NCBI GenBank assembly: GCA_026023565.1
Contig: JAPETS010000005.1
Coordinates: 806,001-870,000, forward strand
Direction of reading: 5' to 3'
DNA: 64,000 nucleotides
DNA from: Cirrosporium novae-zelandiae
Lineage: Eukaryota
Shown here: piece after piece, positions 1 through 64,000 of the stretch
Position numbering within the stretch: position 1 is the stretch's first letter
Layout of the letters: every line of letters begins with the position of its first letter
Notes under the pieces: generated by a model
Database searches by the model: none
Told to the model about the DNA's origin: nothing
The model's input: only the letters and a program-made list of their open reading frames with translations
Position numbers and translations under genes: made by a program

Positions 1-575
1 ATACAAAACTCTTATACTTCTCCACCTGAAGACAAAGTTCATCATTCTGCCATGAGACAAATAGAGAATCAGGATTGAATAAGGCCCATAACTGGGCCTA
101 TAGTAAAGTAATCAATAGGGCATGAGTGAAGGTTTGGAGCCGTTGGAGGCTGAACAACAAGAAAACCAAGGATGGAAGAGATTAGTTTGATCCTTCCGGA
201 ATCCTTCGGCCGACTTTGGTAGCAGACGCAGGAACTTGTCATGATTGCCAAACATTGTGGAGGATTGACGGCTGATTCAATGGGCGATGAATAGGTGATG
301 GAAAGAGGCTATGATTTCAATAAGTTGGATGGAGAGGTAAGGCAGATCTGGACAGGTTAACACAGCAGGACCTGATCTTAGCGTTCAGGACGGACGAAAA
401 GGCAATCTAAGCTTCAAAGTTAATTGGAATATTAATTCTTCATTAATTATTCATACTGGCGGAAAACTGTATCTAATAGAACCTTGACATTTCTATTCTG
501 ACTAGCTAATTATCTGTCCCATCAAAGGACACTTGACCACTGGTACAATATCTTGCAGAACGCCCACGCCAGCTC

Positions 576-1442
576 CTACAAGTACGAAAGGTCACATTCT
601 TCGCAGAGATAAAGGGCCCTCAAATCATTTCTCTTTTGTAAGCAGGCACCGCATTGTTCAACGCGGCCCGTTCTGGGCCAGGGGAGATTAAGAGGGTGAC
701 CATGGATTTGATCACAGATATCAAGAGCAAGCTGAGGTCTGCGTCTCAAAAGATCTCGGCCGTCGCTGAGCTTCAACCAAGAAGACATGAATTCTTTACT
801 GGTGGACTTTATGACATCGCGAAGACCGCGATCCGCATGTGGTGTCGAATCGTAGACCAGTTTGATTACACTGACTATGTAATCAGAGCACGTCTTGAAA
901 TAAGGTTGTTTCGAGGCGCTTTCGAGACTGTCTATGAATTTCTCTTTGCTAAGTTCCTTCAGACGCCAAATACGGTATTTACCCCCGAGTGCATACATGT
1001 GCGCGTCGACTAGAGGAGCTATTACCATTGACTTTTCATCGGTGGCACCTTCCATGTTAATGGATATCTCGGGTATATCCAGCTTGGATTCGTAGTTCAA
1101 AGTGTATAGGAATATGATCATCTGCTCGACAAACGGCAAAAGATCGTCGTCGAGAACTATTACTCCCTCCTCTATTGGGTTAGAGCAAGCTCCATTGAGA
1201 ATAGTAGATTGCGAGCACACAACAACTCGGTGAACCCTCCATTCAGTGCTTTTGCATCTGATGGTGGAATCACAGAAATGAGAGTCCTTGAAAAGCCTAA
1301 TTGTTGACCAGTGTTATATTAGCATTGACTATCATGATTATATTTGGGCGCATTTGAAAGCTCACTTGAAAATGCCTTTGAGGACGCTCTTATGGTGTTG
1401 GCGGACTATTGCTACCAGCTCCTTACTGATGAAAATTGGCAT
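576..1442 (-). CDS. BTB/POZ-domain protein (2 exons; intron about 1297-1365)
   Basis: ATG at 1442 and a GTGAG...TAG intron lead into RLFKDSHFCDSTIRCKSTEWRVHRVVVCSQS...LDDD...MIIFLYTLNY...MYALGGKYRI, the typical fungal BTB pattern. Joins ORF 576..1220. Confidence 0.85.
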
Positions 1443-1640
1443 TTTGTAACAGAGGGATAACCTTCGTCAAAAGAGCTTGAGCGTTAAGAGGATTCGATCA
1501 AGAAATAAGTGATAGTATACCTAGAGTCTTCGAAGAAAAGAAGGAAGATAAAAGAGGGAGATGCTGCGGCTATTTTTATTTGGAACATTTGAATACTAGA
1601 AGGGGCTCTGGAGAAAATCCGTTTAAGCAAGCACTTGTCT

Positions 1641-2478
1641 TTACGCTTTCCCAATCCATTCAACAACCCTCCTCCAAATCTCCACCCCATCGCTCTCCTT
1701 CTCCATCTTCTTCTTCAGTTCCTTCAATGCCCCTCCATCCATCCCCTCTGTATACTCGGACGCATTTTCTAAGATCATCTTTGCTAGCTCGGTCGTCATT
1801 TCAGGATGTCCTTGGAAGGTAAGGATCCGATTGTCGCTGCGAAGAAAGATCTGGTGATTTTCTGCGAGCGGTTGCATGTGAAGGGCGGGGACAGCAACAA
1901 TACGGCGGTGGAATTCATGCATGTTTAAGACGGGCTTGAGGCTTGAGGAGGTGGTAGTGATGGTGGTGAAGGGGAAGAAGTTTTGGCCGAGGGGAGTGAG
2001 AGGGATGGTTGTGACGCCGATCTAGGAAGCATTGAAGTTAATACAGTCTTTGAATGGGCTACAATATTCCTATCCATGCGTGCAAATATGTACTCACTTC
2101 CGGTCCCTCCTCCCCCATCATCTTTACCGTCCCTCCCAACGCCATATTCAGAGCCTGATGGCCCCAGCAAATGCCGATAATTTTGGTCTGGCCACCCTCC
2201 TCACTACACACCCTCCTTAAAAACTTTAGCATTTTTAGGACCCATGGGTTGTCTCCGTTGATGTCCGTTGTGCCCCCACTAAGGATGACAGCATCGTATT
2301 TGTCTGAAAGATCAGGGTAAGATTGTTTTTCAATAGGATCGAAGAATGTTACTTTAGCGGATGGGGATACGGCTTTGAGGATATTGGAGAAGGAGGTGAT
2401 GGTGTGGAGTTGGAGGGGGGAGGGGAAGGTGTTGATGAGGATGGCGATGTGGAGAGGCTTTTGGGAGATTGAGCCCAT
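1641..2478 (-). CDS. Class I glutamine amidotransferase-like protein (intron 2022-2097)
   Basis: Catalytic motifs GICWGHQ and FQGHPE. A GTGAGT...TAG intron joins ORFs 2059..2478 and 1641..1922 in frame via IGVTTIPLT. Confidence 0.9.
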
Positions 2479-2815
2479 GGTTATTATGGGGCGGGATGCT
2501 CTCGGTAGAATCTATGGAGGTTGAAGGTCGATTTTAGATGGCTTCCGTGTGAGTCTTTTATTTGGGTTAATAAAATCAATCATCTTTGTCGATTACCGTC
2601 CTTTTGTTTTGCTAGGAATAATCGCTGTAGTTTGATGAACGATCGATCGGAGTTAACCATCCCCCCCCTTATTACCTAGGTACTTAGATAACGATAAGAT
2701 TAAAAAGGCCGAATCAATATTCCGAACAACCAAACCCTAAGTTTTATGACTCCATCTAACAACATATTACCATCCATATAAAATCAGAAAGAATTCCCTT
2801 CATTGCTACATTTTC

Positions 2816-4677
2816 TCAAATGACTCCCCAGCTTCCCAAGGGATCAACCCCTCCGTTGTTCTGCCGTTCTCTTTGCAATCTATTAACTCGCTTGACCAAT
2901 GTGCCAACAGTGATAGGTCCAGTAATAGTACACAGTACAATTGCCCATATCACCACTAAGTAGGTTTTTGAATTACCTGATGACAAAGGATCGGAGGAAA
3001 ATATCCCAGTTGTCTCCGCCAGAGAAGCGATGAGGAACCCAATCTCACCCCGTGAGACCATGGCCGAACCTAGGATGGACGCTGGGTAGAGAGAACGTGG
3101 CTTTCCTATTATGGGACGGCGGATTTGTTGTGGGGTTGGCTGAACGTGCGAGATGGTGGATTGGCTGTGTTCGGGGGAACTTGAAACCTTTCTTGGATGC
3201 AATTCTCCAGCATTTACATCTTGCTGGGGTTCTTGCTTGGAGGGGCTTAAAGGAGCCTGCCATTTCTTAGGTAGCCAACAGCACCATTTTGGGAACCTTG
3301 TCACAATATTCAGGAATTTTTGAGCCGAGGGTAGGGAAACGGAGAACCGGATGAGCCAAAGTGCTGTCATGAGTTTTCCTAAATGCATCAAAATTGCATA
3401 GATAACACTCCTCCAAATTATATTCTTAGTGAACATCTTTGTAACTGGTATGGCAAAACCGATAGATACCTACGAGTGAGTCATCGTTAGCAGCTTCTTG
3501 GAGGGAGGATACTTAAGGTTAGGCGTAACATACAAAGAAGAAAGGTTTCAAGATCTTCGAGACAACAACGGAGTAATAGGTTTCGTAGGTTGATATTCCT
3601 GTTGAATTTCTTTGTATAGCTGTTTGTTGCTGTGTTGGGGGTATCGAGCTGGATGAATGACTGGATTCTCGATCATCTGCGCCCCTATTGCTGGTTTGTT
3701 AGTTATTCCTAGAATATGGGGAGGTCTCGTACTCGTCTATGGTAACACCAGGTTGATCGCTTGTAGAACTGTCACGTTTGCTAGAGACTAACAAATCCCA
3801 CCAACTGATAGATGCTCCAGCAAGGTAAGCAGCAAACAGACCCGAAGTACCTGCAAACGTAGCCCCGGAAACGAGTCCAAATAATATAGAAGTATGGACA
3901 AAGAAGGCACTGTACGTTTGTTTAAAGACCATATTTAGTATTCGATCTGGAATTCTGGTGTGCAATGGCATCAAAATAAATCGACAGACCAGAACCAATA
4001 CTATTACCAGAGCAAAAGATACCATGATTGGCTTGATAATAGTGACGGCTTTCAAAGCGGAAGCTGATTGTCCTAAATTAGATATCACTTGGACCATAAT
4101 GAGACCAACAACGTCGTCCATCATAGCTGCACTACTTAGAACCGTCCCGAGTCTCGTCTTTGTCAATCCAGTAGTCCCGAGGATAGTGAAAGTAGTCCCT
4201 AGACTCGTTGAACATAATGCAGCCCCAGCCGCAAATGATTGTAGAGTCGTCGCCCCAGTAAGAGCTCTGAGTGAAAATGAGAAGGCAATCGGAAGACTAA
4301 TGCCTGTTATTGCGACTGCAGTGGAGAGAATAGCATTTGCTTTCAAAGATATGAAGTCGGTGGACAGGCCTCCTATACGGCCAGTGTTAACATTGTCATA
4401 AGTAATATATGCATAAATCATTACCTTCATAAACAAGCAAAATTAGGCCAAGATAACCAAGCTGTACAATAACTTCTTCAGCAGTAGAGCTTAGCCATCT
4501 TGTACCAGGAATACCCCAAGCAACTCCAATCAATATTTCTCCAATTAGACCACAATAAATGAGTTTATCAAATACATGATTTATAATATTAAGGAGAAGA
4601 AGAAAAGAAGACTGAACAAGAATCGTTATTATATCCGGTTCGTGATAGGTTAAAGCTGCGTCAGTCGATTGGGACAT
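2816..4677 (-). CDS. Cation/H+ antiporter (Na+/H+ exchanger family, CPA2-like); in-frame TAA at 3699-3701 is either intronic or a nonsense lesion
   Basis: Motifs YHEP, LGYLGLILLVYEGGL, GAALCSTSLGTT, AAMMDDVVGL, KPFFF|VSIGFAIP, AMVSRGEIGFLIAS. Introns 4373-4424 and about 3470-3533. Confidence 0.85.
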
Positions 4678-5029
4678 TATAAACTGTCGTCTGCTTCTGG
4701 GATTTAGAGTCGGTCTTAAAGAATCGTAGAAAATGATGTCGTACAATAATATTTCCACTTAACCATAAATGGTAGTATGCTTACTATGAATAATGCACAA
4801 TAGACAAAGTCCTCTTAACATTATTTTCACTGGTATCAAATTACAAAATATACCGCAGCCGGTAATTATGAAATTGACTGATACAAACACTCGCGTGCTT
4901 TATCCCTATTGGGTAATTAATAATATGGGTGCCTTGGGCTGAAAATTGCTGGTGTCTGCGAAACGATGCTGTCGCCCACTCTCAATCTTTCAAAAAATTA
5001 AATTTCTATATGATTTACAATAAACTATT

Positions 5030-7172
5030 ATGTCACGACCTCATTCTACGCTCTCTCGAGACGACTCAGCCTCGGATAGATACTCTTTCGAGCTCTCAGT
5101 CAGATCATCTCAAATATCTAGATTGGAACCCATTCGCATAAAGCGCAGATTTGAAGATGCTGCTGAGCGTCTCCGAGGCCGTGGCAAACTAAAGGCACTA
5201 CCAGTGGGGGCTCTTCTGTCGAAATCATTTGAGTAATCAGTATGACTATCTACTGACGACTATTATCCCAGACATTGTCTGAATCTGTTCAAGCTCGTGC
5301 CAGCGAGCCTGGGACTTCCACAACTCATGAAAACAACCTGAATCAAGCGACTCCGCAAGGCTTACCTCGAAGAGAGCCGCAGGTAGTTGCAAATGGGCAT
5401 ACCCCGCTGCTGCCTGCTAGGACCGACGACCAATTCCGAAATGATGATTGTTCTGGTTTGAAAAAATGGTCTAAACACGCCCTGCGCCTAACTTGGATCG
5501 TCCTCTTTTCTAATTATGCAAATTTGCTGCTCCTTCTGATCCCATTTGCTTTCGTGGGGCGTGCACTTTGTTGGCCTAATGAAGCTGTTTTAATTTTGAA
5601 TGGTGTTATCATGTTACCCTTTACGCTGGTTCGTGTACACCCTGCTGACCACGTTGGCAATGGACCGAGTACTAAATTGTTGATAGATGGTCGCAATAGC
5701 TACCGAGCAATTAGGAACTAGACTTGGCTTAGGATTTGGTTAGTAGCTAAGATATATGTTTATACAGAGTACAGCTGACATTAAAGTTTCTTGGTAGCTG
5801 GCGTACTCAGTTACAGCTTTTCAAATGCAGGAACAATCATAGTATCTTGTGTTCTCCTTAACAGAGGCGAAACTCTTGTGGTCCAAACCTCCCTTCTAGG
5901 TGCCATCGTGTTTAATCTTTTGGCTATTATGAGTTGCCAATACGTGGCCGGTGGCATCGCATATAGTGAACAAGATTTTAACAGCACAGTAGCCAATGTC
6001 AATGGCTCTGTTCTACCCCTCTCGGCAAGTAGCATTACCCTTCCGGCCATACTTCGACAAGTTCAAGGCGAAGAAAGCGTCGTCGTTGTTAGCCGGCAAC
6101 TCGCTATATCTTCCTTAGTTATTTATGTAGCGCTTTTGTTTTTCCAGGTAAGTCGCAACAGTTATTAATTATATTATTGCACACAACCTATGTAGTGATT
6201 AATCTGACCTGCTCATCTTCAGTCTAAAACACATGCTTCTTTTTATGACCCAGAGGGCGCTTGGGATAGTATTATCGAAGAAAGAGAGTCAGAGCTCCGA
6301 ATGCTCTCACCCCCCCCTGCATTTATCTTGCTTATAGCTGCTACGGCCATGTTAACAGCTGCCACTGAATTTTTCGTCGATGCTCTAAATGACGCAACAG
6401 CACACCACTCCATCAGCCGAACATTTATTGGTTTCATTTTTCTACCACTAGTGAGCAACGCCATGTCATATATTACGGAAGTAAGTTTATATTCAGCATA
6501 ATAAATGACCCTGGAGGGTTGATCTGATCCGAACCAATACTCTCAAGGTCCGCGATGCTTGGAAAAACAAAATGGACAAGGCCTCTATCATGTCCATAGG
6601 CTGCTCGATCCAAATAGCCCTCTTTATCATACCTGTAACCGTACTGGTTGGATGGGGCATTGGCAAAGACATGACCTTATAGGATTTACTATTGATCTTA
6701 TCAAAAGGCTAATGATAAAACGAGTAAGCAACTGACGCTAACTCTACAGAAATTTCGACGTTTTTCTCAACGCCAGCGCATTCATCGCTATCCTCCTCCT
6801 CAACTCGGTTACCCAAGTATGCTTTCCCATTTCCCGGCCAAGTTGGATAAAAATTATTTACCTAGCCATTGAATCTACAAACATGAAAACTCCCTATGCT
6901 GATTTAAACTTCCACGGAATGGGAAATCGAATTTTCTTGAGGGATTACTCTTATTGCTATTTAGGAATAGCGTGAGTGAGGCCCCCGAACGACACGAAGT
7001 GCTTTAGTTCAGTTCGTCTATCGATATGTACGCCTTGTCCTACTGACTTTTAAGCAGAGTCGGAGCGTACTATTACCCTGCAGGCCCTGGGGACAGAGAA
7101 CGTGGCCGACATACCCCCATAAATATAATATACAATGAGCCTCACGACAGAAGAACTAAGATGAGATCATGA
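5030..7172 (+). pseudogene. Ca2+/H+ exchanger (CAX/Vcx1-like), multi-exon, probably non-functional
   Basis: Exons read NLLLLLIPFA, VVQTSLLGAIVFNLL, FFQ|SKTH, FIGFIFLPLVSNA, KNKMD..IGCSIQIALF, MTLNFD, GKSNFLEG. The expected donor at 6679 is AT and the expected acceptor at 6916-6917 is GG. Start and end are approximate. Confidence 0.75.
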
Positions 7173-7413
7173 TAAAAAATATGTTTCATGCAAAAATATT
7201 TTAATCATATGAAGTGTAAGTCTACGGGATCGCTCATATTTCTACATAGGGACATTTTTTTCCCCAAGGAGATCAGGGCTTATAATAAAGGTTAAACATA
7301 ACTCGAACAACAACAGGGCATTTCCTTCCCTAGAACACCTACCACTGTATAACCCCCTCCAACCTCTATCTATCATATCCCCTCCCATCCCCCAATCCAA
7401 TCTAATCCTCCTC

Positions 7414-7579
7414 CAGTGTTGTCGATAGACTGAACCAAATAGACGGTCTACCATAGACAGTCTATAGACCTTAGACCGACCAAACTAAGCTTTTGGATAG
7501 ACCAGACGGGCCTCGGATTTTGACAGACCGACCAGACCAAGAGGGTCGGTCTAGTCGGTCTAGTCTATTCACAACACTG
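7414..7579. mobile_element. MITE-like element with CAGTGTTGT terminal inverted repeats (hAT-like)
   Basis: Left end CAGTGTTGTcgATAGACT; right end reverse-complements to CAGTGTTGTgaATAGACT. Interior has repeated AGACCGACC/GGTCGGTCT motifs. No target-site duplication seen. Confidence 0.7.
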
Positions 7580-7708
7580 ACAACAGTTTCTTTCCGAATA
7601 TGTGTCAAAGTCTAAGTCTAAGCAGGATTTGCCCGTTAGGTGCCAAATAAACAAGGTCGTTAAAGGAACTTAATAATCCAGATACTATAAAACTAGCGAG
7701 TGCCCCCG

Positions 7709-9265
7709 CTAGTCTTTTGGCACAAAAGTAAATCTGGACTTCTCCCTCAGCTTCAGACCATACTTCATAAACAGAAGTGGAACTGGCAAAGCCAAGCACG
7801 ATATGCCGCCTAGGAGATTAGATGCCGGCGCAACCCCCAAGGTTTCAAACATTGGATGGGCGGCTATGGGGAGCGCACATGTAAGTACTGAACGGAGAAT
7901 GGTGCTCGCCGACACTGCGCTGGCAGTATAAAAGCTGTAGCTATCCACCAGATAATTGAGGCATTGTTGGAAGACAACGTTGAAACCAGCTCCAATGAAA
8001 CCTGTTGCTCTCTGGTCAGAAATATGTAACTAACCCTCTTGAGAAAATTTTTTACAAGGAACTTTTACCTGCTGCAACCACGGGTGATGCCCAAGGATAT
8101 TCGGGAGATGCTGTCCAACCAAACCAAAACAATCCACCCGAGAGCATGATCCCGCCAACTACTATGGGAGCTAGGCGGGCCTCAGGCACTGCCTTGCCAT
8201 TGTTCTTCCTCACAGCCGATTTATATCGTGGCTGGTTGGCAAGATTTATAAATGATGACAATTGCACGCCGACAAAAATTCCCAAGAAAGGCAAGGTTGA
8301 TCGGAACAAACTCTAGCCCCGGTGCTCCCTAAAAACGATCGGAAAGACTTCTAAGGTGAGATAAATGAGGCTGTAGGTAAAGGAGGCGTAGAGTGTAGTG
8401 CATGTGACCAATGGCTCGGTGATAAGCATGCTGTTATAACCCTCTTAGCAATTTTCTTCCAAGGAGTATAAAACGCAAACATGGTTCATCCTACTCACTG
8501 CAATGGACGGCTGAGATGTTTGGTGAGGGCGTTGCTCATATCTATCTTCTCTTTTTCATGTGGATGCCAGTATCGCGAATCGCCTGTGCTCTTGCGCATC
8601 TGTTGTGCCTTTCGTTTTAATAGGACTGGAGTATAGGTTTCCGGTAAACAGACCAAACAGAGAGCAAAAAGCGTAAATACAAAAATGGCTTCAATGTACG
8701 CCGTCCCTAAAGCCCTATCAGTCGATACAATGAAACAACAGGGAGTTTTCATAGCTAAAATCTTACAGCGCCATCCTAGATGAGGGTTTATCGTTAACGC
8801 AGAACCAAAGATGGGCCCAAGAGTTGGGCCTCCCGTAATACATATGGAAACAAATGTCATGGCGGTTTCTCGTGTCTCCGGCTCATAGATATCGCCCACG
8901 GCCGCAGGAACGTTACTTATGGGAGCAGAAGCAAAGATGCCACCAAGAAAACGCGTCAGGAAAACGCTTGTAGCATTCGTGCTCGCTGCCGTCCCAATGC
9001 TGAACAGACCCAGGATGAAGATAGCGGGCAGCATTCCCATTCTACGGCCATATACTTCACTTATTGGTGCCCAAATCATCGGACCGAACGCCCACCCTGT
9101 GAGAAGTTAGTACCGTCATGTCTATTGAATAGGACTTAATTTGACAAACCCAGAATGAACAGTTCCACCGTCAGAGATACGGTTTCCACACTCACATTCA
9201 CGTATTCCGCAAGAACTTTCTCGGCTGGGGGAGATGATCGAAGATCCTAGCGAGCCGGTCATGCA
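7709..9265 (-). pseudogene. MFS drug/polyamine:H+ antiporter (DHA1-like) pseudogene
   Basis: Motifs WAPISEVYGRR, RFLGGIFASAP, LPETYTPVLLKRKA, PEARLAP, YTASAVSA. In-frame TAG at 8313-8315 where homologues have Trp (RG*S), a +1 frameshift in a G5 run at about 9227-9231, and the N-terminus is missing. Confidence 0.85.
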
Positions 9266-10076
9266 AAGCAGACGTGAAAAGAGTTATAAGGTTGGGCGTT
9301 TGTTTAATATGAGCAAGTTGGGGATAGAAACTAGGGCCTAAGGCAGCTAGCAGCTCGAGGGAAACCATGAATTTGTATTGAATGCCCGAAGTTGTCTTTA
9401 TTTGTTTGTATAGATCCAGAATCCTAGGAAAGTTTATTCTATATAATTACAAAGGCTGCAAGGTTCAGACTAGCCTGAAAGGGATATGATGTTAATACCT
9501 CAGGCAGCGAGAAAAATCGAACAACTCTTTCATAGTACTGTATAGTTCTAAATATTCAAGTTAGAACACTTGGCAAGAATTAATTCTTAGGGTAGCCGCA
9601 AGTGTCGAGTATTCACTGGTGTTAACCCTATATTTTTAGGGCAATTAATATTGATTTTTTTTTTCTACACTACACTATACTACACTGACCCAAGAAAAAA
9701 AAATTAGTAGTGTCAGTATTGAAAAAAAAAAGTCACTACTTACTCAACACTACTACGGGCCATTCTACACACAGTGTGGTTTCTTAGACCCGTTTTGTGC
9801 GAGGACAACCTGGTAGTAACCGAGCATCCCTGCGTAGCGAGAATCCCCTGAGCATATAAGTACGAAAGGTAGGTAGACAATAATGAGTCGCAATTTGTGT
9901 AACAGCCGGCGCCCCGTTGAGAATATGAGTTGCCAGCGCGTGCGAATCGGTCCTCCCTCAGTTCTAGTTCAAGAAAGTAATACAAATGCCACTTTTGTCT
10001 AGCCAATTTAATATTTTGCTATCTTAGCCGATATCCAAACATCCCCTCGAAAAGATGCAGGCCAACGACTTCTTGT

Positions 10077-11090
10077 TTGACTTATGATCCGGAGCTTGCC
10101 CTACCAATAAGTGAACTCCATCCTAGGCCTACAAGCAGCATGAGGGAATTCATTACCGTAGTACGGAACGCCTATGCGGTTATCCCCACAGAAGACATTA
10201 CCGCCAATCTTCAACATCACGGAATCAATTGCCGAGATGAGACTATTGAAGTATCTGGAAATACTGTTGTCAAAATCGCGATTTTGTCCTCCTCAGCCTC
10301 AAACTCAGCCTCTTTACGCTGCGGATTAGTGTGGTATCACGGGGATGGTGGGGTCAGCGGTAACCGATTTGGAGGTCTTCGTTATGTTACGGACCTTATC
10401 CAGATCTTTGGCATTATCGTCATTTCTGTCGAATATAGGCTTGCACCAGAGCATCCTACCCCAGTTCCCCAGGACGACTGCTATGCGGCGCTCACTTGGG
10501 CCGCGAGGTCGATGTATGATTTGGGTATTGATCCAGAAAGGCTGATGGTTGGAGGCAGCTCCGCGGGAGCTGGCCTTGCCGCCAGCGTGGTACTTCGTGC
10601 CCGTGACGACGGTGGAATCAAGCTGTGCGGACAGTTGCTGATAAACCCCATGCTGGAAGATCGAAATGAGACGGTGCCAAGTTATCGGTGTATAGATGAA
10701 CGTATGTGGGGACGAGCTTCTAGCATTTGCGCATGAACTGCTCTGCTTGGGAATGGTAGTGGAAGTGCAGATGTAAGCCCGTACGTTGCGCCCGCCCGAG
10801 CGAAGGACTTGTCATCCTTGCCATCCCCCTTTATAACAGTGGGATCGGAGGAACCATTTCGAGATGAGGCTAGCATTCACGCTGAGCGGATTCGGGATTC
10901 GTTAGGGTCTGTCGAGATTAATATTTGGAATGGCGCGTATCATGCTTTTGAGAACCTCGCGTCGCAGGCAGAACTGTCCAAATTGGCAGTCAGGACCCGG
11001 AGATTGTGGATAGCTCAAACATTCGGATTGGAAAATCGTTTGAGGGACGATGACCAAACTATGATACAAGGTGGGGATCATCCCATGTAG
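10077..11090 (+). pseudogene. Alpha/beta hydrolase fold-3 (HSL-family esterase) with premature stop
   Basis: Motifs HGDG (HGGG variant), SVEYRLAPEHP, GSSAGAGLA, DVSPYVAPARAKDLSSLP, FRDE, GAYHAFE. In-frame TGA at 10734-10736 (A*TALLG). No in-frame ATG found nearby. Confidence 0.85.
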
Positions 11091-11252
11091 ATTCAATATC
11101 ATGGCTCGCAAGTAGATCGACAATTACTTTCTCTTAAACAAGTAGTCGGACAATTAATCTATCACAGCGCTTTAGATGAAAAAACGATTTGCATAATCTC
11201 AAATTCACAATTAACACCAGCTTTCGGCGACTAAACAACCATAAAATAAGAT

Positions 11253-11723
11253 GTCGGAGCAGCTGTTCTTCGATATGTCTCGGCCTCCCACACGATCCCA
11301 AGCATTCTCCTGCTGAAGAGGGCTGCCCACGAGGTCTATTCCCCTAGCGTCTTCGAACTGCCGAGCAGAAATGTTGACCCAGATGATCCTACCCTCAAGC
11401 ATGCTCTCGTTCGAGAGATGCAGGAAGAGACGGACCTAGAGATCAACGATATCGTCGCCGAATCAAAACCGATGATATTCACGACGGAGAAGGCGGTAGT
11501 CGATAATACTGGTCGAGAAATCCTTGTCTCCAAAAGCTGCATTCAGTTGAATTACGTCGTTTCGGTCTCGGACTCGGACGCTCATGTCAAGCTGAGTGCG
11601 GAGGAGCATTCAGAGAGTACCTGGGCGACGGAAGGAGAGTTGGATAGGCTGGACATCACGAGTGCAATGAGAACTATGATTCGAGAAGCGTTTGGGTGGG
11701 CTGTTACCCAACAACTGGGTTAG
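11253..11723 (+). pseudogene. NUDIX hydrolase, degenerate
   Basis: Reads VGAAVLR..ILLLKRAAHE..FELPSRNVD..ALVREMQEETDL..VKLSAEEHS. Nudix-box glycines are replaced (GG to SR, G to D) and the 5' frame is broken. Confidence 0.7.
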
Positions 11724-12189
11724 AGTGTTTGGGCAAAGTTTAGAGCACATGCATTTATGGAGGCTATCAGGTCATTAGATTGACAAAGTTGGCGGTATGG
11801 AAAGTTCAATGACTGCAATTGAACCTAGACACGTCTAATACTCTTGGTTTCTTTCGAATCTATGCTTTGCTTATGTCTCACCCTGTCAATCCTTGCCAGA
11901 CCTGCGATTCCGGACAGGATCTCTTGATGAGATATATCATATCTTCAATGATTCTGCTCAACGTTAGCGCTGCATGGAAACGCCAACAGTAGATGATTGT
12001 TAAGAACCTCTTTCTGTAAATAGGACGAGATGGGAAAAGAGTAGAGTCATGGAGATTTAAACGTCTCAAAGCCAATTAACATAGCCCGCTGCTGCCATTA
12101 TTATTTAAAGTTACAAAGAATATCGCTTTATTCTATCATCCTACTGATCTTCTGGCGGAGATACGGGAATCCACTTATGATATGTCTCT

Positions 12190-12670
12190 AATATGCAATA
12201 GTCGAATTTCGACCGTGATGGTCCCCATTCAGCCAGGTCATCTATGATTTCTTTTTGTTAAACTGCAAACATCTTCAATGTATCATTGGCGGAAGACTTA
12301 CACTCATTATGCCCCCAAAAGGAGCAAGCATCGAAAAAAATAATACGATGTGTTGCCGAATCCAGAGCAAAGTTTCCAGACCATAAATCTCCATGATTCA
12401 GACACGGCTTCAGCTTTCGACTCTGATTTTGCAAAGGCCCTAACAAACTGGGGATGACAGACTTAAAGAGGGAATCGCAGAGACCAGTGATCTCGCTGCT
12501 TGTTCCGTTGACGCTTTGCTCAATATCAAAGGAGCGTTGTAGAGCATGAGCAAAGAAGTTTTCCCATGAATCTGTCCATGAATTGTCTTGCCGAAGTGTA
12601 CCATGATAGGTTGGAGCTTGGAAGCCAAATTTTCCATTCGGTGATTCGCGATTCTGGTGAAGCCGGGCTT
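12190..12670 (-). pseudogene. Fructosamine/ketosamine-3-kinase fragment
   Basis: Reads SPNGKFGFQAPTYHG..QDNSWTDSWENFF and KPCLNHGDLWSGN..FDACSFWGHNE in different frames. N-terminal half absent; limits approximate. Confidence 0.8.
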
Positions 12671-12793
12671 AAAGCAGCGGGCTCTTTACAGAAGAGCAGT
12701 TGTAGCCGAGACCTGTTTCCACGGTTCAGTCGTCACTTTCTCCTGGACGCCTGCCTCTCAAGTAAAACATTTATTAAAACGCTTGTAAACTAA

Positions 12794-15700
12794 GTAAATT
12801 ACTTTATTACTCACACTACCAGAGATTCTAATTATAAAAACATTGTTAAGGTATAAAAAATTCGTGTGTAGTAGAGTAAGGTCAAGTTTAAAACATAATT
12901 AATAAACCCCTACAAAAGGTCTCCTGCATATGTATACAGGTATAAATCGGAAATGGCCGAAATTTAGTATTAGGGGGGCTATCAGTCTAGTAATGTCAGT
13001 TTGTGTTGAGCCTTTCGTGATGTACCTATATACTAGGGGATTCTTGCCACGCAGGGATGTCGGGTATTCAGTCAAATTCATAAACATGAAAGAGTTCTAC
13101 GCCTCCATATTTTGTTCGCTCTTGAAAAGCGTGTGCTATATAGTACTCCTTCCGCTTCTCCCACGTGTTTTCCCCGTACGGAAAGCCTTTCCACTTCACA
13201 AGGAACCAAGTTGTTTTGCCTTGTTTCCACTTGGCAAGCAGCGATTCAGCCTCCCATATTCCTCCCTTGGCGTCAATTGCAGCCGGCTGATCTCCCACTC
13301 CTTGGCTGCCACGAAGCTGCTGTGTCACCGTGCTTTCTATATGCCCTGGCCTATGTGTCGGTATGGTTTCGAGGGCATCCTCAACCGAGTCGGTGGTTGC
13401 TGGTGGACTTGGTGTGGAAGAAGGAAGAGCATCTTGAAGCCCCGGATTAATCAACTTCATCGGAACACTGGACAGATTTGACGGAGGAATATTAGGGCTA
13501 GACAGAATCCAGTCCTCCTGAGACTCAATAGGAGAAGAGATAGCATCCGCGATCGCGTCAAAGTTCCAAGGTTCAGAATCACCAAAGAGGTCGACGGTGG
13601 CTACTTCCAATGAAATTGTCCAGGGGAGTGACAATTCTCTCCAGTCTAAGGAACTGCTTTGAGAATGTCGTCTGACAGAGATGAGAGCGAAGTATCCGTA
13701 TTGTAACAGTCATCATGATTGTCCCAGACGCTACCAACAGGGGTACTGCGATGTGATGAGGAACCGCTAGACACTGCTACTATCTCAACAACGTCCGCTG
13801 GGCCTGGATCAAAATTCGTTGCCAAGATATTCACAAACGTGTGACCAAGAGGTTCTTTGGAGCGACCCTCAGGGGTTGATTTCCGATCACCCGGTGCTTT
13901 GGAGTCTTCATCTTCCAGCTTTTCTTGGAATCGACGTCGTTTCGTTGTAGCGGCACCCGACGTTTCGGCTTGTTCATCTTCGCTCTCTTCCCGCTGACGT
14001 TGGCGCTTCTTCCCCGCATCGGACTTATAAGTGCTGTGAATGTCTCCGATGTGGTTCCATAAGTCTGATTCCGAATGAAGCACCGCAGCGCATAACAAAT
14101 GCGGGCATGGAATAGAGTCCTTGCTATCTAGACTCTTGACGTAATCTGGGGTGCATACAGAGTTGTGCCTTTGCCAGCTGGTTCGATCCGGGAACTGTTT
14201 CATCTGCAGGGCCGCTGGCAATCATTTTTTCCCGAGACATCCGCTATAATATCCGGCGCAAGCAATAGCACGGCGAAAGATGGCAGGGTCGCACTGGAAA
14301 GGCACGTCGATGTTGTCGATGTGGTTTTGGTAGTGGGCTTCCTAATCCATCTCACTAGTTATCCACCTACTGCACCGGAAGCAAAACTCGGCAAAGCCAG
14401 ATGACTTCTCATGGTAGGCTTTGGAGCACCGGTATATATGCTCCCACCTGTCTTTGACGTCGATGCTAATGCGATCTGTTAGCAGAAACGGCAATATGAG
14501 ATGGGAGTTATCCTTACTCTTGAATATCCTCGCCGCAAGTCGATACTGGACAGTGGCCTCCAACAAGCCGTAGCACTTCCTGGTACGCAACATGGGGATT
14601 GTTTGTGCGGAGAGCAATGAGATCTCGGAAAGCGGATATACCCTCAGGGCTCCGCAGCGGGACGGCGGGCGGTAAAATACGCGCAAGGCGATCGCGCTCA
14701 GGAACTATGTGATGGGTAACACGGTCAAAGTAACTGCGCTGCTATTCGTCTTGGTCATATACCTCACACTGGGTGGTGTGTACTCGTTGAATCCTGCGGT
14801 AGTTCGCCAACTCTTCGTCAATCAGCTTTTGGCGCTAATCATAGATATAGCGCCGCTGAGCCCTGAACTCTTGGCGCCCCTTCTCCGCGATAGCAGCCGT
14901 GATTTGGACGGAGAGTTTGTCAATCTGCTCACCAAGATCGGTAAAGTCCCGGCGCCGTCTCATCTCATCCAGGCACTTTGCTGGAAGTGAGTGCCGGAGA
15001 TCCGAGTTCCTCCTCATAGACGCAGAGCGGAAGTCTTTTGTGAGATCCCGCTGCACCGTCCACATTATTCATGTCATCCAAGTAGTGGCCGACAAGAGTC
15101 TTTGAGTTTCTGTGTGCGGCGAACTTCATGACCTGCCCCAGCGAATAGTCGCCGTCTGTTGCCAATTAGCCTGCTGTACCATAAACTTTGTTTGGACTGA
15201 GGACCCTTACCGTCTACCTTGATAAGCGCTTCGCGGCGGGGGGCATGAAGGCCCATCCCTCCCGTAAAACCAGACCTTTTAGCACGGGCTGGCCCGTAGA
15301 CACACTTACAGGAACCACTGAATCATGGACCTCTAGAGGAATGGTGAGGTTGAGCGTGCGACAGCTTCAGTGATATGCTTCATGTCTTCCATATTGCGTA
15401 ATTCCGATCCTGGATATTTCCTTTCATACCTAAGACGTATCAGTGCTTACTATTTTAGACTGGACTTTGTGGTGTTGACAACGTACCCTTCCCAAAAACC
15501 CCACATCGCGTCGTACCGTGGTTGACTGGTTTTTTTATTAAATTTTCTGTGAACGGGATTGCTATCGATCCCGGACCTATCCTTAGAGAGCCCATCCCTC
15601 AAGGCTTCCTCTATCTACTCGTCTGGATTCAGTCCTCTCCAACATCCTTTTGCTCGCTCTGTGCTCATGGCTTGCAGAGGTGTGTATGTGCGGATGTGGA

Positions 15701-16076
15701 TATCTGGAGTGGAACGAGATAAGAAGGTCTTGCTGGAGAAATGGGAGAGAGAGGAGAGAAGAGGGAGAAAATATAAGTGGAAATATATAAGGAGATATGT
15801 GAAAAGATGGATGAAAAGAAGGGAGAGAAAAGAGGTAAAGGTAAGAGGGGAACGGTCATTTATAGAGTACGAAGCCCTAGGCAAAACGCAGAGGACAGCG
15901 TAAAACACTTTGAAGTAAGATGCAGAAGAAGGTCCCATGCATGAAGGCAGGCAGGCACGCATGATAACTGTCTGGAAATAAGTGGATAGTGGGAACATAT
16001 TTGGGACCCCAGGCTAAGGAAGGGGGGCTTTTCGGGCCCCTCGTTAAAAGTTGACGATGTCTGGTGAGATGGGTAA
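12794..16076 (-). mobile_element. Derelict Starship-like element (captain only, about 3.3 kb); boundaries tentative
   Basis: Contains the DUF3435-type gene relic. Minus-strand TTAC at 16076-16073 and 12797-12794; imperfect inverted repeat TTAC-N7-ACCAGA at 12807-12826 and 16057-16076. Confidence 0.6.
13146..15668 (-). pseudogene. DUF3435 tyrosine recombinase (Starship captain / 'FluG-domain'-type) with C-terminal Cys/His fingers and chromodomain; stops, frameshifts and internal deletions
   Basis: Recombinase segment GLHAPRREALIKVD, QVMKFAAHRNSKTLVGHYLDDMNNVDGAA, RDLTKDFRSASMRRN; FAEFCFRCSRW; CPHLLC..LWNHIGDIH; chromo motif IWEAESLLAKWK..FLVKWKGFP..NTWE. TAG at 15615-15617. Confidence 0.8.
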
Positions 16077-16174
16077 GCAGACCTGAGCAGACTTGAGCCG
16101 AAGCTGAGCAAAGGCGGCGCGAGATCACGTGAGCTTGGTGGTTGGAGGCGTCGAGATTCCAGTCAAGAAACAAT

Positions 16175-18565
16175 TTATCCAATACACCACTCAAACTTAT
16201 TGAGCATCTTCGTATCTGCGGTGACGATGATGTTATTACCTTTTTCGCCGAGAAGAATTTGAGATTTTTTATTGGCAGCAGCAGCATATTGTCCCGTCTT
16301 AAAAACTCGAATTATGTACCTTGCATATATCATAATTCTGCTTTCGTTATCACCAGCAACAGCGGACATATCTTCTTTTCGGTATATAGAGACGATTAAC
16401 CCAGCAGTGGCAGCGGCGAAGGTATCATCCTCGTTGTTTGAATCATCCAATATTATCGCGAGATGGTTGTCGGCAACAAGTCTCGAGTAGGAATTATGAC
16501 CATAACAATCCTGCTCCTCCACTGCTTTCCAAACCTCTATGGTGATCTCATTTTCGTCCGCTATGTGAAACTCTTTTCCCCAAAGCCCAGTTGTTTCAGC
16601 TCCACGAATGCCAGATAACAACTTTGCTGGAAGAGAGCAGATCAGACCGCTGGTATTATAATATGATCCATCCTTTGTTATCCAAGTTTGTAGAAATGGG
16701 TGACAGGGCTCCCGCCGGTTCATTCCCTTTGATAATGTCATTAATGATTCCGGGGCCCATCGGTATCCATCTTCTTGTAATTTCGGCTCCGAGGTGAAGA
16801 GAATTGCTGTAGAAACTCGCATACGGAGATCCGCAAGGACGTTGAGAAAGGCCTTCATTCGTTCGTTGGCGGAAGATGCGGCGACAATTGTAGTCTGATC
16901 TAATCGACAAATGGATGCAATGCATAGCGTTTCATCTGCTCGCTTTGTTGTTTGCCGGTACTGGATAGCCGTCAGGATTTGTAATGGCATTTGATATTCG
17001 ACGTCTGGGAATGAATTATCATTGCCACTTAGTTGCATTCCTTTCTCGGTGTTCTCAAAATTAGGCCTCAATGGGATGTGGTTGAATAAATATTCTATAA
17101 TATCACCAAGTATACTCTGGCGGAATAGCCGAACTTCCTCGCGGTTTTTCGTGGGTATATTTACTGTCCCTTCAGCAAATTGAAAGAATAGTCGATCACG
17201 TCCGACAACTCCTTCCTCAAGGGTCCACAGCCTTTGCATCCATCCGCTAAAACAAATGCGCATCAGCCATTCTTCCTCACTGCATTCGCGTGTGGATTTT
17301 TCTAGCTCTGCATCGAGAACAAGCACTTTATTTGCTTCTTCATACATCTTTCCGAGTTTTCTCAGCGCTAGTTTGCGTCCTTTCGGCTTCAGAGGGACAC
17401 AAAGTGTATCAATCCAGATGGGTATATCGGCAATTCTTTCCTCCTTGAACAAAGCAACAGCAAGATTCTTCAATCGTAGCAACTGACATTGTGGAAGGGA
17501 GTTTGTGCGAGCGTTCCCAAGTCCGTCAGACCACACATGTGATATAGCAACATAAGGGCCAGTGTCTGTTACAACAATGTAGAAGCTGCCCGCTTCATTT
17601 TCACCTACTGATATGCGAGGGATTCCGCCATTCTCGAGAATGGAAACAACATTCTCAGCATCAATTTCAAGATGCACACAATCACATCCACTAATGACAT
17701 GTTTCGAGACATAACGAGATTCATCAATTCTTTTCTGGGTACATTCATCTTCTAAGCAAGTTGAGTGGCTCTTTTTAACATCAGGTCGAGAAAGGGTACT
17801 AGCAAAATAAACCACAGGAGCAGCGAACCCGAACTTGGGACCTAGAGCTTTAACATCTCTTGGGCACCAGTTGGCCCTAAGCATTTTTACATAGTCCAGG
17901 ATTGGGGCACGTGGAGTAACAAAACCGACTTCCATATAATCAAAAGGGAACTTGGTCCGAGGAATCTTGAACCTCCATTTCCTAAGTTGCCGTAAAATAT
18001 TATTTAATTCAGCCATACTGCTTGATTGACCCCATATGGCATTAGCACATGCGTACAGTGCGTGAACCAGAACACGAGTAAAACTGATGACTTCTGGATT
18101 TAGAAAACCCCCCAGAGCAGATCCAGAAGGGCATTCCAGGAGATCTCTAACTTGCATTAAGCACTGCGTGGCTGCGTGAAGCTTTCTAGGATACTGACTC
18201 CGGTCCTTGACTACCTCACAAACCGCCCAATCTTCAAGGTAACGGTCAAACAAAATCATAGTAAATAATCTTTGATCACCCTCTTTCCGGATAAAATCTC
18301 CCTGTCTGACTTGGATCCCTGAAAGACTAATAACTTCACTAAGAGTACCGAAAAACATCCATGCTTGTAGAAAAGCTGTTGCAACATCTTGATCAAACTG
18401 CAAGTGATCTGTACGCACCATCACTATAGTAGTCCCTTGGCTTTCCCATTTTATTTCCCAACCTTTGCGAGTTGGAAAATCAAAGAAGCCTTGGTTGTCA
18501 TAGTCTGTTTCAAAACATATGCATGGACATTCGAGAGGATGCTGAAAGTGGGCATTATTATCCAT
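16175..18565 (-). CDS. HET-domain (heterokaryon incompatibility) protein, 796 aa, intronless
   Basis: HET blocks PYVAISHVWSDGLGN, IWIDTLCVP, YEEANKVLVLD, WMQRLWTLEEG; N-terminal FLQAWMFFG. Confidence 0.92.
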   Translation of the reverse strand: MDNNAHFQHPLECPCICFETDYDNQGFFDFPTRKGWEIKWESQGTTIVMVRTDHLQFDQDVATAFLQAWMFFGTLSEVISLSGIQVRQGDFIRKEGDQRLFTMILFDRYLEDWAVCEVVKDRSQYPRKLHAATQCLMQVRDLLECPSGSALGGFLNPEVISFTRVLVHALYACANAIWGQSSSMAELNNILRQLRKWRFKIPRTKFPFDYMEVGFVTPRAPILDYVKMLRANWCPRDVKALGPKFGFAAPVVYFASTLSRPDVKKSHSTCLEDECTQKRIDESRYVSKHVISGCDCVHLEIDAENVVSILENGGIPRISVGENEAGSFYIVVTDTGPYVAISHVWSDGLGNARTNSLPQCQLLRLKNLAVALFKEERIADIPIWIDTLCVPLKPKGRKLALRKLGKMYEEANKVLVLDAELEKSTRECSEEEWLMRICFSGWMQRLWTLEEGVVGRDRLFFQFAEGTVNIPTKNREEVRLFRQSILGDIIEYLFNHIPLRPNFENTEKGMQLSGNDNSFPDVEYQMPLQILTAIQYRQTTKRADETLCIASICRLDQTTIVAASSANERMKAFLNVLADLRMRVSTAILFTSEPKLQEDGYRWAPESLMTLSKGMNRREPCHPFLQTWITKDGSYYNTSGLICSLPAKLLSGIRGAETTGLWGKEFHIADENEITIEVWKAVEEQDCYGHNSYSRLVADNHLAIILDDSNNEDDTFAAATAGLIVSIYRKEDMSAVAGDNESRIMIYARYIIRVFKTGQYAAAANKKSQILLGEKGNNIIVTADTKMLNKFEWCIG

Positions 18566-18876
18566 TATCTTTAGTTAGTAGCACCAGCCGTATTGATGAA
18601 GCAGTAGAACGTGAAGCGGAAGCCAACTATAACGGCCACATTATATAACTAAAGCAATCAAGAATTCGGGATCCATAGAAGCAAATTATTTCACTTAAAA
18701 TTTCCAAGCCACCAAGTTGGTGACATCTAACTAGAAGTTATTCACACTTGGATCCAGAAAACCCAAAGGAATTTAGGTGAACAAATGCCCAAAATACCTA
18801 AAAGTCAAACATACGACGTGTAGTCTATAAGAAAGCTGTAGAATTATAGAGGACAAGGTACTAACTACCTAGGTAT

Positions 18877-18950
18877 ATACCCCGCAAAGGGGCCTGCGCT
18901 CAAGGCTAGTCCTAATAGGGTAACTACTATTAGGCTAAGGCAACAACAAG
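18877..18950 (+). repeat. Short hairpin-bearing relic, possibly the 3' tail of a LINE
   Basis: Hairpins CCCC-gcaaa-GGGG and CCTAATAG-N8-CTATTAGG followed by an (AAC)-type tail. Confidence 0.25.
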
Positions 18951-19571
18951 AAAAGGCAACCACGCTGGTTCCATAACACATCGTGATCAAAATGCAGCAT
19001 GATCATATATATATATGTTCCAATCCCGTAAGGGAGTCAGGGGGTTGGCAAATACCGTGCAACTACTATGATATGGATATCCCACTTTGTAACTTTTATA
19101 CAACACGCTCTCCTCCTTCCTCTACCATTCTCTATACTATACTTATATAAAACACACCTTCACTTTCGAAGAGTAATTTGCTTTTTCTACATTCTATATT
19201 CAGCTTCCATAAATGTACTGTATTTTTAACACCTTACTTCCAATAATAAATAAAATGAAATCAAACCAAACCAAAAGCCTTGCAAAAGTTCAACAGTATA
19301 TAGTCTATCTCTCGTGATAATCAAAAAACATCATCACCATCATTAATCGTGAGAGCCAATTTTTTCCATATCATATATCACCCTCTCGGTTTCTTAAACC
19401 TATGTTAATCCTCCTCTTATTACCAACCCCCTAGTACATATAGCATAGGGGTCAAATTTGGGGTTATTATATATTATCATTGATTGCTAGACTAGTAATC
19501 GTAGTTGATTTCAAGGTTACCAGTCTAAATTTCAAATCTAAATTCATTCTCTATAAGCCTTCTTCTCCTCC

Positions 19572-19643
19572 TGTAAGGAGCCAGGCGGGGTAAGAGCAAC
19601 TTCCGCACACGTAGATCGGCACAGCCCCAAAGGCTGTGTTACA
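19572..19643. mobile_element. Possible deleted solo-LTR remnant
   Basis: TGTAA...TTACA termini with a subterminal GCACAGCC/GGCTGTGT hairpin. Only 72 bp; no target-site duplication. Confidence 0.3.
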
Positions 19644-20074
19644 AGCAAGTATTAATGGCGGTGATGCTGTGGCACCCCACGTGAACCCCGCAGCGATATA
19701 TTATCCTGTATCCTATCACGGCACACAGGCACAGTCTCCTTGGCAGATTCCATATGCCATGCTAGACCCAGTCAGCCAGGACGAGGCTTAGGAGAAAAAG
19801 AAAAAAAATAAGGTAAAGTACAGTAAGCTAAGGTAAGGTCGCATATTGTGGAAAGTAGGAAGAGGAAGCTAGGTGAAATCGAAGCTTCGTTTTATATGGT
19901 GCAAGAATCTTATGGTGGTTGTTGTTGGGTGTTGGGCTAGTGCTTACCTTTTGGAATAAATCGGTGATTTGTGTTTTTGTAAAAAATAGAGAGGGTAGAG
20001 GGTGGAATTATCAGAGATGGAGAGAAATTTGTCCGAGGCTAGGGTGGGTAGGTGAGTAATAATAGGCTTTGTTT

Positions 20075-20120
20075 ATGAGATGTAGATTGTGTGGATGAGA
20101 TGTAGATTGTGTGGATGAGA
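20075..20120. repeat. 20-bp tandem repeat (2.3 copies)
   Basis: ATGAGATGTAGATTGTGTGG x2 plus ATGAGA. Confidence 0.9.
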
Positions 20121-21354
20121 CTAGTGTTGTGAATATACCTACGCTCCCCTCTTTTTCTTTTTTTTAATCTAAGCCTACTAGAAAGCAGTTTTCAACGGCT
20201 TACTAGTTACTAGCTATAAAGATAAGAATTTTATAATGCTGGCCGTGCATATGGCTGTAAGGCTCATTCGTAACAGTGGGGGAGGGCGGGGGGGGGTATC
20301 GGATCTATATTTCGTGTAGCCTTCCTGAAAGGTGTTGATGTGATAGGCCGAATTTCCATAGCAGCTGGGCAATCACTTACTAGTTTTTAGTTTTCGTGGT
20401 AATAGCATAGCATAACATAGCCACTTTGAATTGGTTAAAAAAACATGGTAATCATGCAAAAGCCATTTCTATGGCTCGTATCCCAAAACAAGGCTTACTT
20501 GCTTTCAGCCCTTCCTCCCACCTTTTCTTTATGGCCTTCCTTCTGCGGCCTCTATTTTCGTCATCCCGGCTGGTATCTTCTTCTGCACATTAATATCTAC
20601 ACCCTCGACCGCTTCACTCTTGAAAATTAGCCTCACCAACATCAAAGCTCCAAATTCCTCCTCCTCCAACTCAAAAACCTACCTCTTCTATCCCCTCCCT
20701 GGCCATGTTTTCCTCTTCCGCCTTGATCTCCAGCGACCGTTAGTGCTTTACGCAGCCTTTCTTTCCTACGAGCAACCTTGGAGAAACTTTGAACAGAACA
20801 CAACTCAATTATGGTTACATCGTAGTCGGTCTTTTACCTTGATTTATCACAGTTATATTTTTTTCCCACTCGTTTTTGCTAGGCGTGGTTGTACTTTCTT
20901 TTAACGTTAGGGTCGGGCTTATACTCTTCTTAGTTCACTCTCTATCGTTCCGAATTTATATTTCTTGACATCCCCGATTTTGCACTTGGTTCTCTGCCCA
21001 TGTATCTAACACCTCGGGGATATGTATACCAGGTACTGGTGAGGACCGAAAAGGTTCAAAATGCGTGAACCAAAGCTGTTTGTTTAATAAGAGTAGGGAA
21101 AATAGAACTCTCAAAGAGAATTTAGAAGAATGAAATGGTAAATCAAATTATATGAAAGAGCGAGAGTAACTGAGGATTGACAGGTTTGGCTCTGCTAGAT
21201 GACTCCTTAGACAAGACAGAAATTAACAACCATTTTGTTAAATATAGTGATGCTTTAATATTTGGAAATCTTGATATGACATGGCTGTGATTGGCTTTTT
21301 GAAAACCCAAAATATGGATTCGAAGTGATTAAGAGAAATGGAAATTAGGGGGCA

Positions 21355-23178
21355 TCAAATATGAGGAATATAGTTGACCCAAGGTATACCAGCATAAACA
21401 CCAATTGGTACATGGCGGAGGCTTACGAAAGATTCAATGACGAGGAAGAGCCTAAACAAAATATAGAATGGAAGGACTAAATAACCAAGATAGCAATTGT
21501 ACTTAAAAACATTAATGAAAAAACCACTAGAAGGCGAAAAAATATAGATGCCGATTGCCTGAAAAATCACCCTGAAAACGAAAAGTATTAGTGATATCCC
21601 CATTATATAAAAACATGAAATTTTCCATAAAGCGCATTCATACGAAGAAGGGAAATCAAAGGTCCAGGCCGTTAAATGAACGCCTCCATAAATTGACGTT
21701 AGTATAAATAGTATCGGAACTATGTATTGAGCCGCCGTAATATCCAAGAGCATGCCGAAAGGGACCATTACCGATTCTGCATTCCATGGAAAGTTAACAG
21801 AACGAGTACTCCACGTAATTGAATCCTCCAAAAATAAGGATTCGACTTTAGGAGGCCATTGAGTCGACTGAGCAGAGTCCGAATCTGAGTTTTCTGAGTT
21901 TTCAACAGCCACCGTAAGTTGCTCGGACTCCCTATAAGCTTTCGCTGCGAGATTCCAGCGAGTTATATATTTTTCAGACAAATCAACTCGGATGGAATTA
22001 TTGGGGTTGATCAATTGCAGGTCCTTAAGTTGTCGTTTCCAGGTCTTACGTTGTCTCCAAGTCCAAGGTTGGAGGTTATATGAATCGGCTGGGCCGATTC
22101 CACCCGAAAGACACTGACCAGTTCGCAAGGTACGTTTTGGATTCGGTAAAGAAAAATAATTGCCTTTAGAGTCTTTAGGGTCTTCTAAGGAAGTGGTTGG
22201 CTGTACCTCGGATCCGATTTCGTCAACGATGTTAACAAGACTAGCCTCCCCCAAAGAAGAAATATAGTCAGAATCCATGTCCCTTAGCAATTTCCAATTA
22301 CTGTGATGTATGTCACTTGGAAGTTTCCAATTACTGTGATGTATCGACCCAGCTTGACACATTAGCATTAACGCTAGTGATTCTTGAAAGCTCGTCGAGT
22401 TGATTATAATAGGGTCATTGATATCCAATGGTTTCGCCCACCAGAAGCAATACATAGAAAGTGCGCACACCACATGAACTAATGTATGGATCTCGAGCAA
22501 AGTCAATGGATAGTGTGAGGCCTTGCGAGCAATACACTGAATCAGCATCCACAATGCTTGCCAGCATGAATATAGTTTGACAAATGTATTAGCTTTGCTT
22601 TTATCCCGGATTGTATCGTCAGGAACGCGAATTTGATCCAAATATCCTATTCGAGCCAGATAAAGGATCCCATCAGGAGTAAGAGTGATTCGTTCAAGCA
22701 CGTTATGCATATCATTAACATCGACGGCCAGCCCACCCATAACTGCAAAATAGCCAAAAAGAAGGCTAAATTGTAATGGCTTTGGTGATTTGACGTGATT
22801 GGATGACTTAAGGCAGATATCATTCAAGCCTTTTACCAGTCTCTTTGCCTCCCAAAATTGAAACCAAGCAGTGTATAAAACTATCTCTGGTGCAAGTAAA
22901 GCTATACAAGCCCATTTAACCTTAGTCCAGAACTTCGACGGGATATTAGGGTGGATAGCCGTGTAGATGCAAAGGCTCAAAGTGACCAGGCAGCTCGAAA
23001 GGATATTGATAGTACCCCGAATGCCTGGAGTTATGACCCATAGCGGCGCGATTTCGGTGTTTAGAAATGTAATATTTGACAAAGGCACATCGTCGAGTTT
23101 TGTCGTAAAACTGGAAATTGGGGCAGTTCTCACTTCAGTGGAAAAAAATAAGTAGCTCAGCAGGTAAAGAATAAACAT
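21355..23178 (-). CDS. Uncharacterised fungal multi-pass membrane protein, 607 aa
   Basis: Long intronless ORF with hydrophobic N-terminus and family blocks RGTINILSSC..TAIHPNIP, ALLAPE, DKSKAN..QALW, LTLLEIHT, WWAKPLDI, YGGVHLTAW.F.FPS..E..LW. Confidence 0.88.
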   Translation of the reverse strand: MFILYLLSYLFFSTEVRTAPISSFTTKLDDVPLSNITFLNTEIAPLWVITPGIRGTINILSSCLVTLSLCIYTAIHPNIPSKFWTKVKWACIALLAPEIVLYTAWFQFWEAKRLVKGLNDICLKSSNHVKSPKPLQFSLLFGYFAVMGGLAVDVNDMHNVLERITLTPDGILYLARIGYLDQIRVPDDTIRDKSKANTFVKLYSCWQALWMLIQCIARKASHYPLTLLEIHTLVHVVCALSMYCFWWAKPLDINDPIIINSTSFQESLALMLMCQAGSIHHSNWKLPSDIHHSNWKLLRDMDSDYISSLGEASLVNIVDEIGSEVQPTTSLEDPKDSKGNYFSLPNPKRTLRTGQCLSGGIGPADSYNLQPWTWRQRKTWKRQLKDLQLINPNNSIRVDLSEKYITRWNLAAKAYRESEQLTVAVENSENSDSDSAQSTQWPPKVESLFLEDSITWSTRSVNFPWNAESVMVPFGMLLDITAAQYIVPILFILTSIYGGVHLTAWTFDFPSSYECALWKISCFYIMGISLILFVFRVIFQAIGIYIFSPSSGFFINVFKYNCYLGYLVLPFYILFRLFLVIESFVSLRHVPIGVYAGIPWVNYIPHI

Positions 23179-23764
23179 AGTGCTTGTCGGGAGTAAAGGA
23201 TAAGGGTAATAGTTTAAAAATTTTGGAAGTGAATAATCTTATTAGAAAACGAAGGGAAAGCAACGACGGAAGAATTAGTTATTGCTCAAGCAATAAGTAG
23301 TATGGATAAATTAGAAGAACATGTCAACATATCAACCAATAAAAGCTGACTATGTAGACAACCACCACTTTTGATGTCACATTCAGCTTCACTTTACCTC
23401 GCCGCCTAACAAGCGATAAATAAACGGCCAGTGCCCTATAAGCTGTAGCCTAACATGCTTGACCCTAGTAGACTGTGCATACAGAAAATAAATGCGTCTT
23501 TATATACCCCCCTTTAATCTAAACCACTCGCCAATCCAATATACTGAATTATGAAGAAGACTTTGCAGAGAGCTCAACTAGCGGTTCAGCGAAATGGTTA
23601 TGTTTTAGATGTCTTGCCATCCAATAATCAACAATACTGGGTAGAAATAATTATGACCAGCTGTATGCTTTCCTTGTGCGAATATAATTCTATAAAAAAT
23701 AATTCAAATCGATAACATCTAACATCCCCGTCGATAGTACCAGCTTCCCCTCCCCCCCTTCATA

Positions 23765-24133
23765 TCAACTTCGGCTAGTTGGTGCAAGCAGCTTAGGTGT
23801 CCTAGGTGCAAGACAGCACCCATAATCCCATTCCTTAGTTATAAAACAAGCCCCAGAGAAGCACTCCTTATCATGATAACACTTCCCCCATTTGGTGTCA
23901 CATGGCGGCTCAAATAACTCCTCCGCCTTCTTTGTATCAAGTTTGCTTAGAGCAACACCAATACATATAATTATAATGAAGGAGAAGATAGCTAGGATGA
24001 CAAGAATAGCGATGAGGGCTCTTTTCCTAGCATTGGGGGAAAAAGCGGAGTACGTTGTGTGAAATGGGAGGGCGGCCTTGTAGGCTTCGTTGGTTTCGGC
24101 ATGAGTAGCGGAATCTTTGTTGGTAGCAGACAT
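23765..24133 (-). CDS. Small single-pass membrane protein with a C-terminal 6-Cys module, 122 aa
   Basis: ATG in good context (CACCATG). Basic RKR, then a ~25-aa hydrophobic helix, then C-x6-C-x5-C-x4-C-x9-CC. Confidence 0.7.
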   Translation of the reverse strand: MSATNKDSATHAETNEAYKAALPFHTTYSAFSPNARKRALIAILVILAIFSFIIIICIGVALSKLDTKKAEELFEPPCDTKWGKCYHDKECFSGACFITKEWDYGCCLAPRTPKLLAPTSRS

Positions 24134-25842
24134 GGTGATGATCGTGGTTTGCGGTTAAAGAGTTATGAGCGTAAAGAGGGTATTGCTTGGATATTGCTAG
24201 GAAGAAAGAGGATGCACGGGGATGATTCTGGTCGAAGTGTGCCGTTTATAGATGGACTACGGCACCCAACCTGAGCTATAAATGCGAGGATGTAACTACA
24301 AATCGAGACCCCCAATATTTAACCTTCCAATTTGATCCATCACAATCATGGACATCTGAATCCCCACGGGGTACGGTGGTATGCGGCAATATAAGTCTCC
24401 ACAAAATGGAAAGTTATTCACAAGTTCGCCTTCGAAACAGGAAACGTCGAATGACATTCCCTTGGGGGTGATCTCTTATGAACTTGACTCTCCTCGTGCA
24501 ATTATAATGCTAAGAGGATGGTTTTGAAGAACACGAAGACAGACCTCAAGTTTGATGCGATTTTCAACCCGAACTTCATAGCGGTTACCTGGAACACTAT
24601 AAAGAATCACTAGATATAAGTTAAATTATACCTTGTATGCTGTAAGATGTGTGTTTTTTGTTTCTTTTTTGGATTTCTTTGCCTTCACGCTATATCAATT
24701 CCAAGAGAGAGAAACATGAATAGCCTTTTAATGAATGGCCTTAAGGTGCTCGTGTTCGGTGATAGTCCATTTCTGCCGTAAAGGCCTCATCATAACTTTG
24801 GAAGCTGCTGTCACTTTGAGCAATAGAGCTAACTTTTTCTGGTTATGGGACCTTAAATATCAATTTGGACCTAAATAGGGCGATTGGGGCCGACTAAAAA
24901 CTCACGGTGAAACAATTTTAGGTGTTTATAATTTGTTCCTATTAGAACACAAACGGAAACCAAACAAAGGGCAAAATATTATCGATACACCGACGACTTT
25001 TGTGGCTTGAAATGGACGAGTTGTCATAATTATCATATAAACCCCGAAACAGTCTCCTTCTAGATGTCTGGTGCTTATTGGCCCTTAAGAACCCCTCTAT
25101 AGGCACATTCCAAGGTATTTTCTGTATTTTCTATGTCAGCCCATATACCCGAGAATACAAATGTAAATTGGTAATAGAGATTCGGTCGGTTGATTATCTT
25201 CGACGGCGAAAAGGGATGGCCAAGAAATCCTTATGGATATCAAGTAGAAAACAATGTTTCATGCGGGTGGCAGTCAATAGTTTTATAACTACAGATGCTA
25301 AAGGTGCAGAAAATGCTAGTAGGCTCAGTGTTAGAGTCAAATATCACCAAAGTCTAACTAACACCGCAAGGAACGGAGCATCCGATAATGCAAAAAACAA
25401 TGAAGCACATGAGGACACATAAGATAAAATCTTCAATTAAGTAATCACGACGATAGAAACATCAAACAACACCAGAGTATTCTGACACTGTTTAAACCTT
25501 ATAAAGTCGTGGTAGCACACTTCAACCTAGATTTGTTAGTTCTCCTATGGGGTAGTTAATAAAGTTTATGGGCGTCTGATATCTTTTTAAGAAACTACCT
25601 AGGTACCTAGCTTTGGCCATGGGAAAGGTTCAGCCTAAAGTCGGCATTCCTAGTTGACAATCGGTCCTGCTAGTTGGTAATCAGTCCGAGGAATTTGTGA
25701 GAAGGTGGATTATGATCTCTCGTGAAAGTTATCTCTGAGCCGTAAGGCACTTACCTAATAAGCCGATAACTTGAAGATCATAAGCTTATAAGTAGCACCT
25801 TTCCCCCCCCCAAAGCCAGATGCAACCCAGCAAGATTTTACT

Positions 25843-26467
25843 ATGACTTCCACACAATCGTTCAAGCAATGGAGACCGAGCGCGAATTCCATTCCACGAC
25901 CGCATTAGACAAGGAGTGTTTTCATCCCGCGAGGTCTACAAGCTACTCCAATCCAGATAGAAACCAATTTCCCGAACAGCGGGCCTCAGGGAAGCTACAT
26001 TTTCTCAGGACCAACTTCGACAAGGTAGGATAAATTGTAGAAGATCTTTCCTGAGCTGGTCCCTAAACTGTTTAATAGTGGATAGATGAGGACGAACAGG
26101 ATACTGCCCCAGAAGATGACTACATGAACAGCTTCAAGACCGGATGACTGAGCTTAAATCGTGGACTTTCTGCTTGAACGTATCCCCGACAGCAAACCCC
26201 TATATCGGGCTGCAGATTATGCGGGAGGATGGTGAACAAGTCTGGTTTGACAAGAGGGAGAGAGGCACTAGCAAAGAAACTTTAGAAGAGGCATTTACAG
26301 AGAGCCATGGAGATGATTCTGGATTTTGTAAAATACTCGGAAAAAGGACACTCAACAACGACATAAGAGAGGCGATTCAATTACAGAGAGTTAGTGGGAA
26401 TGAATGGTTTTGGCAACTTGGGGGTACTGTTGATTTCTTAATCCCCTTCAAGAAGAGACGGATTTGA
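25843..26467 (+). pseudogene. Probable decayed hypothetical gene
   Basis: Protein-like ORF 26144..26467, preceded by an ATG-initiated frame with internal stops and a GTAGG...TAG intron-like segment at about 26025-26085. Confidence 0.35.
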
Positions 26468-26813
26468 AAAAGATTCATCAGATAGATAGAAAGAAAATAA
26501 ACGGAAATCTAGCTAGCTCGTTTCAACCCTACGAAAACCCTTGTACCGTATATGTAAATGTACAAATAGCAACGAAAAGCTTAGTAGGGCATAAGAAATC
26601 GGAAACTAATAGATCGATTCCCTCAATGAAAAAGAGGCGAAAAACGTTCCATATAGACTATAGGGTAATTAGGCATCCTTTTGTTTGGCTGGAGAAGAAA
26701 AACCTAAAGCCTCAGAGGAGTGAAACCCGTTAGTTTTTTTTTTAAGGGTGGGGGGGGGTGGGTATATATGGGTATGGGTATGGATGGATGAAGAGAGTGG
26801 GGATGAAATCGCC

Positions 26814-26843
<30 letters not shown>
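26814..26843. repeat. (GTT)10 microsatellite
   Basis: Read directly from the sequence. Confidence 0.95.
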
Positions 26844-26844
<1 letters not shown>

Positions 26845-27294
26845 GTAGTCCGAAGTGAGTTCAGTAGTTAGACGGGAATCGATATTTATATGTATATAAC
26901 TCGACGAAAACATCCCCCAAAAAGCCTCAAAACGGAATCAAAATTTTTAAATTTAAGATGAAATAATGAGAGGGGGACGAGGAAGAGGAAAGAAGAATAG
27001 AAATTCAAATGTCGTCGTTATATATTCATCATTCACTTTTCACTTTACTTATGCGTCTAGCAAGCAATCAATCGTTCCGTCTGACTATATGAGACCAGGC
27101 CAATAAAGAAGAAAGGATAGTCTACTGCTAACCCCGCGCTTTGGTTAGAGATAGACTATACAAAAGCAATTGATGGATGCTACACAACCACATCTATCCA
27201 CACGACCTCACATGGCAAGACATAACTGGCACGCCCTTCACGGTTTCACACTGTGAAGCTATATCAACAAGCCATGATCCTCGTCATCACGCAT

Positions 27295-30200
27295 CTACCG
27301 CTTCCCCTTCCTCTTGTTAACGACCTTGAATCCCAATCCCGGTTGCTGTTCCTCTTTGGGCCCCCTTTTTGCAACTTCGCTCCATCCCTTCTCTTCCTTG
27401 CCCGCAGCGCTCGCTCCGCTAGCATAGCTAATACTGGTAGCTGCGGATTCGACAATCCCCTTGTCAGCAAGCTTGCGTCGTCGAATGAATTCTTCAGCGA
27501 AGCGATTGCCATCAAGGGCTTGGGAGTTGGCATAGATGGCTTCGCGGATGATTTCGGCTTCCGATGGGAGCTGGAATAGTTGTTGGACGAAGTCGTCCAC
27601 TAGAAGATAGGGTTAGTTAAAAAGTATTTTGATAGTTGAAGTAAGAATGTGACACTAACCATTAATGCTAGAATTGAGACCCTTCCCCAAAGCGCCCTTC
27701 ATCCACTTAGTAAACTCTTCATTTGCCTTGCTCTGACTTGAGACGGCGGTTGAAACGCTCCTTGTGGTGGTGATTACTGGCCTCGGCTTTGAAACAGAGG
27801 AAGTTGTGGAGGGCGCCGTGCTGGTACTGGCGGATCTCGATCCAGAAATTGCAGCTGGAGCAATTGGAGCGGTCACTGGCCCTTTAGCCTTACCAGACGC
27901 ACCAACAGTCACCCAGTTCCCAGGTGCGGCCGAGGACGGCATAGCAGCAACCTTACCGGCGAGATCTGCGTAGCGTTTAGTCCCTGATGGTGGTTGCTGG
28001 GCAGGTGTGGCAACATGAGCAGCACTTGCAGCGGCGGCAAGACGTTGTTTCTTGGCTTCTTCTTCCTTCTGGATTTGTGCCAAGGTCTTCTTAGTAGGGG
28101 GGGCATTCGGGACAATTGCGCCTTTGTTTGCCAAGGGTTTTGCCCAGGCGGAGGCTGTGGATGACGGAGTTGCAGGAGAGCCGCTACTAGCCCATGTCGA
28201 GGTTGATGGAAGACCTGGCGCCGGAGCGGCATTGACAGCCGATTGGTTCAAGCGATCTTGTTCGGCCAATGCAGCTCGCCGAGCAGCAGCTGCGATCTCC
28301 TCTTGTTGGGCAGCTTTCCGAGCTTCGGCTTCCTGGATTTCCTTCAAGGAAGGCCCCCTAGATGCTTCTTGTGGCTCTTTGGCCCACGGAGCAATAGAGG
28401 TGCTGGGAGTGTCGGCTGCAGGGGTTGCAGCTTGAGACCGAGACTCGGCTGCCAAGGTATCCGCTACATTTTGCCGGTTCCTTTGAGCGGTGGGGGCCGG
28501 TAGAGGGGACGAGGACTGTGGTGGTGGAAATGGATGAGGCATACCAATATCTACCTTGGCCCAAGGAGACTGGGGTTGGGGTGATTTCTGTACAGCAGCG
28601 ACAGCTTTCTGCACCTGCTCGGTTAAACTCAACTGTTCTGGTTCCTTGGGAACCGAATCAGGACGATACGGAGGTGCGGTTGATGATTCATCACGAGTCT
28701 TATCTTCTGCGTGGTCTTCAGGCGTGTGCTCGTCAGAACCTGGACTGGGAGGCCTGATTGGTTTTGCGGTAGTTTGCTCTTGTGCTTGGGACATCTCCTC
28801 GTCATGCTGGGCTCTCAAATCTTGAAACTGTCGCAACCGATCATCTTGTCCAAGTTGCTCGTTTGATTCACTCCCTCGTAAAGAATTGAACAGCTCCTGC
28901 TCCTGGGTTAACCGTGCTCGATCTTGTAGCATGTTTGCGATTTGTGTTGAGTGAGCGCTGGTTTCGGGCTGAGATTGTGCAAAGGGGAGAGATCCTCCGA
29001 ATGGGAGCTGAGATCCTCGTCCTAGATTGAGCCGTTCGAGGAGTCTTTCATCTTCACGAAGAATGCCAGCTAGAGGGTCAGCGCTTATCCCTGATGGACC
29101 GGCAAATGCTGCTCCTGGTCGCCCAACCGAGTCGAAGAAACCGGGTACACCTTGCGAGTGTTGTATAGCAGCCTGGGAAGGTGAGGGTTGATAGGCTGAC
29201 GGAGAAGTGATGCTACCAAAGCTTGGTTGGCTGTGAAGACTATGCGCACTAGAATGATGCTGTAATTGATGGGGATGAATGCCATGAATGTGTTGCATCT
29301 GTTTCATCATAACTTGCTGGTGAGCGAGATGTTCCTTCTGTCTGGCCATTAGATATTGCTCCTCTTGTTTCCTTCGTTCCAAGGCATTCTGCTGTTCGGC
29401 AGTTAACGTAGTGCCGAAGCTTGGGAAGCTGCTAGCGAACGGTGGTTGAGCTGGGCCTGCAGAAGGTGCATTGCCTCCAGTAGGAGCACCGGGTGTACCA
29501 TACTGGCTTGGCTGCGTGTTAGGAGGACCATGAGGAACACCAATCTGGGGAACCAAGAAAGGTTCTCGTGAATTACCAATACGTCTGATAAGCTGAGCAA
29601 GTGGCTCATAATCGCTATCTTCAATCTTCTTCACTTGCAGTTCTGGCGAAAAGAACCCTGCCTTATACCAATCATGCATTTCCAGTCCAGACCACGGTCC
29701 TTGGGTATTGCCTTGAGGGTCTCTATAAATCCAACGCATCCGGTCGGGCATCACCATTTCTCGACGTTGTTGATTAGGAAGTTGATTCATACTTGGACTT
29801 TCACTAGCGGCCGGTGCATTCGATCCTTGTTGAGAGCCACCACCTTGAGATGGATGTGGAGATCCGATTATAGTTGAACCAGCAAAAGATGAATTCTGCA
29901 TTGACCCAGAAATGAGCCCTTGCTGGTCTCCTGCGGGTACACTATCATCGCCAGGGCGGCTGCTATGGATGCTATCTTCCATATCTCCGAATTCACGTAG
30001 ATTTCTACTGCCAATTGGTTCCTTGCTTGTATTTTCGTTGCTTTGCCGAGAGGGATCTTCCCGCATTTGATCCTGCATAGCGGCAGGAAACAACGAGCTC
30101 AATTTACTACCACGTCCAATGGTTCCAGGGACAGCAAACGGACTACCAGAACTAAAAAGATTGTTACCTCCCATAGTCGCCAAACTCGGAGAATGCAACT

Positions 30201-32227
30201 CGGGCATTGAGCTCATCAGTGGATCCCCAAAGGGGGAAGCAAATGCACTTTTCTCTCTAGTTGGAGTTCCTATTGCACCAGGATGCATAGGCCAGCCACC
30301 AGGTTGACTAAGACCTCCAAATGCGCCCAAACCAAAGTTTGGCAGTCCTCTATTGCCCCCAGCACTGGAGGTTTGGCTTCTATCGCTGGCAGCGGCCTCA
30401 AATGCAGCCGAGACACCTCTTGGGATTTGATTAAGACCTCCAAAACTTTGTTCGCCACGCAGGTTGCTTAGGCCTGGAAGATGTAGCGCTTGGATGTCCG
30501 ATCCATCGGTGTCGATATCATCAGTATCTACCGCTCTCTCACCTTCTGGGCTTTGATAAGGATTCGTGTTTGTAGGGCTCATGGGTTCCTGATGGTGAGC
30601 CGCCTGCGGCGTCTGCTGGAGATACTCTCGTTGACGAGCCATCTCCCGGAAGCCAGGAATATTCTGAGACATCCCAAACGCCGAGAGTCCCATTTCATCA
30701 ATAGAAGCTTGAGAAGTTGGGATACCGAAATCTGGTCTCCTCATATTGGGGGGACTAAATTCTTGGCCCCCTAGAGCCGCGCTTCCTCGTTGATCCTCCT
30801 CGCCAAAAGGATTCGATTCAGTAGTATACGACCTGTTTGCACGGGTTTCCCCGAAGCTAGGAAGAGACGGGTTAGGTTCGTCTTCAGGGAGCCGCTCCAG
30901 ATTAGTTAATGAGGGTTTCTCCCTTATACGGGCATTCAGATCTTCAGAGCTATCTCTTCCCATTATCCCCTTGAACCTACTTTCGCCTCGTATACTACCG
31001 AACCCACTCTTTTTATCACCCGTCAATGTAGATGGGCCTGGGTTTCCACTGAGAGAGAAATTTCCAAAAGCGCCCATGGGCGAAAAGCCCGAGGTTGTTG
31101 GCCCAGCAGACCAAGGAGATTGCGAAGCAGGAAGATCGGTAGTAACAGGGTTGGTTGTGCTACGCTTTAAACTTGCAAAGGGAGAAGTTGAATCTCCTGT
31201 GTTTTTAGGATCCTTTTCCTTTTCATCTATTTTGATTTCGGAACTGCCTTCCCGAAAATCAGTTCGCCGCCGCAAAAGCGCGGGGGGTGGTGTCGCCGTA
31301 TTTGGTTCATCTCGGAAAAATCTACCGGTGCCAGTCGGAGACGCTAAGGGGTTAGGAGATGTGAGGGATTCACTTGTTTCTCTGCGTCTAGGATTTGGGC
31401 GAGCTGTAGTTGGAGAAGACACTCCAAATGAGTTATGCATTTGAGATAGAGAAGTTTTGCGACCCCCGAGAGTATTATTTGGTATGCCTTCTTTGCCTGC
31501 CGCTTGTGAGGGCGGCTTTAGCGGGGAATTTACACTGTTAAACAGCTGTAACTTTGTAAGCTAAGCCATGATAGCACATAATATAGTCGAGTACTTGCCT
31601 CCTTTTCTACTTCAGTCATGTCGGTCAGTCCTAAGGGAGCATTGCCGCCTTCATTATCCCAGCAGACATCAGCGGCTATAACTCCCTCTTTATGATCATC
31701 TTTTCTTCCCCAACTACCACCATTTGTCGTGGCATTAGCTGCCCCACCTGCAGAATTCCAGCTTCCCTGAAGAAGATTGGGCAAGTTTTTCTCCAAGTTC
31801 CCGGCGTCCTTTTGATTTCGGAAGAAACTCAGTAGCTGATCTTTTGTGTAACGGGTATCAGTGCTCGCACCGTTACGGGAGTATGGGGAACTTGTGTTGA
31901 GGTGGGGAGGGACATAAGGCGCCGCGCCACTCGTTGGGGTCGACGCGGTATTCTGGCTACTATCTCGCTGGTGTGATGTACTTGTCGCAAGGGAAGGGCG
32001 ACGGAAAGTATGTGTTGCGCCATTCATACGAGTACGGGACCTGGTAGATAAATGCGAGAGTAAGTCCCTGGAACGGTTTATGGTACTAAGGAAATCATCA
32101 AAGGGTTGGAGGTAGCATGAACTGACCAGTCCCCGCTTCCACTGATACTTCTCGAACCGGAGTCAGTGCTATGGTTGTTGGCGCCAGCTGCAGCAGAAGC
32201 AAAGCTGGAGGGAAATGGAGAAGGCAT
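27295..32227 (-). CDS. GYF-domain protein (Smy2/Mpd2/GIGYF-like), 4 exons
   Basis: GYF motif WIYRDPQGNTQGPWSGLEMHDWYKAGFF; N-terminus MPSPFPSSFASAAAG; C-terminus FAEEFIRRRK. Introns 32041-32126, 31546-31598 (GC-AG) and about 27600-27659. Confidence 0.95.
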
Positions 32228-33544
32228 CGTGTGTATGATGAATCAAACTTCGGGACCAATTTAGCAAATCTAATGGCGAAGGCTGAAGGCTTTTTGGAAG
32301 ATTACCACTTAATAGACGGAAGCTCGGGCGGCAAGTGGCAAAAGTTGTATGGTTGGGAAAAATTCGATTGTTTTGAGAGACAGAGTCGAGGGTCTCGACG
32401 AGGCGAAGGGTAGCCGGGTATATATTTTTTTGGTTCGAATATTGATCTCGTGGTGGTTGACCAGATGAATGGATAATAATATTTGAGCCTTAGATTCAAG
32501 GGCACGGAGCAAAAAGTACGTGTGTAGTTCTGAAAAGGGGAGCTAAGTCGGATACTGTACTAAGCGAATCAATCAAGGCCCACCAACAATACAAATGATG
32601 GGAAAAAATATCAATATTAAACCTCCTTGCTTTATTCTATAGGCTTTATATGCTATAAAGGATACTTTGGAATAATACCTTCATCCTGAGTCATTCATTT
32701 TTTTTAAGATTTAGTCAGGCAAATATTATCCAAACACATGGAACAACATCACATCAAAGCACTTGGTTTGGATCTATCAGATATTGCGTGATGACCATCT
32801 ATTTTACTGTTTCTATATCTGGATACGTCTTGTCCTTGAAAGGTGTTTTGATTATCTATTAGCTCTTAGGGCTCCCACAGGTTTTTTTTCTCTCTCTTCA
32901 GAACATCAGAATAACAATACTTTTATTATCAGGTCTTCCCTCATCATTCCAACAGCTCCTCAGCTAGGACTAAAACCCTTGTCAATAAGCACATTGACAG
33001 GAGTCACCAGGCCAGCTCAGGGCTTTGGGGTGAGGCTCACTCTGCAGATACTGCACAATCGATTGGAAGATCTGTTTGCTGCGGGATCCTGCAGTCACGC
33101 CGTTTGCAACACCGGTGGACTACTGTTCTTCACAATCATTGTGCTCCTCTCGGATGTCTTATTCCAGAATTTAGACATGAGCTTAAGGTGATTGTCTGTT
33201 ATTTGACAATGTTACTCTGCCAGCAACCTCTTTCAGCAATCGGGTGAAAACTCGGGTTGGACGGTTTTACATTAGCTATTAGTAGCAAGCAATTCTTTTA
33301 GCTGCTATGGTTGTCTCTTACGAGCATTCGCTGCCAATAAGTATGTTCTTCAACGTATAAGAACAAGCTCTACCTACATAAACCTCATCTGTTTTCTGCA
33401 CAATTATTGCTTTGGCTTTTAACATATTTTCCGAATCTGTGATACATAGCTTGAATATTGTACTTCTGTCTGCCACCATTTCCTCTATCACCCCTTAGCT
33501 TTCCATCATCGTTTCCCCCAATTATCATTACTCAAACCCTGATC

Positions 33545-34582
33545 ATGACCCTTTTTGGCCTTGGCCATAAGAGATGCGTAAAGGAGAAGTATTTTGACGG
33601 AGACCAAATGCCACGCAGGCTACGAGCCAACCCTGGTGCGGTGGGATTTATCAAGCATCCATTTCCGCATGCAGCCTACCGCTCAGATGGCGCCCCCATA
33701 GGCCCATTTCTAGGAGAAGGCTTTGCAGATGGTCAGAACCGGGCTAATCGAGCCAAGACCCAACGTGCCGTGCTCCAGAATTTCGGTCTTGCTGGAAACA
33801 GACATAGAAATTTCTTTCCGGTACCAGGTCCCCCATACCAATTCCCATACCCACGGTCTCTACCGTTCTGTCCACCGATGTCATATAGAACGCCATATCG
33901 TCCTCGCCGGTCAGGATATAGGCGATCAAATGTCCGATTTGCAACCGAACGCGGGGGTGGTTTCAATGGACATGGTGGTCGGGTGCGTGGTGGCGGTCGT
34001 AGCGGCCGGCGACGGGGTAATCCAGTCTTTGGGCGTAGTGGCGGCTATGGTGGCTACCACCACCGAAACCCCCGTGGCCTCAATACCGTTGAGTTTCCAT
34101 CTTCTTTCGGAGGCCTTCCTTACATGGACGAACCTCGCCATAGAAATGCCTTTCGAGGGGACCAGAGAGTGGCTTACGATTTAGATCATTTCCCCAGACA
34201 AATGCGAAGAACGTTGTCGGACGTAGACCTTCAGCAATGGAGCGACATTGACGACTCGGAAGCCTCCAGCGGCTACGAATCGATGTGGGATGACGATGAT
34301 CCTTTCGAACATACTTACCACCGTCGAGGAAGCTACACACGTACTCGGCCTGGCGAGCTAGTCTTTGATGATATGGGCGACGATGCCATATATTCAGAAA
34401 ATGAAGACTATAGTCCTTATACCCAACCACGGTATTCTAATCATGCTGATGGCTACGCAGGAGGAGCAGGAGGTGGAGGAGGCCACAAGCTTTACAGAAG
34501 TCCAAGTCTAGATTCAGAAACCTCTCTCCTTAGTCGATTTGATATCCCTAATATTAAAAGGTATCCATATTCGGGATACTAA
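33545..34582 (+). CDS. Hypothetical Arg/Gly-rich low-complexity protein (about 345 aa)
   Basis: First ATG of ORF 33458..34582 is at 33545. RG/RGG-rich centre and acidic Tyr/Asp-rich tail. Confidence 0.7.
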   Translation: MTLFGLGHKRCVKEKYFDGDQMPRRLRANPGAVGFIKHPFPHAAYRSDGAPIGPFLGEGFADGQNRANRAKTQRAVLQNFGLAGNRHRNFFPVPGPPYQFPYPRSLPFCPPMSYRTPYRPRRSGYRRSNVRFATERGGGFNGHGGRVRGGGRSGRRRGNPVFGRSGGYGGYHHRNPRGLNTVEFPSSFGGLPYMDEPRHRNAFRGDQRVAYDLDHFPRQMRRTLSDVDLQQWSDIDDSEASSGYESMWDDDDPFEHTYHRRGSYTRTRPGELVFDDMGDDAIYSENEDYSPYTQPRYSNHADGYAGGAGGGGGHKLYRSPSLDSETSLLSRFDIPNIKRYPYSGY

Positions 34583-35852
34583 ATAAATAAATGCTATTGA
34601 GAGAACATTTGTTTTCTTGAAGCAAAAAAAAGGATTTAACAATTTAGGCTACGTAGAACTGAATAATAGATAGACTATAGCATGACTCGAAAAACAATAA
34701 TAAAGCTTGCAGTTGAATTTTCAGCCCTTGAAAAGGAACAACAACTGTTGAAAAAAACAAACCACCTCGTGGCCCAAAAAAGGTTTATCCCCCCCACGGG
34801 CTACGGAGGAGGACTAGGGTTCTTGTATTTTTTTTTTGAGTTCAAACCTGCCATCCATAATTTTCGTTCGTCTATGGAGTACCGCACAATACCTACGAGA
34901 CACACCCGAGGGTACGCCGAAGGGAAGGGAAGGAGAGAGATGTGTCAAAAGGCCTTATTATCATTATTATTATTAGAGTAAGGGGAGCTGAGAACGTTGG
35001 AAAAATGAATTTTGTGATGATGCATGCATGCATGCGCATTCACACACCTCTCCTCTCTCCTCTGGATGGATAAATTATGCTATTTACAAAAATATATTTT
35101 GGATGTGAGCTGAAAAGGTAGTGACGTCGGGATGTGGACTTTGTAATGGATGGATGGATAAGGTGTTTTGGACCGGAAATAAGGCTCAATCAACTCGGGT
35201 CGAGAGAGCAGCAGCAGCAGCACCCAGTCAATCAGTCGAGTGAGTGAGTTGAGGTCCTCTTTTTTGGGACCAGAAGGGTCTTCGGGTCTTCGTAACATTC
35301 AACTTTAACTAAGCTTTTTGTGTGGCGAAAAGCAAAACCAGGACCCGCCGTCGAGAGCAAGCAGGTAGATCCACCCAATGGCATGTTTGAAGAAAAAAAA
35401 AATACCCTGCACGAACCACATTCCTTTTTCCCTTTTTGAAGTACAACAACAACAACAACAACAATCAAAATGTATTTTGGGAGTTGGACAAAGGGTTTCT
35501 TCTTCCATGCAGGGGGTGGTGGGGGGGGGGGCACACTTGATGGAACAAAAAGAAAAGACAAGTTTCCCCTAGAATAAGAAATGGGAATTCTGGCGGCGGC
35601 GCTACCTTGATTTTATTTTTTATTTCCTCTTTTCTTTTCTTTTCGTTTGGCTGGGAGGGTTCTTCTTTCGAAATAATCCTTGAATGCTTGAATCCTTGCA
35701 TCCTTGACCGTTCATTTTTTCGACGTTCCGTCATTCCCTCGGGCATTCGGCCGAAAGGGGAGGGGGGATTGTGAACTGTCCCTTTTCGGATTGCTTGGCT
35801 TTTTGCTGCTTTTGCTGCTTCTGCTGCTTTTGCTGCTGTTGCCCCTTGGTCT

Positions 35853-35939
35853 GTGATGAAATCAACGTTTGATCCGGATAATATCAACATATTGTATTAT
35901 TGCCTTTACCCTTCCTAGAACACTTCCGATGGTCCCTGA
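35853..35939 (+). ncRNA. Candidate box C/D snoRNA
   Basis: GTGATGA (C box) and CTGA (D box) span 87 nt and are followed by a GCTAAC branch site and TTAG acceptor. No terminal stem and no firmly identified guide. Confidence 0.25.
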
Positions 35940-37613
35940 TGAAAAATAGCTAACCTTCTACTTTGTTAGATTTCAAATGTCTACTGCTCGGCTATCTCTG
36001 CCCTTTCAAAACCCAAGTCTCTTCTTCAGCTCGCCCCCTTTTACGATAACAACGCCTGACTAAGGTGGCACTGCGGAGCTAAACAAACCATTCAGTGACT
36101 CTTTTTTCTGGGGAATTTTCTGGGGAAGGGAAATTGCATTTCTTACGCGCTGACTAGAATGAGTTTGTCGGTTTGTAGGTTTGCCTCGACCAAAAAAGCA
36201 CGAACAAGGACGTGCGGAGGAATTGCCCATGGGGGGATAAGGAAGCCACACTAAGATAGGCGTATAGTAACGATGGCGAACCGGCGATAATGACGAGGAA
36301 GGTTTTACAGTTATTGATGATGATTGAATATGACTGCATTGTGATTGGATTAATTTGTCACTACTGAGTAGATACGCGTTCAAAGATCTTGGGTTAATGA
36401 GGTCCGTCTTACCGGTTATTTATTTGGATGTAGGCCATCTCTGGTTGTATTTCCCTGGGGGTCTTCAGGGAAGTCAACCAAGGTAACACTCAACAAATGT
36501 CTACCACTCTAGCCTGTAATTTCCTCTGCAGCTAAGAGACTCTAGGGCTTTGCTGTCAGCCACTTGGCTCATTACATGGTCCCAAAAGGGAGTTAGGGCA
36601 ATTTGCCAAATGCAACCAGCTGAGAAGTGGCAACTATTTTTGGACGCGTTGAGGCAAAGGAACTGCCACATCGCCGAAAATTTGTCCAAAATTTGTCCAA
36701 AATAATGAAACAAGCCCCCCTTGGGATGCATCTCTCAGCCTTTTGATAGGCCATATCGATAAGGAGAATTACAAAAATCAAAACAACATAAATATTTCTT
36801 TTGAGTAGAAGGATGGTCATGAAGAAAATAATATCCCTCAAGTACCCCCGGACTGTCTCCTATTTACTCTTTCTCCCGGGATTAGAAATTGAGAGAGGAG
36901 TTGATTATGAATTGTTCAAAAGTTGTGCTGTACTCGTAGATGGTTTGGATGTAACAGAGTTACTGTGTGAGACTGCAAGGCAAAGAAGAAGAAGAATCAG
37001 GCAAATTGGCGGTCAGTCAGTGCATGTTTTGGGTACCATGCCATCCATCTGCACCCTGATTGATTCCATTTGGCTTCTTTTCCAACAGTGTAAGTACTCC
37101 CCTGTTTCGTGACTGGGTCTACTTCGAGACTACTACTATAGTACTTTGGAAGACTACTGGCATTGAATGAGTAGAACTCGCTCTTCGGAAAATCATCAAA
37201 GCTAAGCCACTTGAAGCAAAGTCAAACTCTTACCATCCTTGTCCTCCTATCAATTCGCCCACGACCACCCCGACTCGCTAAAAAAAATTTCTGCCTTCTT
37301 ATCGCTTTAAAAGAACTCTCTCCCTCCCCCCTCTCACATTCTTCTTCCTTCATCGCACTCCCCTCACACACTCTTGAGTTGGTTATTTGCCTTCGTCGGA
37401 GTTCAGTCTTTCCATTCATTAACGTGATAGACTAAAGCCACCATAGAACGGTTCTTGCGTGGAGAACGCACTTCCGTGGGCTTTTTACCTGAGATACCCT
37501 GATAGATCTTTTTATCTTTTCATTTTCGCCGCAATCGTCGCCTCAAGGCCATATCTCCCGTTTTCATCATTTTACCATCCAATAAAACCCTGTCTAATAT
37601 CAATAACGACAAA

Positions 37614-40600
37614 ATGCCTGCTATCGAAACAATGAACTCTGCCGTCAACACTGCGGCCGCTGCGAAGAAGGAGAATGCTCAAAGCACCAAGGTCCTGGAT
37701 GAGATGCTGAGCAAGCTCACTCTGTCCAAGAGCGCTGACGAGGTCAACGAGGCCACCAACAACATTGCTACTTTCATTAATGGTCCGATCGAACAGAATG
37801 ATGCTCCCACCCAGTAAGTGCTTGACCCGCCCTCACTTTGCGTGCTGTTTGATCCGACGCTGCTGCCTCACCATCTGGTCTGCTGTTCTTCGCCGCTAAC
37901 CAACGCTCGAGGAACAGGGCTGTTGCGGCTCTCAAGAAGCAACTGGCATCGAAAAAGGATGCGGGCGCGCGAGAACGGGCCTGCAATGCTATCCAAGCTA
38001 TCGCTGAACACTCTTCGGTATCACCTGCCGTTGAGCCTTACCTCGTCGAACTTCTCGGTCCCGCCCTCCATGCGGTCAGTGACAAGATGACACCCGTGAA
38101 GAATGCTGCCCAGAAGGCTTCCATTGCTGTCGTCAAAGCCATCAACGCCAACGCTGTCAAGGCCGTCCTACCTCCGATTATTGATTCCCTCCGAACTGCT
38201 CAAAAATGGCCCGAGAAGATGACTGGCCTGAAATGCATCGAAGCCCTCGTCGAATCTGCTCCCACTCAACTCTCATACCGTGTTCCAGATCTCATCCCAG
38301 TGGTCTCGGAATCGATGTGGGACACCAAGCCAGAGGTTAAGAAGGCTGCCTATCACACCATGGAGAAGGTCTGCAACTTGATTGTCAACAAGGATATCGA
38401 CAAGTTCATTCCGGAACTCATCAAATGTATCGCCAAGCCCCAAAATGTTCCCGAAACGGTCCATCTTCTCGGTGCTACTACCTTTGTGACTGATGTCCAC
38501 GAACCTACGCTGGCTATCATGGTCCCTCTGCTCGACCGAGGTCTTGTTGAGCGTGAGACTGCCATCAAGCGAAAATCGGCTGTGATCGTCGACAACATGT
38601 GCAAACTGGTCGAAGACCCCAACATTGTCGCCGCTTTCTTGCCAAAATTGATGCCGGCGCTGGAAAAGAACTATGAAACCCTCGCTGACCCTGAAGCTCG
38701 TGAAAAGACCAAGCAAGCCCTGGACACCCTTGTCCGTGTCGGCAATGTCAAGGATGGCAAGATTCCCGAGGTTTCTCGTGCGGGTGATGTCTCCACTGTT
38801 GTTGAGATCCTCAAGCAAATCCTCGCTCCCAAACATAAGAACGTCGTCGACAACTATGAACCAATCCTTGTTTACATCTCGGCCATTGCCGGTCAACTCA
38901 TTGACGAAAAGGATGACGATGTTACCAGCTGGACCGGAAACACTCTGCCATATGTCTCTGCAATCATCGGGAATGCTGAAGCGAAGCCTACTGCTGAAGC
39001 TCTCCGCAAGCGTGCTTCCCCCGGTGCTACCGAAGAGGATGAGTCTGAGGAAGATGAGGAAGAGGGCGAGGACCTCTGCAACTGCACATTCAACTTGGCC
39101 TACGGTGCTAAGATTCTGCTCAACCAAACCAACTTGCGGCTCAAGCGTGGTCACCGATATGGTCTTCTTGGCCCCAACGGTTCCGGTAAATCCACCCTGA
39201 TGCGGGCAATCAACAACGAACAAGTTGAAGGTTTCCCGAAGAAGGATGAGGTTAAGACCGTCTTCGTGGAACACGATCTGGACTCTGCGGATACTGAGAA
39301 GAGCACGATCGGTTGGACCATGGATAAGCTTGCAGATGCTGGCGTCACGACTTCGCGGGAGGACGTGGAGGACAAGCTCGTCGAATTCGGTTTCATTAAA
39401 TCCCTGCTTGAAAACCCCATCACCTCCCTCTCGGGTGGATGGAAGATGAAGCTTGCTCTCGCCCGTGCTGTCTTTGAGGAACCCGATATTCTCCTTCTTG
39501 ACGAACCTACCAACCATCTTGATGTCAAGAATGTTGCATGGCTCGAGCAGTACCTGATCGACTCCCCCTGCACCTCCATCATCGTCTCCCACGACAGCAA
39601 GTTCTTGGGCAATGTCATTCAACACGTCATCCACTACGAACGATTCAAGCTCAGAACTTACCACGGCAGCCTCGACAAATTTGTCCAGCGAGTGCCATCG
39701 GCCCGTTCGTACTACGAGCTCAGTGCGTCCGAAATGGAATTCAAGTTCCCTGAACCTGGTTTCCTGGAAGGGGTGAAGACCAAGGCCAAGGCCATCCTCC
39801 GTGCTACCAACATGTCTTTCCAATACCCTGGCACACCAAAGCCTCAAATTTCCGACATTACCTTCCAGTGCTCTCTTGGTTCTCGTATTGCTGTCATTGG
39901 CCCGAACGGTGCCGGCAAGTCTACTCTTGTCAATGTTCTTACTGGTGAATTGATTCCTACTACTGGTGAAATCTACCAACACGAGAATATCCGTATTGCC
40001 TACATCAAGCAGCACGCTTTTGCTCACATTGACCACCATCTCGACAAGACGCCCTCCGAATACATCCAATGGCGATTCCAAACTGGCGAGGACCGTGAAA
40101 CCATGGACCGTGCCAACAAGATTGTCACTGAGGAGGATGAGCACGCCATGAACAAAATCTACAAGGTCGAGGGTTCGCAAAGACGTGTCATTGGTATCCA
40201 CTCTCGAAGAAAGTTCAAGAACTCCTATGAATACGAATGTTCGTTCGCTCTTGGCGAGAACGTGGGTGACAAGAAGGAGAGATGGATTCCTATGATGACC
40301 GCTGACAACGCCTGGTTGCCTCGCACTGAACTACTCACCTCCCACGCCAAGATGGTGGCCGAAGTCGATCAGAAGGAAGCCCTTGCCAGTGGACAGTTCC
40401 GACCTCTCGTCCGAAAGGAAATCGAAGCCCACTGCTCACACTTTGGTCTGGATGCTGAATTGGTTTCTCACTCACGTATGCGTGGTCTCTCTGGTGGCCA
40501 GCGTGTGAAGGTTGTCCTTGCCGCCTGCTCCTGGCAACGACCTCACTTGATCGTTCTGGATGAACCTACCAACTATCTCGACCGTGATTCTCTTGGTGCG

Positions 40601-40983
40601 TTGTCCAAGGCGCTTAAGTCATTTGAGGGTGGTGTTATCATCATTACTCATTCGGCCGAGTTCACCAAGGACTTGACTGAGGAAGTGTGGGCTGTCATGG
40701 ACGGAAAGATGACTCCATCTGGACACAATTGGGTTGCTGTAAGTTTGAACTCTCGAAACCTATCACATGAAATGGATGCTAATATATTATACAGGGCCAA
40801 GGTTCAGGACCAAGATTGACCGAGAAGGGCGATGAGGAGGAACAATTTGATGCTATGGGCAACAAGATCGAGAAGACCAAGAAGAAGGCCAAGCTTACTT
40901 CCTCTGAAGCTCGTAAGAAGAAGAAGGAACGTATGGCCCGCAGAAAGAGGGGCGAGGAAGTCTTCTCCGATGAAGACGACTAG
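37614..40983 (+). CDS. TEF3: Translation elongation factor eEF3 (exons 37614-37813, 37918-40738, 40795-40983)
   Basis: HEAT-type N-terminus, two ABC cassettes ([22 protein letters not shown] and [22 protein letters not shown]), chromo-like insert, basic C-tail; strong codon bias. Confidence 0.98.
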
Positions 40984-41905
40984 ATTCGCTCGACCGCCAC
41001 TCTTTGTCTTTCGTTCGTGTTTCCTCGGGATAGCGTAAGGTTGGTTAATGAGGTTATGGGGTAATGCATGGGTGCATTTCTTTTTTACAATGATTTTGTT
41101 CTCATCAATCATTGCGCCAGGCGCTAGGGGAAATACCAGTGACCTGATTGAGCTGCAAAAAATAAAGGAACGGCGTATCAGGGTTTCATCTCAGATTTCG
41201 TTCTTTATCCCATGGTGGATTAGTGCGCAATATAGACTACTCTCCGGCAAGGCAATGAAAATGAATTTTTACAAAAAAGTAGACATCTAGCCTCCTGGAG
41301 TACTCTATACTCTGGGTTGGCTTACTAATTATAGCCTATCGCTGTGCATTCTCTACTGACCTTTTTGCACTCGATTCACTATATGAATTATCTCCACGCC
41401 TCAAAAAGATCTATGCAGTAATCGTTTAGCGTACACAATTCTGTGTCATTGATGTAGGACCCACGGAAACTTGCTCGGTCTTGAGGTTATATCATCAAAT
41501 GGTGACTTTAAACTCCAGTCTAAGCCATTTCTCTTCCAGGGTTTCGTATGCCAGCTCGCTCTGTCATCTAGTGCATCAACATGTTCTTCGTCTCGGGATT
41601 GAGAGAGCCGTGCATGTTGACCTGTACTCAACAGATTAAATTCGTAGATGTTTTTTCTTGTTTGGTTGGTTTGCACCAGTCCCGAGGAGATATGAAGTAA
41701 AAGTATGCATATAATTAGTTGATCGCAGATTGATTGCCTTGATACACGATCAGGAATATAAAATATGAGCAGATTCTGTAGGCGGGCTCCGGAGGACGTG
41801 GCACGAACCATCAGCTGATTCTGATGGTCGATAAAAGGTATATACGGAAGTACAAGTGATCCGGCTGGACAAAAATATATTCCATAGGAGCATTTAGGAT
41901 TGGCC

Positions 41906-43405
41906 ATGAAGATGAGTCGCCGAAGACTTCTCACGTTGTTCTCATTCTCTCTTCTTTTTCCAATCACTCTCATCCTCTACAATCGTCTGATGGCGAGCAA
42001 AACAGCCATGTTTACACCTTCGGTCTCGTTCAGCCGAGGCGCTATAGTTGTTGGCTCCGGGCTCGCGGGACTTTCCGCCGCCTCTCAGCTCGTTGCTCAC
42101 AACGTTCCTGTCCAACTCCTCGAAAGAGGACCCAAGCCTGGAGGTAATTCCATCAAAGCCTCCTCCGGTATCAATGGCGCCCCAACGAGGTTCCAGCCTA
42201 TTGCAGATTCCATCTTCTACGATGACACCATTCAGTCGGTGGGGTCGGTCATCAGCACCGAGCGTGAACAAAGACAACGCCTGGTTTCTACCTTGACCAA
42301 TTCCTCTGCAAGTGCCGTCTACTGGCTCGTCGACGAGAAAGAGATAGATCTCAGCAAGGTCGCCCAGCTGGGAGGACATAGTCTGCCCCGGACGCATCGA
42401 GGTGCGGGAAAAACACCTCCCGGTGCGGCCATCGTCACGACCCTATTGAACTCCCTCAAGTCGAGCCCGCTCTTCCATCTTAATACAGGATGCCTTGTCA
42501 CCAAGGTGTTGCATTCCGGAGCGGAGGTGAAGGGGGTTGAGTACACTTGTGAGGGGGAGACCAAGCAGCTGCAGGGCCCTGTGGTTTTCGCCAGCGGTGG
42601 ATTTGCGGGCGATGCCAAGGGGATGCTTGCAAAATACAGGCCGGATCTGGCGGGCTTCCCATCTACAAATGATCCCAGGGAGGGATCGCAGACACTCCTC
42701 ACGGAGATTGGAGCTCAGCTCCTGGATATGGACCTGGTACAGGTACATCCCACCGGCTTTGTGGACCCCAAGAGCCCCGAAACACCCGTCAAGTTTCTGG
42801 CGGCTGAGCTCTTGCGGGGTGAAGGTGGCCTCATGCTGCTTAATGGCAATAGATTTGTGAACGAGATGGAAACTAGACAACATATCACAGACACCATTCT
42901 CCGTACTCCTCCGACAGATTCCTTACCGCGTCAATGGACCGTCCAGCTTGTGCTTGACGAGGGGACATACAATGCCGCTGCTTCTCATATCGACTTCTAT
43001 GTTTGGAAAGGCTTAATGCGCAAGACGACGGTCTCAGAGCTCGGTTCCTCTGTGCTTCCCGTCATCCAAGAGTACGCCGATGCCGCCGCAGGGAAACAAG
43101 CTGACCAATTTGGTCGCAAGACTTTCGGTCATTGGACCCTGAAGGACGTAACACCAGAATCTGTCGTCTACACGGGCAGAGTCACGCCAGTTGTCCATTT
43201 CACCATGGGCGGTGTGATATTCAACGAGAACAGCGAGGTGCTCAACGCGGATGGCAAGCCCATCAAGGGCGTCTGGGCGGCTGGCGAAGTCACTGGTGGT
43301 ATCCACGGCGAGAATCGGCTGGGTGGTTCCTCGCTGCTGGAATGCGTCGTCTTTGGACGGATTGCTGGTGATCGGGCTGCCGCATTTTACCAAAGCAATG
43401 CTTAG
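41906..43405 (+). CDS. FAD-dependent fumarate reductase (Osm1/Frd1 flavocytochrome c family)
   Basis: Motifs IVVGSGLAGL, GGNSIKASSGING, LGGHSLPRTHRG, QVHPTGF, AELLRGEGG, HFTMGG, HGENRLGGSSLLECVVFG. Confidence 0.96.
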   Translation: MKMSRRRLLTLFSFSLLFPITLILYNRLMASKTAMFTPSVSFSRGAIVVGSGLAGLSAASQLVAHNVPVQLLERGPKPGGNSIKASSGINGAPTRFQPIADSIFYDDTIQSVGSVISTEREQRQRLVSTLTNSSASAVYWLVDEKEIDLSKVAQLGGHSLPRTHRGAGKTPPGAAIVTTLLNSLKSSPLFHLNTGCLVTKVLHSGAEVKGVEYTCEGETKQLQGPVVFASGGFAGDAKGMLAKYRPDLAGFPSTNDPREGSQTLLTEIGAQLLDMDLVQVHPTGFVDPKSPETPVKFLAAELLRGEGGLMLLNGNRFVNEMETRQHITDTILRTPPTDSLPRQWTVQLVLDEGTYNAAASHIDFYVWKGLMRKTTVSELGSSVLPVIQEYADAAAGKQADQFGRKTFGHWTLKDVTPESVVYTGRVTPVVHFTMGGVIFNENSEVLNADGKPIKGVWAAGEVTGGIHGENRLGGSSLLECVVFGRIAGDRAAAFYQSNA

Positions 43406-45658
43406 TGTTGTTCATGGTACCAAGTATTATATATATGCTATTTCCTATATTTTATTTAAACAAATGAATTCATCCTCGAGATGATGTCCACCAATTTGTT
43501 CCCTCCCACATCCATGTAGGACTACACGTTTGACCGAACAACAATTGACAATTATAGGAATCGATTAAGCAACCGCCGAACGTATTATTTCATGTTCCCG
43601 ATGTGATTTCCTGTGAGGAAAGGAATTTTGGTATAGGGCCCTGGTACGCATAAGAACCTAAACGAAACCGAAGAAGAAGAAAGGGCGGAAAAACAATATG
43701 CCATTCTTCTCCAACATATTCCGAACTCTCGTTCACCAGTCTCCGAGACAACCTGACTCTTACACAACGATCATTAGCAGACCCAGAGATTAAGCCCAAA
43801 TCTTGATATACAAATACTCCTTGTCTTGACTAGCACTTTTATAAATGAATGCTATCAGGAAATTATTTATTCATGTGACCGTGGTAAGTTACGTAGGCAC
43901 GTGAGTGCGCGTTTAGGGAGGAAGACCCTTTATCCACAATTATAACTACCTAGGTACAAATTCTCGCCCAATATGAGCGAGGCACAAGGCTAATTCAGCA
44001 CTCAGAATCCTCCTCCCCCACCCCCAGCATAGTAAATTAGCCCTCGGAGAACCACCACTATCTTGGATAATCGAAGGTAACCCTCGGTTTAGCCATAACG
44101 CCGCATGCATCCTATCTCCATAAGGCTGAACGCGGCTTCATTGGTGGAGAAGAGAAAAATCTCGAAAAGCTAATGGGAAATTAAACTTTAAGTGTCCTTG
44201 CGCGGCAGGTATCGGAGATCTCTTTCATCTTGTTCTCCAGCCAAGGTGGAGACGATCCGGTGAACTGGTCCCACAATGTCATCATATTCCTCTCATTTGT
44301 TGAAGCGGGGGGATCAAATGAGGATTCAACATTGTGGCGATTGAGTGTGCGTCAAGACCTTCGGGGCTTTTCTGGGCCAACTCAAGCTCCTCTTCTATCA
44401 ATTTCCAGAAACCTTGGAAACGCCTAACATTGATATCCTTTTAAAATATAGGTGTGGAACGGTACACCAAAAAACTATTCCTCCGCGTAGTCTAGCTGAG
44501 TAGCATTCGCTAGCAACGAGAGGGCTGCCTGCTGTGCTACCGGAAAAATCCCCAGATATTTCGAACCCTCTCCAACCATTCCCAAACATTGCTGCCTAAC
44601 CCCATCTACGCCACAATCATAGCCATTTCTCCAGTACCTCGTACGCATCAAAAGGTATGTCATCCCCCGCACGAATGAACCATCGAGATCTCGTTTTATC
44701 ATGTTTGCTTGTCTATCTCACCCCCTCTTTCCGGAAATTGGCGAACTCTTGCCTTTCAGCTTGCCAACTCTTCGTTCTTGGTGGTTCCTCTTCGCCTTAT
44801 TTCTTCCCTTGTGTACCCTCAGATGCAAAGACATGCAAAACCTCCCCAGTCATTAAATCAACAGGTGCCAATGAGAACCGTTATACATGGAATATAAAAG
44901 TCATTTGAAATAAGCTAATGCAGCTATAATAATGATAATGATACTAACCCCTTGGGGTGAGAATTACATTGTTATTAAGTGTTAGATGCAAGCCCTAACC
45001 GATTTGTGTTTCTTTCGTTGAATCGTTCGCTATCACTGGTTATTACGACGGTAATGTTGACGTACTTAAACGGTAGGTATATGGATTTTCTTTGCGCGTT
45101 TCGTGAAAGGCTGGAAGAGTCACTAATAGGGCAATATGGGGCCTAAAAATTTTGCAAGATCTGGTGCCCGAACAAGAAACCGTAGTATTCCCTGGTTCTT
45201 ATGATAGTATCCCCTTCAGATGCACGAAGCCTGGGCTAAGGCGAGTGCAATGGCTGAGAAGGATGGTAGGCCATACCTAACCTCAGGTGTGGTTCTGAAG
45301 CCTTATAAGAAGGCCAGTGAATCTGTTGAGAAAGAGAGTGATATTCACCAAAATTCACTATTCACAAGCTCTATCACTGTACAGAACATCTACCTATTAC
45401 CCGAATAGTAGGTTTAGTGACACTCGCCACTTCAGAAGATAAGCGCCTGCCCCGCCATGCGAGCGCGTAGAATCGGAATGACGTTCGATTTGATGGTTTT
45501 AGCGCCAATACCGCTGCACTGGTAATCACGTGAGCCACGTTGGACATAACATCCTTAAATATCATCACTCCCTTGCTAAAGACACTTCGTTAAGTTAATG
45601 TTTTCTTTTCTCTGTAAACTTGCATTCTGTCAGTTCCTAGTCTGAAGTCTTTCGCAGC

Positions 45659-46606
45659 ATGGCTAAAACTCTACTACCACGATTTCTAATGCCCGACTTT
45701 ACTTGGCCACTACGAAAGCCTGTACCTCTGGTGCCTGAGATCCCGCCGACTCCTAAGCCAACATATTCTGTTGTGCAGAGGTTTTGGGGCTTTGTTCACT
45801 GGTACTTACAAACCATCTCCATGAAATATTGCGATTGGTTTGGGATACCCTACAACAACCAAATCAATCAACTTCCTTTCGGTCTGATCCTGAAATGGTC
45901 CGATGGCACGCGGCTAGAAGAGGTTCTGGCTACTAAGGCTATGTATAAGGCTGGGTTTCCGGTACCAAGAATTATCACCTATGGATCTCATCCTGATAGC
46001 CCACATGCCCCAATGTCGATCCTTATGACTCGCATCCCTGGCCAGCAGTTGGGACAAGTCTATAAGACAATGAACAGTACAGATAAGGAAACCGTCAGGT
46101 CAGAAATGAAAACTTATCTCGACACGATGCGCAAGTGGAAAAGTCCTTGGGGTGGCAACCGCATCTGCTCCATCTCAGGCACTGCGATCCGAAGCGTACG
46201 CGTACCAAATCACAGAGTAGGACCTTGTGAAAATCAGCAGGAGCTTTTTAATTACCTGATTAGTCCGGCCTGGGCTAGTCGATTCAAATCGAAAGCCAAG
46301 TATCAGGAGCTACTCGCAAAGGCGAAACAGATTTCTTCGATACAGGCACACAAAATCGTGTTTACGCATGGCGATCTCAAACATCATAACATTTTGGTCG
46401 ACAAAGGCCATGTTACTGGATTTATTGATTGGGAATCTGCCGGATGGTATCCCGATTATTGGGATTTTACCACGGGCATGAGAGTTAGTCGGAAAGGATC
46501 CTGGTGGCATGATTTTGTGATTACTCTTGGAGGGGACAAGTACCCGGGAGAGTTCGAGGCAGATAGAGCTCTTAATTCTCTCACCGTTGAATCGTATGCT
46601 TGGTGA
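45659..46606 (+). CDS. Aminoglycoside phosphotransferase (APH)-family kinase-like protein
   Basis: Motifs LPFGLILK, PVPRII, ILMTRIPG, FTHGDLKHHNILV, IDWESAGWYPDYW. Confidence 0.93.
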   Translation: MAKTLLPRFLMPDFTWPLRKPVPLVPEIPPTPKPTYSVVQRFWGFVHWYLQTISMKYCDWFGIPYNNQINQLPFGLILKWSDGTRLEEVLATKAMYKAGFPVPRIITYGSHPDSPHAPMSILMTRIPGQQLGQVYKTMNSTDKETVRSEMKTYLDTMRKWKSPWGGNRICSISGTAIRSVRVPNHRVGPCENQQELFNYLISPAWASRFKSKAKYQELLAKAKQISSIQAHKIVFTHGDLKHHNILVDKGHVTGFIDWESAGWYPDYWDFTTGMRVSRKGSWWHDFVITLGGDKYPGEFEADRALNSLTVESYAW

Positions 46607-47756
46607 CTTTCCTGCAACGTCATTCAGATAAATCAATCTCGAATATGATAACCTCTTGAGATGGTGCCGATAAGCTTATGAGTGTCTTGCTTATTTTCTC
46701 CGTATTTTCTTTCTTTCTACTCCCCCCTTCAACTATGGTAGTGGTAGGAGATCATTGCACGTTTATAGAAATACCAAAACTCTTCGATCTTATGAAGAAA
46801 GAATAAGGTAAGAATAGGAAGCCCAGTTGAATGGTCACGCAGATATTTCTTTTTCTTCTGACGCACATGATGATGGTGAAATCAGTTCTATTGGCTGGTT
46901 AGATACTCGCATGGTTTATTTATCTTCTTCTCATCTTTCTCTTACATTCAACGAGATTAGTTAGCTACGAAAACTGGAAGCGTCAATAGGGATGAATCAT
47001 CTACGTACCTACATACAACTTATACCGGAACAAAAGAAAATAATGATAAGATGATGATAGATTGGTATAAGGATGTAATCATTTAGAATCCTTCCATAGC
47101 ATGTTCGAAATCTCTAGGTTTCCCACAATACAAAGGGGGTTACCCCCATGAATGGCTAAAAGTCTACCGACAACTTACTCGAGTAGTGATTATGCATGCT
47201 AACTAGATTGATAGTAGTAAAGGTTTATGATCTACCTCCACTAACTAGACTATATTAAGCTGCGCATCATGCTCAATAAGCTCTGCAACTATTTCCAGTT
47301 TTTCCTTCTGTGTAGCGTACATTAAAGGGATTCAAATAATGTCACTAGTGATGCCTATGAATTTCTCCGGGTTTAATTACCGCCTTTACAGTCACACTAA
47401 TAATATTGTGGCGGAATATTTTTTGTTTTTGAATAATTGATGAACGTAAGACGTTGTGCTAAGTTTAATTTAATTTAACCCCTGCAGCCTAGCTGCCGTT
47501 ACTCAAATACAGGCTCAACCCCGGAAACGAAACCTAGAAGTTTGATTTAAACGATATACGATATACGATACCGACACCGAATCCTGCCCTAACTAATATC
47601 AAGGAAACCCCACCCCTCTTTTTTTTTCAGTATTGAAGACTTCTTTCACTCCCAGGTGTAAAAATGGCCGTAAAGAGGGGGAAAAAAAAATCGAGCTGTC
47701 TATCTGGGCGTCGCTACAATTAGCACAACCACCACATTCATTCTATATAATCTAAC

Positions 47757-49420
47757 CTTTCAATTATTACCGCTACATGGATTAGGTTCTCGGATTCGCT
47801 TTCAAAGGTATAGCTGGAGGCATTGGCCTTGCATCTGAAGATACCAACGCATACAGAATACATAACTTACCGATACATTTATAAGAATACCCCCTACTAA
47901 GATATAACCAGTATGGAGTTTCACCAAGAGCAAGTCTTCTGGTTATTATTCCGCAATACAGTCGGAAAGACTGTGTATAAGAGCATATGCACCCACAATG
48001 GCGAATACTAGAATTGGTCAAACTACGTTTCTCGCTTTCCTTGAGACATTTGATCAAGCCAGTGAGGCCGCACCATGGCTCTCAGCTACACACCTAGCCT
48101 TCTTTGCAATGACACTTCTACCACATGGAAGTCTACGGCAGTTTCAATTGCCATTCAAATTCTAGTCAAACTTGCTATAGAGACACATAGCAGATCAAGG
48201 TATGATTTATCTTCACAGATCCTAGTTATCAAACCATTCGTTAATATTCATATCCAGGACAAATACCTTTCTTGACAGAATCAACGACGGATTATTTCGC
48301 CCCTAGGGCCTCTACTTTCCACTTGGGACTCCAAATCGGCCGAAACTCACACTTCAGTCAATCTCGCATCAACAATACCTTCGTCCACCCAACCTACTGC
48401 ACTAGGTGCAGAAAAGCTCAGGCGCAACTTATGTACCTCAAGCGGTAAAACATGTGATGACCTAATACCCCCAAGATTATTCCATTGAGATTTTCCGGAC
48501 TTGATGATTCGGCTACGCAAAGAGGCAAAGAAGCCGTCAAAAGCAGAATAAATTTAAGAAAGGACAAGTCTTTGCTGATGGTTACTGGGATCAGAGAACG
48601 TGAATGAAATACGGATATATTGTTGAATTACAGGGGAATCTCTAGCAAGGGCCAACTCAATGTGGAGTTGATCCTAGTTCATAAGGGAATTCCAAAGCCT
48701 TATATACCTGATTCCGATCAGATATTCGAACTGAACCGAGCGCATTATTTGTGCATTTGTGGCGTATGCAACTGAAGACGTGTTATTCCCCTCAACCTAC
48801 TTCCAGGGAGTAATCGTTATTGTCTGCACTCGCTCTGGTCATTCGTGAAAGTGCTAGAAGATGGCTGTAGCTCCTATATTTCTGACATGCTTTATCTCCA
48901 GTGATTCTATCTCTCAATTTTTATCGCTACTATTGACTTGGATCCCAGAATTCTACCAAGAATCTAGATACCTTATTAGCCGAGACGCTAAAGCCCAAGT
49001 TCACGTCGAGATATGCCGACCCGAGTCACCCTGTGAACAGCAGTTCACTCCTTTCCCTTGTCATAGGTGGACATGTAAACCCACCTTCATTGGATGGAGG
49101 GGGTGGGTTAGGAATACCAGGAGATGGCGGAAGGGGTCTGGGAAGAAGACCGAGTGGGGTTTGTGGTGAATTAAGCGAGTTAGGGAGCAGTGGAGGAGGA
49201 AGGAGTGGAGGACTGGTAGTAGCAGGGATAAAAAATCGTTAAAGAAGGTAAGTTATCAACATCTTTTACTGCAACTATACCAACACTGTTAACCAATTAG
49301 AGTATCTTGTATCTCATGATAGTCAATATGGCTATTGGTGAAGAAATAGCCGAGGTAGAAAAAACTGTCACACAACTAGATGAACCGCGTCACTATTTTT
49401 CTATGTTTTTATTTAGAATT
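47757..49420 (+). pseudogene. Pseudogene of a conserved uncharacterised fungal family
   Basis: Colinear blocks across broken frames: GIAGGIGLASE, VIIPQ, IRAYAP..IGQTTFLAFLETFDQASEAAPW, TNTFLDRINDGLFRP, FTSRYADPSHPVNSSSLLSLVIGG, ILYLMIVNM. Multiple stops and frameshifts. Confidence 0.7.
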
Positions 49421-49567
49421 AAGTTCTGATTTAATTGGCGCTAGGAGTAGAAATGTCCCGATGAAGGATCCGTCACGTGATATGCAAGGCCTGTTGCTGC
49501 CTGGAAACAAAATATACACAATGAATCAATGAATGGGACCATCTATGGCCTCAGCTTATCCGCAATT

Positions 49568-51061
49568 ATGGAAAGTCGGGTAGAAAATACATCACAGCCG
49601 AAGTCCAAGGTTGTTCGGCGTTATCATAGGAAATCCCGAACTGGCTGCCAAAGATGTAGAGCTCGTCGAGTAAAAGTAAGTCTGCACATCAATCAATAAT
49701 GATAAACCATAAATGATATGCACCGATGTGCGTCAGCGATAAAACGTGGTGATTAATCTCTGCCATAGTGCGACGAAACACGGCCCGTTTGCCTAAACTG
49801 TAATCGCCATCTGGTACCTTGCATTTATAACAGTCCCACAGTAAGCTCAGCAAAAACAGCAGAGCAATCAAAGGACCATGACGGGACTCTCAATTGCACG
49901 GTCAATCCAAACCTACTACCCGAGAACGGTGGCAATCCATCTTCAACCCTCCCAACTCTAGCCCACAATGGGACTAGATCCGAGGTCATTCCTTCTACCA
50001 ACATCAACGATGCCAACGCCTTCGATTTCCCAGAATCCGAATCCAGACGTTTGCTCGAGCTCCGTCTCCTCCACCATTACCTAACAAATCTGAGCCAACC
50101 CTTTCCTGTCCCCCAATCCGCCGCTGTGCGAGCAGTATGGTCGGTCGAAGTTCCCAAAATGGCATTCCAGCACAGCAACATCTTATACACCTTGTTCACC
50201 ACAGCGGTGCTGAATCTCCTCAGAACCGATGCAAACAACGCCGAACTAATTGCGGCACGCCAGTACTATTTAGATCTGGCACTACGCGAGCACCGTAAAG
50301 CTGTTTCCCAGCTCAGCAGCAAAAACGCTGATGCCGTCTGCCTTGCCTCGATAATGATTCTCATCGATGCCGTCGCGGCGCTGCACGTGCGTGTCATAGA
50401 GCCGTACTCGCCGCCAACGGAGTGGCTGCAGATGGGCCGAGGTGCGGGGTCGGTGTTCAAGGCCGCGTTAAACATTGCCAAAGCCGACGAGACGGCAAAA
50501 GTCATGATTATCCTCAAGGCTCCGCCGGTATTCGACGAATCCAGCATCGTCTACACCGAAGAAGACCGTCGGGAGTTCTTAGGGCTACTAAACCCGGACA
50601 TCCCCACCTCAACCGGGTCTTCTTGCACCCCCTCCTCCTCCTCCTCCTCCTCCCCCCCTTCCTCGTCATCATTCTCATCCTCCTCCCCATCATCCCCACC
50701 CTCAGAAATCTGGGACACCGAAACCCGGACAACCTACGAAAAAACCCTCAGCTACATCGGCTCCATCCACCACGCCATCCTCCTCAACAACGAACCCGTC
50801 TTTGCCATCCACCGCCGCCTCATGGGCTTCGCCCTCCTAGTACCGAACCAGTTCATAGAGTTTGTTGAGCAGCGCCGCCCGCGGGCCCTGGTGGTGCTGG
50901 CCCATTATTTTGCGGTGGCGGCCAGGACCACGCCGATTTGGTACTTTGGGGATACGATTGGGAGGGAGATTTTGGGGATTTGGGGGATCTTGCCTGAGGG
51001 GGGGTGGAGGGCGTGCATGGAGTGGCCGTTGAGGATGGCGGGGTTGAAGGTGCCGCTGTAG
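49568..51061 (+). CDS. Zn(II)2Cys6 transcription factor (Upc2-like architecture; intron 49676-49768)
   Basis: HRKSRTGCQRCRARRVK|CDETRPVCLNCNRHLVPC, then LELRLLHHY and RPRALVVLAHY; poly-Ser insert. Confidence 0.95.
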
Positions 51062-51433
51062 GAAGAAGGAGGGAGGGGGGAGGGGGGGTCGGATAAGGGA
51101 ATGTTATATACGTGTAGAAGGAATGGAAGGGGGGGAGTAGAGGAAAGATGGAGGGAGGGGGGGGGGTGTTAATACCATTTTAAAATACTTACCAAGGGTG
51201 TTACTTTATTCTTTATTTTCCAGTTTCCCCAGCTGGCTAGCTAGATCTAAACTAAATTAAATTAACCATTCATTGTATATTACATATTGTACAGTACAGT
51301 ATATTAGACCCCGACCCCGACCGATCTGGTCCCTTCCCTGAATATCCCAACCAACCCCCCTCCCCCTTTTTTTCTTTTTTTGTTTTTTTCTTATTCCCTC
51401 CCCTTCCCTTTCCTCTTCTTAGCTTCAGGTAAA

Positions 51434-51634
51434 GTGAACTGTATAAACTCCCCCCCCCCCAAAAAAAAAAAAAATTGTGCATAGGATGGTGGGAGGAGGG
51501 GGAGGTTAATACCCAACCAACTATAAATAATCCTTTATTTACTTAACCCACATAGCCTATATTCTCAACTTGGATGAACTTGTATAAACCTAAAAGCCCC
51601 CCCCCCCCAAAAAAAAAAAAAAAAATTGTGCATA
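51434..51634. repeat. Direct repeat pair containing poly-C/poly-A runs
   Basis: TGAACT(T)GTATAAAC..Cn An TTGTGCATA at about 51434-51483 and 51575-51634. Confidence 0.85.
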
Positions 51635-53210
51635 CTATGAAAGAATTGGCGTTTTTTTTTTCGCTACCTGAGGCATCAGCGCTACTACGGTCTAGGGGAT
51701 TATTTTCTAGTTGTCAAGGGTTTTGATTTCTAAAAAGCCTAAGGATTCAGGCTCTCTCAGCCCTATCCTTTTCAGGCTAGTCTGATCCTTGCAGGCTTAT
51801 ATATATATAATATAGATTTCCTAGGTTTCTAGAACCTAAGGGCAGAACAACTAGAGAATAAAGCACCGAAGAATTCACCCCAGATAGATTAATCCGCAGA
51901 CAGACAAGTATAAAAACACTTTTGTCCGATTTAATAATTTCTTGTTCCCCCTTGCCTTAAGGCTTCTTCTATCAAGCCTAGTTTCTATCCTCAACTCAAC
52001 TGCCTATTATACAACGCCCAAACCTACTAACTCTTTCATACTATATTAAACCTACCTATAAAAAAAAAAAACCCTTGATAAACCGAATAAGGAATCTCCC
52101 CCAAACTACTTGTTTCTTCCACCCACCCACCCACCCTTAGAGTCCCAATCCTATTACCACCACTGCTACTACTATCACCCCTTTAATTTTAATACTCCCC
52201 AATAACAAACAACTGCCTCTATCAAACCTAATATCCAACATCCAACAAACAATATCATATTTTATCTCAACCCTTCACCTGCTTCCCTTTTCCCTACATC
52301 CTATTATACTCCTATAACCAAGTTTGCGTTAGCATATATATATTGAAAAAAAAACAAAAAAGAGAAAGGGGAAAAGGGGGATTGCCGAATGGAAAGAATG
52401 AATGGGGGGTCTGAGGTGGTAGTGCTGGGCGTACTAGGGGTGTTTTTAGGGTGTTAGGGTGCTTATATGGATTTTAAAGGAAAGGGGGGGATGAAGGTAT
52501 GAAGGTATGGGATAGGAGTCAGGGATGGGGGGGATAGGATGGAGGTAGGAGAGGGGTTGGTGGTTATCCATTTAGTTATCCCAAGTGGTCATCTTAAGTG
52601 ATTAGATAAGTTCCAGTTATAAAGAAAAGGAAAAGAAAAGAAAATACTTGGTACGTAACTGCATGCAATTTGTATAAAGGTTTTCTTCGAGAACGCGGTA
52701 AATTAAAAATTCGGAACCTTATTGTTAGAAGAAATGGCATATTGCTTTCCCACCCTTTCTTCTTCTTCTTCTTCTTCTTCGATTTTCGTTTAGGTTCTTT
52801 ATGAGTTGTCAGAGTACCCCTATACCAAATTCCGCTTCCTGATAAAAACATCACACTAGGGCTATTGGATGATTATGTTCTGAATCTCGAATCCCTACGA
52901 AGTGATGTTTCCCTATGCCGGTAGAACCAAATCCAATAAAGAAAAGAAGAAAAAAAACCAGACTCATCGTTCCAATATCCTTCGTCCGTTAAATGAGTGA
53001 AACAGACACACATAATCAATCGCCGAGCCAAGATATACCTCACGCAGCAGCTCATCAAAAAAATACGCAAATCAGATTCTTCCTATTTCGTCCTGCCCTG
53101 TTGTTTGGAATTGTTTCTCTTTGAAGCCGAACTATGCTACCATCAAAGGTGAGCAGAGAGGGTGCGTATCGGCTAAACGCATGTTGTCCAGATGTGCCCG
53201 TGCTAAACTT

Positions 53211-53540
53211 CTAACACAAGTACCCCATATACCCACCGGGTTCGGATCCATCAGGTCCTCCACCTGGAGCACACCGAGTGCACTTCTCGCACACTGCGTG
53301 GTCGTTGTGTGCTAGCGATTGACATATTTTCCATACATTTTTCTTTCTGCATGCTTTGCAATTATATAGCCAGTGTTCACTGTTTGCGTGCTCGTACACA
53401 TTGCAGAATCCTTTGAGTCTCGAATCTCCTGACATTATGTCGGTACCTAGAATAAATGGTTCATTATTATATAGAAATTGAAGTCGTGGAACCTAACCTC
53501 GTTGTATGTTGCAAGGCAATTTTATGGCAGTTATAGACAT
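53211..53540 (-). CDS. Cys/His-rich microprotein (74 aa from ATG 53435, or 92 aa with exon 53498-53540)
   Basis: 8 Cys and 4 His including CKAC and CEKC. A GTTAGG...TAG intron at 53447-53497 joins an in-frame upstream ATG. Confidence 0.55.
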
Positions 53541-53694
53541 GCGAAAATAATAGCTATCTCAAAAATATAGGTAAGATCAAGATCCTGTTCAGTTGAAACG
53601 TCACGATTGCATGATATAGAGGCTGAATCAAACGATGGTTATATACTCGGGGTTGTAGATGCATTTTGATACTTCATCAAATGTACTGGTTCGA

Positions 53695-53839
53695 CAGCAC
53701 CTGTTATACTCAGCACCTGTTGGATCCAGCACCTGTTTTCTATTCAATATTTGTCATAGACTCAGCACCTGATTTCCACTCGGAATTTGTCGGACTTAGT
53801 ATCTATTGCGGATTTGGCAGCTATTAGGCTCAGCACCTA
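53695..53839. promoter_or_regulatory. Cluster of CAGCACCTG motifs
   Basis: Copies at 53695, 53711, 53727, 53763 and a variant at 53831, upstream of the 53211-53540 gene. Confidence 0.6.
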
Positions 53840-54158
53840 TCAGACGAAGTAACAGTACAACCACCCGCAATTTGGTAATTTGCACAGCAACCATACTGCC
53901 CAGTGTATTCGTGGAGCTCTCTGGCTTGTTGCTTCGGGCGTGGGATCTTTCAATACTTAATCTCTTCAAAAGCTGGGTTGACTACTATCTATGAAATTCT
54001 AAATTCCAATCAGAGTCATGTTCATTACCATACGGAGATTGTTTGGGTCTATGGCTATACTTGATTTTCAATAAGAAACACAAAAATTCTTATTCCTAAT
54101 AAGCAAGTAAGTACCTTTGAATATCAAGAAAATCTTGGTCTTTTACCCTTCTCTGTAA

Positions 54159-54439
54159 CTATTCGTGGCCAATCTGGGACTGCTCCTTACCACAGAGAGA
54201 ACAATGACCACTAAAAAGGGTTAGCATCAAGCAGACTCTTCTAGATTTGAAGGCTGACTCTCCTTTTTCCTTCTCTTGTCTGGAGAGCTCCCTTGCACAC
54301 GTTAGACATTTAATTCCGACTGTTGGTGCGTCGCGTCTTAGTGTTGGTGGTTTCTTAGAAGATTGGCTCCTCTGATGAGGTGGATTGTCTGTGATAATAT
54401 TAGATAATGACGTCCCAAACACATTATGATCTTACCCAT
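54159..54439 (-). CDS. 61-aa zinc-ribbon-like microprotein (3 exons)
   Basis: ATGG|GTAAGA..CTAAT..CAG intron 54389-54435 and GTCAGC..GCTAAC..TAG intron 54211-54258. Product has CLTC-x15-CSLC. Confidence 0.6.
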
Positions 54440-54862
54440 GACGAATGTGGAAGATTCTATAGTAGAGATAACGATTATCTATACTCAAATATATACACTT
54501 TTTAAAATCTATCGTCTCGTTTCCATCTTGAGTATTGAATATTAAACAGGTGCTAAACCGAACATGAATCAAGGTTAATGATATCTGACGACAGTAACCA
54601 CAAACAGAGCTGGAATATTACAAACAACGTTGTGATGTATTTATTTATTTTTTCAGCATGGTGACATCTCTTGTTGGGGGACCAGTATGGAAGATGTAAG
54701 AAGGATGCTCATTATTCTATGAAGGAGAAATTCCTTCAGTACCCCTCAAGGGGTCCGTGCCTTCAACTAAACAAACATAGCAAACAAGACTAATCCGTAA
54801 CATCTCTAGACTAGTCTACTGAATATTGATCAGAAACAAGTGTGGACTAATTACCTGCTATT

Positions 54863-57039
54863 CTAATCCCCAGAATTGGAAATTTCCAACCAATCTCTCA
54901 CCTTGATCTCAGATATTTTTCGACGACTAAGATTCTTAGCAAACGTCTCATTTTCTCCATCTATCGTGTTCATGTTGCAAGGGGAACTATCTAAGTCACT
55001 CAATGTGGGAGGTTCTTTGGATGGACTTGAACTTTCACTGTCGGTATATATTCGCAGCCACTTGTCGTAGTATACATCCTCATGAGGGTGACCTTCACCA
55101 TTGACTGTAACCCAATTAAATATTTGACGTGATGCCCGACAGGAAGCATCATCTGTGTATAGGGACGTCTCAATAGGAATCCTTGGGTTTGTATTTTCCT
55201 TATTGAAACTATTTGAGTCACATGGAAAGTCATCAAATGCGTTCCCATGAAGTCCTTGATCAGATAGGATTGAACCGTCAGCTAAATTCCAAGACCAGGA
55301 TTTGTAATCTAAAAAGTGTCTCTTGCATTGGGCATGAATTCTGACCCGATCCGCAGAGTTCCATAGAGTAGTTGTACCAGGGGGCTCCCAGGGTGCAAAT
55401 GGACGACTCTTATAGTATAAATCATCATCAATAACAGTAGGCAAATGGAGAAGGCGCCAAACATCTGCTCTTCGAATACTTTCGGAATGGAAATATGGCC
55501 CTGAGCCTGGAATATCCATGAAAGATTGTGGACAGCCAGTCCAAGCAACAGCGATAGGGTCGAGTGGCGGTGTACCACTTTTGACAAACTTGAGAATCAA
55601 CGGTATTAGTTCACAAATAGCTGCCCCTAACCAAAGGGCGGCGAGCTTTGGGCAGCGAATTGCACATATAATAGCGATGATTTCATCATAACGGCTTTGA
55701 ATATCGGTTATTTCTTTCATAGCCAAAATCTCGTTTAATATGGGATGCAGCCACGGGCTAACAAGATTGCAGGGGATACCTTGCTGCCAGAACACCCCGC
55801 AGAGACTTGATAAGATACTATATGGAGTGCAGCTCATAGTCATGTAATATGCAAGTGTGTTATCCAACGTGACTATATCAGGTATCATATTGGTGGCAAG
55901 CATCTTTTGATTTTTGGGTAGGCTGACTGTGGTTGGAAAAGGCAATTTCGCCACTGATCTGTTATAGTTGTGAGTTGGAAACATCAAAATCGTTGCTAGA
56001 GCAGCAGAAAACTGGCTGCCAAGATCGTGTAATGCGGTGAATTCCGCAAGAAAACCTAGCGCTTGCTTTGAAGATGGAGGTTTGATATTGGGCTGATTGC
56101 AGGTATAGGACTGCCTTTTTATACGTAAAGGCGGGTTGTGTTTGAGAAATATGGACCAAGGCGCTAGATATGCTCCCTTTTCATGTTGGAGCATGATCGC
56201 TTTCCAGCCTTGGCCAGGTGCTAGGATCGCAGCCCACCACCTAGCAATATACGGTTCAACATCCCCAATATCGATCATGGCAGCGTCAGTAGTTTTATCC
56301 CCATTGGTGTCGCCATACCCATTAACTATTGAACCCGTATATATTACTTCTGCTCCATCTCGGCCTTGTAACTCCACTAAGCGAGTAGAAAGTATGTAAG
56401 ACCAACCAAGAGCTAGAACTGTAATCAGGTTCTCTTTCACGCTGCTTTCCCCTTCGGTTCCAATCCATCTATGGAAATTGGTTCCAGTCAACTCAAGCTG
56501 TGTTGGCTGAAGGATGCCTAGCTGACATATAGCAGGTATTTCTTTGGAATTATCTTCAGGAATGCACTTTCCACTGCCGGATATCTGGAAATTGGATTGT
56601 GCCCAGGTGGTAAGGTGGCTCTCCGGAGACAAATCAAGCTTTGCTCCGTTAGGAATTGCCGGGACCCTATTGAGCATGGCTTGAAGGTTGAGATATTGAG
56701 TTGCAAGGCCATTTTGATGTTGACACAAAGCTCTTTCAGCAAGACTATACCAATATACGCGAGCTTTTTCTATTTCGATCTCAACCTTCCTTTGGCTAGG
56801 TTGAAGGCTCTCATCCGTTTCAGTCTAGTGTTCAAATTTTAGTTGAAAACGAGTCCAGTCCTACATGAGAACAGGGTGACAAGTACCTTGAATGGATATA
56901 AGGAGATAGATCTAGTGCAAAGAGAACCTTCACTCTTCCCCGAAACCGAAGACTGGTTGGGAACGGAGAGCTGTTGATCAAACAAATGTGGTTCTCCCGA
57001 ATCTTCACCGGATATGGCTAAATAATCAGAGGTAGCCAT
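54863..57039 (-). CDS. Uncharacterised fungal protein (2 exons; intron 56825-56886)
   Basis: The intron joins ORF 56839..57039 to the 621-aa ORF in frame. Family-like blocks LGWSYILS.RLVELQG, WWAAILAPGQGW, CNLVSPWL, AVAWTGCPQSF. Confidence 0.85.
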
Positions 57040-57699
57040 TTCATCAACTTTTACAAGTAAAAAAGATAGAAGTTCAATCTAAAGAAGACAAGTTGAGTAT
57101 GAAGGGTTGTAAACCAATACGAATTAGGAACCAAGGTAATGCGCTATTTCATATTGGGAAGGGTTCGTATAATTGATTGCTCTCAGCCCCAACGTCTTCT
57201 GCCAAGCACAAGCCAAGGGTCAGATTTTGGTGGAATGACGACATTGTTCAACCCCAGGTTAACTGTAGTAGTTGCATTAAATGGTCTTGGTACCTTTAAT
57301 TGGTTCAGATTCAGAGGCCGTCACCAATCAGGAGCATCTTAGGAGAAAAAGTAGACTGGGTTATAACAGTGTAACAACTGCAATTCATATTCACTGAACG
57401 CCCTGTTCGTTATTTAATTAGTGAAACCAGATTGGTTTACCAACACAACATGATGTAGACAGGGAATAGAAATTGGTAAATAAATCATCTTCATGACTAT
57501 ATATGAAAATGCATGTGTATTTGATCAATATTATATGCAAAGCTCTGCTGTCTAGGGGTCCGTATGTCAAGCATCGCAAATCCATTAAAATGTTTTGTCA
57601 ATGGTTGTTCGGCAGACTTCCGAGTTCGAAGAGCCAGAGATTCTCTTCGAGAGCATCTACTGTCACTGAGCCTCTCATTGGATCATAGGACAAAATATG

Positions 57700-58459
57700 C
57701 TGAAATGTTTCCCTCCGCTCAGAATGCCTAGAAGCCACCGTATATCTGTCCTACTTGTGATATAACCTGTGGCAGGGTCTCATCATTAAAGACATCTGAC
57801 AAAGCGTAAGCATAGCCTCAGCTGTAGTCATTATATCTAACTTCATTCTAGATGATCCGCGACGGCATATCTGTCCTCACTGCAAGAAGTCTTTTAAACA
57901 TCGGAGATATATTACAGAGCATCTACAAAAGAACCGCTGTAATCAGAGGGGCACCTGGCCATCCTACACAATTGATGATGGCTCTACAAACTTCGATGAA
58001 GGACTTATATCGCAGGAGTTACCTGATTTTTCATTCAAAGCCTTACCACAGAGCCAGTCCCATCCCATAAGAACAGAAACCAGTCATCGAGGGCAAGAAG
58101 ATCCGGAAAATGCAACAAGCAGTCTAGAACATTCATCCCCTACCCCTACTTATGATATGGCCAAAGAGGATTATGTCACATTTTCAACAAACCTCCCAAT
58201 GTCACCGACACATGTTGGAACTTTGAGCAATTTAGCTAAGCCAAGCTATTCAGGAAATATCGGTCATTATCCTCTGGCTACTCTCATTGATACTTATGTA
58301 TCAAATGATTACCTCCAAGGGTCAACAGATTTATCCACAGGCATGAAAAGGTTTGACAGTTCCACTAACGGTCTGACTGACCTGTTTGTCGATATGGAGG
58401 GGAGCAGTGCTATCCCTGATGGTTGGAATAAGCTGTCCGCTAGCATGAAGAGGATTTGA
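57700..58459 (+). pseudogene. Two-finger C2H2 zinc-finger gene with damaged first exon
   Basis: Finger 1 (YICPTCDITCGRVSSLK..HLTK|H) has a frameshift and an upstream in-frame TAG. Intron GTAAGC..CTAAC..TAG at about 57806-57851. Finger 2 (HICPHCKKSFKHRRYITEH) stays open to 58459. Confidence 0.65.
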
Positions 58460-58627
58460 AGCATTGATTTGACTTGCAAAGCATCAGAAAGATCTTATGA
58501 TTTTAATTTATCCAAGCCACTTATAACGCGTGGTAGATAGTCTTAACAATTTGTAACCATCGTGTGATTATCTTTACCGATTGGGAATATTGTAAGATGA
58601 AACAACTCCGCATCAAAAGCCATAGAC

Positions 58628-59172
58628 TTAAGAAGACTCCTCTTCCTTGAACCCTAGAAGGATGATGGCTAGCCTACCCTCTCCTGATAAAGCAAACTTG
58701 CATTGCCCGGAAACAAGAACAATCGGATCTTCTATCCGTATAAAGTCGTCCGTTTTACCATCTTCTGCTTTCAGTGTTATGTCTCCGATGTTGAGGATAG
58801 GAATCACCACCACGAATGAAAATTTGCTAATATCGAAGTTTCCCTTTTGGAGAACATATAACTGCCTATAAGCAGCGTTGACGCAGGTGTTGAAGATACT
58901 GCTCGAGGTAACCTATTCGTATACTTAGTTGATAGGTAATTTAACATGCTGTGGTCGAGTTGTACCTTTGAATAATAATACTCTTGAAAGAACTCCTTAA
59001 TAATTATGTGGCAGCTCGACGACAGGTCCAGTCATGAACAGCTTTCATAGCTTTGTATGGACGAAACCGCGCTGCGAGCTTCTGTTGCAGCTGTGGTGAT
59101 CAAGGTCGGGAAATCATCTTTGGTTTCTATATTGTCGACCAGTTCACATAATTTACTATTACCGTTGGACAT
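58628..59172 (-). pseudogene. Possible decayed orphan gene
   Basis: ATG 59172 frame has an internal TGA, then an intron-like GTACAA..TAG and a frameshift into ORF 58628..58813. No family recognised. Confidence 0.3.
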
Positions 59173-59721
59173 GTTAAATATAGCAAGGTTTGTTGAATCT
59201 TTTGGAGGTAGATGGAATAAAAAGCAAAGCCAAAACATTGAAGATGGATGAAAGAGATGTTGGAGAAAATCCGGAGTCAAAGCATACGAGGGTCTCATTT
59301 ATGTGACACCATCCTTTCCATTGAATTAATTTATATGCAGCAGGGCTACACGGAATTTCAACGGCCCTCACCATTATCGCAAAATCACAACACCAAAAGG
59401 CTGCAATATGAGCGTACAGGTCCAACTATAAAAAATGACCAATACCATTAAAACTTCGACGTCACTCGAGTTTTGTGGCACGTCCGCCAAGTCGCTCGAG
59501 CTAAGCGAATGGTAGGCTGAGATCAATGTCCAATGAATACAAATAGTGGGGTTAGCTCTCCCACGTATCACCGTCATCGGAGACTATCTGAGCTACTTGG
59601 ACGTGGGGTGCACAAACAACAACTACCATGGAGTACTTTCGAAAGTATTATCATAGTGAACACCTTTACTGGAAATTTCGAAAAAAGGCTGGGTCTAAGT
59701 TAGCTACGGCAACAACACAAC

Positions 59722-61040
59722 ATGGATTGCTCGAGGGAAGAGCTATTCGCCTACAAAGGCCGTCATATCAATCATCTACCCACCCCTTCATTGATTGTCA
59801 GCAAACCTGTCATTGAGAAAAATTGCGAACGGCTCCTGAAAGATGTCAAGGAAAAAGGAATTGGCCTTCGGGCGCATGTCAAGACATTGAAGGTTTGCGA
59901 GCTTCTGGAAAGAGAGTCGTATTCATAATTAGCTGATATGAGACGACAACAGTGCCTTCAAGTTACACGTCTCATGCTGGGGAATGGCGCGCATAAGAAA
60001 GCTGTTGCTTCTACCCTACGAGAGATCAGAGGACTGCTGCCGCTTGTCGAAGAGGGAAATCTTGAGGAGGTAATATAGTCCTTTCTGGTCACTTCATTGA
60101 TACTGATATACCAACCCAGATCCTCTACGGCATCCCAGTCCCTCCCCATGCCCTCCCCCAACTGGCAAAGCTATCCCAACAGATTTCCCCCAAAGCCAAA
60201 ATCCTCCTCATGGTCGACAATCCTTCCCAAATTACTGCTCTGGAATCTTTTGCCAAGCAACAAACAGAGACCCGTCCGTGGTCTGCCTTCATAAAGGTTG
60301 ACATGGGCTCCCATCGTGCAGGTCTTGAACCCGGTTCCCCAGCCCTGAAAGAGTTAATACAACAAGTCGAGAAGTCAGATGTGGTGGAGATATACGGGTT
60401 CTACTGTCACGCGGGGCATTCCTACGGCTCTCGGAGTGTGGAAGCGGCAGCAGAATTTCTTCACCAGGAAGTCAGTGCCGCCGTCGAAGCAGCCGAGCTT
60501 CTCCTCCAGCTAAGAGGAAATGAAAAGAAGACCGATATTGTTCTAAGTGCCGGCGCGACCCCTACAGCGCATGTCGTAAGAAAATTGCAAAAGACATTAC
60601 CCCCTGGTTGTCGCATGGAGCTTCACGGAGGCAACTATCCTGCTAATGATCTCCAACAACTTGGCACCACATCCGTCAATGAGAGCGATCAGGCAGTAAG
60701 GGTCCTCGCGGAAGTGTGTGGTGTTTACTCGGCTCGCAATGAGGCTATGTTGAATGCCGGCGTTATAGCCTTAAGTAGAGAGCCAGGGCCCCTTGAGGGA
60801 TTTGCAAGGCTCAAAGACGTGTCCGGGTGGAATGTGGGGAGGTTGTCGCAGGAGCATGGGATCGTGGTAAGGGATAAAGATGTATCGGAAGGAAATGTTG
60901 AAGATGTTCTCAAAATAGGGGACAAGGTGCAGCTATGGGTACAGCATGCCTGCATTACGTCCTCGGCGTACGGATGGTATTTCGTGGTGGACGAAGCAGA
61001 CAACGTGATAGATGTCTGGTATCCATGGCGGGGATGGTGA
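59722..61040 (+). CDS. DSD1: D-serine dehydratase (fold-type III PLP enzyme; exons about 59722-59892, 59953-60069, 60120-61040)
   Basis: Motifs LPTPSL, RAHVKTLK (PLP lysine), FIKVDMG, YCHAGHSY, GATPTAH, LSQEHG, QHACIT, final W.PWRGW. Confidence 0.92.
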
Positions 61041-61153
61041 TTTTACTCATCCCAAAAACCAATATAAATATCTAAATTCCCGCAGTCCCAATATAAAATT
61101 CAGATAAAAAGGGAACCAACCCAATCCATTTCCTCAAACAACCTAAAACAAAC

Positions 61154-61882
61154 CTATCCCTCAAACTTGACCACCTTCCCCCCCTTGCTTACCCACTCAT
61201 CAATACTGCCCGCATAAACCCCCACCTTCTGATATCCAGCCCTCCTTGCCAACTCCCCCGCTGCTCTAGCCCTGACGCCCTTCTTGCAGAAAAATACCAA
61301 CTCGGTCTCCTTTTCAGGCTTCTCGTATCCGAATTTGTCATAGAATTCTTCGGGGGGCATGAAAATGGCGTCGGGGGAGGATTGGAGTGGTAGATTTATT
61401 GAGGTGGGGATCGTGCCGGATGTGCCGCGGGGTGGGGGGGAGAGAAGCTCTGGGGGCTCGCGGACGTCTGGGATTAGAAAGAATAGTAAGTTGTTCATAT
61501 ATATACAGTAGATATAGGTTACGTGAATTTAAAGAGGGAAGATGGAGAATGCATGCATGCATGGGGAGAGGGTCGGGGGGGAATACACACCAACAATGAT
61601 CCTATCAGGCTGCGGCTGCTCCGAAAACCTCTGGATATCTTCAAAGGAGTATTTGGCCGCTTCTTTCTGTGGCTGTTCCTCGCATCTTTGTTTTGATGTG
61701 CTGAAGTTGCTGGATCGGGAGGGTCGGTGTGGTCGTCGTCGTGATGGGAGGATGGAGGTTGAGAAGGTGGATTGCGTTCTGGTGAGGGATATGATAGCTT
61801 GGATGCGGGGGCGGGAAGAGGGTGTGCTGAGGGTGCGGAGGAGGAGAGATGCTGCTGGGGGGGCGCGGAGGGTGGGAGGCAT
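61154..61882 (-). CDS. Single-domain rhodanese (Rdl2-like) with mitochondrial-type presequence; intron about 61469-61590
   Basis: Motifs DVREP.EL, GTIPTSINLP, FFCKKGVRA, YAGSIDEW; Arg/Ser/Thr-rich N-terminus. Confidence 0.9.
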
Positions 61883-62781
61883 TGTGGTTGTGGAAATTTG
61901 TTGGTAAGTTGCTAAGGTGAAATTGTGATCGGATGAGGACAAGTATGTTTGTTGGGCTGATTCTGTAGAAGTACTTGACGGAGTTGGTTGATTTGATACT
62001 CTACACTTTTTGCTATGGAGTTGGGGAAGCTCGGCTGTAGATCGTTTCTAGAGATCGGAGACGTCATCATCCGATCTTCATCTTCATCCGCTAGACTAAT
62101 TTGGTCAAAAGGTTAATCTCAGATTATAGATAAAGCTTAACGCATCTACATGTACTTCCTCCACTACCTTATTTGAGATACTGTCCGGTGCTACTGTATA
62201 CATGAGCTCTCTTGTCCCCCAGTATAAAGTACCTGCAAAAACAAACCCTTGAAGGTTTCACCACCTTAACGTTCTATCTGGATTGCGCCACTCGCGCCAC
62301 GGGTCCAATTGACGTTATTGCCGACATTACATCCGGGTGCCCTGAAAGCTTAGGCTATGACTGGTGGCTTGTACGGACTTATTCCTTAGCTAAAATTTGC
62401 ATAGGCATACCGATTCTACCCTCTCGCTATGCCCTCGTGACAGGGTAGCAATATCGTTTTGCCACGGCTTGTATTTGGTGCCACCGTCAATAATACTCTG
62501 TTTAAAAACCCAAACTTCGAACTATAACAATACATGATCTAGAATGAGCATAAAATACACTGCCAGGCGATTTCATAGGATTAGGCGAAGACTCTTGATT
62601 AAGAGATGACTAGAGAATAAGTAATTGTACGCAGCCTATGATAGGCAATACTGACTATAAAAAGTACACCTCGCCCTATACTAGTGAAGGAAGCCAAGCC
62701 TATATGGCTTTCATCAAGGAAACATCTGATGATATCTATCGCATTTAGCCGCATAAAGCGAACCAAACTGTCTCGTTTGGC

Positions 62782-64000
62782 TTACCGTTCGTCTACCCCC
62801 TCTTTTCTGGCTTTCGCCCATATACAAAATAGACCTTATCATACGCATGGATGTCCTTGGATCTTATCTGTTTCATCACCAGATTCTGATTTGCTTTTGC
62901 CTTCTCCTCACTCCATCCTAATACTCGAGTGAAGAGTGCTAGACTATAGGATTCCACGGCTCCCTGGAGCTGGATGGACTGATAGCGACCGACTTCTTTC
63001 AGAGTTTTGTCCTGGGGCCACGGACTGTATGGACACTATATTTTCTTTGTCAGGGATTGACTTGAAATGGGGATTATTATTTCCATGGAATAGTAAGCGG
63101 ATGAAATAGGCTTACGATGTACACTTTTTCAACGACATCCTGGAAGCCAGCATCTTCCATCCATCCCTTGAGCTTATGAGCAACTCGCAACGGTATACCG
63201 GCTTGCTCACTAGCCTGAACCATGGAGTGAAGGCTAACGTTACCATTTCAGGGTCAGTGTTTAAAGTAGAAGGTTAAACTCATGGAAGACGCAAGGCTGA
63301 CAATTCCATGTATGGAGTCCCTTCTTTCAGGCTTCCATCATCGCTATAAGTCCAAACACTTCCTGTTGAAAGCACGTTACTAAGCTTTCACGAATGTCTT
63401 GGTGACATCTCCTACCTTCTTGCAACTCAAGGTAGCCACCAGGTTTTGTATGCGTATATGCCTGGGATATGAGCTTTGGCCAGTCTCTGACGGCTCTTTT
63501 TACAGATTGATAATTAGTTCTGTACTCTCGTGGGACTTTAATGACGTACCCTGCAATTGTTCGCCCATGGATGAATTCAAAATAATCAGGCTTATGCGCC
63601 CAATCTTCCTCGAAATCATCAATCACGAATTGACAATTCGGCGGTACCCAATTCGGTTGGATAGGACTGATATCATTGCCCATGACTTCAGCAGAATGAT
63701 GCTTACTGCATTATAAAAATTATTGAAGCCCACTAAGCTGTGCTTACTATCAGGGGCACGCAGGTCGTGCATCATGATCAGGTATTTAGACTTACTCGGC
63801 CATGTCAATAGCCCAGATTCCGGTTCCGGTTCCGAGGTCAAGCACGGTCTTTGGATTGTATAAAGGCGATAGGTAGAGTTCGCCCTTCATTAGGAGAAGA
63901 AAACTAAACACGTTAGAAAACATTCAGCGAGAAATGGGCTACTTAAGACAGCCTACATGTGATGTGTCTATAATAAGCTTGCACGATTTGATCAACAATG
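62782..64000 (-). CDS. SAM-dependent methyltransferase (LaeA-like/TAM family), multi-exon, 5' end outside the window
   Basis: Motifs LDLGTGTGIWAID, DISPIQPNWVPPNCQFVIDDFE, KPGGYLELQE, ESYSLALFTRVLGWS, YFVYGRKPE. Confidence 0.9.

Follow-up and report, generated by a model that had tools for sequence, protein, structure and literature searches.

The minus strand of the window between positions 16172 and approximately 13090 most probably holds what is left of a small Starship-type transposon, decayed and truncated at its 3' end, a reading to which we assign a probability of roughly 0.85. By the window we mean the whole 64,000-nucleotide stretch of Cirrosporium novae-zelandiae DNA that was analysed. 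As an ordinary relic without mobility, the window copy is neither a complete mini-Starship nor a Hephaestus-type TTAC(N7)A insertion. It is immobile because the catalytic core of its captain recombinase has been deleted, the gene is interrupted by five stops and several frameshifts, and the 3' part of the element is gone. The initial annotation had described a deletion derivative that kept both ends; its Starship-type origin, the 5' captain on the minus strand and the small, deleted state of the element were borne out, but the retention of both ends was not. The stretch was found in one of three sequencing runs, which may be its source, and the region is single copy in that run (depth 345-361 in 28 of 30 bins, with no extra contig at 80% or above).

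Related copies and the 5' terminus

A search of metagenome contigs yielded 15 loci, with L001 (= L002), L006 (= L005) and L012 (= L003 = L004) as independent copies. These three copies have unrelated flanks and are 90-92% identical to one another over approximately 4.15 kb. By blastn, they align with the window at 77-84% nucleotide identity from 16172 inward. A boundary 21-mer was common to all four copies (the window, L001 at position 1, L006 at 7956 and L012 at 7945), and the DNA upstream of it was unrelated among all four. In a further locus, L007 (76% identity), the terminal 21-mer was not kept within four mismatches. The true 5' terminus is TGTTTCYTGACYGGAATCTCG at 16172, and it begins with TGTTTC in 4/4 copies. 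The alignment fixes this boundary no more closely than to a few bases; a GGRC just outside it is common to L006 and L012 and is not found in the window.

The terminus lies 2 nt after the native stop (16177-16175) of an intact flanking HET-domain gene (16175..18574, minus strand, PF06985), whose 796-aa protein, P0154, aligns with P0155 (792 aa) over the full length of both proteins, each of which ends in WCIG. Inward of it, the window and the three copies align from the 21-mer through a 5' terminal non-coding region (15669..16172, minus strand, terminus TGTTTCTTGACTGGAATCTCG at 16172), so defined by four copies, and the captain ATG at 15668 sits 504 bp from the terminus. This region includes a subterminal tandem array of TGCTCAGGTC-like 10-nt units (16071..16110, minus strand). 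Using TRF, a period of 10 was found with 3.4 copies at 16076-16110 of the window and 5.6 copies at 8008-8065 of L012; in the alignment, 21 nt of the array are missing from the window when compared with the relatives. The last unit, which contains the TTAC at 16076-16073, reads GCTTACC in the window vs GCTCACC in the relatives. Short matches to runs X2 and X3 (37-54 nt, 80-90% identity, at approximately 16028-16130) were set aside as chance-level and were not used, because a rough estimate suggests that approximately 1 Gb would yield matches of this size by chance at an 80% threshold. Rfam gave no matches in 11500-17500 and ARAGORN found no tRNAs in the window, which makes a 5S or tRNA target unlikely.

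The captain pseudogene

As delineated by tblastn and blastn, the captain pseudogene (13090..15668, minus strand) comprises a DUF3435-type tyrosine recombinase, a zinc-finger region and a first chromodomain. Residues 293-683 and 847-867 of P0012, a 956-aa homologue with PF11917 (46.4 bits) and Chromo domains, were colinear by tblastn over 15289-13158 in frames -1/-2/-3/-1/-3, and its residues 16-79 aligned with the N-terminus at 15614-15348. At the nucleotide level, the captain region was 84% identical to L001 over 2177 nt (blastn). A read-through query, P0001, retrieved 163 proteins at E<=1e-3. When 12 homologues were scanned against Pfam, PF11917 scored above its cut-off in six (26.8-66.3 bits vs 25.8) and Chromo in three. 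PF11917 matched none of eight ORF pieces and none of eight read-through translations of the window directly; the only domain so matched in window pieces was Chromo (33.4 bits, cut-off 25.1). Single exons of the relatives matched PF11917 at model positions 107-163 and 224-392 with 13.7-19.3 bits, i.e., below the cut-off. The HMM search suggested in the initial annotation was thus negative for the window pieces themselves, and the DUF3435 nature of the captain was established through its homologues, so that its identity is to be read as one of sequence homology and not of direct match.

The gene is broken by several frameshifts as well as by five in-frame stops on the minus strand (15615..15617, then starting at 14837, 14744, 14344 and 14224), where the relatives read Q or W. 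A MAFFT alignment with L001, L012 and L006, together with blastn, revealed an island (15284..15352, minus strand) between two deletions, in which 97 nt are gone after 15352 and 767 nt after 15284; MAFFT also placed a third internal deletion, of 26 nt, after 15052. A contig of run X3 with approximately 92 extra nt at about 15350 provided independent support for the 97-nt gap. The 767-nt gap takes homologue residues 124-292 (approximate limits) and with them the 'TSAR' exon of box I, which is seen in L012.

Box II of the recombinase is retained (15046..15289, minus strand), with GLHAPRRE (HxxR) in frame -1 and AAHRNSKTLVGHY, containing the catalytic Tyr, in frame -2. The His-to-Tyr spacing is 36 residues in P0012, and the HxxR box reads either GLHAPRRE or GLHAARRE across the window, L001, L012 and L006. 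Also retained are a Cys/His-rich zinc-finger region (14033..14464, minus strand; tblastn with P0012 residues 540-683, 44% identity), which aligns with the same region of the three relatives, and the first chromodomain (13147..13289, minus strand; PF00385, 33.4 bits, model positions 1-37 of 53). A second chromodomain, present in the relatives and in P0012, P0022, P0019 and P0008, is missing in the window. At sites where the relatives agree, the window carries 167 C>T and G>A changes vs 90 T>C and A>G changes; no CpA preference was found among them (CA 50, CG 44, CT 38, CC 35), and we therefore make no claim of RIP.

The 3' side and the putative cargo of related copies

Nucleotide homology stops at 13147 in all six loci that reach it (L001, L003-L006 and L012; blastn). 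On the far side of the pseudogene is a 390-bp AT-rich tail (12700..13089, minus strand, GC 0.34), which gave no blastn match to any of the loci and no Pfam match in three frames. It is followed in the flank by a 5'-truncated fructosamine-kinase fragment (12144..12668, minus strand). PF03881 matches this fragment in 12258-12668 (75.5 bits, model positions 112-223 of 288), and the public gene model P0153 carries it to 12144. The N-terminal part of the kinase (model positions 1-111) was not found upstream, the AT-rich tail included. No direct or inverted repeats of at least 40 nt were found in the window.

Among the relatives, mutual homology reaches the captain stop codon plus approximately 35 nt, and the DNA beyond differs completely between copies. 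Two of the three copies, L001 and L012, have a 3' module in common, ending in ...GAGTCAGAG, although on its sequence this module could be an internal conserved block instead of the true terminus. The DNA between the captain and the module contains MerB- and MerA-like genes in L001 and, in L012, a DUF7587 ORF. A ferric-reductase gene is also present in L001. By inference, cargo lies between captain and 3' end in the relatives; in the window, homology breaks off within the captain gene. The family 3' module was not detected in window positions 1-13150, where local alignment remained at shuffle level; a 3' end of different sequence may lie at lower coordinates. A comparison of the 3' module with the first 200 nt of the 5' end gave common inverted 7-9-mers at shuffle level, and no family TIR or subterminal inverted repeats emerged; no direct repeat of at least 3 nt was readable at the L012 junctions, and no TTAC was seen in the DNA flanking L001 and L012 on the 3' side. 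At approximately 6.7 kb and 10.2 kb, respectively, L012 and L001 appear to be Starships of truly small size. That the window copy is a defunct representative of a natural mini-Starship family of these sizes, with L001 as a compact mercury-resistance cassette, we consider an even bet. We found no paper naming both Starship and alkylmercury lyase, yet merA and merB are described as cargo of the Hephaestus family (PMC10104507).

A proposed history of the window copy

The ancestral element would have begun with the 5' terminus, the 10-nt array and a leader of approximately 500 bp, followed by a captain in which two chromodomains came after DUF3435 and a zinc-finger region. If it moved as Hephaestus does, the recombinase would join both element ends into a circle and then reinsert that circle, with the chromodomains and zinc finger probably steering the choice of site. 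In the window copy, internal deletions have taken the catalytic core, comprising the Arg of box I together with the Lys region, and the second chromodomain and all that followed it are gone, any cargo and the 3' end among them. Most likely, a single deletion took both the 3' part of the element and the 5' half of the adjoining fructosamine-kinase gene.

TTAC and TIR-like strings at the proposed ends

The initial annotation had placed the 5' end at a TTAC at 16076 and the 3' end at an inverted counterpart with a direct TTAC beyond it. The quoted strings do occur at those positions: the minus strand at 16076-16057 reads TTACCCATCTCACCAGACAT, the plus strand at 12807-12826 reads TTACTCACACTACCAGAGAT, which matches the proposed 5' end at 14/20 positions, the minus strand at 12797-12786 reads TTACTTAGTTTA, and the captain ATG (15668-15666) lies 408 bp inward of 16076. 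We assessed such pairings by shuffling two zones, the 509 bp upstream of the ATG and the 368 bp after the gene. In 87.5% of 200 shuffles the two zones contained an inverted pair of 20-mers agreeing at 14/20 positions or more, and three such pairs were observed vs a mean of 5.9 in the shuffles (n = 200). When any common 4-mer was allowed as anchor, a pair was reached by 60% of 200 shuffles, and an inverted 14/20 pair was rare only when TTAC was preset as the anchor (1.05% of 2000 shuffles). In L001, L006 and L012 the proposed TTAC at 16076-16073 is TCAC (3/3). The three independent copies run through 16076 to the terminus 96 bp further out, and the proposed 3' TIR (12807-12826) and TTAC (12794-12797) both fall in the AT-rich tail, past the end of homology (approximately 13147-13090), in DNA unlike that of the relatives. 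The quoted TTAC and TIR strings are coincidences, one inside the element and the other in unrelated AT-rich DNA. Comparison with sibling copies, which the initial annotation had itself put forward as a check, gave other boundaries, the outcome that it had named as speaking against its claim.

Alternative explanations

A complete, cargo-less mini-Starship of 3.3 kb, with TTAC at 16076 and 12807/12797, an asymmetric TIR, a TTAC(N7)A site and the capacity to be mobilised in trans, is scarcely credible. The strings exist, the TTAC-anchored shuffles seldom reproduce them, and there is a precedent in Hephaestus, which targets TTAC(N7)A and whose recombinase, HhpA, is reported to act in trans on a mini-element (PMC10104507). 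These points are set against three-copy homology that crosses 16076, a TTAC that the relatives lack, and 3' strings that lie in unrelated DNA. The captain has His in place of the Tyr of HhpA, and the family terminus is TGTTTC, with the TTAC internal to the element; given that His at HxxR and a terminus without TTAC, a Hephaestus TTAC(N7)A target is unjustified here. Joining the proposed flanks would still leave the kinase without the first 111 positions of its Pfam model, and the 3' module common to L001 and L012 is absent from positions 1-13150. Since both ends were not kept, mobilisation in trans is not expected.

It is likewise unlikely, though less so, that the captain is the head of a larger Starship, with the kinase fragment, NUDIX, hydrolase and transporter genes at lower coordinates as its cargo and a 3' end further left or outside the window. 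The captain does stand at the 5' edge and reads toward lower coordinates, the DNA after the captain differs between relatives, as it does in published Starship haplotypes (PMC12506042), and the window spans only 13 kb on that side. However, the break in the captain falls inside its chromodomain region and the kinase is truncated as well, which resembles a deletion junction and not a captain-cargo junction, whereas homology among the relatives extends past the captain stop codon. Positions 1-13150 hold no trace of the 3' module, and none of the 10 ORFs below 12700 that were scanned against Pfam belonged to a Starship auxiliary gene family. Very improbable, too, is a functional host gene, i.e., a spliced chromodomain-kinase fusion as in P0153. 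This model (697 aa, PF03881 + PF00385) matches window exons exactly from 15256 to 12144, but it must splice past every stop and frameshift of the recombinase pseudogene, starts in the middle of box II, and joins a truncated chromodomain to a kinase truncated at its N-terminus. A decayed, 3'-truncated remnant thus remains our preferred reading.

Significance and comparison with known Starship systems

The window locus itself adds one more decayed captain gene to the thousands that are known. It also carries a caution: short TTAC or TIR-like strings near captains arise easily by chance, and one of those considered here is a single base away from every relative, so element boundaries are best established by comparing several copies or by means of empty sites. 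Of wider interest are the relatives, as they suggest that Starship-type elements extend down to 7-10 kb with adaptive cargo, e.g., mercury detoxification genes. If this is true, L001 and L012 would fall below the size of every element in the published starfish catalogue as described, from which predictions of <15 kb were discarded (PMC11162782). Cargo-mobilising Starships would then reach the sizes of ordinary transposons and would have been missed systematically, current annotation pipelines filtering this size class out.

In layout, the closest parallels include Enterprise/Kirc of Podospora, described as having a DUF3435 tyrosine recombinase, a zinc-finger region, a C-terminal chromodomain and His in HxxR (PMC8092012). 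Degraded and shortened remnants and solitary end fragments of Enterprise are reported in the same source, among them a remnant of 5.5 kb in a single strain of P. comata (PMC8092012). In contrast to the apparent size of approximately 7-10 kb here, Enterprise elements are given as 39-247 kb and RGGTAG-flanked (PMC8092012); neither RGGTAG nor CTACCY occurs in 15667-16250 or 12600-13100, where there is only a loose TGGTAG at 12820. Hephaestus, with its recombinase HhpA, is similarly captain-led, with a leader of a few hundred bp, recombinase-dependent movement and possible supply in trans, and its merA and merB cargo has its counterpart in the MerA- and MerB-like genes of L001 (PMC10104507). It is reported to differ in the Tyr that HhpA has at the position of the HxxR His, and in a TTAC direct repeat and TTAC(N7)A target (PMC10104507), whereas here the terminus is TGTTTC and the sole nearby TTAC is internal and window-specific.

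Copies of Sanctuary, as described (PMC12506042), have their first ~4 kb, comprising the 5' end and captain, and a short block on the 3' side in common, the intervening DNA being unrelated, much as in L001 and L012. The Sanctuary haplotypes are, however, 47-200 kb long with a 6-bp direct repeat, unlike the inferred 6.7 and 10.2 kb here, where no direct repeat is readable. Finally, the window copy recalls the 'solo' captains or Cryptons, lone DUF3435 genes with no recognisable full element; 10,212 solo captain genes were reported vs 559 elements with boundaries in the catalogue that discarded the smallest predictions (PMC11162782). Unlike the solo captains described there, the family to which it belongs has several copies that reveal a 5' terminus and a candidate 3' module.

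The window carries the remains of a Starship captain

The captain gene of the window is read on the minus strand in three frames and is split into pieces. Direct Pfam scans of eight ORF pieces and eight read-through translations detected only a chromodomain, and not PF11917 (DUF3435), the tyrosine recombinase domain of captains. We therefore turn to P0001, a 185-residue read-through translation of the pseudogene with X at stops, which matched 163 proteins at E ≤ 1e-3 in a library of 1.8 billion. Twelve matches were scanned with Pfam, and PF11917 and Chromo were above cut-off in six and three of these, respectively; both domains were present in P0012 (956 aa) and P0022 (1034 aa). Thus, the DUF3435 assignment made in the initial annotation had no direct match but is borne out by the homologues. 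The window is colinear with P0012, in the frame order -3, -1, -2, -3, -1, -3. On the minus strand, P0012 residues 16-79 align with 15614-15348, residues 293-355 with 15289-15046, residues 363-538 with 15050-14520, residues 540-683 with 14464-14033, and residues 847-867 with 13220-13158. An HxxR box (GLHAPRRE) and a tyrosine region (LVGHY) are retained. The feature resembles a Starship in its workings and is descended from one, with a DUF3435-type captain at its 5' edge.

Related copies place the 5' end at 16172

The initial annotation had described a 3.3-kb cargo-less mini-Starship that kept both ends. The strings on which it drew are present: minus strand 16076-16057 reads TTACCCATCTCACCAGACAT, its inverted counterpart at plus strand 12807-12826 reads TTACTCACACTACCAGAGAT (14/20 matching), a direct TTAC at 12797-12794 is followed by TTAGTTTA, and the captain ATG at 15668 lies 408 bp inward of 16076. 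Taken as statistics, these strings are weak. When inverted 20-mer matches of at least 14/20 were sought between a 509-bp upstream zone and a 368-bp downstream zone, they were reached in 87.5% of 200 shuffles with no anchor required, and in 60% of 200 shuffles with any common 4-mer as anchor. With TTAC set beforehand as the anchor, matches were rare (1.05% of 2000 shuffles), which is the strongest point in favor of the mini-Starship.

A single search of metagenome contigs, using alignment A1, yielded 15 related loci, among which were three copies in different flanks: L001 (=L002), L006 (=L005) and L012, the last seen on three contigs (L003, L004, L012). These copies are 90-92% identical to one another over ~4.15 kb and unrelated outside it; identity to the window is 77-84%. 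Homology between the window and the copies begins at 16172, and therefore the proposed 5' end at 16076 is internal by 96 bp; the siblings do not share it. The sequence TGTTTCYTGACYGGAATCTCG opens the window element and all three copies, with unrelated DNA upstream in every case, and the L001 contig ends exactly at the 5' start. The string at 16076 forms the final unit of a tandem array of 10-nt repeats (5.6 units in L012, 3.4 in the window), and its TTAC is a single-base difference, the window reading GCTTACC and 3/3 relatives GCTCACC. A HET-domain gene, complete as judged by its end-to-end alignment with a 792-aa homologue, ends with its stop codon 2 nt before the element starts.

The window copy is decayed and truncated

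Compared with the three relatives, the window lacks internal stretches of 21, 23, 14, 25, 97, 767, 26, 3, and 16 nt. The 97-nt gap after 15352 and the 767-nt gap after 15284 delete homologue residues ~80-106 and ~124-292, including the exon that reads ...HCYTSARL... in L012 and holds the box I arginine. A 1003-nt contig of sequencing run X3 (depth 118) is ~89% identical to window 15304-15759 in the captain 5' part. At the 97-nt gap it carries ~92 nt that the window lacks, and its sequence turns dissimilar at the start of the 767-nt gap, which independently supports the window deletions. Run X3 is labeled as a different organism, and its contig is more closely related than are any of the metagenome loci.

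In-frame stops interrupt the captain at five places where relatives read Q or W (first positions 15617, 14837, 14744, 14344, and 14224). The window agrees at 2,345 of the 2,691 columns (87.1%) at which the three relatives concur. GC-to-AT changes are in excess, and showed no CpA preference at columns where the relatives agree; RIP is therefore not claimed. The captain region is single copy in the sole sequencing run, of three listed, containing the stretch. Run X1 has minor variant contigs at 13240-13357, in the chromodomain region (depth 2-6 vs. ~330), which probably reflect a rare variant or errors in the reads.

On the 3' side, nucleotide homology ends at 13147, inside the first chromodomain, in 6/6 loci reaching that far, and weak protein similarity may continue to ~13090. 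The relatives, as well as the homologous proteins P0012, P0022, P0019, and P0008, possess a second chromodomain and a stop, and the window is without these final ~141-200 nt. The AT-rich stretch that follows (13089-12700, GC 0.34) matched no related locus and no Pfam domain, and it is here that the proposed 3' TIR and TTAC lie. Beyond it is a fructosamine-kinase fragment (12144-12668, minus strand) with a stop at its upstream edge. This fragment begins at position 112 of the 288-position Pfam model, and the first 111 positions were not found in the adjoining 12600-13100; hence excision of the proposed element would restore no sensible site. In the simplest history, a deletion reaching into the middle of the kinase gene would have removed the 3' part of the element along with host DNA. 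The public gene model P0153 (697 aa; PF03881 and PF00385; 12144-15256, minus strand) splices around the pseudogene stops, joining captain fragments, the truncated chromodomain and the truncated kinase, and is probably an annotation artefact.

Of the proposed mini-Starship, what stands is the Starship-type captain at a 5' edge; its 5' end was misplaced and its 3' end has been lost. With catalytic core and 3' end gone, the copy is predicted to be able neither to act nor to be mobilized, in trans or otherwise, and so is an ordinary relic.

Small relatives with cargo

Past the captain, the only sequence common to L001 and L012 is a block of ~300-480 bp, which is absent from window 1-13150. The block ends at the same point in both, ...GAGTCAGAG (L001 10207, L012 14627), after which divergence resumes. 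In L006, the block was not seen within 5.5 kb. We infer that L012 7945-14627 is a ~6.7 kb element of the window family, with a DUF7587 ORF (12325-12909) between captain and block, and that L001 1-10207 is a captain-led element of ~10.2 kb. The only recognizable cargo of the latter, between captain stop and block, is a MerB-like gene (4763-5428, minus strand) and a MerA-like gene (6113-7477, plus strand), with Pfam scores of 126 and 149 bits; the NCBIfam models that fit them best, MerB and TIGR02053 MerA, stay below their strict cut-offs. A ferric-reductase-like ORF (FAD_binding_8/NAD_binding_6; L001 12059-12610) lies ~1.9 kb beyond the putative 3' end of the L001 element; as ferric reductases belong to the auxiliary genes of Starships, this element might exceed 10.2 kb.

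Neither a TIR nor a direct repeat of at least 3 nt was readable at the ends of the L001/L012 family. The 3' block contains tandem repeats of ~13-nt units like GGGTGCAAAGACA (L001 9850-9960, ~six units; L012 14406-14452), which differ from the 10-nt array at the 5' end. Either array could be a candidate recombinase binding site.

Comparison with known Starships

The window captain has the same order of recombinase, zinc finger, and chromodomain as Kirc, the Enterprise captain, as outlined in PMC8092012; unlike Enterprise, the window element does not show RGGTAG. In HhpA of Hephaestus, the HxxR His is replaced by Tyr, a difference that, according to PMC10104507, marks a deep split in the captain tree. 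The window captain has His and its element has no terminal TTAC; therefore the element is not a Hephaestus-family insertion, and the TTAC(N7)A target suggested by the initial annotation is not upheld. The same text mentions merA and merB as cargo of Hephaestus-family Starships (PMC10104507). By analogy with Hephaestus, which was shown to move via a circle made by recombining its ends (bioRxiv 10.64898/2026.09.21.753150), the window's element family may also have moved as a circle. L001 and L012, alike only at the captain-side edge and the 3' block, resemble Starship haplotypes such as Sanctuary, for which PMC12506042 describes copies alike only at their edges. Set against the starfish catalogue, which drops elements <15 kb (smallest kept, 15,020 bp; PMC11162782), the small relatives with cargo make for the more interesting by-product of the analysis.
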